Assembly: GCF_021869535.1 (NCBI RefSeq)
Contig: NW_026262690.1
Location: forward strand, 115,072,001-115,136,000
DNA: 64,000 nt
Source: Mytilus californianus
Taxonomy: Eukaryota
Reading direction: 5' to 3'
Of this stretch, positions 1 to 64,000 are shown one piece after another; position 1 is the stretch's first letter; each line of letters starts with the position of its first letter. Under the pieces are notes generated by a model. The model ran no database searches. It worked only from the letters and a program-made list of their open reading frames with translations, and had not been told where the DNA came from. The position numbers and the translations under genes are program-made.

Positions 1-820
1 CTCTCTAAAATCAAGAAATTTCTAAATATTGATTCAAGAAAATTGTTTTATAATGGCTATATTCTCCCACTGATAGATTATTGTTGTATTATTTGGAGTG
101 GTTGTGCTAAAAATGAGCTAGTCAGAATAATAAAATTGCAGAAAAGGGCTGCAAGACTTATTTTAGATGCTGATCCACTTTCATCATCAGCTCCACTGTT
201 TAAACAGCTTGGGTGGATGACAGTAGAGAACAGAATCTCATACCACAAATCTGTTTTGATGCAGAAATGCCTTAAGAACGAAGCCCCTGTATATCTCACT
301 GAAAAATTTAAAGAAATGCCAGAAATAAACCAATATTGTTTGAGGAATGTGTCTTGCAAAAATTTACAAGTTCCAAAAGCCAAAACAGAGCTGTATAAGA
401 AATCGTTTATATATTCAGGATCTATTTTATGGAATAATTTACCAACATCTCTGAAAAAATCAACCTCAAGTACAAGCTCATTCAAAAAAAAAGATTTAAA
501 AAATTACTTGTTGGAACATTAGGAAGCTGTGTAATTTTTATATGTATAATAATTTTCACACACTTACTCAAGATATTGTTGAGGTAATTTGAATGATGCC
601 AATACTATATGAATTTGTAATTTTTACCTGTTTTGAAAATTGTATATTTCATAACAATTTTTTATTTCATTTTTTCATATATGTGTGTTTGTTTGATATT
701 TTGTAATTGTTTGTTATATTTCATTGTATTTCATGAGGGCCGCAGGGAAGATTAGTTTTATAGCTAACTGTGTAACCCTCTTTAAATAAAGGATTATTAT
801 TATATTATTATTATTATTAT
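1..820 (+). mobile_element. 3' end of a CR1/L2-clade LINE: C-terminal RT-associated ORF2 segment (to 522), 3' UTR and (ATT)n tail
   Basis: The frame is open from the window edge and reads ...LFYNGYILPLIDYCCIIWSGC...LQKRAARLIL...LFKQLGW...SFIYSGSILWNNLP, typical of the LINE ORF2 C-terminus. It is followed by GAGGGCCGCAGGGAAGATTAG...CTAACTGTGTAACCCTC, AATAAA and an ATT-repeat tail at ~793-820. Confidence 0.85.
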
Positions 821-988
821 TAATCTAGACCTACATCTCTGATCATATAAAAATAGATTGCACAAGGAAATTAAATATTTAATCCATCATATACATTTTT
901 GTTTATAACATTCACGGTGACCAGTTAAAAACTTAGAGAGTGTTCAATTTGAACATTAGTAAACTACTGTTGCCTTAAATTCAGCATA

Positions 989-2704
989 ATGGCATTTTCA
1001 AATTCGCATTGTAGAGGACAAATTCCCTTATCTTGTCAGCTGTGTGAAGAATCAAATCAGATCAAATGGAAATGTCTACAATGTGACTTTCTGCTGTGTA
1101 CAAAATGTCAAAAACTTCATAACAAAGTGAAATCTAACGACCAACATACCATTATTGATATCAAAGACATCGCTTCGCAGCAAGCCAAGGATAACAAAGA
1201 TTTCAGTAACTTTCCATGTGAAATTCATAGTGGACAAAACTATTGCTTCTTTTGTCAGACCTGTGATGAAGTTGTCTGCCCTTTGTGTATTGCTAAAACT
1301 CATACCAAACACAAGATGATTGAATTAGCTGAAGGATATAAATTAACTCTCAAGAAAATAAAAACTTTTAGTTCTGAGCTTGTTATGAAATTATCAAATT
1401 ATGAAAAAGGAAGATCTACCCTGTCTTCATTCAAATCTTCAGAGGACTTCAAATATGAAATAGAGAAGCAAATAATTATGAGTCGAGAAAAAGTTTTAAA
1501 AGATGAGGTTGAAATGCACACAAAAAAACTTCTTAAAGAACTTGATCAGAGATGGGATCTTCTAAAGCAATCAGTAAATGATGCAGATAATATATCACAG
1601 AAGATAAACAAAGATTTAGAATTTCGAACTGAAAGTTTAACCAATGCCCTAGCTTCTGTCAAAACTTTTGATGTTTTCCAAGCGTACAAAGAGGAGAAAG
1701 CAGCCAGAAATCAAAGTATAGAACCAGTCAATGCTCGTTTTAAAAGATTGCCACAATATGTTCCAGGAAAATTGCAGATTCAACAGGCACAACATGGAGA
1801 ACTAACAGAGTCTGATGATGATTACCAGTATGCACTCGACCAATATGAACCTAAAGTGATAAAACAGTATAAAACTGGACTGAAAAGCATTGCACAGATT
1901 GTTTGCTGTGAAGATGATGGAACATTGTGGATGAGGGATAATAACACTAAAAAAATACAGAAAATGAAATTTTCAAATGGACTGGTACATATTGTTCAGC
2001 GGTTACAGTTTGTTACAGCTGGCATGGCATTATCACTACAAGGAGACTTACTTTTCTCTATTGCAGAACCTAATCTTACACTTCTCTCTCATAACACTGG
2101 AGAAATGATAGAATCAAAATATAGTGTAGCACCCTTAATAACTGGTCCCATCCATATAACCAAGGAAGATAAGATCATAATCAGAGCCGGAAAGAAAGGA
2201 CCTCTCTTCCCGGTCAATGGACCAAGAAAAGTGATTGTGATGGATAAAGATGGAACAACAGAAAAGGTTTATGATCTAGACAATAATGGAAAACCTATAT
2301 TTTCTGCTCCACAAAGAATAACAACAGACAGTGACAATAACATTTATGTCCTAGATTGTCTCAATAAAGACTGGAGTGGCAAGATAGTGGCATTAGATAA
2401 AACCAATGGAGTGAGATGGATATATAGTGGTAATCCAGATATCAACAATGCATTTAAACCTAGAGATTTAGTGGCTACAAATTTAAACAATATCATAATT
2501 ACAGACAAAGATCATCACATGATTCATATCCTGAACACTTCAGGAGAGTGTATTCATTACCTGAATACAAGGGACCAATTAAGTATTGTGTTACCATACT
2601 CTGTAGACATTGACAATACAGGCACACTGTACATAGGATGTTTTACACGTCATGGCGAACCTAATGAAGCCAAAATATATACTGTTCAGATTTCAGGATT
2701 TTAA
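989..2704 (+). CDS. Intronless RING-less TRIM-like protein (2 B-boxes, coiled coil, NHL/beta-propeller-like C-terminus), 571 aa
   Basis: Single ORF. B-box1 CQLCEE...KCLQCDFLLCTKCQKLH; B-box2 CEIH...CFFCQTCDEVVCPLCIAKTH; Lys/Glu-rich helical middle; repeats such as PQRITTDSDNNIYVLD, PRDLVATNLNNIIITD and PYSVDIDNTGTLYIG. Confidence 0.9.
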   Translation: MAFSNSHCRGQIPLSCQLCEESNQIKWKCLQCDFLLCTKCQKLHNKVKSNDQHTIIDIKDIASQQAKDNKDFSNFPCEIHSGQNYCFFCQTCDEVVCPLCIAKTHTKHKMIELAEGYKLTLKKIKTFSSELVMKLSNYEKGRSTLSSFKSSEDFKYEIEKQIIMSREKVLKDEVEMHTKKLLKELDQRWDLLKQSVNDADNISQKINKDLEFRTESLTNALASVKTFDVFQAYKEEKAARNQSIEPVNARFKRLPQYVPGKLQIQQAQHGELTESDDDYQYALDQYEPKVIKQYKTGLKSIAQIVCCEDDGTLWMRDNNTKKIQKMKFSNGLVHIVQRLQFVTAGMALSLQGDLLFSIAEPNLTLLSHNTGEMIESKYSVAPLITGPIHITKEDKIIIRAGKKGPLFPVNGPRKVIVMDKDGTTEKVYDLDNNGKPIFSAPQRITTDSDNNIYVLDCLNKDWSGKIVALDKTNGVRWIYSGNPDINNAFKPRDLVATNLNNIIITDKDHHMIHILNTSGECIHYLNTRDQLSIVLPYSVDIDNTGTLYIGCFTRHGEPNEAKIYTVQISGF

Positions 2705-4149
2705 AGTGTTCATTCTAATTATTCATCAGTCAATTTCAAACTGATTCAAAATATGCTTCAATTAAAACTTCAAATTAAATTACTTTGATTATTAGTTTTA
2801 AATATTCTGTTTTGCAAATTGCAACAAGAACGTACCATGAATGATGATAATTGGTTTGCAGGTTATTTTTTTTTAGAAATGCAAATTGTGAAATGCCTTA
2901 TAAAATGGATTCTCCATGGAATTAACTCGTAAATAATCAGAACTACATATTTTTTTTACTAAAGCATTGTAATTTTTATTTCTGAATTTCACTAGAACCT
3001 TATTATTATTATATCATTATTGATATTATTATTAAAACAGCCATGTTGTCTACTGTTCAAACCATACTGAATTAAACATTGATTCAAATTACAGGAGTGA
3101 GTTTTCCCAGGAAAATGTTTTTCGTATTCCAAAGTCCTTTATAAAATGGCAAAATCAAAAGCTCAAACACATCTAACGAATGGAAAACGACTGTCATATT
3201 CCTGACTTGGTACAGGCATTACCTTATGTAAAATTTGTGTGTTTTTTTAAGACAATAACATAACTTTGAGATACTTTGGGTTTTGTCATGTGCATATTGG
3301 GAGTTTATGTCATGAATTTATACATAATATTCAGAATTAACACACAATACCATTCTTTTACATTATATATAAAAAAAAATTTAAGCGATAATGTATTTTA
3401 AAGCTCCTACAGTGAACTAACCTCCTTTGTCAGGCACTATTTGTATGCTTTAATTCTAATATTTCTGTCCAGAGCCCTACCAACAAGTTATTAGTGAAGC
3501 CCCTTCACATGATATTAATGAAGTACAGTAGACTCTGGCAAATCGGATACCCAAAATGTCAGCTAAAAATATCCCATTATCCAGTATTTTCAATTAGACG
3601 ATAAATGTATATTCATTGAATATTCTGCAATAATGAGTAGACCTAAAACTGAGATGTTACTTACCCTGACCATTGCTATATATGTGAAAGGGCTGGAGTG
3701 ATTTTTATCAGTTACATCACCACGATGTTTGTATAAAAAATTACCAACAAAAGGGGTTGTTAAAATATTAGAAATAGCTCTCTCCACGATATAGCCTTTT
3801 TGTGCTGATGCAGCATAAAGCAATCACCAATCAATCAATCAACAAATAAGACGATTATTTGTTTCCTATTGCTACTTTTCCTTTTTTTATTGTGATGATT
3901 CGTTGACCCCTTCTGATAGTAGAATAGAGAATGAAAACTGGGATATGTTAATAGATAACAACATGACCAAAGAGCAGAAAACAGCCCGAGGCCACCAATG
4001 GTCATTCAGATCTCGCACCTGGAGGTGTCCTTCAGCTGGCCCTTACCCAGACATGTAAACTAGTTCAGCGAAATGGACACCACACTAAACCCCGGAAACA
4101 TACAAATAAACCAAAACTTCAATGGAAGCAATAGAAAACTGTGTGCAGA

Positions 4150-4630
4150 GAAACTTTGATATGGGAAAATAGAAATTGCTAATGGACAACCCAGCATGCT
4201 CACATACCCCATGCCCCCTCATTGTCACTGGGCAATCAAAATATTACCAAATTCCTTAAGTTTAAAGACTCATAACTGCTACAAAAGTCAACTGATAAAA
4301 AAATCTGATGGATATGCACATCAACATAGTATGTCCTAATTATCTTCAAAGTTTAATGAAATTCTGTTGTGTGAATTCAGAGGAGTTGTGATGACAAACT
4401 GTTGCAGTAGTATATTAAGGCCAAAATTCTATGTTCAAAATGGGCATAACTTGTAAGAAAAAAAATTAATCAAAATTTCCTGTCGATATGCACATTTACA
4501 TAGTATGTTTTTGTTATCTACAAATATTCTTCAAATTCTGTTGTGTGGTTTCAGAGGAGTTACAATGACAAGAACTGGACTGACTGACAGATGGACGGGT
4601 CAAAAACATTATACCCTACTGAACTTCGTA
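4150..4630 (+). repeat. HINE-like interspersed repeat with internal ~160 bp duplication
   Basis: Duplicated unit (GATATGCACAT...CATAGTATG...AAATTCTGTTGTGTG...TCAGAGGAGTT), a GACT/GACA microsatellite and an A-rich end. Boundaries are approximate. Confidence 0.55.
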
Positions 4631-5127
4631 AAAAAAAAATACAAATGGGTAGAACAAAAACAATCTAGTTTAGTTGTTACAAGAACTGTTGCATTGTCTT
4701 TTCCCTATAACCATATGTCCATGTTTTGCAATAGAAAACCCAAAAACAAAACAAAAATATAAAAATAAGATATGCACAACTATTTATGACGTGCAAAGAA
4801 GTACAATCTATCTTCATTTTAACTGTAGATTTTGTACAGAAATACCTACTCATATATAGAGTTTTACTTTGAGAAATTCAAACAATCCTTTCTATTCTGA
4901 AAAAGATTTTCTGCATTAGCTAACTATACAGTGGGTTTTTCTCACTGCTGAAGGCAAACATGTATGGTGACCTGAAATTGCTTATATCCACGTCATTTTA
5001 ACTCTGGTGGATAGTTGTCTTTATTTTATGGCAATCTTACCACATCTCCTTATTTTTTTATTCCCATATATATTGAAATGGCAAAGTTATTGTTATTCAA
5101 CAATTTGCAGGCAACTATAAAGTACAA

Positions 5128-6897
5128 TTAAATGCTTCGCTAAACGCAGCCTGATGCGACCGCAGAGGTCGCACCCTGAACAGTTGGGGCAAGTTTGGAC
5201 ACAATATTCAAGCTTGATATTGTCTGAATTTGGATTGTGATCAAATTTTTTAACATAATATAGGTTTCTGACACAAAATAAATGTGGTCAAAGATCTTAA
5301 AAATTTGAAATGGGACATTTAATTTACCTAGTATGGTCTGATATCCAAAATCTAACAACATCGTTAGATTCAGCATATAAAAAAAATCACAAAAAATTTA
5401 ATTTTAGTTGAAATCAAACAAAGTTTAATTTTGGACCCTTCAAACCTTAATATGGACTAATTTGAAAACAGGGCCCAACATAAATAAACTGTTAACACAG
5501 AGATATGTCTCACCTATTTGTTATTTTGATAATGCAAATGTTGAAATTAAAATAGCAACTTTAACATGTTAGTTATGTAAATATTCAAAGTCAATGAACC
5601 ATGACTGAAGGTACAGGGCTAAACAATCTCCATGGAAATGATATGTGTCAATGCTAATACAACTGCAAACCAAATACTATTGACTTTTCATAAGTCGTTC
5701 CCTTTAAACAAACCTAAACATAAACATTTACTTGTAAACTATATGTAAAAGTTTCAAAGTCAATGAACCATAATAAGGGGGTGAGGTTATATAATCTCCA
5801 TGGAAATGAAACTTGCAAATGCCAATACATTTGCATACCGAATATCATTGACTTAACATAAGTGGTTCATCTTAAACTGACCTAATCACTAACTAATACA
5901 TGTAAACTAAGCAAAAGTTTCAAAGTCAATAGACCATGACTGAGGGGTAAGGACCAAATATTCTCCATGGAAATGAGATGTGCTAAAAAAAATAATGCTT
6001 ATACAACTGCATACCAATTATCATTGACCTACCACTAACAGTTCCCCTTAAATTGACCTAATCACAAACTAATACATGAAAACTAAGCAAAAGTTTCAAA
6101 GTCAATAGACCATGAATGAGGGGGCGGGGCCAAATAATCTCCATGGAAATGAGATATTCCAATGCTTATACAACTGCATACCAAATATCATTGACCTACT
6201 ACTAGTGGTTCCTCATAAACTGACCTAATCACAAACTAATACATGTAAACAAGGCAAAGTTTCAAAGTCAATAGACCTTGACTGAGGGGGCGGGGCCAAA
6301 TAATCTCCATGGTAATGAGATGTGCCAATGCTTATACAACTGCATACCTAATATCATTGACCTACCACTAGTGGTTCAACATGAACTAAACCTAATCACA
6401 AACTAATACATTGTTGACGCCGCCGCCGGAAACAGCATCCTATGTATCGCTTTTTGACTCTGTCAAGGCGAGACAAAAATCTAAATGCACATTAAGATTC
6501 AGTATATCATAGAGCCACTATAATTCAGTTTTTGATGAAATCAAACAAAGTTTAATATTGGACCCTTTGGACATCAATGTAGACCCAATTTAAAAATGGG
6601 GCCCAATATCAGAGAGATCCATACACTTACACACATGTTATTGTCCGGAAACTACAAAAATGCTTGTTTTTGACCCCTAATTCCTAAACTGTTGGTATCA
6701 TAACCCCCAAAATCACTCCCAACCTTCCTTTTGTTGTATTGAACCTTCTGGTAAAATTTCACAGAGATCCATTCACTTAAATTAAAGTGATTGTCCAGAA
6801 ACCAAATGTGTCTTGGGAATACCACATTGATGATGCTGGCGACACAGACAACATGATAGCATTATACAAACGCAAATTTTTTGCGGTCGTATAAAAA
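5128..6897 (+). mobile_element. HINE-like element interrupted by a second HINE-like element (~5481-6478) carrying ~4-5 tandem ~178 bp units
   Basis: The outer element starts GCAGCCTGATGCGACCGCAGAGGTCGCACCCTGAACAGTTGGGGC (reverse copies at ~53400-53460 and ~60000-60060) and ends in the hairpin ATACAAACGCAAATTTTTTGCGGTCGTATAAAA. The inner units share AAGTCAATAGACCATGACTGAGGGG...TCTCCATGGAAATGAGAT. Confidence 0.65.
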
Positions 6898-7222
6898 TAT
6901 AACATCACAGAAAAAGCTTAAAATACAAGGTCTGACAAAATTTTCAAGCTTGTTTTATTGAGGGTATCTGTAAAGTGAATTCTTGATACATCCACTGATA
7001 AAAAGCAAAGGTTTGCACAGATAAAATATGCATGGACTATAAATTATATAATGATACAAATTATATCCATTACTATATACATTTTTATTTGTTTTATCAG
7101 TTACATGTAAACAGAGATCAGGATAGATATCTGTTATTTTGAAATGTAAATAATCAATAGCACTTCAATAATCACATGATATTCTATTTTAACATTCACA
7201 CTGTTCCAACAAATTCATCATC

Positions 7223-7294
7223 ATGGCTTTATCCAAATCTCTTCAGAAAGGACAAATTCCAATGGCCTGCCAAATGTGTGAGGAATATAATTGA
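7223..7294 (+). pseudogene. Truncated 5' stub of a third TRIM-like paralogue
   Basis: Reads MALSKSLQKGQIPMACQMCEEYN*, matching the N-termini of both full genes; similarity ends abruptly. Confidence 0.75.
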
Positions 7295-7503
7295 AAAATT
7301 TACAGTAAAATTTAAGGTCCAATATAACCCCAAATCATACCTTCTCTTCTGTATAAATTTAAATGTCTAAATCAATACACTGTGAGAATGACCTTAACCT
7401 AAATCTGTGATCAATTTCATATTGTACACTTCAAATATTATATAAACTAATTATTTTTGATACAACGTTCATGGCGACCACCTGTTAAAGTGTGTTCAGC
7501 ATA

Positions 7504-9216
7504 ATGGCATTATCTAAATCTTTCCAGAAGGGACAAATACCTATATGTTGTCAGTTGTGTGAAGAATCAAGTGAGATCAAATGGAAATGTTTACTGTGTG
7601 ACTTTCTCTTGTGTACAAAATGTCAGAAACTTCATAAAAAGGTTAAATCTACCGACCAACATACTATTATCGATATTAAAGACATTGCTGTATATCAGCA
7701 ACAAATCAAGGATAATCCTGATTTCAGTAGCATTCCATGTGAAATTCATAGTGGACAAAACTGTTGTTTATTCTGTCAGACCTGTGATGAAGTTGTCTGC
7801 CCTCTGTGTATTGCTAAAACTCACAATAAACACAACATGATTGAATTAGCGGAAGGATATAAAATAACTCTCAAGACAATAAAAACTTTTAATTCTGAGC
7901 TTGAAGTGAAATTAACAGACTATGTAAAAGGAATAACTAAACTGCATTCCCTCAAATCTTTTGAAGACGCTAAATATGAGACAGAAAAGCAAAAGATTCT
8001 GAGTCGAGAAAAAGTCTTGACGGAAGAAGTTGAAAAACATACAAAAAAAATTTTGAAAGAACTTGATAAGAGAAAGGAAGATGTGAATAAATCAATAAAT
8101 GATGAAGAAGATAAATCACACAAGATAAAAGAAGATCTAGAATTCCGAAAAGGAGGCTTAACAAAAGCCCAAGTTTCTGTCAATGCTTGTGAAGTTTTCA
8201 GTGCATTAAAAGAGGAAAAAACAGCAAGGAAACAAATTGTAGAACCAGCCAATACGTATGTTCAAAGACTGCCCCAATATATACCAGGAAAAATGAAGAT
8301 CCAAGAGGCACTACATGGAGAACTAACTGAGCCTGATGATGATTATGCACAGGTACAATATGGAGCTAAAGTTATAAAACAGTATAAAACTGGACTAAAA
8401 CTTGTAGAACGTTTGGTTTGCAGTAATGATGGAACATTGTGGATAGGTTATACTGAAGACAATATCATACAGAAAATAGAACTTTCAAATGGAATATTAA
8501 ATATTGTACAGGAGATACAGGTAAATTGTGCTGGTATGGCATTATTACCATCAGGAGACTTACTTATATCTACTGCAGAGTCAAATCTTAAAATACTTTC
8601 TCATACCACTGGAAAAATAACCAATTCAAAGTATACTGTAGAACCCTTAATAACTGGAGAAGTCCATATGATCCGGGATGAAAAGATTGTAATCAGAGCA
8701 AGAAAAGAAGGACCTGTCTTCCCTGTTAAAGGTCCAAGACAAGTGGTTTTGATGGATATAGATGGAAGAATAGAGAAGGTGTATGATTTAGACAACAATG
8801 GAAAACCTCTCTTTTCTGCTCCACAAAGAATAACATCAGACAACGACAATAACATTTATGTACTGGATACTCTTACTAAAGAGTGGAATGGTAGGATAGT
8901 GGCTTTAGATAAAACCAACAGAGTAAGATGGATATTTCGTGGAAGTCCAAATGTCATCAAAGAAAATACATTCAAACCACGAGATTTAATTAGTACACAA
9001 TTAACCAATATTATCATTACAGATATGGATAGCGACATTATTCATATTGTCAACACTTCAGGACAGTGTATTCATTACATGAATACTAAGGATGAGTTAG
9101 GTATTGTGTTACCATACGCTGTAGACATTGAAAATACAGGAACACTGTACATTGGTTGCAATTCATGTAAACCGAATGGAACCAATTTATATACTGTTCA
9201 GTTTTCAGGATTCTGA
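7504..9216 (+). CDS. Intronless RING-less TRIM-like protein, tandem paralogue of 989-2704, 570 aa
   Basis: The ATG at 7504 has the same TTCAGCATAATGGCATT context as gene 1 (the ORF track starts at an upstream GTG). It has the same B-box1/B-box2/coiled-coil/propeller order and ends in the similar YTVQFSGF*. Confidence 0.9.
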   Translation: MALSKSFQKGQIPICCQLCEESSEIKWKCLLCDFLLCTKCQKLHKKVKSTDQHTIIDIKDIAVYQQQIKDNPDFSSIPCEIHSGQNCCLFCQTCDEVVCPLCIAKTHNKHNMIELAEGYKITLKTIKTFNSELEVKLTDYVKGITKLHSLKSFEDAKYETEKQKILSREKVLTEEVEKHTKKILKELDKRKEDVNKSINDEEDKSHKIKEDLEFRKGGLTKAQVSVNACEVFSALKEEKTARKQIVEPANTYVQRLPQYIPGKMKIQEALHGELTEPDDDYAQVQYGAKVIKQYKTGLKLVERLVCSNDGTLWIGYTEDNIIQKIELSNGILNIVQEIQVNCAGMALLPSGDLLISTAESNLKILSHTTGKITNSKYTVEPLITGEVHMIRDEKIVIRARKEGPVFPVKGPRQVVLMDIDGRIEKVYDLDNNGKPLFSAPQRITSDNDNNIYVLDTLTKEWNGRIVALDKTNRVRWIFRGSPNVIKENTFKPRDLISTQLTNIIITDMDSDIIHIVNTSGQCIHYMNTKDELGIVLPYAVDIENTGTLYIGCNSCKPNGTNLYTVQFSGF

Positions 9217-9262
9217 ACTACTGATTCTTATTTTCACATTTCAGTTTTAAACTGTTTTGAAA

Positions 9263-9408
9263 TACTGGAAATTCAGAAATTATTGCGTGCACTTATTATT
9301 GCGATTTTTTCATTTTAGACTAAAATGCGATTTTAATTTTTGTGATATTAACCCTGTTGCATTTTTCGCAATAATAAAAACATCGCAATAATTTCTGAAT
9401 TTACAGTA
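9263..9408. mobile_element. TA-flanked MITE (Tc1/mariner/pogo-type non-autonomous)
   Basis: TIRs TACTGGAAATTCAGAAATTATTGCG / CGCAATAATTTCTGAATTTACAGTA. Confidence 0.8.
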
Positions 9409-9832
9409 CATATTAATTCAATATTTCAAATAAAATGTCTTTGTTTAAAGAACAAGTATTTGACATATTTTTTTGGCAAATTGCAACAACAAGAATCATT
9501 TTGATAATCAATTTGCATATTATGTTTTTCTTTTAGAAATGCAATTTACGTTGAGAAATTAACTGCCCTATGCAATGGATTATTCATGTGTTAAGATTGT
9601 CAAAATCATTATCAGTCATTCAAGATTGCATCATTTTTGCTGATACATAGTATTCTAATGCAACATTGTTTGTAACGTTCATTTTGATTGGATAATGTCA
9701 CCAATTTTCATGACATCAATTCACAATTGATGCTATGAAAACATACGCGCAAGCGCAGACGACATATCACAAATTTTGAATGTATGATTTGACGTTGTTT
9801 TCTGTCAGTTTCATTAGAATGGAGATAACAAT

Positions 9833-9975
9833 ATTGTATTTTAAGCTCCGACGGCATCAATTGGGGATTTGATGGTCGCAAATACCTGTTTACTGGCTCC
9901 GCTAACGCGTCGCCAGTAAACTTAATTTCCAACCATCAAATCCCCAATTGATGCCGTCGGAGCTTAGAATACAAT
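9833..9975. mobile_element. Foldback (hairpin) MITE-like element
   Basis: 43 bp arms at 9833-9875 and 9933-9975 are inverted with one mismatch; an internal hairpin TTTACTGGC...GCCAGTAAA lies between them. Confidence 0.75.
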
Positions 9976-10249
9976 ACAGTTACCTCCTAATTTCTCCATA
10001 TCACCCACACCTTTTTATTATTATACAGCCATATATTCTAATGTGTAAAATATTTGATAGGGTTTTGGGGATAAATCCATCATTTCAAAACTGATTCTAT
10101 CAGACTATGCTTGTTCAATTTAAAAACAAATCCCTCGATCTTATTCTGATATACTGCTTTGGTGGTTTCATAGAAGCATGTTAAAAAGCTTAGGGAGTCG
10201 GTCTAGTACATAACAGGTTTAATATTCATAAATATGAATTGGTCCTGAA

Positions 10250-10891
10250 GAAAGGCGAGCGATATTTTTGTGGTAATAAGCATTTCGTATAAGTTTCATA
10301 ACATTTGATTGAGGCAAACTAAAGTTAGAAAAGGGAAACAAAAAAATTCAGCAATTTTTCCATTTGTAAAGGGGCATAACTCTAGAACGGTTAAAGTGAC
10401 GCCACCAAAATTCCAAACTTGATCTGTGTTTCGTGGTAATAAGCATTTCATATAAGTTTCATAACATTTGGTTGAGGCAAACTAAAGTTAGAAAACGGAA
10501 ACTAAATTCAGATATTTTTCCATTTGTAAAGGGGCATAACTCTAGAACGGTTAAAGTGACACCACCAAAATTCAAATTTGATCTGTTTTTTGTGGTAATA
10601 AGCATTTCGTATAAGTTTCATAACATTTGGTTCAGGCAAACTAAAGTTAGAGAACGGAAACAAAATATTCAGCAATTTTTCCATTTGTAAAGGGGCATAA
10701 CTCTAGAACGGTTAAAGTGACGCCACCAAAATTCATACTTGATCTGTGTTTTGTGGTAATAAGCATTTTTTATAAGTTTCATAACATTTGGTTAAGGCAA
10801 ACTAAAGTTAGAGAACGGAAACCAACTTTGGGACGTACATACTTACATGGGTAAAACTTAATGCCCCCTCCGCTATGGCAGGGGCATAAAA
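10250..10891 (+). mobile_element. HINE-like element with three ~170 bp tandem units
   Basis: Unit GTGGTAATAAGCATT...GGCAAACTAAAGTTAGA...AAAGGGGCATAACTCTAGAACGGTTAAAGTGAC; terminal hairpin ATGCCCCCTCCGCTATGGCAGGGGCATAAAA. A reverse-orientation relative lies at ~43495-44262. Confidence 0.7.
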
Positions 10892-11340
10892 ATACGAGCT
10901 AATTGAACTAAAAATATGTTTTTTCCAAGTCAAATCTATTTACCATTTGAAGTCATGTTGAAATGCAAACACGAATTTGCAACTAAATCGGTGGCAACAT
11001 CGAAATAAGTAACCAGTATTTGGAAATACTTGGATGTCTTTTGCGTGATATAAACAAACTAGAAATAGTGCTGCTGCTTTTTTGTTTAAAAACGTGTGTG
11101 TGACATGTTAAAGGTAAGAAGTTTAATCTAGTTAAAAATTTGAATGAATAGGTTCAAAATTCAAATGAATGCTGTTTTGAGTGTTTTCACCATAAGCTTT
11201 TAAACAAAATGCAGTTAATTGTGTATGTAACGACATCATTAGTAGTCGTGTGGCTCATGAAAGTACAAACCCAGTGATAAGTCTAATCGGTATTTCATAT
11301 TTGAGGTAAAAAGGACTGAAACGTGGTTAAGACAATTGGA

Positions 11341-11800
11341 CCATATTCGTCGTCATCTGAGATACAGATATTCCATAACAGTCAACCAAATTGTAATGGC
11401 GTCCATAAAATTTTCAACTTCACCATTAGGAACTCTGGTTTAAAAGCTTCCTTGTGAGCAGCAACCCTCTATCAAGGAAATCATGATAGAAAACGCAAGC
11501 TCTGGAATATCGTATCAACAGGGAGATATATACTTCATGTGCAGGCGCTGCTGGAATTTTGGTACATAGAAATAGAAAGTACTCAATTGGGAAGCTAAAA
11601 TCATCTCTAGTTGTAAGGTTTAGTTCTCAACTGACCCTCATTGTCAATTTCTAGATGCAAGTTAAGATATGAGGCAGACCTAACTGCATCTGGTGTGTCC
11701 TTTATTTATAGTTCAATGGGATAGATCGATGTGTTCAGCATAGTCACCAAACTTTGAATTATTCACTGAGAGGACATCATCTATATCGAAGTTTCACCCC
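11341..11800 (-). mobile_element. Degenerate Penelope-like retroelement RT C-terminal fragment
   Basis: The minus strand, with frameshifts and stops, reads YIDDVLSVNNSKFGDY...DTPDAVRSASYLNLHLEIDNEGQLRTK...RDDFSFPI...IPAAPAHEVYISLLIRYSRACVFYHDFLDRGLLLTRKLLNQ, including the YIDD RT motif. Confidence 0.75.
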
Positions 11801-12639
11801 CTTAACTACCAGCAATAGCATGATTCCCGCATATATATTTTTCTTTTAAATGTTTAGTGTTTTCACATATTTAAGAATTTTGTTTCAGTCTTATATTGAC
11901 TACATACAATGTGTTAACAGAAGAAGTGCTAAAAAGCAGTATTTCAGCAGATTGCAGTATTTTGGGCAACTGTACTAGTTGTTATGCTTTGCTATTTGAT
12001 TAAAAGTAAGCGTTATTATAGGAAATTGATAATGTCAAAAACGTTAGCACTAATTAAAGGGTTTTATCTGGTTTAAGGTGATAAGCAGTTGAATCACAAA
12101 CAAATATTTTAGTTTTCACTCATTTTTATCACTTGTACTAGAATTTCAGGGAAAATGTGCTGTCTATTAAAAAAAACACGCTTTAAATATTTAAAAGTGC
12201 ACTTGATTATAAATGACTATCAATTTTTCTGTCAAAAGTTTAAATTGTTTGCATACATGATTTTATTATAAAGAAGAAATAATATGCAATAAAGCTGACA
12301 TCTTGGAAAATATGCACTTTTTCGTCCTTGACCTATGATCCTGATTTGACAGAAATTGCATCGTATGAATTTTTTATGACCGATCAAAGCAGATAGTACA
12401 GATGTTGACTTTCGAATGACATATAATTTAGCTGGGTTAGATGGGTGAATTACTGATGTTTTTTTTTATTTCTTCAAATATTTAGAACAATTTGACAATA
12501 AATAAATAGTCCACGCTTACTATTCATTATTTAAGAAATGGATGCCTGTAACATATTTTAATTGCTCATTTTTAAAAGTTGACTTTTTGTGGACGTCACA
12601 TGGCGACATTTCCATAGATTTTATTTTTTGGATATATAT

Positions 12640-13182
12640 ATAACTCCTATAGAGAGTGAAAAGCTACTAAACTATATCGGCAGAATTTGACTTGTTAGTA
12701 GATCTTGCCTTGCTGAAATTTTTTTTTTTATTTAAAGTTTCTCTCTATCTTTTATAGTTTTGAAGATGAAAGGCAAAAATGAAAAAAAATGGTAAAATTT
12801 GTCATTTAAGGGCAATAACTCCTATAAGAAGTCACCTGATTTGATGTTTATGAACAAAAGGTAGAGCTCAACATTCTGAACATTTTTGCCGAGTCAGAAT
12901 TTCTCTCTTTATAATGGTTTTCAAAATACTAGACAAAACCTGCATTTTACCCCTATGTTCTATTTTTAGCCATGTCGGCCATCTTGGTTGGCAAGCAGGG
13001 TCATCGGACCCTTTTTTTAAACTAGATACCCCAATGATGATTGTGGCCAAGTTTGGTTAAGGTTTGGTTAAATTTGGCCTGATAGTTTCAGAGGAGAAGA
13101 TTTTTGTAAAAATTAACGACGATGACGACGGACGACAAGTGATGAGAAAAGCTCACTTGGCCCTTTGGGCCAGTTGAGCTAA
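12640..13182 (-). mobile_element. Partial HINE-like element (TTAGCTC...GGCCCAAAGGGCCAAGTGAGC family)
   Basis: Reverse-complement match to the start of the copy at 33099-34382. Confidence 0.7.
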
Positions 13183-14627
13183 AAAGTACATCTTATTATT
13201 CCTTAATCATTCTTCTTTGACACGTTATTTACAGAATAATTTTATGTAGTGTGGATCAAAAGCAATTATTGGTAAATCTATTGTTTCTTCCTATGAACAA
13301 TAGAAGATACATGTACTTCAACTTCAACTTCATTACTGATCAAAATCCATACTAGACATCTTATAACGAGGACCAATACTTGTTGAGGTCAATTATGTAA
13401 TACAAAAATTATTGTATTAAACAATTGATTGATACCTTATTATTATACAACTTAATACACAATTCTTGACCCCAATATGCCTCAGGAAAGAAATGGAACA
13501 ATAGTATTTGAAAAAATTGTGGGAATTCACTTTGATATCAATACACAGCTTGTACCAATTTTATTTATTCACTTACAAAAGCATCTTAGAAACTGATAAA
13601 ATACTTTCACAAGTAATAGCTTTTCTAAAATGCTAGCCGTCAAATAGCTTATGAAAGTGGAAAATGTTTTCGCTTTATAGTTTAATTCATTCAGAATAGC
13701 CTTGTGTATAAATTGTAGTGGATTACAAAACTTATAAAAGGCTTATACAATTTTTTAGATTTACCAATATCGTTTTGTATTAATACTGGAAACGGATGGG
13801 TAATGTCTTAAATTTGCCTTAGTACCTTTTTATCTATTTTTTTTTTCAAACAGATATGTTGTTTGTTCACTTTTCTTTAGTTGTTTGCTTATTTCTTTGT
13901 GTTAGAAAAGTATGGCCGCTTCCAACTGAATGTTTTTCATTCAGAACAGGCATCAAAAAGTGCAGGGACTGGATTGAATTTGAAATAATCAAGTGTAGGA
14001 GTTTCAGCTATTTATAGATAAGTGTTACCTGTGTACCGATATGCATGATTGGTAACCAGGCAAAATCTAAATTATTAAAATAAAGAGTTCAAATCCGACA
14101 CTCTACGGGATTAAAAGACATTTACTAGGTTTTGATTTGTCCCAACCAATCAACGAACTTAACTATTATAGAGTCAGTAATTATCTTCCAATCAGGAAGA
14201 AAGCATTTAGCCCGCAGACTGTGCATGGTTCAACTCTTAGGACAGTCTCCGAGGAGACAGTAATAATTCTTATCAACTGCTTAAATTAGATATCTTACCG
14301 TTTCACAATAATTCATAAATAGTAATATGTTATAAATTTTGATGAACAAAGGAACTATATGCAAGTCTATATTTAAAATTTAGTAGTTGTTTGGCCTCTT
14401 TTTATTTTAATTTAAGGGCAAATTACATGTCTAAACTTGGTAGCAGATAATTAAAATGGTTTTAAACTTTCTGAAAGTCATTTACATGACATAAAACACA
14501 TCATTGGTTCCATGATATGTTTTAATTCAGAATCCTGCACTATCTTAAAATCAGAGTGATAACATAGATCCAAAAATCAAAAAGAGCTACTTGCATTCAA
14601 TTTTCATCGGTCATGATAAAAACTTAC

Positions 14628-17600
14628 CCAATATCCAAGTAAGAATGGTTCAAACATCTGACTAAAGAATGTTGTATATTTATTTGTAGATTTTTTAACT
14701 TGTAATAAATCATCTTCTACAACCACTCCACAGTTATGTGTTAATGTCAACATTGCATTCTCAAAATCCTACAAAAAATCATAAAAATGTTTCATGTTTA
14801 GTACCTTTATTTGGATAGGACAATTGGGCTGTTGTCTCATAGCTACCAAAACAGTACCATATAGATACCAATAAAGTGATATCATAATGAATTGGCTAAC
14901 TATCAAAAGCAAAATAACCCAAACATCTCTATAATTACCATTCGATATTTATCTTTCAACAGAGTAAACAGTGAGCATCCATGATACATAGTATACTACC
15001 GTAGAAAGGCTTGTATAGTCCGCGGTTTTATTCTCCAAAATTGGACCTTCCAGACGGGGTGCGGACTATAGAGTACAATAAGCAAGAAATAAGAGAAAAA
15101 TTTCAATTTCGCGGGCGAGGTGGTTTGTTTACGTTCCGCCATCTTTGTTATTTATATTGTAGAGGGCGCTCTTATCATTTTTCAAACTAATAATTTTAAC
15201 TCATCCATATTAATAAGTTATTTCTATTTAATATCAAATTAATACTGATAAATATAAAAACTAAACCTTTCATTACAAATTTCTCGTTTCTTTTCAATGC
15301 ATTGAAAGGTTGAAATAAACTGGTATCTGCTTGATTGAAACGATACAAACATAGTGAAAAAGACAACCGTAAACCAGCTTAGAATTTGTAAACTACGAAA
15401 CGTAATTGGTTATTGTTCGTCCCGTTTTGGTGTTTCATACTGACTAATATGGTTTGTATTAGCTTAAGACCCTTCAAACATTAATGTGATAGATATATTA
15501 AAGACTGTTTTACAAAAGGATGGAACTGTTTTACTTTCAAAGTCGTAGTATAGTGATATCTGTTATGTACGGATTTTGACTCTCACTGGTTAATTTCTTC
15601 TTTTAAACGTGCTTTTTAAACTTCCTGTTTAAACATACACAAGTTTCTAAAATTTTTTTTAAGTGAATTAAACTTATTTTAACAATCATGAAGCGTTCTA
15701 GAATCATTTACAAGCAGTTTCAGCTTCTGTTTGATGATGGAAAACAGGTTTTTCCAAGAAAATACCGCAAACGACCTCACAGGATTTGAAATTACCGGAG
15801 TTTCATTAGACCTTTTCTAACAGTTACAAAAAAAATTTTTACCTAAAATTTCGTGGGGAGAAGGGGGTGCGGACTATGTACCAGTGCGAACTATACAAGC
15901 CTTTCTACAGTAAGTGTGAAGTTCTTTTCATATTTTATGTACACATTGTTTAATACTTAACATATGCTAAACACATAATGTGTAATACTGAAACTATGTT
16001 ATTCACATATTGTGTAAAACATATCATACATATACTTTATACACATATAGTGTAATCCTCAACATAGGTTAGACACATGTGCACACATTACTTAAACTTT
16101 AAAGCATGTAATGAACACTTTATGTAATCTTTAATATATATAACACACATAAATGTGTATCCTTTTAAAATATTTACAATTAAAGAACCTTTAGTAAGCT
16201 CACATATCTCACACCCCTGTATGAAGGGGAAGAGTTCATAGTGACCTGATGGCATTTTTTTCTGTTAATTTTAAGATAACATAAAAATCCTATATAAAAT
16301 ATTTGTGTTACAAAAATAAATGACTGACAGACTGACCAATCGATGGACTATATAAAAAACTATATACCATTTCACCTCTTAGTATTGTGGGTATAATAAA
16401 TGAACTGGGTAATTCTTAATTTCTACAACACACAGATATTGTGCATTTTCAATTAACTTACTTGTTTTGTACAGCCTGGCATAAAGATAAAATCTCTGTT
16501 AAGAAGATGTTCTAAAAACTCATATTTACTGTAAAGTTCATCTGAAATGTTAATAAAAAAGTGTTAGTAGTTTATATCAAATGTTCAGGAAAATCAAAGG
16601 AAGAAAAGTTTCTATTTGAAACTAATCTGTTCACACAGCTTTTTTCGAAAGAGGATTATCATCAAAAGAAAAAATATTTCAATACTAGTTTTAAACATAT
16701 ATAGCAGTATAATAAATGCATAAAGTTTCAAGCAAAATAAGAATTCTTCATTATTTAAACATTGGATAAATAAACCAAAATTTCAATTTTGGTCATTTGA
16801 CTTGACTTTGCTTTAAATTACAAATGAAACATAAAAGACAATGAAATTACCCGACTTTGTATCTAAATAAATATTTTAAATCCCTTTTCATAGTCTGGTG
16901 GAAATCAAGCTTATGCTAATAAAATTCATTTTTTCAAGTTATTTCTATTTTTAGAAAGATACCATACTTACTCATAGACATTGTTTCTTCTGTACATGAA
17001 TTAATAGATAACGTAACCATGGAAACTCTTACAAATATATGCATTAATTGATTTTTATAAAGTGTTATTATTAAATGTTGAGCAGCAGCTTGCATCAGTT
17101 CATCTTGGCTGCCTCTGGTCGGATGCTGAATCTCCAGAAGATGGACTACGTCTTCATTATCTACTTCAGCAATGTTTTTATGTAAAGCTAAGGTACTTCT
17201 TATGACTGCATCAGCCGACTCATTACCTGGAATTACAGTAACATGTCCGATTTTACCGAAAATAACAAGATGACAAGATGATTTTTGTAACATTTTGACA
17301 TCACAAAGCAAAATTTCTGAGTAACAACTGATGAGGTTGTTGAATTAATTCCTTTTCGTCAATCTTCACATAGTCCAAGATTAGTCTTATGAGTATGATA
17401 TTATTCACACTCAACAACAGATAAATCTATAAAATGATAGCATAGCTGTAAATCATTCAAGTTAATTTTTCTGACCTAGTGTATACTTTTATGACAGTGT
17501 TGAGTGCCAATTGTACAATAATTTAAAACTACAGGATCCAAAGAGTCTAAATGGTTTCAAGGGAGATAACCTTTGAAATGGTAACATACAACAGACAAAT

Positions 17601-20600
17601 AGAGAACAGATGCAAAAGCATAAAATATGGAAGTCCATCTGTGTATAAATTTACATGTTGGGTTGTGTGCAATACATTTTAAGCATGTATGGTGAAGCAA
17701 ACTTTTTGATAGGATATTCAGAACTTAATTTTGATTTACAGCAAAAAATAAAGGCTGAACATTGAAATTTCCAACTATTTGATTTCATAAATGGACCATA
17801 AAAGAGCTCTTTTCAGAGAAAATGGTTAAAATAGTGAATTATGAAATTTTCAAAAAGAGGGTTGTATTATAGCACATCTTTAATTTTATGCATGGTTGCT
17901 GAATCATCTTTATTTGTTTTGCAAAATATTTGAAAACAGTTTAAGAACTATGAAATAATAAATGTTAAGATTATCTAGAAAATCTTTTTCTCACTTTAGA
18001 AAAGAATATAAATCTCATCCTATTTATTTATCTACTTTTCATTATTTCTTTTGCTTCAAAATGTTATCTGTGATCATTTAAGGGTTAAGCTCCAATACTG
18101 TAAACCAACTAATTTTCGTGAGTAGAAAAATAACACGAATATAAATCGTCATGAAAGTTGATTTGGATCTTTCCTTATCTAACTGCATCAATTGAATTTG
18201 AAAATCATGAAATTAAATCACTGAAAATTAGGCTAGAAAGGGCTAAATGTGAAGTAATGTCCCGAAAATAAGTTGGTTTACAGTGATTTGGAATAAACAA
18301 CTCACCAGTATTCTGTCCTGAAGTAGATTTTTTGTTATGTTACACTAACCTTCAGACTAATTTAAAAGTTTTTAAAGAAAACGTAAATGCTTTGTAAGCT
18401 CATGGAGTTAACAAAGAGATTTATTCAATGTGTTATTATCATTACTGTATTCTCGAATCTTTTACATTGACAAGTTTTTCATCAAAGATAAGTTCCATTC
18501 AACAAATACTGATCAGGTTGAAGGAGATTTCATTGATTTCTGTCAAATGTGAAACAACCAATAACTAAATCAGCATGAAATATTTCAAGATTAAACAGCA
18601 ATAGAACCACACATAATGTCATCATTCAATGCATTGTAAACAATTCTAATATAGAATTATTAAAGGCCCAACTGTGACCTGTAACTGATCACTACTTTGT
18701 CGTTTATGGATAATTGTCTAATTCGCAATCATAACATATCACCTTATTTTAATATAAATTACAGAAAAAGTATGTTGTTTTAGTAATTGTAACTGTAACT
18801 CGCTAGTTTGCTACTTTTATTGCTCACAAACACTCAGAAAAAGACAACTAACATAACCCTTTACAAAACTTTCAATTGTTCAAATTACTGAGGATTTTCT
18901 ACCCAGGAATAGATAACCTTAGGTGTATTTGGTAAAACCTTTCAGAATTTTGGGTCCTCAATGCTCTTCAACATCATCTTTAATAATAGCATCACTGATG
19001 AGTCTTTTGAAGACCAAATACAAATCTGGCATACAAAATTATAAGCCTGATATCTTACATGAGTTTATTTGCATGGATGAATGAGACGTTAAATACTCAC
19101 CTGGCCAGTCAATATAAGCTCCCAGGTTAGTGGCCTGCCTTTTTATCCATTCCACTTCCTTGACAAGCTGTTTGATTTTAATACCATCTTTATTCTGTAC
19201 AAGGACAGCAGCCATTAATGACCAAGGGGAGATAACCATATGTTCTTGATGGAGTAACAGTACTTTATACCCTAAATTTTGTATAAGTTTATTTTCATCA
19301 TCTGAAAGGCTAGCAATATACCTGGAAAAATAAAAGAAAAAAACATTTAGTGGAAATTTAAGATGAATACACCTTATCATTATTTGTTCCCTTAAAAATT
19401 TTGACATCATAAAAGAAAATGTTGGACACTTCAAAGCAAATATAATTGTTATATGACCTTAATAGTTGAAGTGTCACAAAACCGCAGGTCAAGTGCTCTG
19501 ATTCCTCTTTTGCTATTAGATCTATTATAACTGATATGAAATTTAATCATTTGAAATACAAACTAGGTACCTGCAACCAAAGTGTATAAAACTGGGGTTG
19601 AAAATCAATAGAACTGAGGATACTTTATTAATTAACTGTGTGATATAGAGGTAATATAATAAAATGAAAAATATTCATTTTTATTTTTATTTTCCTCACC
19701 TATTTAATTTAGGTTTAATGAAAATAAATATGTTTATTACAACCTTTCTGTTTATAGTTGTGACGCAAAGATATTGATCAAACGTTGATTGACACCAACT
19801 GACATAATATAATTCATAGTTTTGTCTGGAAATAGCCATTTTTTCCAGTCAAGTCCTTAAATTTGGGAAAAAAATAAAAATTCTTTCTTCCAAAATCCAT
19901 TCTTAATTACTGTGTCAAACTGATGGTACCATACCATACCGTATTCAATTGAATCCACTTTGTCTGTAGGTCAAAATGAAGCAGTTGGAAACAGTTGGAA
20001 TATGAGTGTTCAATCATGATCAAGCTATTGGTTGTTTTATCCTTACACTTCTAAGATTGAATTTTAGAATTCATGAATTCAAAAGTATACAGAAAATGTA
20101 ATGCACATCTCACTTTAAACTTTTTTGTTCTATTAAATTTTTATTACACAATAAACACTTCTATGAACAAGTTACCTGGGTGCTAAACTATGAACACTCC
20201 TATCCACTTTTCCATCTGTATATTTTCTAATTGACAGCGGCTCACCAAAATGAACATGTACATTTCCAAAATCTTCAGAAAGTAAATTTCTAGCTTTGAA
20301 TAAACCCTACAAATAATGAAAAGAGATATTAATGAAAGTTAATTTTGTAAGATAGTGAGTGTTTTGGTTGATTACCAGTTTTTTTTTGTTTGAAGGAAAA
20401 GACACATTTGATAGACACTTTCAATTGAACTGACTCATTTCTATTTAATCTGTTTACAAATTGTTGAAACTTAATGCAATTAAAAGCTTCACATACTGAG
20501 GATTCATTATTGTTGTGGGATACTAATATTCATTGATTATGTAGGAAAATGTAATATAACAACAAATTTGAATCTTCAACATTCTATTTATACTTGTATG

Positions 20601-23600
20601 TTGAAAACCTCAAATCAAATACAATAGCTTTGAAAAGTAGATTCAGCTTTCATTATTACAATTTCTAAATTATCTGAGGTAATCCGAGTGGGCATGGATA
20701 TACTGACCACAGTGAGCAGCAAATACACTTAAACTTTAGACTAACTTATTGAACTTGTTATTTTGTATATATCTTGTGACTTGATTTTTACAGTTATTTT
20801 GTAATTATCTTGTAACTGGATTTGTACAGTTATAATGTATATATCTTTTACTTTGCTTGTACAGCTATTTTGTATATATCTTTTACTTTGCTTGTGCAGC
20901 TATTTTGTATATATCTTTTAAAATACTTGTAGTTATTTTGTATATATCTTGTTAGTCGACTTGCAGTTATTTTGTACAACTTGTCACTTGATTTGTAGTT
21001 ATTTTGTATATATCTTGTGAATTGGCTTGCACAGTAGGTTTGTATATATCTTGTACTTACAGACGTAGACTCTTTAGGCTTGGGAACACCTAATATTTCG
21101 TAAGCATATAAAGTTTCCTCTAAAATCTTGTCATAACTAATACTTATAGGTATAACCATGATGTCTGGAATGTGGGCTTTAAAATAGGGTTCTAATGACG
21201 CAGATAACATTCCTGAAATAAAAGTTTACAAAATTGGTTAATTCTCTAATGATGACATAGTTGAAATACTATTTTTGTATTCTTAAATACTTCTTTTCAT
21301 TTTCTAATAATGACATAGTTGAAACACTATTTCTGTATTCTCTTAACCTCAGATTTGCTTTTGCACTAACTTTCTCTTCATAAATTATTTTAAAAAATCG
21401 ACCAAAGATCTACAAAATTTCCGAAATTAAATTTTCCCACTGTACAATTTTTTGTAAATAGTACTGCTTATTTAATACATAATTGAAAAGAATAAACCAA
21501 TATTTTTTTTAAACCACATTCAAGTTAACATGATAACTCGATAGCTACGGAAAGTATAAAGAACCATTGTGCAGCCCACAAGGTTGTCTGTGGAAATTTG
21601 TCGAGGCAATTGATAGACATAAATCATCTACGTCAACTAACACAACAGCTTTAAAATTGCTTAATTCATTTGCATTTGTAGTAAGATAAACTTATAAGGA
21701 TGCAATAGATTTGTTTTTCAGTACAACATACCATTGACAAATTATTCAAAAAACATCAGGTCAGGACTATTAAGAGTTCATTCTTCCAATGAGGATTGTT
21801 TGAAGAGAGTGGGATTCCTCAAAAACTAGACAGTTAATTTATATATATGATTGATCGTCTAGAATATAACTTAAAGTTCAGTATAATTCTTATCTAAAAG
21901 ATTCAATGGTTCACTCTTTGCACTTCAATTTCCTTCCTCAGTCAACTAACAACCATAAATTTACGAAAATTATTTTCTCATCTGATGGGTTGCTGCCGAC
22001 TTGAAGTTTACTGAGAGGTGGAAGATACAAAAGAAATATTTAAACTTGAAAACAAACTGACATTGCTATGGCAAAAAGTGACATAGAGTTCTTCTTTAAA
22101 ACCTACCAAATTTTGGAGCATATGACTTTGACGTTCTGCTTCTGGTTCCCTCAACATAAAACTCTATAGGATGATCTCCATTAACCAACTGAGACTGGAC
22201 ATATTCTGTAAATACTGCCCAGTATAACATGTCATCTCCAAAACTTCTCCGAATATAAAATGCACCGCTGTTTCTCAACAGCCATCCAAAAAATTTCATA
22301 CCCATAAAATCTGAAAATAAATATTCTATTTTGTATAAACTGGTAAATATTTCAATTTTAATGAAAATTCGAGAACAACTTTTGGTTGGATATTGAAAAA
22401 GAAAAATTAAAACGACCATTAAATTAAATATCCTTTTTTGTTAAATCTAATCTTAGTTTATAAAACAAATATATTTATAATTTTTACATGATTACTTACA
22501 AGTATTTTTACTCATGTAAATAAAAAAGTGTGGTATATTTTATCAATTAGAATAAAGCCGTTTTATGTATTTTTCCCATTAAAATTGTGTTATATTTTTT
22601 CTGTGTGACAAAATTAGTTAAACATTTTCCTATGTAAATATACAAACCCATAGCAGCAGCAATTACAGGCAGTGGAAGATCATAGGAATAGAACACATAT
22701 GACATCAAAAGAAAGTCAAAATAACTTCTATGACTAGGCATCAATAATACTGGGTATTCTACTAACATCTCTCTGACCTGATAATAAAGAAAAGTAGGTC
22801 CAAGTCAAAATTACTTCTATGGCCTAGGCATCAGTAACAGAGGGTATTCTTTCAGAATCTCCCCCCTCCCCCTGTAAAATAGGAAAAAAACATTTTTATT
22901 TGACCTACATTCAAGAAGACTAATTTGATAGTAATGTCACTTCCTTTTTTCTATTTTCTAATTGTCTAGGACTTACAAAATTGGTATATTTTACCTTCAT
23001 ATAATATACCAAGTAATACATTTTTCTCCTTAGAATGTGTTAAAGAAACAATTGTTTTACCTTTTGTATTCCTTCTGTATTGACATAAACTCTTTTAAAC
23101 AGTGATTTTAAAACTTTGACAAGAAACATTGCAAATCCTCGAATGGCTCCCATGCTCAGATTGTGGGACATTTCCTGCATTACTTCTTCTGCTTGCTTCC
23201 ATACCTCTTCAATGGGTAATCCACTTTCTGAACAAACCTGGAATAAAAAAAGATTGACCCACTATAACATTAAATTGTAGAAGTTAAGACATCATAGCCA
23301 AATATAACAAGAATGTGTCCATAGTACACGGATGCCCCACTTGCACTGTAGTTTTCTATGTTCAGTGGACGGTGTAATTGGGGTTAAACTCTATTTCGAC
23401 AGTAGAATTACTAGAAAGATAATATCATAAGAAACATGTGTACTAAATTTCAAGTTGATTGGACTTCAACTTCATCAAAAACTACCTTGTCCAAAAACTT
23501 TAACTTGAACAAACGAACGCACAGACTGAAAAACATAATGCCCCATAGCATGTAAGTGGGGCATAAAAAGACGGAACAAACAAATATCAATCCTGGATTA

Positions 23601-26600
23601 TTATCCATAAACTATATATCTGGTTTTTATATTGATTTGGCCTAAGAAAGTCCGTTTCATCTTCACATGTTCATTCATATTTGAATTGTACGGCCTTTTG
23701 CCTTGCAATTGCATTTTAATAAACAGTGAAATGCTTGAAAAGGGTAAATTTTGCACTTTAAATGGCTACCCAGCATGTGGCAGTTCTGTTTGACTCCAAT
23801 CTTAATTGACTAGAATTACCAGCTGAATGTTGATGGAACTCTCTAAGCACACTGACTTCCACCACTTATAAAAACAGATTGCCACGATATAACCAAAACT
23901 ACTGAATTTTGCGTAACAGTAACACAAACACTTCAATCAATTACACTAAAACAGAAACATACCTTTTCAACGGCATATTTGACACGATCACTGTGCATAA
24001 CATGTTTTCTGATCTCATCGGGAGTTCTTGGTTTGTTGTATTTGTACTTTGGTTCTTCTCTCGTCCTGAATGACCAAACAACATCACTTGAATGTCTTCT
24101 GTCCTCCAAAATATCTTCGTAAATGTCTTTCTGTCGAGCAGACACTAGCCTTGGATTATCTGTAATTACAAGGAGAAAATATTAACACTCAAAGAAAAAA
24201 ATTGGTCCATCTCAATATACATGATATTATACATGTAGTATATGTCAAGTGATGGACTATACTCGAATTGAGGTATAATCTATCGATTAATGGTTATTCC
24301 TGACCTGTTTACATTGCCATGTTTAATCTGTCATGTTCTTACAATATTTTGTACATAAGTTTCTAGGAGTCTTTAAAGATACTGCATACTAACAACCCTA
24401 GCTTGGATCCCAGGCCATGATAATATATCCAGGAACAAAATAGCAGACCAGTTTGTGAAAGAGGCTGCAAAGAAGGCCTCATTACTTAATGACCAATTTA
24501 ATATAATAACAATGTCAGATGTAAGAAGTGCAATCAAGATGTCTACAACACTGAAATGGCTAAGAAGATCATCATCTTGATGGCCAATCTGTTGGGAGGG
24601 TTATTCAACTTGACGCACCTGAAATGTAACCTCAAATACATGTAGGAAGAATATTGTCAGAACTAGACATCATTGAGATGGGTACCGTGCCATTTCTGTA
24701 GGCCCACTGTGAATAATGTGTGGTAAAGATATTGTATCTTTACAATAGGACATAGGGTTGTCAACTGAAACCAAAGTTTTTGACCTTGACCTTTGACCTA
24801 GGAATTTGTACATACATTATGACATACCCTCTTGTGTTGGTTAATATACATGTCAAGTATAAACTTTGAAATCCTAATGGTTCTCAAGATATAGAGCACA
24901 CATGATCTTTGCCATAGGATGTATAGGTTTGTCAACTGAAACTAAATTTTTTGACCTTGACCTTTGACCTAGGAAGTTGTACATAAAAATAGAACGCTCC
25001 ATTGTTCTCGTGATATTAGCTACTACTCATGATGATTGACAGGAATGAATGAATGCTGATGCTCCAGGAAGGACAGTTGTAATTAAGCCATTTAAATAAA
25101 GTTACATTTCTTTATTCGGTCGATGTCAACAATGTTTTCTTGTTAAAAGATAAATATAGATCTTTAATATAACAAAGTGTGTGGTTTTTTTTAAAAGTTC
25201 TCCTTCGAAATGACACAAGATAAAATAATTGCTAAATATTAAAATAACATTCAAACCATCATTTCCAACTTTTTTGTTACATTCGAAATATTCATGTACC
25301 AAGTTTTTCCTGACTGATATACGTGTGTTATTTTGCCTTTCTCATTTTGTGTATCGGTAGTGTAGTTTGTTAAAATATGTGTATGCAGTACAAACAAATT
25401 TTGGTGATTCCTTCTTTATTTTTCAACATCCTGTGTTTATTTCCCAACAATAAAATATTCATGTACCAAGTATTTACAATTCTTCAATATAAGTATTTGC
25501 GGTTCTCGTTTGGAGTTTATTTGTGTATTTTGTAAAGTTATTTAAAAGACTTGTGTTTAGTTTTTCTGTCGGTGATTCTTTATACCGGATTCATATTTTG
25601 AAATAATTGCTACTGGACATTTGCTTGTTTGAAGTTTCACTTTATTTTTTGCACTTCGCTAAACATTACAAAGATCAAAATGTAAGATGACTTTACACAT
25701 TTAATTCATTTATAAAACAACATTTATAAACATGAATAATTGAGATACATAATATTTAAAACATTTTATAAAGTCACATTATATTCATCAATGTTTTTTT
25801 AAAACTTTCTGTGCTGGCTGGACTGGTCTACAAAGGTACTGGTTTATTTTTTCCACAACCATAGCATGGTAGGCAGACTCTGTATTAACTGACGGAAATA
25901 GGGGGCCACGACGTATCTTTTGATGATCCCTTTCCTACTGTCGTCCAGTGGTCTCTAGCTTTACCACCGCCCCTGTAAGAATAGTATACACAAAACTGGT
26001 CTGCTGTGAAGAGCTCTGGGTAGAAATGTTTGAGTAATAATACACCAAAGGCACCTGGGTTATTGCCACTGCATGACAGTCTGCTCAGATCGTCCTCGGA
26101 AAGACACACAGACTCTGGTAGGTCATTGAACAGATGCACTGGAAGAATTCTGCGATGTAATGTTGGTGTCAGTGGCTGTGGTAGTGGTGAGTCTGGGAGT
26201 TGTGTAGTTGTTGGGGACAGTGGTTAATCAGGCAATACTGGATGAAATCTAGGTGTAGTAGGAGTTGATGGCATTGGTGGCAGAACCAGAGTTAGCGGTA
26301 GTGGCGTAACATGTTGTGACTTGGAGACCAGTTCTTTTATCATGTTGCCTTGGGCAGTGATCATTCGTTCCATTTCAGCTAGTCTTGTGTTGGAGATCGT
26401 AACCTGCTTTTCCATGGCTTATAATGAATGCTGAATGGAAAATGCAGTAGGCTCCTTGTCTGTTGGCGTTGTCTGGGTTGTTGCTGATGTTGATGTTGGC
26501 GGTGTTGGTGGCCGACATATTGGCGATGGTGGAGTTGGAGCAGAGAAAGATGTAGAGAGACTGATGGCGATCTGTATGTGTAAGGGTCGTCGATACCGTC

Positions 26601-29600
26601 CCTGATGCTGAGCATCACAGCCTCCTGTCTGCCTTTCTTTGGTTTACTATCATTGCGACCAATTCTTTTTCTTATCAGAAATGGCGAATTTGTTAGGGAT
26701 TCAGGTGATTCAGGTGTTGAAGGCAATGAAGGTGGTGTTTGAGTACTAGAAAGCTCTGTTTCTCTGCTCTTCATTGTTAGGTAGTCTCCAGTGTCTAGAA
26801 CCTCTGCTGTTTCAGGAGTATCTGAGCTGCTGCCATACGTCACTGGATAGCGCTCGCCGATACGGACACGGCCTTCTATGTTTACTTTGACTCTGGGACA
26901 TGCATATAATGTGCCATCATCATATCTGACAAGAAAGTGACTGAACTCTCGAGTTGCAGCTCTAGTAGCCATTTTGAGTATACTGATTTATAAAATTTTA
27001 AGTCATATTTATATCATATTTCTAGATTTATAAAAAAAACAACTCAGTATAGTAAACACTGTTTGAAGTCTTAAAACAATAAATACAAGAAAAACATACT
27101 TTGAAGTTAAACTAAATATGAGCACTTTTCAGGGCTTTTAACAAAGATATGGCTTGTTATAATACGCTTTGATCATTTGTTATAATTAAATTATCATTCA
27201 TTTAGCTCTATTTAAATTATTAATTGATTAATTATGCAAATTATAGTTTGATAATCTTTAATTAATTTAAATAGTAGAATCACTGTCTAATGAATGATAT
27301 TGTTTTAGAGCTTATCTGTAATTTATCATGTAAATGTATAATTTAAAATGCAAAATATTTTTTTATAACTTGATATTTTCTCCAAATTAAAGATATTTTT
27401 TAATCAATTAGAAGAAACCTAATGCACATTTATTCATTCATTCTTATCGGATGTATTAAATATTATTTTATTACTTATATATCTTTAACCTTGGTGAGTT
27501 ATTTTATTACATATTAAATATTACATATTAAATAAATTAAGCTTTTATTTTTCCCACGAATGAGTTGACATGCATGTATACTAGATTGGTCAAATGATAT
27601 CGATAACAGGTGCGACCTAGACAGAATGGCCCCACGTCGATATTTCATCCAATACACGTCATGGCTAGTGTTCATTTAAAAAGCATCTTGCAATTTTCTA
27701 ACCATTATAGTTTTAAATTGACTATGCCAAAGTTCAAACTTACACATCACAATTATTGCTTTATACAGACAGAGCTGGCCTGATCATGCCATCGTCAGAA
27801 AGATAGCTGAACGAGGCATAAATGTTACATGGAGTAATGTTAAGCATGTTATAAAAAAGTACCAATCCGGCAAAATAGGTTACGAGAATTTATTGAAGAA
27901 AGACCAGAAACTACCAACTTTAAAACTAATTACCAATAATGACGTAAAATTTGTAAAAAAATGTGCTTTCAGAAAAACCAACCCAGACATCTACTGATAT
28001 CTGCCGTCTTTTGTCCAAAAAGGGTACACAGGTCAGTAAGTCAACAGTACATAAAGTTATTGGTGCAGCTGGTTACACCGCAACATCGCCAAGATATGGA
28101 CAGATGGTACGTGATGCTAACAAAGTAAAAAGGGTCGCGTTCGCTAAAGAGAACATTGCCAACAATGACAACTTCGACAATATCATCTTCACTGATGAAT
28201 GTTCTGTTCAGCTTCATGACAATAAGATCGTCATCTACCACAAAAGAGATTCAGTCGCACCAGTATTACCTAAACCTAAGCACCCGTTGAAGGTACACGT
28301 TTGGGCTGGAATAAGTCGTCGAGGAACGACGAGTATCCTAGTATTCGAGAATATTATGCATCAGCATTTTACATTAACTCTGTTTTGGTGTTCGGCCTGA
28401 TTCCATTCATTAACTGGGTGTACCCTGATACTCATCGCTTTCAACAAGACAACGACCCTAAACATACTTCAAATGCAACTAAAGACTTTATGAAGCAGCA
28501 TAGTATAAACTGGTGGGATAATTGGCCAGCAGAAAGTCCCGATTTTAATCCAATTGAGATGGTTTGGAGCATGATGAAGTCAAGATTGTCTAAAAAAGAG
28601 CCAAGGACAAAAGAAGATCTAATTAATGGCATAAAGTCAATTTGGAGAGAAGATATGACAACTGCAATATGCAATTATTTCATCGACCACATCTTCAAAG
28701 TCATGCCAATAGCGGTTGTGATAGGTGGACGAGCTACCGGAGATCTACCCCAAAAGATTTTTCCATAGAGATCAAGCAGAAAGTCCCTCCACTATTTTGA
28801 TACCAAATTAACGACGCCAGAGTACCAGCTAAAAGTTACCAGCTTGAAGCTGATATGAAGATGATTGATAGTCAACATCTATTTAAAACAGCTCTTTTAA
28901 GGGCTACAAATATTATGCGAAAAGAGTCTAAAATTGTTGTCATCATTAACAAATCAAACTAAGGTTTCTTCCAACTTCATATTACCTTTGCCCCTTTTCT
29001 CTCACTCATCCTCACGCTAATTTACTTTGGTAATTTAAAACAATTTCCCAGTAGAAATTTAAAATGATTTTTTTTCTCAATAAAATAAAATCATCACTTC
29101 ATTTGTTTCAAACATTTAATTTTCATCTTTTAACGAAAACAAAAAACTGTTTTTAAAATGTTAATTACTGTCGTGTTAAATTCTTGTCTAAATATTAACT
29201 GAAAAAAAGACTTTTTTATAACACCTTCCCTAATTTTAGCCTAATCTATTTCTGTCTAATATTCGATTAAATTAAACATCTATTATCAGTTGTCAAATGA
29301 AATTAAATTGATCACATTACCAGAAACAAAAAGAGCACACAAGTCATAAATCTCAAACAATAAAACAAATTAATTAATGAAACACGGGTTGATTGTACTA
29401 TAAATAATGATGGGAATTCAAACAAACCAATTTACTTTGTAGTAATTTCAAGAATCAATTGATTAGAAAATTTTAAAAATGAGGTGATCATTACATAATA
29501 AAGTCGGTAATCAGTCGTAATTATCTAAATAAAAAACAGTTTGAATTATTTGCAGCAAAAACTTTTGATCATATCAAAGTTAAGTTGATCTGTTCATGGA

Positions 29601-32053
29601 TTTTATACTACATGTATATATCCTTCCGTGATTCGTTTTACTTGTACGCTTTTTAAAAGGTCTTGTCGAGATAAAATATTTTCAATTAATACAAACAACT
29701 GACATTTTTATTAGAAAAAAATCATATCTCGAGGTTAAATATTTCTTTAAAGCTGCGTCCGAAAACTATATATAAGTTATATATATAATTGGTATTGAAC
29801 ATTTATTTAAACATGAGTGAGATTACATCATGTCACCAAAATGAAAAAAAATAAAACTTTCCGACTTCAATTTTAAGAAAACATCACGGTAGCACAAGCT
29901 CTAAGAGGCGCGAAAATGTATAAATACATGTAACTGTAAACAGAAATGAACTGTTTATAAGGGGTCAATTGTTTGATTTGCGGATATTGACTGACAGGTA
30001 ATATCAGTTGAGGCACTAGAGGTGAGCGTGGTATTGTTGAATAAATGAATGAACTACAGGAAAATGAATAATAAAGTAAAAAAATCTGAAATAAACTACT
30101 TGAAATTTTTTCATTTCGAATTTATCAAATATTTTATATAAAGAAAAAACTACATTGCTTTAAAATGTAATTTTACGATCAGGTGGACAAATTACAATTT
30201 TTTTAAAAAAAGTCTTCAAGTAAATATTTTTTTACTTATTGTGACAATACATTTTTACATGTACATGTATCATCACTTTTAATTAAATCTGCATACAGGT
30301 AAAATTTCAATCAGCTACAAATTGATTTACGACCTTCCATCAGGTATTACACAGATGATATCAAACCAGGTGCTAATTACGTTCAGGTAACTGCCCGACA
30401 GTCCGGCCTCTTGCTGGAATCCGACATATCTAGTCATAAGTCAGACTACGTACTGTACATGTAGGAAGTTGTACAAATATTATGACACCCTCTGGTGTTG
30501 GTTAATATATACATTTTTGTATGTCAAGTATAAAGTATGAAACTATCACAGTTCTCTAGGTATAAAGCGGACACAATTTGTTACGGACGGACAGACAGAC
30601 TGATCACTTTATGGCTGGCCCTATTAAAAACATCCCATAAGTGGGCAAATAAAAATGTTAACTTATCAAAGTTATCTTTTGAAATTACATACATCCATGA
30701 TTTGGCGTAAATCAATACGACCATTTTGGACCAAGAAGTCTTTTTAACTTTTTTGGATTCGAGCGTCACTGATGAGTCTTTTGCAGACGAAACGTGCCTC
30801 TGGCGTAAATACAAAATTTTATCCTGGTATCTATGATGAGTTTATTTCACACTGGTCTAACTTGTCTTTAACTGGTCTTGATTGTCTTTTAATTGTTCTG
30901 AGCAGTCGTGATTTTCACTTGTGATAACTGTCAAATGTTATGTCATGATGTACTACATCAGGAATTATTTAAATGCATTCAAATGGTGTTTAATGATGAA
31001 TATATACTTTAATTTCACTCAATACCTCTTAAGTCTGTAAAACCTCACAAACATGCCACATTTTATGAGGAAAGTGGGCTTTGAGGAGGATAGGAATACC
31101 CTTTACCGTCAGGCGTTACCGTTATTTTTGGAAAAAAATTAACGTGATTCGTCAAAATCAGTCAATTTTTTTATCGTCTTAAAGAAAGTGTACATTTTAT
31201 CGTCATGCACCAAAAAATACTGTAAACGTCATTTGGCAAGATTTTTTAACGTTACTCGTCATGAAGGTACCCCCATTACGACCCTCTTTGAGACAACTCA
31301 TGTCAGCTTGTGTTTTGATAATCAGGAATTTCATTTCATAATAAACATTATACATTTAATTCCAAGCTGTTAAATTATATAACAACAACCAAAATTTAAT
31401 AATATGATTAAATAAGTTGATTAGTTAATAATCAACCAATAATCACACAATCAAAGGAATTTAATATATTAATTAGCATGGTAATTAAGAAATTACATTC
31501 ATATTTTGGTCTAAGTTTTCATTAAAATCTAGTATAAAATTCAAGTTATTCAACTTTTTTTACCAAAAAAAAATCATAAAACATTCGTATTTTGAATATA
31601 TTTTTAATACACCTTATCGCTATTTATCCGCCATTACTGGACATAACACAAGTTCCCGTAAAATTTTGACGTCATAATAGAAAATATCTGACGCCACAAT
31701 GGAAAAGTGATTGTTGTATGACGTCAAAAGTTCGAGCGGGACAGATTCTCGGGTCAAGCGGGAATAGCGATAAGGTGTATGGTACGAGTTCTATTTGGTA
31801 CGACTTCCCAGTGGTACGAGTTTACGTTGGTACGAGTTAACTTTTTTAGTACGAGTTTACGTGGTACGAGTTTACAATGGTACGAGTTAACTTGCTTCCC
31901 TACATCAGTACATCATCTACATAATGAGTACATGTAACTTGTAACTTATTGTATGATTAAAGATTAAATAAGAGAGAAATTTGATGAATGTGAAGTACAG
32001 AATTTTCTTTTGATACCTTGTTTAATCCACGAATTCCTTGACTGGTCTGACAT
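14628..32053 (-). CDS. GNPAT: Glyceronephosphate O-acyltransferase (DHAP acyltransferase), multi-exon, C-terminus not located in window
   Basis: Phase-consistent GT-AG exons: 32017-32053 (open to the acceptor at 32099), 23963-24159, 23061-23237, 22648-22777, 22107-22310, 21061-21212, 20176-20306, 19101-19321, 16972-17226, 16462-16541, 14628-14768 (1725 nt, 575 aa). Acyltransferase motifs [31 protein letters not shown] and [30 protein letters not shown], plus [10 protein letters not shown], are recognisable as GNPAT. Confidence 0.92.
14997..15912. mobile_element. ~0.9 kb TA-flanked non-autonomous DNA transposon (pogo/Tigger-like ends)
   Basis: TIRs TACCGTAGAAAGGCTTGTATAGTCCGC / GCGAACTATACAAGCCTTTCTACAGTA, with internal GGGGTGCGGACTAT repeats. 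Confidence 0.8.
18096..18285. mobile_element. TA-type MITE
   Basis: TIRs TACTGTAAACCAACTAATTTTCG / CGAAAATAAGTTGGTTTACAGTG; related to the copy at 41041-41259. Confidence 0.75.
20760..21055. repeat. Intronic minisatellite, ~40 bp units
   Basis: About 7 imperfect copies of CAG(T/C)TATTTTGTATATATCTT...; this repeat explains the repetitive tail of the ORF at 20848-21210. Confidence 0.75.
22801..22871 (-). pseudogene. Degenerate duplicate of the acceptor and 5' part of GNPAT exon 22648-22777
   Basis: The minus strand reads TTTTACAG|GGGGAGGGGGGAGATTCTGAAAGAATACCCTCTGTTACTGATGCCTAGGCCATAGAAGTAATTTTGACTTG, which aligns to [15 protein letters not shown] with indels. Confidence 0.75.
23307..23568 (+). 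mobile_element. Short HINE-like element
   Basis: Starts AACAAGAATGTGTCCATAGTACACGGATGCCCC and ends in the hairpin ATGCCCCATAGCATGTAAGTGGGGCATAAAA. Confidence 0.6.
24398..24571 (+). mobile_element. Non-LTR retrotransposon RNase H fragment
   Basis: Open frame [27 protein letters not shown]..., matching the RNase H motif WIPGH..I.GNE.AD.LAKEA. Confidence 0.7.
25788..26972 (-). pseudogene. Decayed BEN-domain protein gene (N-terminal beta-rich domain, S/T/P linker, coiled coil, C-terminal BEN-like domain)
   Basis: Joined from ORFs 26379-26972, 26224-26415 and 25885-26139 across about 3 frameshifts and 2 in-frame TAA codons. The C-terminus reads [20 protein letters not shown]...[49 protein letters not shown], fitting the BEN helical pattern (LL..LF...S..G...K.PLD...I...+....IN..LR). 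Confidence 0.65.
27724..28858 (+). pseudogene. Tc1/mariner-superfamily (DDE_3-like) transposase, DD35E, inactivated
   Basis: ATG at 27724; frameshifts near 27770, 27960 and 28350; TAG at 28766. Motifs: HTH-like N-terminus, [38 protein letters not shown] and [16 protein letters not shown]. There are 35 residues between the second D and the E. Confidence 0.9.
31608..31779. mobile_element. MITE
   Basis: TIRs ACACCTTATCGCTATT / AATAGCGATAAGGTGT; a second copy lies at ~32805-32970. Confidence 0.75.
31781..31895. repeat. Minisatellite of the GGTACGAGTT core
   Basis: Seven copies of (G/A)GTACGA(G/C)TT spaced 15-19 bp apart. Confidence 0.85.
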
Positions 32054-32804
32054 ATTTGAGCTTAATGGTCTTGCACCCTTCAGTACGAATTCCAAAGTTC
32101 TGCAAATGTTGTTGGTGTTTTTTCTGGTTTATCAGTAAATAAACTTTCAGCATATCACTAGGACAAACAGTAAACCGGAATACAGTTTTACCGGTGGCGT
32201 GATCGATCAGGGTTAATATTTTACTTATTTTTGTAAATCCAAATGCTTGACATTTAAAACACTATCAATACTAAGATGAAGTCATAGCCATTTACGACTT
32301 TATAAAATAAAATTAATAAAATAATATTTACTAAATATACTATGCATGTCATTCCTCTATGTTTTAAACATAATTGTAGCATGGAAATAATTTTGATCAA
32401 AAGTTAGAAATTGATTAATGTGGTACCAAGTTATGTCGTAAAATGAAATTCGTCTGCACCTGAGCAGGTGCTTCAAAAACTTCATGAGAAAATGGCCTTT
32501 TATTACACTAAACCAGACATAAAAAGAATCCTGCTACTCTTTGGGATAATTTATATCACAATGGACATCACATCCTGTAAACTTTCAAAGAAAAAAGAAA
32601 ATGTAAATGAAAACTGTTAAACATTTGCCAGAGGCAGAGTATACTATATACCGAGTACTGTACCAGAGACATATGTACTATTTATATGTATTTATATGTC
32701 TACTGACTGTTCTTTGAACAGGGACTTTCAATACTTATTTAGTATAGAAAGTCCTTGCTTTGAACTAATTCTTCTCTGTTTCATGCACACTTAATTAAGT
32801 TATA

Positions 32805-32970
32805 ACACCTTATCGCAATTTGTCCGCCATTACTGGACATCACAACAGTTCCCGTAAAATTTTGACGTCATAATAGAAAATATCTGATGCCACAATAGAA
32901 AAGTGATTGTTGTATGTCGTTAAAAGTTCAAGCGAGACAGATTTTCAAATAGCGATAAAATTAAGGTGTA
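32805..32970. mobile_element. MITE, same family as 31608-31779
   Basis: Shared ACACCTTATCGC...CCGCCATTACTGGACAT...GTTCCCGTAAAATTTTGACGTCATAATAGAAAATATCTGA...AATAGCGATAA...AAGGTGT. Confidence 0.75.
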
Positions 32971-33098
32971 TGCCCTTATCCGTTATCGTCAGACGTCAAA
33001 CTGTCATTTTTCTACTACTTTGAGTGTGATCGCCAAATAGTTATTTTAAACTTCATCGTGATCTGTCAGAGGTCTCACATAATTATCCGTTACCGTTT

Positions 33099-34382
33099 TT
33101 AGCTCACCTGGCCCAAAGGGCCAAGTGAGCTTTTCTCATCACTTGTCGTACGTCGTCGTTAACTTTTACAAAAATCTTCTCCTCTGAAACTACTTGGCCA
33201 AAGTAAACCAAACTTAGCCACAATCATCATTGGGGTATGTAGTTTAAAAAATGTGTCCGGTGACCCGGTCAACCAACCAAGATGGCCACCATGGCTAAAA
33301 ATAGAACAATGGGGTAAAATGTAGATTTTGGCTTATATCTCTGAAACCAAAGCATTTAGAGCAAATCTGACATGGGATAAAATTGTTTATCAGGTCAAGA
33401 TCTATCTGCCCTGAAATTTTCAGATGAATCTGACAACCCGTTGTTGGGTTGCTGCCCCTGAATTGGTAATTTTAAGGAAATTTTGCCGTTTTTGGTTATT
33501 ATCTTGAATATTATTATAGATAGAGATAAACTGTAAACAGCAATAATGTTCAGCAAAGAAAGATCTACAAATAAGTCAACTTGACCAAAATGGTCAGTTG
33601 ACCCCTAAAGGAGTTATTGCCCTTTATAGTCAATTTTTAACCATTTTACGTAAATTTTTGTAATCTTTTACAAAAATCTTCTCCTCTGAAACTACTGAGA
33701 CAAATTTAACCAAACTTGTCCACAATCATCATTAGGGTATCTAGTTTAAAAAATGTGTCCGATGACCCCGCCCACGAAACAAGATGGCCGACATGGCTAA
33801 AAAATAGTTCATAGGGAAAAAGGCAGTTTTTGGCTCATATCTTTGAAACCAAAGCCTTTAGAGCAAATCTGACAAGGATAAAATTGTTCATTAGGTCAAG
33901 ATCTATCTGCCCTGAAATTTTCAGACCAATCAGGCAACACGTTGTTGGGTTGCTGCCCCTGAATTGGTAATTTTAAGAAAATTTTTCAGCTTTTGGTTAT
34001 TATCTTGAATATTATTATAGATAGAGATAAACCACTTAACAGCAATAATGTACAGCAAAGTAAGATCTACAAATAAGTCAACATGACCAAAATTATCAAT
34101 TGACCCCTTAAGGAGTTATTGCCCTTTATAGTCAATTTTTTACAATTTTCATAAATTTTGTAAATTTTTGTAAATTTTTACAAAATATTTTCCACTGTAA
34201 CTACTGGGCCAAGTTCATTATAGATAGAGATAATTGTAAGCAGCAAGAATGTTCAGTAAAGTAAGATCTACAAACACATCACCATCACCAAAACACAATT
34301 TTGCCATGAATCCATCTGTGTCCTTTGTTTAATATGCACATAGACCAAGGTGAGCGACACAGGCTCTTTAGAGCCTCTAGTT
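33099..34382 (+). mobile_element. Apparently full-length ~1.3 kb HINE-like element with two ~500 bp internal units
   Basis: 5' TTAGCTCACCTGGCCCAAAGGGCCAAGTGAGC and 3' AGGTGAGCGACACAGGCTCTTTAGAGCCTCTAGTTT (subterminal inverted GCTCACCT/AGGTGAGC plus a terminal hairpin), inserted in a T-run. Confidence 0.75.
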
Positions 34383-36697
34383 TTTTGTTGTTGAAAAATT
34401 TAACAGGATTCATCAAAATAAGTTATAAAGAAAATGTACATTTTATTGTCATGCACCTAAAATTACTCTTAACGCATTTGGATTTTTTTTACTATTATTA
34501 GTCATGAAGGTACCCTCATTTAGACCTTCAACTATGCTATTCCCTATTGAGAGACTTCACTTATATACAAAAAACACCTGCTATTGCTATTTAATTCAAT
34601 TGCACTCAGTAATTCGCTTGAAATTGTATGCTCCTTAATGACTTTAAGAAGAAATCCAGAAAATCTTGATAATCTGAAAAAGGATAATTATCGACAGTGA
34701 ACCTTCATGTTGTTTCTTCCGTGTTGTTGCTGGTACTATCAAAATCAACCCAACTGTTTATAATTCATTTAGCAGGAAAACCCTGAGGCATACATTTAAA
34801 AAGCTGTTTGCCCATCATTAATATGAGGCAGGTGTTACCTGTGAAAGGGAACGAAGTCTGTATCAATTATTTTTTTTTCATTCTAACATATTTTAATGTT
34901 AAAAAAGAAACGGAAATACCATAACGATTCCGATGTTGGTCCTGTTGTTAGGAATACTCAAAGTCTCATGACAAACGAGACTGGAAGAAAGAAAGAGATT
35001 TCTGCGCAAATGCGGGAAAATAAAAAAGTTAGAAAAAAAAGTTAACGATTTTGAGTTCAGTAGTGCATTGGAAATTATATATATTTTTTTTATTGATTTT
35101 TCTACTATTATAGGGGACTTCATCATATCTGTCAACCTCTAAAAGCAAAAATTGAATCAAGAATAATCCTGTCATTAAGTGAACAAAGGTTTTTTAGATT
35201 TGCAGTTCAGAAGTTTCAAGGTCATATTGTTGTAGCTTGGGGTCTCTTTTTTGATATCTATAGTAAAAGTTGATACCATACTAATTTGAAGGTATACACA
35301 AAAAACAATGTATAGATCAATCAATTTTTAACTGAATTACCGAAGGAAAAATTGGTTATTGATTTGGGGATGTACAGCAGGCAGGCAACAGGGTGGAGGG
35401 GTGGCTTCCAAACAGTGTCTGTTCATTAATATGAAAATGCTATGATGAAATCTTTTCAAATTTAGATATGTTGTTTCTTTTGACTAAATGAAGGTCAAGT
35501 TTGATTTTCACAATTTTAGCTTTTATTATCCTTGAGTTTAAGAATATTTAAGAAGCGATAAGTGATTCTTAGATTGATTTTGTCATTTCTGAACGCTAGA
35601 AAGATTCATTTATTTTTTTATTTGATCCTGTTTGGAGGTTCAGATTTGCAAATATCATTTCCATGCAGATAAATCCGGTTGGATCTCACTCTGACAGCCT
35701 CTTGTTAGCTGTAATTTCATGACATGTTCACACATTTACAATTCTTGATAAATTTATATGAAATTTAAGTCAAAGGTTTATATCAGCAATGTCTTAGACA
35801 AATTTGAAAACCAGTTCCAAATAACTATTTTTTTATAGGAGTCATGCATCTTTGAAATAAAATTAATTGGAAAATTGCATTGTTAGCACTCTCAAGCTTG
35901 CACATTTTTTGTATGATTGTTCTTTAAATTTATATTGAAAGTTTAAATCAGAAATGTCTCGACTGATTCGAAAATCAGTGCAGATCAACTTTTCAAAAGC
36001 CTTGCACATCTTGAAAATATCAATGATATAGAAAATTGCATTGTAAGCCTTTTTACACCTACATAGTAGAGCTCAATCTGGGTACATATTTTAAAGCTAT
36101 ATCATACTACAAAAAATGTCTCCCTTTGAAAAATTTACTGGCATTTGATATAACAGCTGTGTAAATTTTTTCATGAGTTTTGGTGATGGTAAAAGTATTG
36201 AAATTTTACAAAATTATATTCAGCAGTACTTTGCTAATATGTCTGAAATTTTTTAAATTGCACTTTCAAATAATAAATGAAGCATTAAATTTTTCAAGGG
36301 GAGATAATTCTTTAGAGTCAAAATGTACCCAGATTGAGCTATATTAGCTCAACTACATATGTATCGATCAGTTTAAAAATCACAGCAACATATGATATGA
36401 GATCTCAAAGGTTATTGGTGCATGCTTGTGTTATTTATCATCATATTTTTTGTTCATCAGATATACAAATTAGTGATATTAAACAAAACCTACATTTTTT
36501 GTACCCATTGATGGGTTAATGCATTTGTTTTATTTACAGATATGGATTTGCCTTTGTATCTATGTATGAACATGTTAGTGCCTGTGAAATGATGCAAGGG
36601 AGACTTTTCTTGAAATTCCTTTGTAAAAAAGATTAATATGTATATTTTTGTCTGCAATAACTTTTCAAAGTACCTCAATATTTTTTATATTCTGTAG

Positions 36698-39600
36698 AAT
36701 GTCCAAAGTTTCTTGGAAGATGAATTGAAGGAAGCAGAAACTAAAGGTAGTAAATGTACTCTGAAGAAGATAAATGTGAAAAGTGTTAACCAAATTCGAT
36801 GGACCAAAACTGTAAGTACATGTTGCCTCTTTATTGAAAAAATTTAAAGAAAACATCATACAAATATCATCATTAATTAACACGAAGTGATTTTCACTGT
36901 ACAATTCTGAGCGACATAATTTGTCAAAATAGTGTCTCCTTTCATCTGTAAACATAGTTTAACAGATGAAAGGAGACACTATTTTGATGGATAAAAAGAA
37001 AAATATTTTGTAAACTTCATGATTGGTCATAGATCAAACTGCTAAGTCCTGTAAACATTCTATTTTGGCTGAATCTCATTACAGGTCTTTATAATTGTTC
37101 TAAAATTCTTTAAATGATGGTTTTGTGATATGTTTATAATGTGTTTCATGAGACAACTAATATAAACGATCTAAACTGGTTCATGTCTGTTGGTCTATCC
37201 ATGTTTTCACCAGTCTGTCCATTTTATAAAAAAAATCAATTTTTTCTAAGGAACTACAAATTACAGCTTCCTGAAATTTGGAATCAAGCTCCATGTGAGC
37301 ACCCTATACTGTGTGATGCATTTACAAATTCATTGCTTATCAACTTCCTGTTAACCAAAAACTTTATAGCAGGGTTATCTGTAGTGTCAACAATAGCTCA
37401 TAGTTCCACTTGTTTTTTTTTAGGCTAAGGAGGTGATTCCTTGCGCTATCAAGCTTCTAACAGACAACAAGAATGATGGATTTCTATGGTCAGTACTTGG
37501 TACTTTGTATGATAACGCAGATCAGTTAACTGATGCAAACTTTTGTTTCAAACAAGCAGCCAGAATAACAGGAAAGATAACTCCATTTATCAAACAATGG
37601 AACTATCTAGGTCCTTTTGTCATTGGAAAAACAGAGTTCGATGGTGACCCTCTAGAGGTATTTGGTGGAATCTACAATGTATCAAAGTATAGGGAACACA
37701 AAAATCAAAAGTTTTATTCAGAATTTTCTCCGGGAGGGGAAATTACATGGCAGGTATATAACCAGAGACAGCCAAAAGATGTGATGAAAATTGCACCAAC
37801 TGTGAACTGGAATGAGTTAATCAATACATTAAGCTCAATGGGAATCACTGAATGGCAGGGATGGGTTGTAGGGGAATTTTCTCTGAATGAGGACAGACAA
37901 AACGTTGCTTTACAATGTCTTGGGCACCATACCATATATGTTGATGGGATACCAGTCACAGGAGACGTTTACCATAGAAACCAGTTTTTCTTTGGCCTTC
38001 AACTCGATAGAGGTTTACATACTATTTATGTCAGACTAAGAGGAAAAGTTGGCGCTAATTTGATGTGCAGTCTACAGATCAAACAAGTCCCTTTTGAAAT
38101 TTTGAATCCTCATTATCTACCAGATTTTGTTGATGGGCATGTATTTGGTAAATATATAGCAATACCAGTTGCCAACTACCATTTTTCAAAATGGTTAAAA
38201 ATATCAAAGATAAAACTAGTCGACCAATCACATGGAACTGATATGAACTTTAAACTCTTGAACCAAGTTCATATTGCACCAGGTCAGATTTTACCCGTAA
38301 ACGTTGTTTTCGAATCGTCAGAAATATTGCCATGTCAAACTATAGAATTAAAGCTAAAATTAACAACTTCAGAAGGAAGTAAAGATTTTCTAGTGAATTT
38401 AAGACGTAGAAAAATAAAGGAATCCTTTCTGTTTACGTTTCTGGATCATGATGGTTCAGTACAACATGCTGCGGCTACATATCCACTGAGTGACTGTATC
38501 GGAGAATCTTGTCCTGTTGTGTTGACTCTTCATGGAACAACTGTACCACCACAGAACCAGGCAGATAGCTATAAATACATGGTCAATAAAGAGTTTGTGT
38601 ATGGGGTTAATGGTGCATGGTTGTTAGCACCTACAAGGTATAATTGATTTATAAATAAGAAGGGGGAGATAACTAAGAGTGAATCAGAAAAAAAAAACAT
38701 CGCTTTTTAGATACATATGGCTGTCAGTTTTATGTGATTTTAAAAATGTGCAGTGCACTGAGGGATGATATTCTCTAAATCATCAAGATTGATCAGCTAT
38801 CTGATTAACACTGTTAAAAAGTACTTTTAAGTTTGTTTTTCACAAGATCATGTTTTATATCACTCTATTTATGAATTTAATACTTTTTTTAATTTGTGCT
38901 TTGGTATACTGTTATACCCATGCAAATGAATAGAGTGCTTTTTTGTTTGATTTAGATTTTGATTGTTCTTTTCTTAATATATTATGTTCTTGCAAGTGTT
39001 GAATTAATACAGTGTATGGAAAAAAATATGGGCATTAATTCAAAAACTTAGACTTGCAATTTTCACACTTTGCAGGTATATGTGAATGATACCAATATCA
39101 TTGTTATGTAAAATTCTGTCTGATAACAATTAATATTTTATATTTGATTTAGACATGGAGCTCATAACTGGGAAGGTCCAGGAGTACTGACCGCTATGAC
39201 AGCTTTAGACACGCTCTCTAAACTCACGGAGGAGTATTCTTGGTTGACTATGAAAGCTGACCAAGAAAGAGTTATTTTTGCAGGTAATTACCAGTTTAAT
39301 AAGGTAAAAAAAAAAATTTTGTTGTTGTAATTTTTCCTACAAGTGTTCTTAAAGTCATATGAAACTTCAAATTAAAAAAATATGATGCATATGTTTTTTA
39401 TAACTAAATGACTAGGTTTTTGACTAGGTTTTATTATAAAACTTTTGTCCATATACCTTTTTTTCAAAACAATTCAATGATTTGTCCAAATTTAGAAGAA
39501 ATGTACTTTTTATCAATTTTTTGCTTCCAGTTAACAATTCGCCGATATGTTAAATGTTTTCCGTATGCAGTGAACTCAGCGTGACCTTTCTCGTAAAATC

Positions 39601-42600
39601 TGTTGATCGCAATACGTATGGATCTGTCATTGAAATAAAATATTATATCTTATTGTACATGTTATACACGTGCTCAATATCCATGCTTCTTTGTTGATTG
39701 TTTACTCAGGTGACAATCCGTAAACTACAGCTTCAAAACACAACAATTAATTAGCTGCCATATTTGCACATCATAACAGACCGAGAGAATTTTTTTTTGA
39801 CGATTATGCGATATGGATGCGTAAAAAATGATGAAATCGTGCACAGAAGACTAAGTTTATGATATATACATGCATTGGTTCAAGAATTGGATAAATATTA
39901 TTTTTCACCAGTCACTCGCTTCATATGACTTTAAATCATTTATTTTGATATTTTATCATTTTTAAAGGATGAGGCATAAGTAAACTCTGCCTTCCTATTT
40001 ATTCTACCCTGCTTGCATTGCTTGATTGTGAATCAGAAAAAAAAAAAAAAAAAAAAAATTGAAATATGCATTTGTTACTATGTAAATATATTTTACTAGT
40101 CTGATATTATGTTTTACCTACTAGGGGAAGAATAAATAATCAGTGAAAATATTTCTTGCATATTTTTCCTGACGACTTTTATGTAATAGTTATTGCACTG
40201 ATTATTGTACAAAAGTTACTGTTATCAATTAAATACTAAACTGATTTGAATTATGGGAAAAATAATGTAATCGTTCCTAACACAAGTTATTTTTTATGAA
40301 GATATGACATGAAGTACATGTACGCTGGTGAATTTAAGTTTAGAAATTATAAATTTATATTCTAAGGTCATTCCATGGGAGGCCATGGTGCATTAAACTT
40401 AGCTACACATTACCCTGACAGAGCATTGGCCCTCATCTCTCTCGCTGGTTGGATAAAAAAAGAAGAATATGGTGATAGTAACCTGTTCTTTAGGTAATTA
40501 TGTCTACAGCTTGGTTAAATCCCTGCTGATGGGAAGTGACTTCTTATGTATCTGCAGATGGGTTAAATTCACTGTTATGGCAAGTGGCATTCTGAGACTA
40601 TTCACAGAACATGGTAAATGTGTAGGTCAAACAAGCCTGAATGCGCCATACATTAGAATACATTAATTTCATTCATACTGCATTGTAGCTGCTGTCTTAA
40701 GTTCAACAATGGTTACCTTAAAAATACAGAAAAATTGGTTTGCTGTCAATTTGACAGCTCATTTCTTGTTTGAATTATCTTTCTTGATTATTTAAACATA
40801 TAAGTGCACTACACGTAATGATATAACTGTGTCAGAATAATGATATATGGTAACCATTGAAATATCTTGTATTTTTGTCTTCAGACATGACATAGCTGCA
40901 AGCCATGTAGACCCTGGAGTCAAGTTTATCATGGAATCTTCTATCACGGAAAATGATGTTGATAGACATGTTTCTAACTTGAAGGTAAGAAGGATCAGAA
41001 TATGAAGAAATAAGAGATTTTATTGATTACAAATCAAAAATACTGTAAACAAACTTTCGTGAGTAGAAAAATAAAGCAAATATAAATTGTCTCTAAAATT
41101 TAAAACTTAAGATATTTCCTTAACTAATATTAAATAACATCAAGTGAATATATAAAGCACGAAATTATATCGCTGTGGATTGGATTAGAAAGGGCTAAAC
41201 ATGAAAATATGTTGTTTTAGAGTAACAGGATTGTAACAAAAATTTCACAATATACAGTAGATGTATGATCTTGACTACTGTGGTTTCATTATTATTCGTT
41301 GGATACCAATTTTCGTGGATTTCGTGGATTTAGGTACAAATTAAATATACAACGAATAACAAATTTTCTATTGGCTTGTATGCAGACTAAGGTAAAAATA
41401 AGAAATCAAATATCCACAAACATGTAAGTTTTCCATAATCAACGAAAATTGGTACCCACGAAAAATAAATTAATCCACAGTATTCAGACAAAATGGCCAA
41501 TGTTATCCTAATAAAATATAATTTTATTAATATTGACTAAAATAGAAGTGCATTTTAAAATTTGATCAATTTTTGTTAGGAATGTTCTTGAGTTGACTCC
41601 CTTCCAAATCAACTCCTGAAACTAGACTTCTGTCACATAAAAAATATTGTACATTCAATAGTATAGGAAATTATTTTCAATTCTTAAACTACATGTTTAT
41701 ATCAACATTATCTATGTCATATTCAAATCCAACACTATAAGGATTTAATTATAAATTTCTTGTCACCAATGCCAAGATCGAAGCTGCAGAGTTCTACATT
41801 TTCTTGACCTTCTAGGTGACACGAATTTGTCATAATGTTGTCCATTTTAGCCTCTCTTGAAAATAATGTTGGAAAGCAGTAATTTGACGATTAAATTATC
41901 ATTTCCACCATCTTAGAAAAAGGTTTTGACCATTAAAGAAGATATATAAGGAAACATAGTTATCTATTATTCATATAATAAGTATATTGTAGCATGTTCC
42001 TGTGTTGATCAGAACTGGTGCTGCTGACAAGACTGTACCTCCATTCTACCTTAGAAGGATGTATCGACTATTGAGGGAGATAGGAGCCATGGTTAATTAT
42101 ACAGAACCTGAGGGAAAGGAACATTGGTGGTGGGATACAAAGTAGGATATTTTAGTTTATAAGATCAATTTTATAGGTTGCCAATGAGACAATTATCCAC
42201 CAGAGGACCTTGATGTTAGCAACTACCAGTATGAGTTACCGTACAGCCTTTGGCAACAAACACAACCATTACCTATAGTAACTATAAAAGGCTCCAGCTC
42301 AGAATGACAATAAACGTGAAACAATTCAAACGTGAAAACCAGCGGTCATTGGTTATTGGAAATAGATCTATGCATGTTTTGATTGGTAATTTTTTAGCTA
42401 AAACAATTGAAAAGCACTCATTCCCTGTGGTAAGCTCTAATAACCCCCACTTTTAAATGTATTTCATAATTTGATTAATACTGATTTCTACTTTTCAGAG
42501 AGACGAATGATGGAGGAGTAGTGAATGACAAGTACATTAGAGATTTCACAGCTAAAGCTCTGGAACAGAAGTCAGGGTACTGTCGTGATGATAATTGTAA

Positions 42601-45600
42601 ACCAGTCAGTGAAAATAAATACAGTAAACAGGATTATAGTTTTACTTACACGTGTGTAAATCCAGCATTTGGAGAAGGTCTGCAGGGATTTCAAGTTATT
42701 CAGCAAATTACACCTTTCAGACTCAGTCAGATGAAGGTAGATTGCAACAGCACAGTCAATTCAATTGTTACAATTTTTCAACTGACGGGAAAATAAAAGC
42801 ATTTGTTTTTCAATTCCATTGGTGATTATTTGCCAGTCTTAGACTGCACACACAAAGGTACACCATAGTCTTTCCATTCATCCATCTATTCGTCAGTATG
42901 TGTGCACTTCGTACATTAACCCAAATTTGCTGTTACCAATTCTCATTGAATTTTAACACAACATTAGGATTGACTGAAGAAAACTCCCTTTTGATTTTAA
43001 GTTCCAGAGTTACAGGACTTTAACCGTTAGATTTAAGGTAATATTACTCATATGTCAAACCATACATGTACCTTCTCGAATATGGTTGGATTGATCTCCA
43101 TTTAGATTTTAAACATTTTCTGGTTTGTCGTTCCAGTGAAACAGGACTTTAACTGTCAAAGCTTCATGGAATTTTATTAAACTTGGACAGAAGCTTCTTA
43201 TTAATCAAGACATACCATCTGCAGCAAAATTTTTAAAATATGTTTTATCATTTTTGTCGAGCCTATGACTTCTGTCGCAGAAAGCTCGACAGCTCGACAT
43301 AGGGATATTGATCCGGCGTCGGCGGCGTTAATTAACTTCTTACAAGCTTAATATTTCAGAAGGTAGAAGACCTGGATGCTTCAAACTTTGTATATAGATG
43401 CCTTATGATATGAAGTTTCCGTCTGTCATATGTCCATTGTCCTTGACCTCACTTTCATGGTTCAATGACTACTTGAAAAAAAAGTTAATATTTTTTTTAT
43501 GCCCCCGCCGTAGCATAAAATTGGTTTCCGTTCTCTAACTTGAGTTTGCCTCAACCAAATGTTATCAAGTTGGAATTTTGTTGGCGTCACTTTAACCGTT
43601 CTAGAGTAATGCCCCTTTATAAATGGAAAAATTGCTAAATTTTTAGTTTCCGTTCTCTAACTTAAGTTTGCCTCAACCAAATGTTATGAAACTTATACAC
43701 AATGCTTATTACCACAAAACACAGATCAAGTTTGAATTTTTGTGGCATCACTTTAACCATTTTAGAGTTATGCCCCTTTATAAATGGAAAAATTCCAAAT
43801 TTTTAGTTTCCGTTCTCTAACTTAAGTTTTCCTCAACCAAATGTTATGAAACTTATACACAATGCTTATTACTACATAATACAGATTAAGTACGAAATTT
43901 GGTGGCGACACTTTTACCATTCTTGAGTTATGTCCCTTTATAAACATAAAAATTGCTGAATTTTTCGTTTCCGTTCTCTAACTTTAGTTTGTCTCAACCA
44001 AATATTATAAAACTTATACACAACTGTTCTAGAGTTATGTGTGTTTACAAGTAGAAAAATTGCTGAATTTTTAGTTTCTGTTCTCTACTTAAGTTAGCCT
44101 CAACCAAATGTTATGAGACTTACACACAATGCTTATTACCACAAAACTCAGATCAAGTTCAAATTTGGGTAGCGTCACTTTTACCATTCTTCAGTTATGT
44201 CCCTTTATAACTATATGATATGCAAGCGGGGGCATTATCTGTGTCCACATGTGGACACTATCCACATTTAATGTAATGTTAATTTCTATCATATTAAGAG
44301 TAATAGGATAACTATATTTGGTATGTGCGTACCTTGCAAGGTCCTCATGCCTGTCAGACAGTTTTCACTTGACCTCGACCTCATTTCATGGATCAATGAA
44401 CAAGGTTAAGTTTTTGTGGTCAAGTCCATATCTCAGATACTATAAGCAATAGGTCTACTATATTTGGTGAATGTAATGATTGTAAGGTGTACATGTCCAA
44501 CTGGCAGGTGTCATCTGACCTTGACCTCATTTTCATGGTTCAGTGGCAAAAGTTTAGTTTTTGTGTTTTGGTCTGTTTTTCCAATACTGTATGCAATAGG
44601 TCAACTATATTTGGTGTATGGAGATATTTTATGATGTACATGTCAGTCTGGCAGGTTTTATTTGACCTTGACCTCATTTTCATGGTTCATTGCTAAATGG
44701 TAAGTTTTTGTGTTTTGGTCTGTTTTTCTTAAACTTTAAGCAATAGGTCAACTATATTTGGTGTATGGAATGATTGTATGGTGTATATGTCTGCTGGCAG
44801 GTATCATCTGACCTTCACCTCATTTTCATGGTTCATTGGTCAATGTTCAGTTTTCCTGATTAACTTTGTTTCTTAGAAACTATAAGCTATAGGTCAACTA
44901 TATTTGATGCATGGAATGATTTTAAGGTGTACATGTCTGTCTGGCAGGGTTCATCTGACCTTGACCTCATTTTCATGGTTCATTGGTCAATATATAATTT
45001 CCATCGTTTGGTCTGTTTCTTTTATACTATAAGCAATAGGTCATCTATATTCGGTGTATGGAATGATTGTATTAAAGGTGTACATGTATTTACGGCTTGG
45101 TTTATCTGACCTTGACCTCATTTTCTGAGATCATAAATGTTAATGTGATCTTTACATTTAGGACTATCAACATAAAATCAATGGTCAGTATAGTAGGCGA
45201 GACATTTCATCGTGTGCACTCTTGTTCATTATTTAACTGATCAGTGGACTTAATTTTTTTTTAACCTTTAACACTTGGATTGACTGAAGGTAAAGTTGTT
45301 TTTTAGGACATCAATAATTTTGTCAAACCTTTATGAAATTTTACGATACCTGGGCAAAAGTTTTTTTTGTGATTTAAAGATGATATCTGAAGCAAAATTA
45401 TGAAAATAAATTTTGAATGTTGGAATGTTTCAAAATGTGGACAGAAGCTTCATGATCAAGAAATGGCATAAGTAGAAAAATTCTGATTTTTTTCCTTGTA
45501 TTTTACTGATAATTGGCAATCAACATTGCACTTTTACACTGACAATATCAAATGCAGGCAAGAGACTAGGTTCTGCATTCATTTTGAATATGTTTGAGAA

Positions 45601-48600
45601 GTATCATGCATAATTTTTTTGTTAAATACTACCAAGAGTTGATAATCTCAGAAACAACAATCCTTTTTGTAATCTTAAACTAGAGACCTTACCTTATGCT
45701 GTCTGAGATTTCCCTTTCTTGGGATTTAGACTCCTGTAATATCTGAAATTTTCACCTATGTAAAGATTCTATGTACTTAATGTGAACCGCAATAACATTT
45801 TAACAGCTACAAGTTCAAATTTATTTTCCAGGGTTCCTTGAAGGATGATGCAATGATTGTTGATACAACCAATATACTGAGATTTTCATATAAAAAGAAT
45901 AACTTGAAGTTGTCCCAGTTTAAATCATTACAGGTATAAACAAAGGAACAATCTTTCATTTTTATCTTTTGCAATGTTAGCAGCTAGTCTGCAGTTAGAA
46001 TCTGTTCCTCTAGTATAATAATATGAAAGTTTTTCTCTTCTGAACATGATTTGACCATTTCCCAAATTAAAGCACTTCTTTCAAATTTTTAGGACAAATG
46101 TTTAATTTTTAAGAAACTTAAACAAACTACTGATGAAAAATTTATTTTTTGTGGGATTAAAATTTCTTGTTTTTTTTCTACTTTTAATTTCATGATGATC
46201 AATTTTCGTAGATTCCAGTATGTGAAAGTAATATTCTTTGTAGGTTAAAATTTAGTTGGGGTTTGAATTTCGTGGATGATATCTATCCATGAAATAAATC
46301 AAATTAAAACCCCAACGATAATTTCTGCTTTTACAGTAATATGATATGAAAAATTATGTTTAAAAGAAAATGTTACCGTAAAAGGTAACAATTTGATTCC
46401 AGGATTCAAATTGCTAGTAAGAGTGCCTATGCAGTTTTATATTAAAAGCAATTGATTAGATGAAATGCTGTTTCCCCCAATAATATATATTGGCTGTCAT
46501 ATTTTCATTTAAAAAGATAGGGGTGCCAAGGAGACGATTAAAAAAAAGTCCAATAAAATCAGACAACACAGTGGCTACAAACAATTAAAAAAACAGCAAT
46601 AGCAAAATATTACACATAAAACTTATGACTGAGCAACACAAACCATACAAAAAGCCAGGGTTGACCTCATGTGCTCAGGAAGTGGAAGCAATTGCTGCTT
46701 CACACTCCCGTCGTGTTGCTCAAGCAGTTGTATTTGATAAAAATTAGGTCAATGATATATTTGGTATATTAATGTTATTCACTTTATTTTTTCTATTTGC
46801 AGTATGATATTAAAGCATTGATTAAACCATTTCAAATTTGATATGTACAGAATTATAAAAAAAATAGTATTTGTACTGTAATGGAGTTTTGATCTTTTGT
46901 AGGTAGATGGAACTTCAGTGAAGAATTTAGAAGACAAACTGAAAATTTTTTCTACAGTTTATTTTTGTAGAAATACAGGTATGACATAGAATATGGATTC
47001 TAATGCAATAGACCACTTCGAGATCGTTGCATTTCCATCAAAAACTTTGGTTTTAGTGAACATCATTCGTGCGTTTAGGGGCATCTTTACTTCCTTCCCA
47101 TGTTGAGCGAGCGGTTGAAAAAATATGATGCTAGATTGCACGAATTATTCAGCAAATTGAATTCTTATAATTGATAATCAGCACTGCTGTCATTAGGGAA
47201 TTATGATTTAGTACCTACGAAACAAACATTATTTCTAGTTTATCCTGCATAATGAGGATCACGAAGACGCTTGATGAACTTTAATAGTGCTAGGATACAG
47301 ACATCCCCCTCTATCTGGTAAATGACGTCATAAAGGCACGCATAATTGACGAACTTTTCCAGTGAAGGACATAACTCGAAAGTGGTCTATTTGTTTGGAT
47401 GACATGATATATTTATAGAAATAAAGGTATGACATAAAGTATTTATTGATTGAAATGATCAAGTATTGGCTTTTAATATATTTCTGTTTATAATTTATTA
47501 TAGATGCCTGGGAAGACTGCACAGAAGATTTTGGAGATTCGAGAGGACCTTCATCTTATGGTCCTGCTCGGAGAGTAGCTGAAAATGAATTCTATATTGT
47601 TGTTGGTATGCTATTTAGATACTTAAGGAAGTTGACAGTCAAAATATAATTTTTAAACCATATCCAAGATCACAACTCTTTTAGTAATATGTTTTCAAAC
47701 CATAACATTGATGCCAAAAATGCAAAAAAGGAATCTTCTACTGTTAAGGAAAATGATACTTGAACTGAGCTACACTTTCACTATAATAAAAGATATGGGG
47801 GAATACACCAATGAGAAAACTCAATGAAACAAAATTAAAATGACATCTAGACATCTGTTTGGACGTGCTTGACTGCATATCTATATTTATGTTCGTGTTT
47901 ACATCAGATCATATGACCTACATAATTCTTTGGAGATCATCACAATGATTAATTAGATGACACATAGTGTCAAAAACGCAGGAACTGTTGATACATTTTA
48001 ACGAATCCATGCATTATTTCTTAATAGTACTTTTTGTAATTTGGATAGACATTTTAGTATGTTATAAATGAAATATGAGAATTTGAGCTGAATCAGTGCA
48101 AATGAATTTGACAGCTAATGTCCCTTTAACATCTTGTGGCAAATATAACATGCATATTCAGGAAGAGAACAAATTATCAGTAAAAGAAGACGGATGAAAA
48201 TGTGCTGTTATCAGTTTTTTGTTTTTATAAAATTAAACATTAATACATTATTCATCTTTTAACTTAATCAAAATAAACATAAGTATATTATTTGGTGTTT
48301 TTTTTAACAAAATCAATGATCAAATATATTTAAACATTGTGAAGGTACACAAGATCAAGAGGCAGCCATACACATTCAGAAGTTTGCTGTTTACATAGCC
48401 AACCTGTTCTTTCTGACATCTGATACACCAGCTGTAGTTGTAAAGGATGAGGAGCTTGAGAATGGTCAGATAGGTAAAATTTTCACCAAAAAAAGGGGGG
48501 GGGGGGTTGCTGTATACATAACCAACATGTTCTTTTTGATATCTGATACACCAGCTGTAGTCATAAAGGATGAGGAGCTGTAGAATTATCAGATAGGTAA

Positions 48601-51600
48601 AAGTTTTACACAAATAAAAAAATCAATCAAATTGAGATTTAATCAAGGGAGCATAGAGAACCCTTCAGCATAGATTTGTATCCCTCCCTTATTGAATTTC
48701 TTCTATATTTTATAGTCACCATGCCATGTGTATTTCCTCTTAAAAAGCTTTTTTTGTACTGCTGTTGTGCAAAACATCAACAGTAAATTACCGAATTAAA
48801 AAAAAAGATGGTGATTTATTCTATTTTAATGACAGATTGCAGCACTTGTGATGTTCATTTGAAAATGTTTTCATGGTTGTTCTGTGTTAAAATAAGTGAT
48901 ACCCACAGATATCACTAGATATCCATTGATATAGCCAATTTTTATTCTTGAATTTTTCATTTTGAACACTGTTTCAACACCTGTAGCTGTTTTTGTATGT
49001 TATTGACATTTTAATGGAACAACCTTAATTTTTTTTCAGTCTCCATATTCTCAATATTTGAACTGAAAAAAATTATTCATTTTTTTCCTCAAAAGAAAGA
49101 AATTGCATTTGTTAGATATAAATTGCATTTCTTCCCTTTTTATAGAAAATTCTAATTTGATAATTATTGGATCACCACAGCAGAATTCAAAGACAGAGAT
49201 GTACCTTAAGAAAATACCTGTAGAGGTCAAAGGTTAGTAGAAAACTACATAAATATAATATACCAGCTGTAAAACAAGTGCAATTTTTTGGACTGTAGAA
49301 TATAGATATAAAACTTAATGAATAATGTTTGTTAGAAGCACATTATAGATCTGGTCCAAAGGGCCAAGTGAACTTTTTCATCACCTGTCGTCACTAATCA
49401 TTATTGTCCCTTAACTTTTTAAGATTAATATTCTTCTCCTCTGAATCTCCTAGACCAAATTGAACCAATCATGGCCACAATCATCATTAGGAAATCTAGT
49501 TTTTGCAAATGTGTCTGATGAGATCATTACCCGCCTGCCAACCAACATGGCAGACTTGGCTTAAAATAGAACAGGGGTAAAATGCAAGATTTGTCTAACA
49601 TCTTGAAAACAGCTATAAATAGAAAAAATCTGACAGGGCACACATGTTTAGGATGTTGAGATCTACCTATTGTCCTTTTACATCAAAACTGTCAGACGAC
49701 TTCTTATAGGAGTTATTGCCCTTAAATGACAAATTTAACCATTTTTTTGTCATTTTTGCCAATTACATTTGTTGTATCTTGAAAATAATGTTACTTAAAG
49801 AGAACATTTAAATTGCTGTAATTGTCTGACACTTCCTTATTGGAGTTCTTACCCTTTAACGCTGATTTTTACCAATTTTTTGTGTTTTTGCCTGTTATCT
49901 AAAACTATAATACTGGTAGATAGATAGAAACTTAAATTATCAAAAATGATCAGCAAAACCTACTATAAATAAGTTATGGCCTAATGACTCTTTATTGAAG
50001 TTATTGCTCTATAATGATGATATTTACCCTTTTTTAGTGTTTTTGTCTATTTTCTTGAAGCTTACAATAGATAGAAAGACACTTTGAATAGCAAAAATTA
50101 TCAGCAAGACAAGATCTACAAATAAGTCAACATGGGTGAAACAAGTCAGATGACTCCTTATTGGAATTGCTCTTTAATGACGATTTTTACGATTTTTTGC
50201 ATTTTTTGCCTACCATCTTGAAAACTATAAAAGATAGATAGACACTTTAAATAGAAAAACATGATCAGCAAGATAAGATCTACAAATGAGTCTAATTTTG
50301 TTGAAATCCATAGTAGACTCTTTCTAGGAGTGATTGACTTAAAATGACAAGTTTTTTACCCTTTTTTGGTGTTTTGGGCAAAAACTAAAGAAGATAGAGA
50401 GGAACTGTAAACAGAAAAAAAATAAGCAATACAAGATCAACAAAAAAAGGTTTTGTCATGAATTCTTTTCTAGTCCACAATGTTGTAGAGTGTCCATTGT
50501 TGAAGATGTACATAGACCTAGGTGAGCGACACAGGTTCTTTCAAGCCTCTAGTTTTAATGAAAAAGAAAAACCTAATAGTATTATTTCTTTTATTGTGCT
50601 ATGAGATAGCCAGAAAATGAGCTGTACAGGTTATTACTATCACTGTGAATAGTAAAATTGCCTTGGGACTTTACTGCAACTTGGTCTCCTTTCTTCAGAT
50701 TTAATATAATATTGACTGTTCCAGTCTCATGACTAGAACCTTTCAGCCATGTAGTTTGTTGCTTGATATTATTATGAGAAATGTAAACAACTAGATACTT
50801 TCCAGCCTGTGTCATGACTGTATAAGAAAACTGATAAACTCCAGCAACAGGTGTGGTAAAAATACCAGTGGTTGGGTTGTAGCCATTTTGTATATTGGTG
50901 ACAATTTTGTCAAACTTGATAACACCTTTGTCTCCAGGGGTTTGTGGTTGAGTCAGCATTGATTGAAAGGCTGGGATTCTAGTTCTACTCAGACACTGAC
51001 AGCCTTTATCTAAAATGAATATAAAAGAAGAAAAAAAAATGACAGTTGTGTATGAAACTTGAAAACTCTTCAAATTGCTTCACTTGTAAACCTTTTTAGT
51101 CTTTCATTTTTTATGTGTCAACTGTATATAACTATGATTGCTAGTGTAAAAAATGGAAAAATGCATGGAAGGATGTGAAATAAAAAGTGATTAAAGGGAT
51201 TTTATTGTATACATTCACATGATATTTGTACCAGCCTCAAAATGAGAGAAATTTCATTAATCATCATGCTATTTTTTCGATGCAGTCTACTCAGTTTTTT
51301 TCTGTCATTGGGTTGCTGTCTCATTGACAAATACATTACATCTCCTTTAATCCATAGCTATAATAATCAATTTCAACAGTATGTAATTATTCATATTTGT
51401 TGTGATAAAAAGGTTTTATTACATTTTATGTAAAAAAAAATTTAAGTAAAAAAAGAAACTAGAGGCTCTCAAGAGCCTGTGTCGCTCACCTGTATCGACT
51501 GTTGTTTTGGAAATCATGTAAAATAAGGTTAAAATCATAATTAATAGTATTAGATACCCTAATAATGATTGAGGCCAAGTTTGGTTTAATTTGGCCAAGT

Positions 51601-54600
51601 AGTTAAATTAAAAGCAGGTCATCCCATTGTAGTCTTACAATAGTTACTGAAGACCCCTTATCATTATTTAAATTAGTTTTCAAGTTGTGACCATTTGAAA
51701 TTGTTTTTTTTACAATTTTCCCTTAGACTTCTATAGTAAACCCCTATGTTCTATTTTCAGTTGTTTGGATGACAGGGTCATCGGATACATTTTTCAAACA
51801 AGATACCCTATTGAAAATTGTGGCTAAGTTTAATTCTATTTGACCCAGTAGATTAAGTGGAGAAGATTTTTGAAAAAGGTTACAAAAATTTACGAAAAAA
51901 TTGACTATAAAGGGCAATAACTCCTTACGGGGTCAATTGACAAGTTTGGTCATGTTGACTTATTTGTAGATCTTACTTTGCTGAACATTATTGCTGTTTA
52001 CAGTTTATCTCTATCTATAATAATATTTAAGATAAAAACAAAAAACTGCAAAATTTCCTTAAAATTACCAATTCAGGGGCAGCAACCCAACAACGGGTTG
52101 TCTGATGCGTCTGAAAATTTCAGGGAAGATAGATCTTGACCTGATGAACATTTTTACCCCATGTCAGATTTCCTCTAAATGCTTTAGTTTCAGAGATATA
52201 AGCCAAACTGCATTTTACCCACCATGTTCTATTTTGAGCCATGGCGGCCGTCTTGGTGGATGGGCAGGGTCATCGGATACATTTTTATACGACCGCAAAA
52301 AATTTTGTGGTCATATATTGGTATCACTTTGTCGTTGTCGTCAGCGTCGTCCGAAGACAGTTGGTTTCCGGACAATAACTTTAGTATAATTAAATAGAAA
52401 TCTATGAAATTTAAACGCAAGGTTTATAACCACAAAAGGAAGGTTGGGATTGATTTTGGGGGTTATGGTCCTAACAGTTTAGGAATTGGGGGCCAAAAAG
52501 GGGCCCAAATAAGCATTTTTCTAGTTTCCAGACAATAACTTGTGGAAGGGTGTATGGATCTCTCTGAAATTATACCTCAAGTTTCCATACCACAAAGGCA
52601 TGGTTAGGATTTGCTTTGGGGGGTTATGGCTCAAACCGTTTAGGAATTAGGGGCAAAAAAGGGGAAAAACAAGGGTTTCCTGGTTAATGGACAATTACTT
52701 AAGACGATTTAAAATCAGTGTAAGGGAGGTAATCCAAACACAACGTTTTGATTACCTCCCTTACTCTGCTTTTAAATTATGTATAAAGAAATGTTGTATT
52801 GTCTTGAGATGATTAGCTGTCAATTTATTTTTAGAAGTTACTATTAAGGAATATTAATTTTAGCCATGATTATGTATGTCAATTTCTATTTTAAGACTTT
52901 TATGATGTATTTAAATGAGTAATTATGGTTGCAAACTCCATTGGAAATTTGAATTGAGATATGACCATATCTTGAGGGAAAGAATTTTTTTTTTGGGGGG
53001 GGGGGGGGGGGAGGGGGGAAGAAATTGTGGGGGATCAATTTTTTCAGATTTCAGATTTCAGAAATTAAAAAGAAAAATTCTTCAAATATTATTTTTTTTG
53101 CAAAAAAAAAGTGTGTGTGTGTGGGGGGGTCAATACACAACAGCATAATGTATTGCACAAAAGCAAAAAAAAAGGGGGGGTAATTTTTTTTTTTTTTTTG
53201 TGGGGGGGGAGGGAGGGGAGTCAATTCGCAACAGCAAAGTGTATTGCACAAAAGCAAAAAATTTAATATAAATTCAAATCATATAACCAATTCAACTTCT
53301 TTTAACTACAGTTATTCTGTGTCAGAAACCTATTATGTGTCAAATATTTAATTACAATCCAAATTCAGACCTGTATCAAGCTCGAATATTTTGTCCATTT
53401 TTGCCCCAACTGTTCAGGGTTGGACCTCTGTGGTCGTATCCAGCTGCGCTCGGCAAAGCAATTTATTTAAACTAGATACCCTAAGGATGATTTAGGCCAA
53501 GTTTGGTTTAATTTTGTTTAGTAGTTTCAGAGGAGAAGATTTTTGTAAAAGATTACAAAAATTTCTGAAAAATTTACTTTAAAGGACAATAACTCCTTAT
53601 GGGGTCAATTGACAATTTTGGTCATGTTGACTTATTTGTAGATCTTACTTTGCTGAACAATTTTGCTGTGTACAGTTTATCTCTATCTATAATAATATTT
53701 AAGATAAAAACAAAATACTGCAAAATTTCCTTAAAATTACCAATTCAGGGGCAGCAACCCAACAACAGGTTGTCTGATGCATCTGAAAATTTCAGGGAAG
53801 ATAAATCTTGACCTGATGAACATTTTTACCCCATGTCAGATTTCCTCTAAATGCTTTAGTTTCAGAGATATAAGCCAAAAACTGCATTTTACCACCCCCC
53901 CCCCCCCCCCCCCCCCATGTTCTATTTTTAGACATGGCGGCCATCTTGGTTGATGGCCAGGGTAATCAGATACAATTTAAACTAGATACCCTAAGGATGA
54001 TTTAGGCCAAGTTTGGTTTTATTTGGCCCAGCAGTTTCAGAGGAGAAGATTTTTGTAAAAGTTAACAGACGACGACGGACAGACGACGGATGCCAAGTGA
54101 TGAGAAAAGCTCACTTGGCCCTTTTTGGCCAAGTGAGCTAATTATATGTATAGAATAACTATATATATACATTGTCTTCTAAAATATAAAATGTATTTGT
54201 TCAAGGATTAGAAACAGGTAGAATGTGAGGCTTTGCCAAGAATTTCTGTCCTGTTTCAAGCCAAGTACAAATGTATGTTTGTTCTCTTTATACTACATCT
54301 CTTAAAACTGTAACAAATGAAACATTTTGGTAATTATCTATGAAAAGCCAAAGTTTATGCATTTGCAACATTTTGACTGTGCAAATAGCTTATTTGTAGC
54401 ATAAAAGTAATTAGATATGAAACTAACCTGGACTTTTATGTTTCATTGCCATTTCTAGGAGATCACCAAGAAGTGAACACTCTGAAAATAAACATTCCAT
54501 CATTAAATGTTTAAATTTAAGTATATTTACTAAAGTTCTTTTTGTAAGTTCATAATTCAACATGTACGCTTAATATTTTTTCCTTACCTCTTATAGTGAA

Positions 54601-57600
54601 CTAACTAAAACCGTTTTTGCTTCTCTGTATTTGAAAATCTATTTGAAGCAATAACTTTTACCCTACTTATTAGTTCCTGTTATCTTATAAGCCAAAAAAG
54701 CTGCAAAACAGTATATTCGAAACAATAGCTTTTTATCCAGTATATTAGTTCATTATAATAATTCATTATTTTATTTTCTTATAACGTTATAAATGATGTA
54801 TTTATATTTACCTAATTTTGTGTCACATGATCCCATAACTATTTCTGCAAATAACAATAGTATTAATACAGTGGCGTAGTAACTCATCTTGATCTCAATG
54901 CTGACTTAGGACAAAGTTATTGTTTCTGTGATGTGACTCTTTTATATAGTGTTAGTAATGATGGTATTGCCTGACTTGATGAAAACAAGCCATCAATTAA
55001 AATGAAATGGATATTGTAAATGAGAGTTTATCATGCACTATAACATGACAGCAATATTAACAATTTAGATTACATTACTTTCTGCTGAAATTTTTTTGGT
55101 ATGATTAAAGAATTTTCTTTGGAAGTATATAAGTTTTGTCCTTGACAAAAGGTCCTGGAATACATTGCTTTACATATGAATAAAATTGACCAATATTTAC
55201 TACTACATACTAGTTGATTGAACCCTCGACTTTTAAGCTGATATGGATTAAAAGGTCCATGTGAGCTTTTGCCATCACTTTATATCTGTTTGCCCTGCTC
55301 TGTAATCTTTGCCCTGCATTGACTTATCAAAATTCTTCTGCTCTGAAACTGCTGGGCCTCATCATCTAAACTTTGCTTGCATGCTCTTTAGAGTATCTAG
55401 ATTGTCACATTTTGTTCCATCACCAAACTGTTATAGATAGATATAGAAAAGATTCGGTCAGGAATCATTTTTGGTTTATATTTAAATAATGATAAGAGAT
55501 CTAGGGGGAAAAAAGTAATTTAAAACAATCAGCATGCCTCCCAATGTTTCCATTTACTTCAGAATTATCAATTGACTCCCTTTTTGAGTTATTATCCTTA
55601 AATGATTATTTTATAAGAAATACGTTAATGAATTCCTTTCAGAAATGTGGTTGACTGAAACCATTGGATTACTACTAAATTAATTATTCTCCTTAATTGA
55701 CAGTATTCACTTTTATCATGTTTTTTGCCAATTAATTCGAAAACAATAATAGATGGTGTAAACTGTTAACAACAAAAGGGATCATTGATGGAAGAACTAC
55801 AAAAAAGATTCTAGGTGAGCTCTAAGGAGTCTCTTGTTAAGATTTATCATCATCAGGCATGCTCTTAGCCAAAAAGTTGAAAGTCAAGAATGTATGGACC
55901 TGAAACTTGTGCAGAGTAAAATTGAGAATGGAAATGGGGAATATGTCAAAGAGACAACAACCCGACCAAAGAGCAGACAACAGCCGAAGCTCTATCTAAT
56001 ACTCCTTGATTGTTTTGTTATATGTGTGTGGACCATATTAATACTGATTTTTCCCATAAAGGAAATTATGTAAACACCAGGAGTTGGTTCACAAAAAAAC
56101 TTACGACTAAGATTGATTGTAAGTTACAAACAATTCAGTATACTTACGATCAATCTTTGTCATAAGTTTTTTTGTGAAACTGACTCCTGCATATAAGTAA
56201 TGAAATTCATGTTTTTGATTCCTTTTTATGTGTTAATTTGAATTAAAAAATTGAATTTTTCCAGATAAGCTCAGCTGTAAGGGTAGTGAAAGCAAATCAT
56301 TAGCATATATTTTACAGTTTACAAAACTTACATCGTATTTCTTCTTATAACATATTTCACTTTTGTCTTTTACAGATTCGTCATTTTCAGTATCAAAATG
56401 TAAATTCAGTGATCCTCGATCAGGTCTTCTTACATTAGCACCAAATGGTAAAGACAATCTTGCATTGATATTGATGTCTAACTCTTATGAAGGACTATAT
56501 GATGTCATATCACTGGCCACTCCCACTATACCACCAATGACAAGGTCACCTGTAAGTATCATTATATTGCATTAACATTGATGTCAAACTCTTATGAAGG
56601 ACTATATGATGTCATATCACTGGCCACTCCCACTATTCCACCAATGACAAGGTCACCTGTAAGTATCATATAAATAGACAATCTTTTATGAAGGACTATA
56701 ATTTATGAAGTCATATCACTGGCCACTCCCACTATTCCACCAATGACAAGGTCACCTGTAAGTATCATATTAATAGACATACTATTTTGTCTACCAATTT
56801 TAAGGTTATCTGTGAGTAATTAAAATGATAGTGCTTTGAAATGAAGTTGTGCACCTGTATTGTTAGAAAATTCTACGACAGCCTTGTGAAATAAACTACG
56901 CATAATGAAATATTCATTATTTCACTTTAAGATTGTCTCCTTGAATGTACCATTTTTACTTAATACTGCAAAAAAGTAGTCCATTTTCCATTTAATATAG
57001 ATTTTATTTGGAAAGGGAAACAACTCCAAGGTTTATCCATGCCTGTATAAACATTATAGAAAGAGAATATTTTGATGAATTTACTGTTGCAAATTTTCAT
57101 TGTATAATAACATGTTTTGCAATTTCCATTTTTACCAAAGATATGTACCGGTAATGCACTTACCAAGACAAAATTATTTTCAGATACAATACAATGTATC
57201 ATGCTTTTTCCACTTGCTTTGTATAGGCAGGGGATATGAATTGTTTCCCTTTGTAGACAATTTTTTAATTGGAAAAATTATATTCGTAATTTGATATAAA
57301 TGAACTATTGATAAAGCTTGTTGTGGAAGCTTACAAAATTGAATTCAATATCATGATCTGAAGTAATGCATCTTTTTCACGATTTTCCATGCTGCATTAA
57401 TAGAAGTTAAAAATTTTAAAATCAACTATAGATGATCATACAAAGGGAGGTAACTTGATAATTTGCAATAACTGATGAAGGGAAAAAAGCACCAGATTCA
57501 TTATCTTTGTACATAAGAAGAGGAATTACCAGTTTTTCTGAATAAATTCTTCATAAAGCTGTGTAGTTTTGGTTATATTACTTTTTTATACCCCCACCCT

Positions 57601-58705
57601 CTCAAAGAGGGTATAAAGTTATTCATAAGTCTGTCCTTTTGTCCATCCCAATTTTAGTTTTTGAATAATAATTAAAGTACAAGGTACCACTTAACCAAAT
57701 CTTTTGAAAACTCAAAACACAATGTCACGGACAAGAAAATACAGGTGAAGGTCAATATTGATGGTTTTGACAAGTATTGTTCAAGAGTTAAGTCCCTTAC
57801 TTACCTTAAAATTGGGGTTTTCTTCGGTTTCCATATGATAATGATAATACATCTTGACCAAATCTTTTGAAACTAAAATGCAATTTCATGGTCTATTAAA
57901 ACATTTACTCAAAATTTGGGTTCTTGGAATTTTCTATACTTCAGAAGGACACAACTAACTTTTTTGTTTCAAAAGATAAACACAAGTGGATTTTGTGAAA
58001 AGCATTTGGAATATCTTCTTTACATACGGATGCTGTAAATCTGTGCTACAATTCTTTAAAAATAATTATTTTTTTTATTAAATTGTCACCATTTTAGAAA
58101 AAATAAGGCATTTTTTGCTCTACATTTATCCAATTTAAAAAAATTCATTGGTGATTTGTTCATAAAAATTGGTACAAATAATCTTTAAAAACAATCAAGC
58201 CAAATTTAATTTTAAAAAAGAGGTGTCCATTCGCTAGTTTTTAAGCTAATGATTAAAATCAGTCGAAAATGCATCTTTTCCCAATATGTCACAGTTTGAT
58301 GTCTCGAAAAATAACGTTTTACCTTAGCAACGTCATTACCTCCCTGTAACTATATTGTATGACCTTTAGCCATAAGTTACCTCATAAATTGGTATTTTAG
58401 AGTTAAACACATAGTTATGAAACATAATATACAGATTGATTTAATAGGTTATTGAGTAAAGGTTATACTTTGGAATTTATGTGTCAAGAACAACATTCAG
58501 ACATTCTTTCAAGTTACAATTAGTTCGCCATTATGTTGATACAAATTCAGTCTGATTATCTTTATTTTAGTTTTCTAACCTACTGCCAGATTATGTTGTA
58601 ACTGGTCCAGAGTATGGTCTGAAAGGTCCTGGTGGGTTTTTGTGTACTGGATTCTGGGGAAACAGTTGGGAATACAGAACTGACATATCATCTTGTGTTT
58701 GCTGA
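36698..58705 (+). CDS. Uncharacterised alpha/beta-hydrolase (peptidase S9/esterase-like) with TPR-like and beta-rich N-terminal regions, at least 959 aa; start exon uncertain
   Basis: Phase-consistent exons: 36698-36811, 37424-38637, 39153-39283, 40367-40493, 40885-40984, 41993-42141, 42499-42736, 45832-45933, 46903-46978, 47504-47605, 48345-48473, 49146-49232, 56376-56551, 58571-58705 (2880 nt, stop TGA). Hydrolase motifs: PVVLTLHG, nucleophile elbow GHSMGG, GAADKTVP (Asp) and GKEHWW (His). Confidence 0.85.
39349..39934. mobile_element. TTAA-flanked MITE (Kolobok/piggyBac-type ends)
   Basis: TTAA-AGTCATATGAA ... TTCATATGACT-TTAA. Confidence 0.7.
41041..41259. mobile_element. TA-type MITE
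   Basis: TACTGTAAAC ... ATATACAGTA ends; internal similarity to 18096-18285. Confidence 0.65.
41276..41482. mobile_element. TA-type MITE
   Basis: TACTGTGGTTTCATTATT...GGATACCAATTTTCGTG / CGAAAATTGGTACC...AATAAATTAATCCACAGTA inverted ends. Confidence 0.7.
43250..45225. mobile_element. HINE-like element with ~5 tandem ~150 bp units, containing a nested reverse copy (~43495-44262) of the 10250 family
   Basis: Units TGACCTTGACCTCATTTTCATGGTTCA...AAGCAATAGGTCAACTATATTTGGTGTATGG at 44330-45125; nested units TTTCCGTTCTCTAACTT...GCCTCAACCAAATGTTAT. Confidence 0.65.
46128..46338. mobile_element. TA-type MITE
   Basis: TACTG...GTGGGATTAAAATTT / AAATTAAAACCCCAACG...TTTACAGTA degenerate inverted ends. 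Confidence 0.55.
47007..47391. mobile_element. MITE
   Basis: TIRs AATAGACCACTTCGAG / CTCGAAAGTGGTCTATT. Confidence 0.7.
48507..48596 (+). pseudogene. Degenerate duplicate of the 3' part and donor site of hydrolase exon 48345-48473
   Basis: Reads AVYITNMFFLISDTPAVVIKDEEL*NYQI|gtaaaa versus the true exon AVYIANLFFLTSDTPAVVVKDEELENGQI|gtaaaa. Confidence 0.85.
49343..50553 (+). mobile_element. Diverged HINE-like element of the 33099 family
   Basis: CTGGTCCAAAGGGCCAAGTGAAC start and GGTGAGCGACACAGGTTCTTTCAAGCCTCTAGTTTT end. Confidence 0.65.
50591..54887 (-). CDS. Secreted globular-head C1q-domain-containing protein (C1qDC), 182 aa, 3 exons, nested antisense in a hydrolase intron
   Basis: Exons 54812-54887 (signal peptide MSYYATVLILLLFAEIVMG-SCDTKL), 54428-54481 and 50591-51009, all phase 1, 549 nt in total. 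C1q motifs: IPAF...[33 protein letters not shown] and LNLKKGDQVAV...SSFSGYLI. Confidence 0.88.
51456..54141 (-). mobile_element. HINE-like element of the 33099 family in reverse, interrupted by a second family (~52284-53462)
   Basis: Starts AAACTAGAGGCTCTCAAGAGCCTGTGTCGCTCACCT and ends GGCCCTTTTTGGCCAAGTGAGCTAA. The insert begins TTTTATACGACCGCAAAAAATTTTGTGGTC and includes poly-G tracts. Confidence 0.65.
56577..56757 (+). repeat. Two extra tandem copies of the 3' half and donor site of hydrolase exon 56376-56551
   Basis: TATGAAGGACTAT...CACTGGCCACTCCCACTAT(A/T)CCACCAATGACAAGGTCACCT|GTAAGTATCAT ends at 56551, 56658 and 56757. Confidence 0.9.
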
Positions 58706-58912
58706 AACTTGCTCTTATTATTACTATATTATGGTGATGGTCATTTGTTGTTCCATTATTGGATAATTAAATGTGATTATTTTGATCTGGGACTTTGTAT
58801 ACATGCACATTACAGTACATATTTGTATCCACTTCTCCCGTGAAATCCCTGATCAGAACCTTCACAATATAATGCCAATGTTCAAATCTTTTTTTGTCTT
58901 TATTTTATTAGT

Positions 58913-60067
58913 TTTTATATGACCGCGCAAAAAATTTTGCGGTCTTATATTGGTATGACGTTTGCATCGTCATCGTCGTCGTCCGAAGACACATTGGTTT
59001 TCGCACTCTAACTTTAGTTTAAGTAAATGGATCTCTATGAAATTTTACCATAAGGTTCAATACCACAAAAGGAAGGTTAGGATTGATTTTGGGGGTTATG
59101 GTACCAACAGTTAAGGAATTAGGGACCAAAAAGGGGCAAAAACTAAGCATTTTTGTTACTTCCAGACATAACTTGTGTGTTAGTGTATGGATCTCTCAGA
59201 CATTGTAACACAAAGTTACATATCACAAAAGGAATGCTGGGATTGATTTTGGGGGTAATTGCCTCAAATTTTAGGAATGAGGGGCAAAAAAAGGGGCAAA
59301 AAACAAGCATTTTTCTAGTTTCATGACAATAACTTGTGTGTAAGTGTATGGATCTTTCTGAAATTGTACTACAAGGTTCCATATCACAAAGGAAAAGCTG
59401 GAATTGAGTTTGGGGGTAATTGCCCAAGCATTTAGGAATTAGGGGCCAAAAAAGGGCCAAAAATAAGCATTTTTCTAGTTTCCAGACAATAACTTGTGTT
59501 CAAGTGTATGGATCTCTCTGAAATTGTACTGCAAGGTACCATTCCACAAAGAGAAGGCTGGGAATGATTTTTGGGTAATTGCCTCAAAATTGTAGGAATT
59601 AGGGGCCAAAAAGGGTAAAAAAACAAGCATTTTTCTAGTTTCAGGACAATAACTTGTGTTCAAGTGTATGGATCTCTCTGAAATTGTACTGCAAGGTACC
59701 ATACCACAAAGGGAAGGCTGGGATTGAGTTTAGGGTGATGAATCATAAGGGGGTTCAAAAAATTGGGGGGGGGGGATTTTTTTTCCTTTTTTTCCTTTTT
59801 TTTTCTTTAAAATTTTCCATTTTAAATTGGTTATTTCTGATTTATATATAAAAGCAAATAATAATGATATGGTTTGAATAGGTAAATTAAAAAAAATTAA
59901 GTTCTTAGACCACATTCATTCTGTGTCAGAACCTATGCTGTGTCAAATATTTAATCACAATCCAAATTCAGTGCTGTATCAAGCTTGAATGTTGTGTCCA
60001 TACTTGCCCCAACTGTTCAGGGTTCGACCTCTGAGGTCGTATCAAGCTGCGCCCAGCAGAGCATTTT
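58913..60067 (-). mobile_element. HINE-like element of the 5128 family with ~4 tandem ~185 bp units
   Basis: TTTTATATGACCGCGCAAAAAATTTTGCGGTC start; units AAGCATTTTTCTAGTTTC...AATAACTTGTGT...GTGTATGGATCTCTCTGAAATTGTAC; end CCCCAACTGTTCAGGGTTCGACCTCTGAGGTCGTATCAAGCTGCG. Confidence 0.7.
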
Positions 60068-60998
60068 ATTATATCTTAAGTTTCCATTAGCAAATCATGA
60101 ACTTTGTCAATGCTTTATCTGGGGTACCCATAGTTTTATCAACAACTCCTCCTAAACCCCTTCTTAAAATGTATTGAAACCTGTCTCAAAATCTTAACAA
60201 CATAAATCCATTGTGAACCTTCTTTTTTTTCTTTTTTTTTTATCCACAATGATTTAGGGGTTTTCCTAAACAAATCATAGACTTTACCATTCCTCATTTG
60301 GGGTCAGGGGTACCATTTTGTGAACCTTCTTTATAACAATTCAGAAAGGTTTAATTAATATGTGGCTTTAATTTTATTATTGTAATGAACTCCATTTTTC
60401 AGAAGTTTCAGCCACTGGTGGTCATCCCTTTCCCTGTTTTCTCTCTTGTCTACAGTCATCTTTCACAAATCAATGATACGTTTTACATTAAGAACCTTGT
60501 TACAATAATCCTCACATTGCCCTTTTTTTCATTTTTCAATTGTTCTATTTATTGACCTTTTTAATGTTTCCATTGGTATTGGATATTTCGACGTTTCAGA
60601 TTATTTTGAGTTTTGTATATTTGTTACATCCTATTATTTCTAAGCAAAGAAAGATTTTTTATTATATTTATATTTTTTTTCTCATTATCAAGCTTCAATG
60701 TAAATGAAAAAATTATTCCACAAGAGGCAGACATGTTATAATTTGTAGATTTTAATATCATAGTCAAATTTTTTCTAGTCCAATAATTGATTTTTGTGGA
60801 ATTTTAGTATATGTATCATGGTTTTCTGTGCCATTATAATGTATATAAGTTTTGCCCATTTTAAATTTTTCTTCCTAGAATGAAAGAGTATCAGATGAAT
60901 TTCAATAGCTGATTCAAAAATATTGTTAATGGAGGTAGGGGGAGGGGTTGCTATTCAGCTTTATAATCATCAATGTTACAGGATATTAAAAGTATTAC

Positions 60999-61290
60999 CT
61001 AGAAAGGTTGTCTGACAAGACCCTGTCCCCTCTAATATTAACCACTGCAGTATAATACATTTTGATCTTTTCATTGAGAGAGACAGTTGGATTTAAAACT
61101 AGTTTGAAATACTGATTCATGGTATCAACATGTACAAGTTGGTAAAGTTGCCGATTTGAGTTCTGCATGAAGATGAAGTTATCTGTATTTGGACCAACAA
61201 AGTTGGATAAAATTTCTTCATTCCTTACATTTTTCTTGAAGAAATAATGTAGCAACGAAAAAGTTAGAGCTTCCCAATCAGAAGACAACA
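60999..61290 (-). other. Possible coding exon of an unidentified gene
   Basis: About 97 open codons of ordinary globular composition, ending at a good donor (TCTAG|GTAATA). No family was recognised. Confidence 0.3.
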
Positions 61291-64000
61291 ATTCTCAATG
61301 AAATATTGGATTATGCCCCCTAAATATCTAATTTTGATTTTCACCTGGGAAGACCAAAACAAAAAACATTGAAATAAACAGCTGTTTATCCCAGGTTGCT
61401 CTATGGAGGACGCCATTGATTTTTTTCCCCTGCTTGTATTTGTCCAATTTTAAACGGTACAATTGCACAAAACTAAGCAAAGAAACAAATTTCATAATAA
61501 GCCCCATGATTGACTCAGGCTGAGTCAATATTCTCTGTCATATTTCGTTGCTTAATTGATTTTAAAACTACCAAAAAAACAATGCTTTGAGGCATCATTG
61601 GGCAAACGGTTGGGGAATGGCTTGAGGCATTGTTTTGCTCACACCAGGTGAAGCCTCAGGATAAAAGTAACAAGGTAAAAAATTGCATGTTGTATATTGC
61701 AACATAGGATTAGTTTAAGCAATTGTGTGCTAAGAATTCAAACAACTTCCAAAATTTTCAGTTCCAATGTTTATGTAGATCACATTAATCCTGCAATTTT
61801 ACAATAATCTTTGAATTATATCAATTGTAACATAACTACAGTTAATGACCTTGACTACCCATGAGACTCTAGGTGAGGTGAGTATCAGAGCACATTTATA
61901 AACTGGACTGATAGTCTCCTAAAATGCTTATAATATATTAATGATATGATCTGAATACAGTTATAGCATTTAATGACTACTGTTGTCTCAAAGCTGATGC
62001 TATTTTGTTATCAGATGTATAAGAATGCTTTTCTATTCATTGCTCTGCTTTGAGGGATCATTTTTGTATGGATTATTGACAAAGATTATTAAATTATAAA
62101 TAAATTTATTCAAATAGTTGTTGTAAATATGTTGATTTTCTCAAAAATATTTTTAAATTGTATTTAACGATAAAAAAAAGATAACTTTTTGAAACAATTG
62201 TTGTGAATATGTTAATTTTGCTGATTGTTTTTTTAATTATATATTTTTATATTGTTATACATTGTTATTGCTGTAATAAATATCTATACATGGTGTTTTA
62301 ATCTTCTATTTAGAAGAAAAGAAGGGATATATTAGGGTATTACTTCATAACACAAAATCCCTACATGTACAACAAAGCATAACCAAAAGAAAGGAACAGC
62401 TCTTTTATGTACTACTTTCCAATTTGGTGGTGTTACATCTTACAAAGTCTATCTAAATTATTTTTGCAAAGAATTCCCCTCAAGCCAGTGCTAGGGGCCG
62501 TCTTAAACTTGCAGTGAGGTGAGAGTTTTTTTGCTCCGTGTTGAAGGCCTCACTGTGACTTTGAGATGAAGAACAGCAATAAAAGCACTGTTCCTTTGCT
62601 TTTGTGTGTTTTTTGCTGTGCATGTACTGATTTTGTGTCACGAATGGATACCTCATATCCTTTGTTTTTCTATTAAAAGTATTGCCACTTTGCACTTCAT
62701 GATGTTGAGAGATGTACAGATAAAACGAGAATTCACCATGAGAGCTAGGTTGCATCCATGATTATTGATAAAATTCACACACTTAAAATTTTCCAATCTT
62801 TATGGCTCTATGGGCTGTTCTTCAAAACATCATTATATGATGCATGTATATATATTAATATTGTTTTGGTGTTGTTGTATGCTTTTTTAGACGTATATTT
62901 TATTTATTTTCTGTGTTCTCCATAACGATCCGACACCCTTGTAACAATGATTGTTGACTACTACCTAGAGGTTCTATATATATTAGTAGAAGTTTTCACC
63001 ATGAGAAATAAGTTTTATATTGCATATTCAGGTTCAGACAACATATGTTTCTTAGAGATCATTTTTCATTTCCACACTCCTGTGTTATAGTACAGCACAT
63101 GTTTGCACTTATATAAATTTAGGTATTTGGAATCTTCAGGAATTTAATTTGCTTTGGTTTCAATAAAAAAAGAATGGATAATGAGGGAATATTCATGCAG
63201 GCTTTCATTTCTATCATTTATTGGAAATTTGTAGTGTGATTAGCATGGAAGGGTCATTACAAAGGCAATCTCGTAATTTGAATATATTCCTTAAATTTGT
63301 AATATACAAGACAGTAACAAAAAATCCAAAATATATCATACGATACACTTCAGCAAACATAGCCCAAACCACAGCCCCCTTTTTATGTTGGTATTTAGAT
63401 GTTTTTAGTAAATGTCATATATTTAAGCTTATTTCCCCTTTATATTTAATGTTTTCATGCTCATAATATTTCAGCTTATTTCCCCTTACTAATGTTTTCT
63501 TGTTCATATTCATACAATCTTACAATAAGAGTAGTTGTGTGCTCATTCTGCACTTATTTTCGAATACATTTTCTAAGAGTAGAATAAGGGCTTTTTTAAA
63601 CTTGTCAAACCTGCTATAAAGGTCACCTCTTTAGAGCAAAAACCTGTCTGGTCAAGTTACCACATTGTCCCACTGTATTAATACCTATGCATTTTGAACC
63701 TCAAATCAAAGGTCAACTCTCTTGTAAGGTCCATTCTTATGTCCAGAGGATGACCATTATATCCAGATTTGACTGTACTGTAATTAGATTGAGGAGTATG
63801 ATATGGTATGGATATGAGCAAGAATACATTTAATAGGCTGAAATTATAAAGATACTACTGAAACAATCTGAACACCTAAAAAAGGGGGGTCCATGCCCCA
63901 AAGTGCCTGTGTCACAAACAACCATCTAATGCAAGATAGAACATGTTAAACTAAAACGGAAAGAAACAACATATAAGCTAGATAGCTAACAAGGTACAAA

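Follow-up and report, generated by a model that had tools for sequence, protein, structure and literature searches.

Tc1/mariner elements are the standard example of a transposon with one gene, and tools such as Sleeping Beauty are built on them. Among ITm elements, an additional ORF2 of unknown function has been reported for the L31 group of bivalves and cnidarians. This group is defined as DD37E and is placed near Tec/TBE, outside Tc1. Its hosts include Mytilus galloprovincialis and further bivalves (PMC7325037, supplementary table). Two more described groups are close to the element considered here in at least one respect. Traveler is a DD35E Tc1/mariner group restricted to vertebrates; its elements are about 1.5 kb long, contain one ORF (about 340 aa) and end in CAGTC or CAGCC (PMC7093834). 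TLEWI elements are DD36E, Tc1-like and found in bivalves; TIRs are absent, the copy number is low, and the transposase gene contains introns (10.1101/656579). The best functional analogy is provided by PIF/Harbinger, in which two genes, one of them encoding a DNA-binding partner, also share one pair of TIRs, though its transposase superfamily is unrelated, its target site duplication is 3 bp, and the partner is Myb/SANT rather than BEN.

The window analyzed here is a stretch of 64,000 nucleotides from Mytilus californianus (assembly GCF_021869535.1, contig NW_026262690.1, positions 115,072,001 to 115,136,000 of the forward strand). Our analysis indicates, with a probability of about 80%, that the block at 24984-30461 of this window is a dead, left-truncated copy from a mollusc family of two-gene Tc1-like (DD35E) cut-and-paste elements with a length of approximately 6.2-6.5 kb. 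In this reading, the unit is bounded by TIRs, and its two genes, for a Tc1 transposase (about 381 aa) and an ORF2 protein (about 400 aa), diverge from an AT-rich spacer. In the ORF2 protein, an N-terminal barrel, Tudor-like in its model, is followed by a basic linker resembling an NLS, then by a predicted coiled coil, and at the C-terminus by a BEN domain of the BEND3 type. The features of the copy in the window are as follows (P0003 is an intact 398-aa ORF2 protein from M. galloprovincialis).

24752-24983, no strand: host tandem repeat with a 171-bp unit, to the left of the block; its final 14 nt (24970-24983) are found again at 30462-30475 (repeat finding and sequence reading)
24984-25787, no strand: left arm, non-coding, downstream of ORF2, truncated (homology to other copies begins at 24984)
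25788-26972, minus strand: ORF2 pseudogene with the predicted Tudor-like barrel, coiled coil and BEN domain (tblastn of P0003, three-frame translations)
25824-26049, approximate, minus strand: BEN part of ORF2, broken by two frameshifts (P0003 residues 316-391 according to Pfam, mapped by tblastn)
26317-26436, approximate, minus strand: predicted coiled coil of ORF2, a long helix (residues 189-228 of P0003 in its AF2 model, mapped by tblastn)
26787-26939, minus strand: N-terminal beta-barrel of ORF2, possibly Tudor-like (AF2 model, Foldseek, VIA; mapped through tblastn of P0003)
26973-27723, no strand: AT-rich spacer (GC 0.19-0.27)
27724-28858, plus strand: Tc1-like transposase pseudogene, DD35E (Pfam, tblastn, alignment with the SB100X catalytic domain)
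28859-30455, no strand: right arm, with the right TIR, ...GTACTG, at its end (81-94% identity with at least eight other copies)
30456-30461, no strand: TA (30456-57) and four nucleotides CATG (30458-61), preceding the resumed host repeat
30462-30573, no strand: host tandem repeat resumes (its first 14-16 nt duplicate 24970-24985)

Both genes lie where the original prediction had placed them, according to tblastn with P0003 and with a transposase paralogue and to Pfam. The ORF2 pseudogene runs from the ATG at 26972 to the stop codon at 25788 and is colinear with P0003, which aligns to it in four pieces, in three different frames, with 72-91% identity per piece; comparison of the tblastn alignment with three-frame translations reveals three frameshifts and two in-frame stops. 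The transposase pseudogene likewise carries three frameshifts and two stops when compared with an intact paralogue of 381 aa, which matches it in three frames with 69-83% identity. The two genes had been described at the outset as similarly decayed. Pfam recognizes HTH_Tnp_Tc3_2 (5.7e-11) and the predicted DDE_3 (6.3e-9) in the pieces of the transposase. The two divergent start codons are separated by 751 bp with a G+C content of 19-27%, in agreement with the AT-rich spacer of about 750 bp described earlier, and a bidirectional promoter is presumed to reside there. This copy can neither transpose nor encode either protein, that is, it is dead.

The block interrupts a host tandem repeat with a 171-bp unit, which stops at approximately 24983-24985 and resumes at 30462, as had been proposed. 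The suggested location in an intron of GNPAT is compatible with an exon of the acyltransferase family (PF01553) at 22099-22302 on the minus strand; this match identifies the host gene at the level of the family. The limits of the block differ in nature. On the right lies a genuine Tc1 terminus, with ...CTG ending at 30455 and followed by TA at 30456-57, and at least eight other copies in the genome have the right arm ending in the same ...ACTG and TA, with different flanks beyond. The left edge at 24984, in turn, is a truncation point. Three other copies (C93, C154 and C88) continue leftwards in mutual homology for approximately 750 bp or more (about 751 bp in C154) up to a left TIR that is an inverted copy of the right terminus. 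Since other copies extend past 24984 to this TIR, the copy in the window must have lost its left TIR with about 750 bp of sequence. Thus, the block of about 5.5 kb is not the whole unit, as originally thought: it lacks this part and a pair of TA duplications, TA being present at the right end only.

The junctions are not a canonical footprint of cut-and-paste transposition. A segment of the host repeat, 14-16 nt long (24970-24985), recurs at 30462-30477, so that the copy is flanked by it, and the right end of the C154 copy is followed by the same TACATGT as in the window. The absence of the left TIR, the duplication of 14-16 host nucleotides and the four filler nucleotides suggest an aberrant or repair-mediated insertion, or a later rearrangement. 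Possible scenarios are ectopic repair or a template-switch copy of a donor, or else rearrangement at a later time. A model of the left junction with a deletion at microhomology (GGAAGTT in both the host and the element) was considered and rejected, as the bases did not fit.

Complete relatives have been identified in two Mytilus species. The DNA search for copies covered the window's own genome (1.65 Gb), where two diverged copies of 6193 bp (C132) and 6288 bp (C35) contain both genes head-to-head within one TIR pair, with perfect 24-nt termini, TA+CAGTACAGG..., and TA on each side. A complete copy of 6462 bp from M. galloprovincialis (L056) has 48-nt TIRs, 94% complementary, and TA on both sides, and its coding regions are intact (381-aa transposase and 419-aa ORF2). 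Its spacer is 1132 bp long with 25% G+C, and its non-coding arms are 1.3-1.6 kb; the equivalent spacer in complete relatives ranges from 1132 to 1223 bp. Hence the presence of both genes between a single pair of TIRs with TA, in these three copies, upholds the original claim that they form one mobile unit, and the expected TIRs and target site duplications are found in complete relatives, while the copy in the window retains only the right terminus with its TA. Both arms are common to the window and other copies, with 81-96% identity. Apart from the TIRs, a motif search in the arms returned a tandem duplication of 260 bp and a palindrome in the spacer, and nothing else. Moreover, there are internal-deletion derivatives (C132:103.02 Mb, C93:4.99 Mb, C154:93.33 Mb, C1:115.27 Mb), in which both ends are kept and the left arm is joined directly to the distal part of the transposase gene or to the right arm. 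In one truncated copy without ORF2, an intact 381-aa transposase ORF persists.

The linkage of the two genes is seen throughout the M. californianus genome. Six-frame protein searches produced 75 matches to ORF2 and 111 matches to the transposase. At about 29 of approximately 60 distinct ORF2 loci, a Tc1 match is present within 5 kb in the divergent orientation (about 0.03 expected by chance), while convergent pairs are found at two loci. The head-to-head co-occurrence anticipated by the original prediction is thus frequent. Many ORF2 matches have no scored transposase nearby, and their number is an upper bound, because only 108 of the 780 transposase candidates were scored; the solo ORF2 loci that were inspected are deletion derivatives or fragments. 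The pairing is kept in subfamilies whose identity to the query pair is as low as 29-45% for ORF2 and 44-66% for the transposase (for the subfamilies on C104, C89 and C57 the basis is coordinates and partial loci). At 26 linked loci the identities of the two proteins co-vary (Spearman 0.82, the loci not being phylogenetically independent).

These data bear on the simplest alternative, namely that an unrelated BEN pseudogene happens to lie beside an independent Tc1 insertion. What it has in its favor is the lack of the left TIR in the window copy: because this TIR is absent, the unity of the block is not provable from the window alone. Still, TIRs enclose this arrangement at other loci, copies have both arms in common with the window, and a copy from M. 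galloprovincialis (L057) matches the window with 78% identity over 3.7 kb that include both genes. Chance juxtaposition is therefore refuted by the TIR-bounded copies, the shared arms and the pairs in other species, and its probability is negligible. The transposase and ORF2 behave as a single unit in their mobility, divergence and decay.

Outside M. californianus, a word search detected homologues of ORF2 in other mussels, namely M. galloprovincialis, M. coruscus and M. edulis. Among 1.84 billion proteins, a profile search yielded 244 matches, mostly to the BEN domain alone; those of full length were a 430-aa protein from Saccostrea cucullata and a 408-aa protein from Patella vulgata, the latter encoded in identical form on five chromosomes. 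In the oyster Saccostrea, a decayed Tc1 transposase is found approximately 1 kb upstream of ORF2, in head-to-head orientation; ORF2 itself contains a 265-bp GT-AG intron. In the limpet Patella vulgata, there are five copies of 5.77 kb, 99.7-99.9% identical, in differing host contexts and with Tc1-like termini; TA adjoins at least one end in all five, and in three of these copies it adjoins both. Here the order of the genes has been rearranged: exon 1 of ORF2 encodes the barrel, exon 2 encodes the coiled coil and the BEN domain, and the intact transposase gene lies antisense inside the 1.7-kb GT-AG intron between them. In Patella, the two genes have recently been mobilized together, and the pairing of the transposase with ORF2 outlasts rearrangement of the gene order.

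The transposase assigns the family to IS630/Tc1/mariner: DDE_3 and a paired HTH score above the Pfam cut-offs in the window pieces and in intact paralogues, and TIRs with a TA duplication are present in the complete copies of M. californianus (C132, C35), M. galloprovincialis and Patella. The catalytic domain matches SB100X at 1e-17 and has the canonical Tc1 motifs. In the alignment, the Mytilus transposase has 35 residues between the second D and E, one more than SB100X, and hence is DD35E, so that the Mytilus copies deviate from the DD34E spacing of Tc1 sensu stricto; the Patella transposase is DD34E by a hand count on the ORF. As in the case of Tc1 elements such as Sleeping Beauty, a paired HTH and DDE_3 are accompanied by termini of the TA/CAGT... 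type and, in complete relatives, by TA duplications. However, these elements are 1.3-2.4 kb long versus 6.2-6.5 kb in the mollusc family, which additionally has non-coding arms of 1.2-1.6 kb and a conserved second gene. Traveler has the same DD35E spacing and TA target site duplication, but is set apart, by its description, in size, gene content, termini (CAGTAC in the mollusc family) and host. TLEWI resembles the family as a mollusc Tc1-like lineage with introns inside the element, and differs from it since the two-gene family has TIRs, an intronless transposase gene, and an intron in ORF2.

The group that requires the closest comparison is L31, as the family could be a member of this described two-ORF set of bivalve and cnidarian ITm elements and hence nothing new. 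The hosts are alike, L31 being present in bivalves that include M. galloprovincialis, and a second ORF is on record for it. The transposases, however, disagree: L31 is DD37E and belongs near Tec/TBE, outside Tc1, while the proteins studied here are DD35E (Mytilus) or DD34E (Patella), with the Tc1 motifs and the Sleeping Beauty match given above. Because of the DD35E spacing, the mollusc element is not L31 by the named signature, and membership in that group appears quite improbable; the comparison covers the described transposase signatures, and the two ORF2 proteins may still be related. The original prediction had made novelty conditional on the two-ORF elements of bivalves, and in this respect the difference of signature (DD35E against DD37E) holds at the level of description. 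The literature searched for a BEN gene in a Tc1/mariner element, with coverage that does not extend to the papers on the L31 ORF2, contains no description of one.

The BEN assignment made originally is confirmed through intact relatives of the window ORF2. The three frameshifted pieces in the window gave no Pfam match at E<=1, and the domain was therefore assigned through paralogues: in seven intact or near-intact homologues BEN (PF10523) scores 29.7-38.9 bits against a gathering cut-off of 23.2 (in P0003, residues 316-391, 31.3 bits). The AlphaFold model of P0003 contains an N-terminal beta barrel (13-60), a 40-residue helix (189-228) and a helical domain (286-387, pLDDT about 80-85), with a disordered basic linker bearing an NLS-like RKRK...KPKKAR stretch. 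The BEN fold is all-helical, and in Foldseek the helical domain matches the DNA-bound BEN4/BEN3 of BEND3 (7v9g, 7w27, 7v9h) with probability 1.00 and 32-34% identity, and the BEN domain of BANP with probability 0.96-0.97.

The barrel was also modelled alone (AF2) from 14 sequences, with pLDDT of about 82-90. Its top Foldseek matches are Tudor domains (ARID4B, RBBP1, KDM4A/B/C), with probability 0.87-0.99, TM about 0.5 and weak E values (0.26-1). Tudor domains are the top matches in VIA-align as well (Z 5.9-6.8, below 8; 4.6 for the next unrelated match). Barrels of the Tudor or 'royal family' type are SH3-like with five strands and, in readers of methyl-lysine, have an aromatic cage. Pfam found no match in the barrel of ORF2. 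The agreement of the two aligners hints that the modelled barrel may be Tudor-like. Altogether, the predicted architecture of ORF2 is that of a nuclear, oligomerizing, sequence-specific DNA-binding protein. As in BEND3, BANP and Insensitive, the C-terminus is a BEN domain, here related to BEND3 domains that bind specific DNA, and, as in several BEN repressors, a coiled coil is predicted upstream of it. Unlike these proteins, ORF2 is transposon-borne, has just one BEN domain and carries at its N-terminus a modelled barrel that may be Tudor-like.

ORF2 is kept under purifying selection. Its dN/dS is 0.07-0.25 where dS is measurable (deeper pairs are saturated in dS, with dN of 0.24-0.5). Given a value of 0.16 for the transposase, ORF2 is maintained as a protein with about the same stringency.

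We infer, at roughly even odds, that ORF2 is an element-encoded nuclear accessory factor binding DNA or chromatin; these odds are divided about equally between help to the transposase, as in Harbinger, and repression of the shared divergent promoter. The protein would dimerize through its coiled coil, and the BEN domain would bind specific DNA, whether at target sites or within the element itself (its long arms or its spacer), while the barrel may additionally read chromatin. In the first variant, ORF2 would help the transposase to find the long arms of the element or target chromatin, or to assemble on them; in the second one, it would repress the promoter common to both genes, and the element would thus regulate itself. 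A requirement for the partner has been demonstrated for PIF/Harbinger, while in the mollusc Tc1 family it would follow from indirect evidence, namely linkage, co-divergence and purifying selection.

A different explanation is that ORF2 is a passenger: a Tc1-like element would have captured a host BEN gene once and kept it with no role in transposition. ORF2 could also be a selfish gene that targets the host alone, through addiction or regulation. Transposases of Tc1/mariner elements normally work without a partner, and an intact transposase ORF is present in a truncated copy that has no ORF2, as described above. Candidate BEN sites, sought as repeated motifs common to both arms, were not found. 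As for RNA, nine partial reads mapped to the C132 copy when about 6% of one RNA-seq run was examined; the passenger explanation would accommodate so few reads, though by themselves they are no evidence either way. However, passenger genes usually decay quickly, while ORF2 has been retained under purifying selection down to 29% identity, in bivalves and in a gastropod, and is conserved in Patella despite the rearranged gene order. On balance, we consider a mere passenger unlikely.

A stronger form of the accessory-factor reading, to be held only tentatively, is a true two-component Tc1/mariner system, in which the Tudor-like/BEN protein would be obligatory or strongly modulating and would tether the transposase to specific DNA or chromatin; such genes could also be the source of host BEN genes of the BEND3 type. 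If this is the case, it would be the first such system in the Tc1/mariner superfamily.

The copy in the window is itself a fossil, and the interest lies in the family, which is a variant within the known IS630/Tc1/mariner superfamily and not a new kind of system. In this mollusc lineage of Tc1, a second, selected gene of a predicted DNA-binding type has been kept through deep divergence. This raises the questions of whether a Tc1 transposase can depend on a partner protein or be steered by it, of self-regulation in DNA transposons, and of a transposon origin of animal BEN-domain regulators of the BEND3 type. The near-identical full copies in Patella and the coding-intact copy in Mytilus make these questions testable.

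The window copy is flanked by a 14-16-nt duplication of host sequence with four filler nucleotides (CATG), and its junctions (24970-24985 and 30456-30477) show no TA TSD. The motif TACATGT, 3' of the right terminus, is common to this copy and the one on M. californianus contig C154 (L014). In the case of the host gene, the relevant feature of the window is:

22099-22302, minus strand: exon-like segment scoring 33.6 bits against Pfam Acyltransferase (PF01553)

The match is consistent with the family of the proposed host gene, putatively GNPAT.

A short way to the right of the block, on the host side, positions 30740-30847 are a dispersed repeat, which is also found near the C93 and C95 copies and, as a tandem array with a period of about 364 bp, 4 kb from the complete M. 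galloprovincialis element (L056:14944-16143).

The copy on contig C88 (L033) has a 381-aa transposase ORF without interruption (L033:5955-7100; G000:C88:108603954-108605096), but is cut off within the spacer, lacking ORF2 and the left TIR. An ORF2 fragment of 75% identity, comprising only the BEN end and without transposase, is embedded in a larger repeated unit on contigs C13, C92 and C93 (L035:5844-6609, L036:5120-5889, L037:5353-6122), whose occurrences also have other ORFs in common.

The spacer between the genes of the M. galloprovincialis element contains a 63-nt near-perfect palindrome (L056:7301-7363; 30-nt arms, 97% complementary, 3-nt loop). Its sequence is not conserved in the window copy, where the spacer carries a different inverted repeat, of 23 nt (27208-27274). 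In the same element, the 419-aa ORF2 has a longer coiled coil owing to an in-frame tandem triplication of 21 nt (QGNIIKE x3; L056:8643-8718).

One diverged subfamily in Mytilus carries ORF2 as two ORFs about 650 nt apart (L050:1492-3206 on C133; L052:1618-3213 on C104). The split point coincides with the intron site in Saccostrea and Patella, suggesting that the intron is ancestral in ORF2 and has since been lost from the window's subfamily.

The gene arrangement in Patella vulgata is as follows (likewise in L061-L063 and L065):

L064:8001-10931: stretch with this arrangement
L064:~8448-9668, minus strand: intact transposase gene, nested in a 1.7-kb GT-AG intron of ORF2

Given this nesting on the minus strand, transcription of ORF2 must cross the transposase gene in antisense; such a layout could serve as an inbuilt means of regulation.
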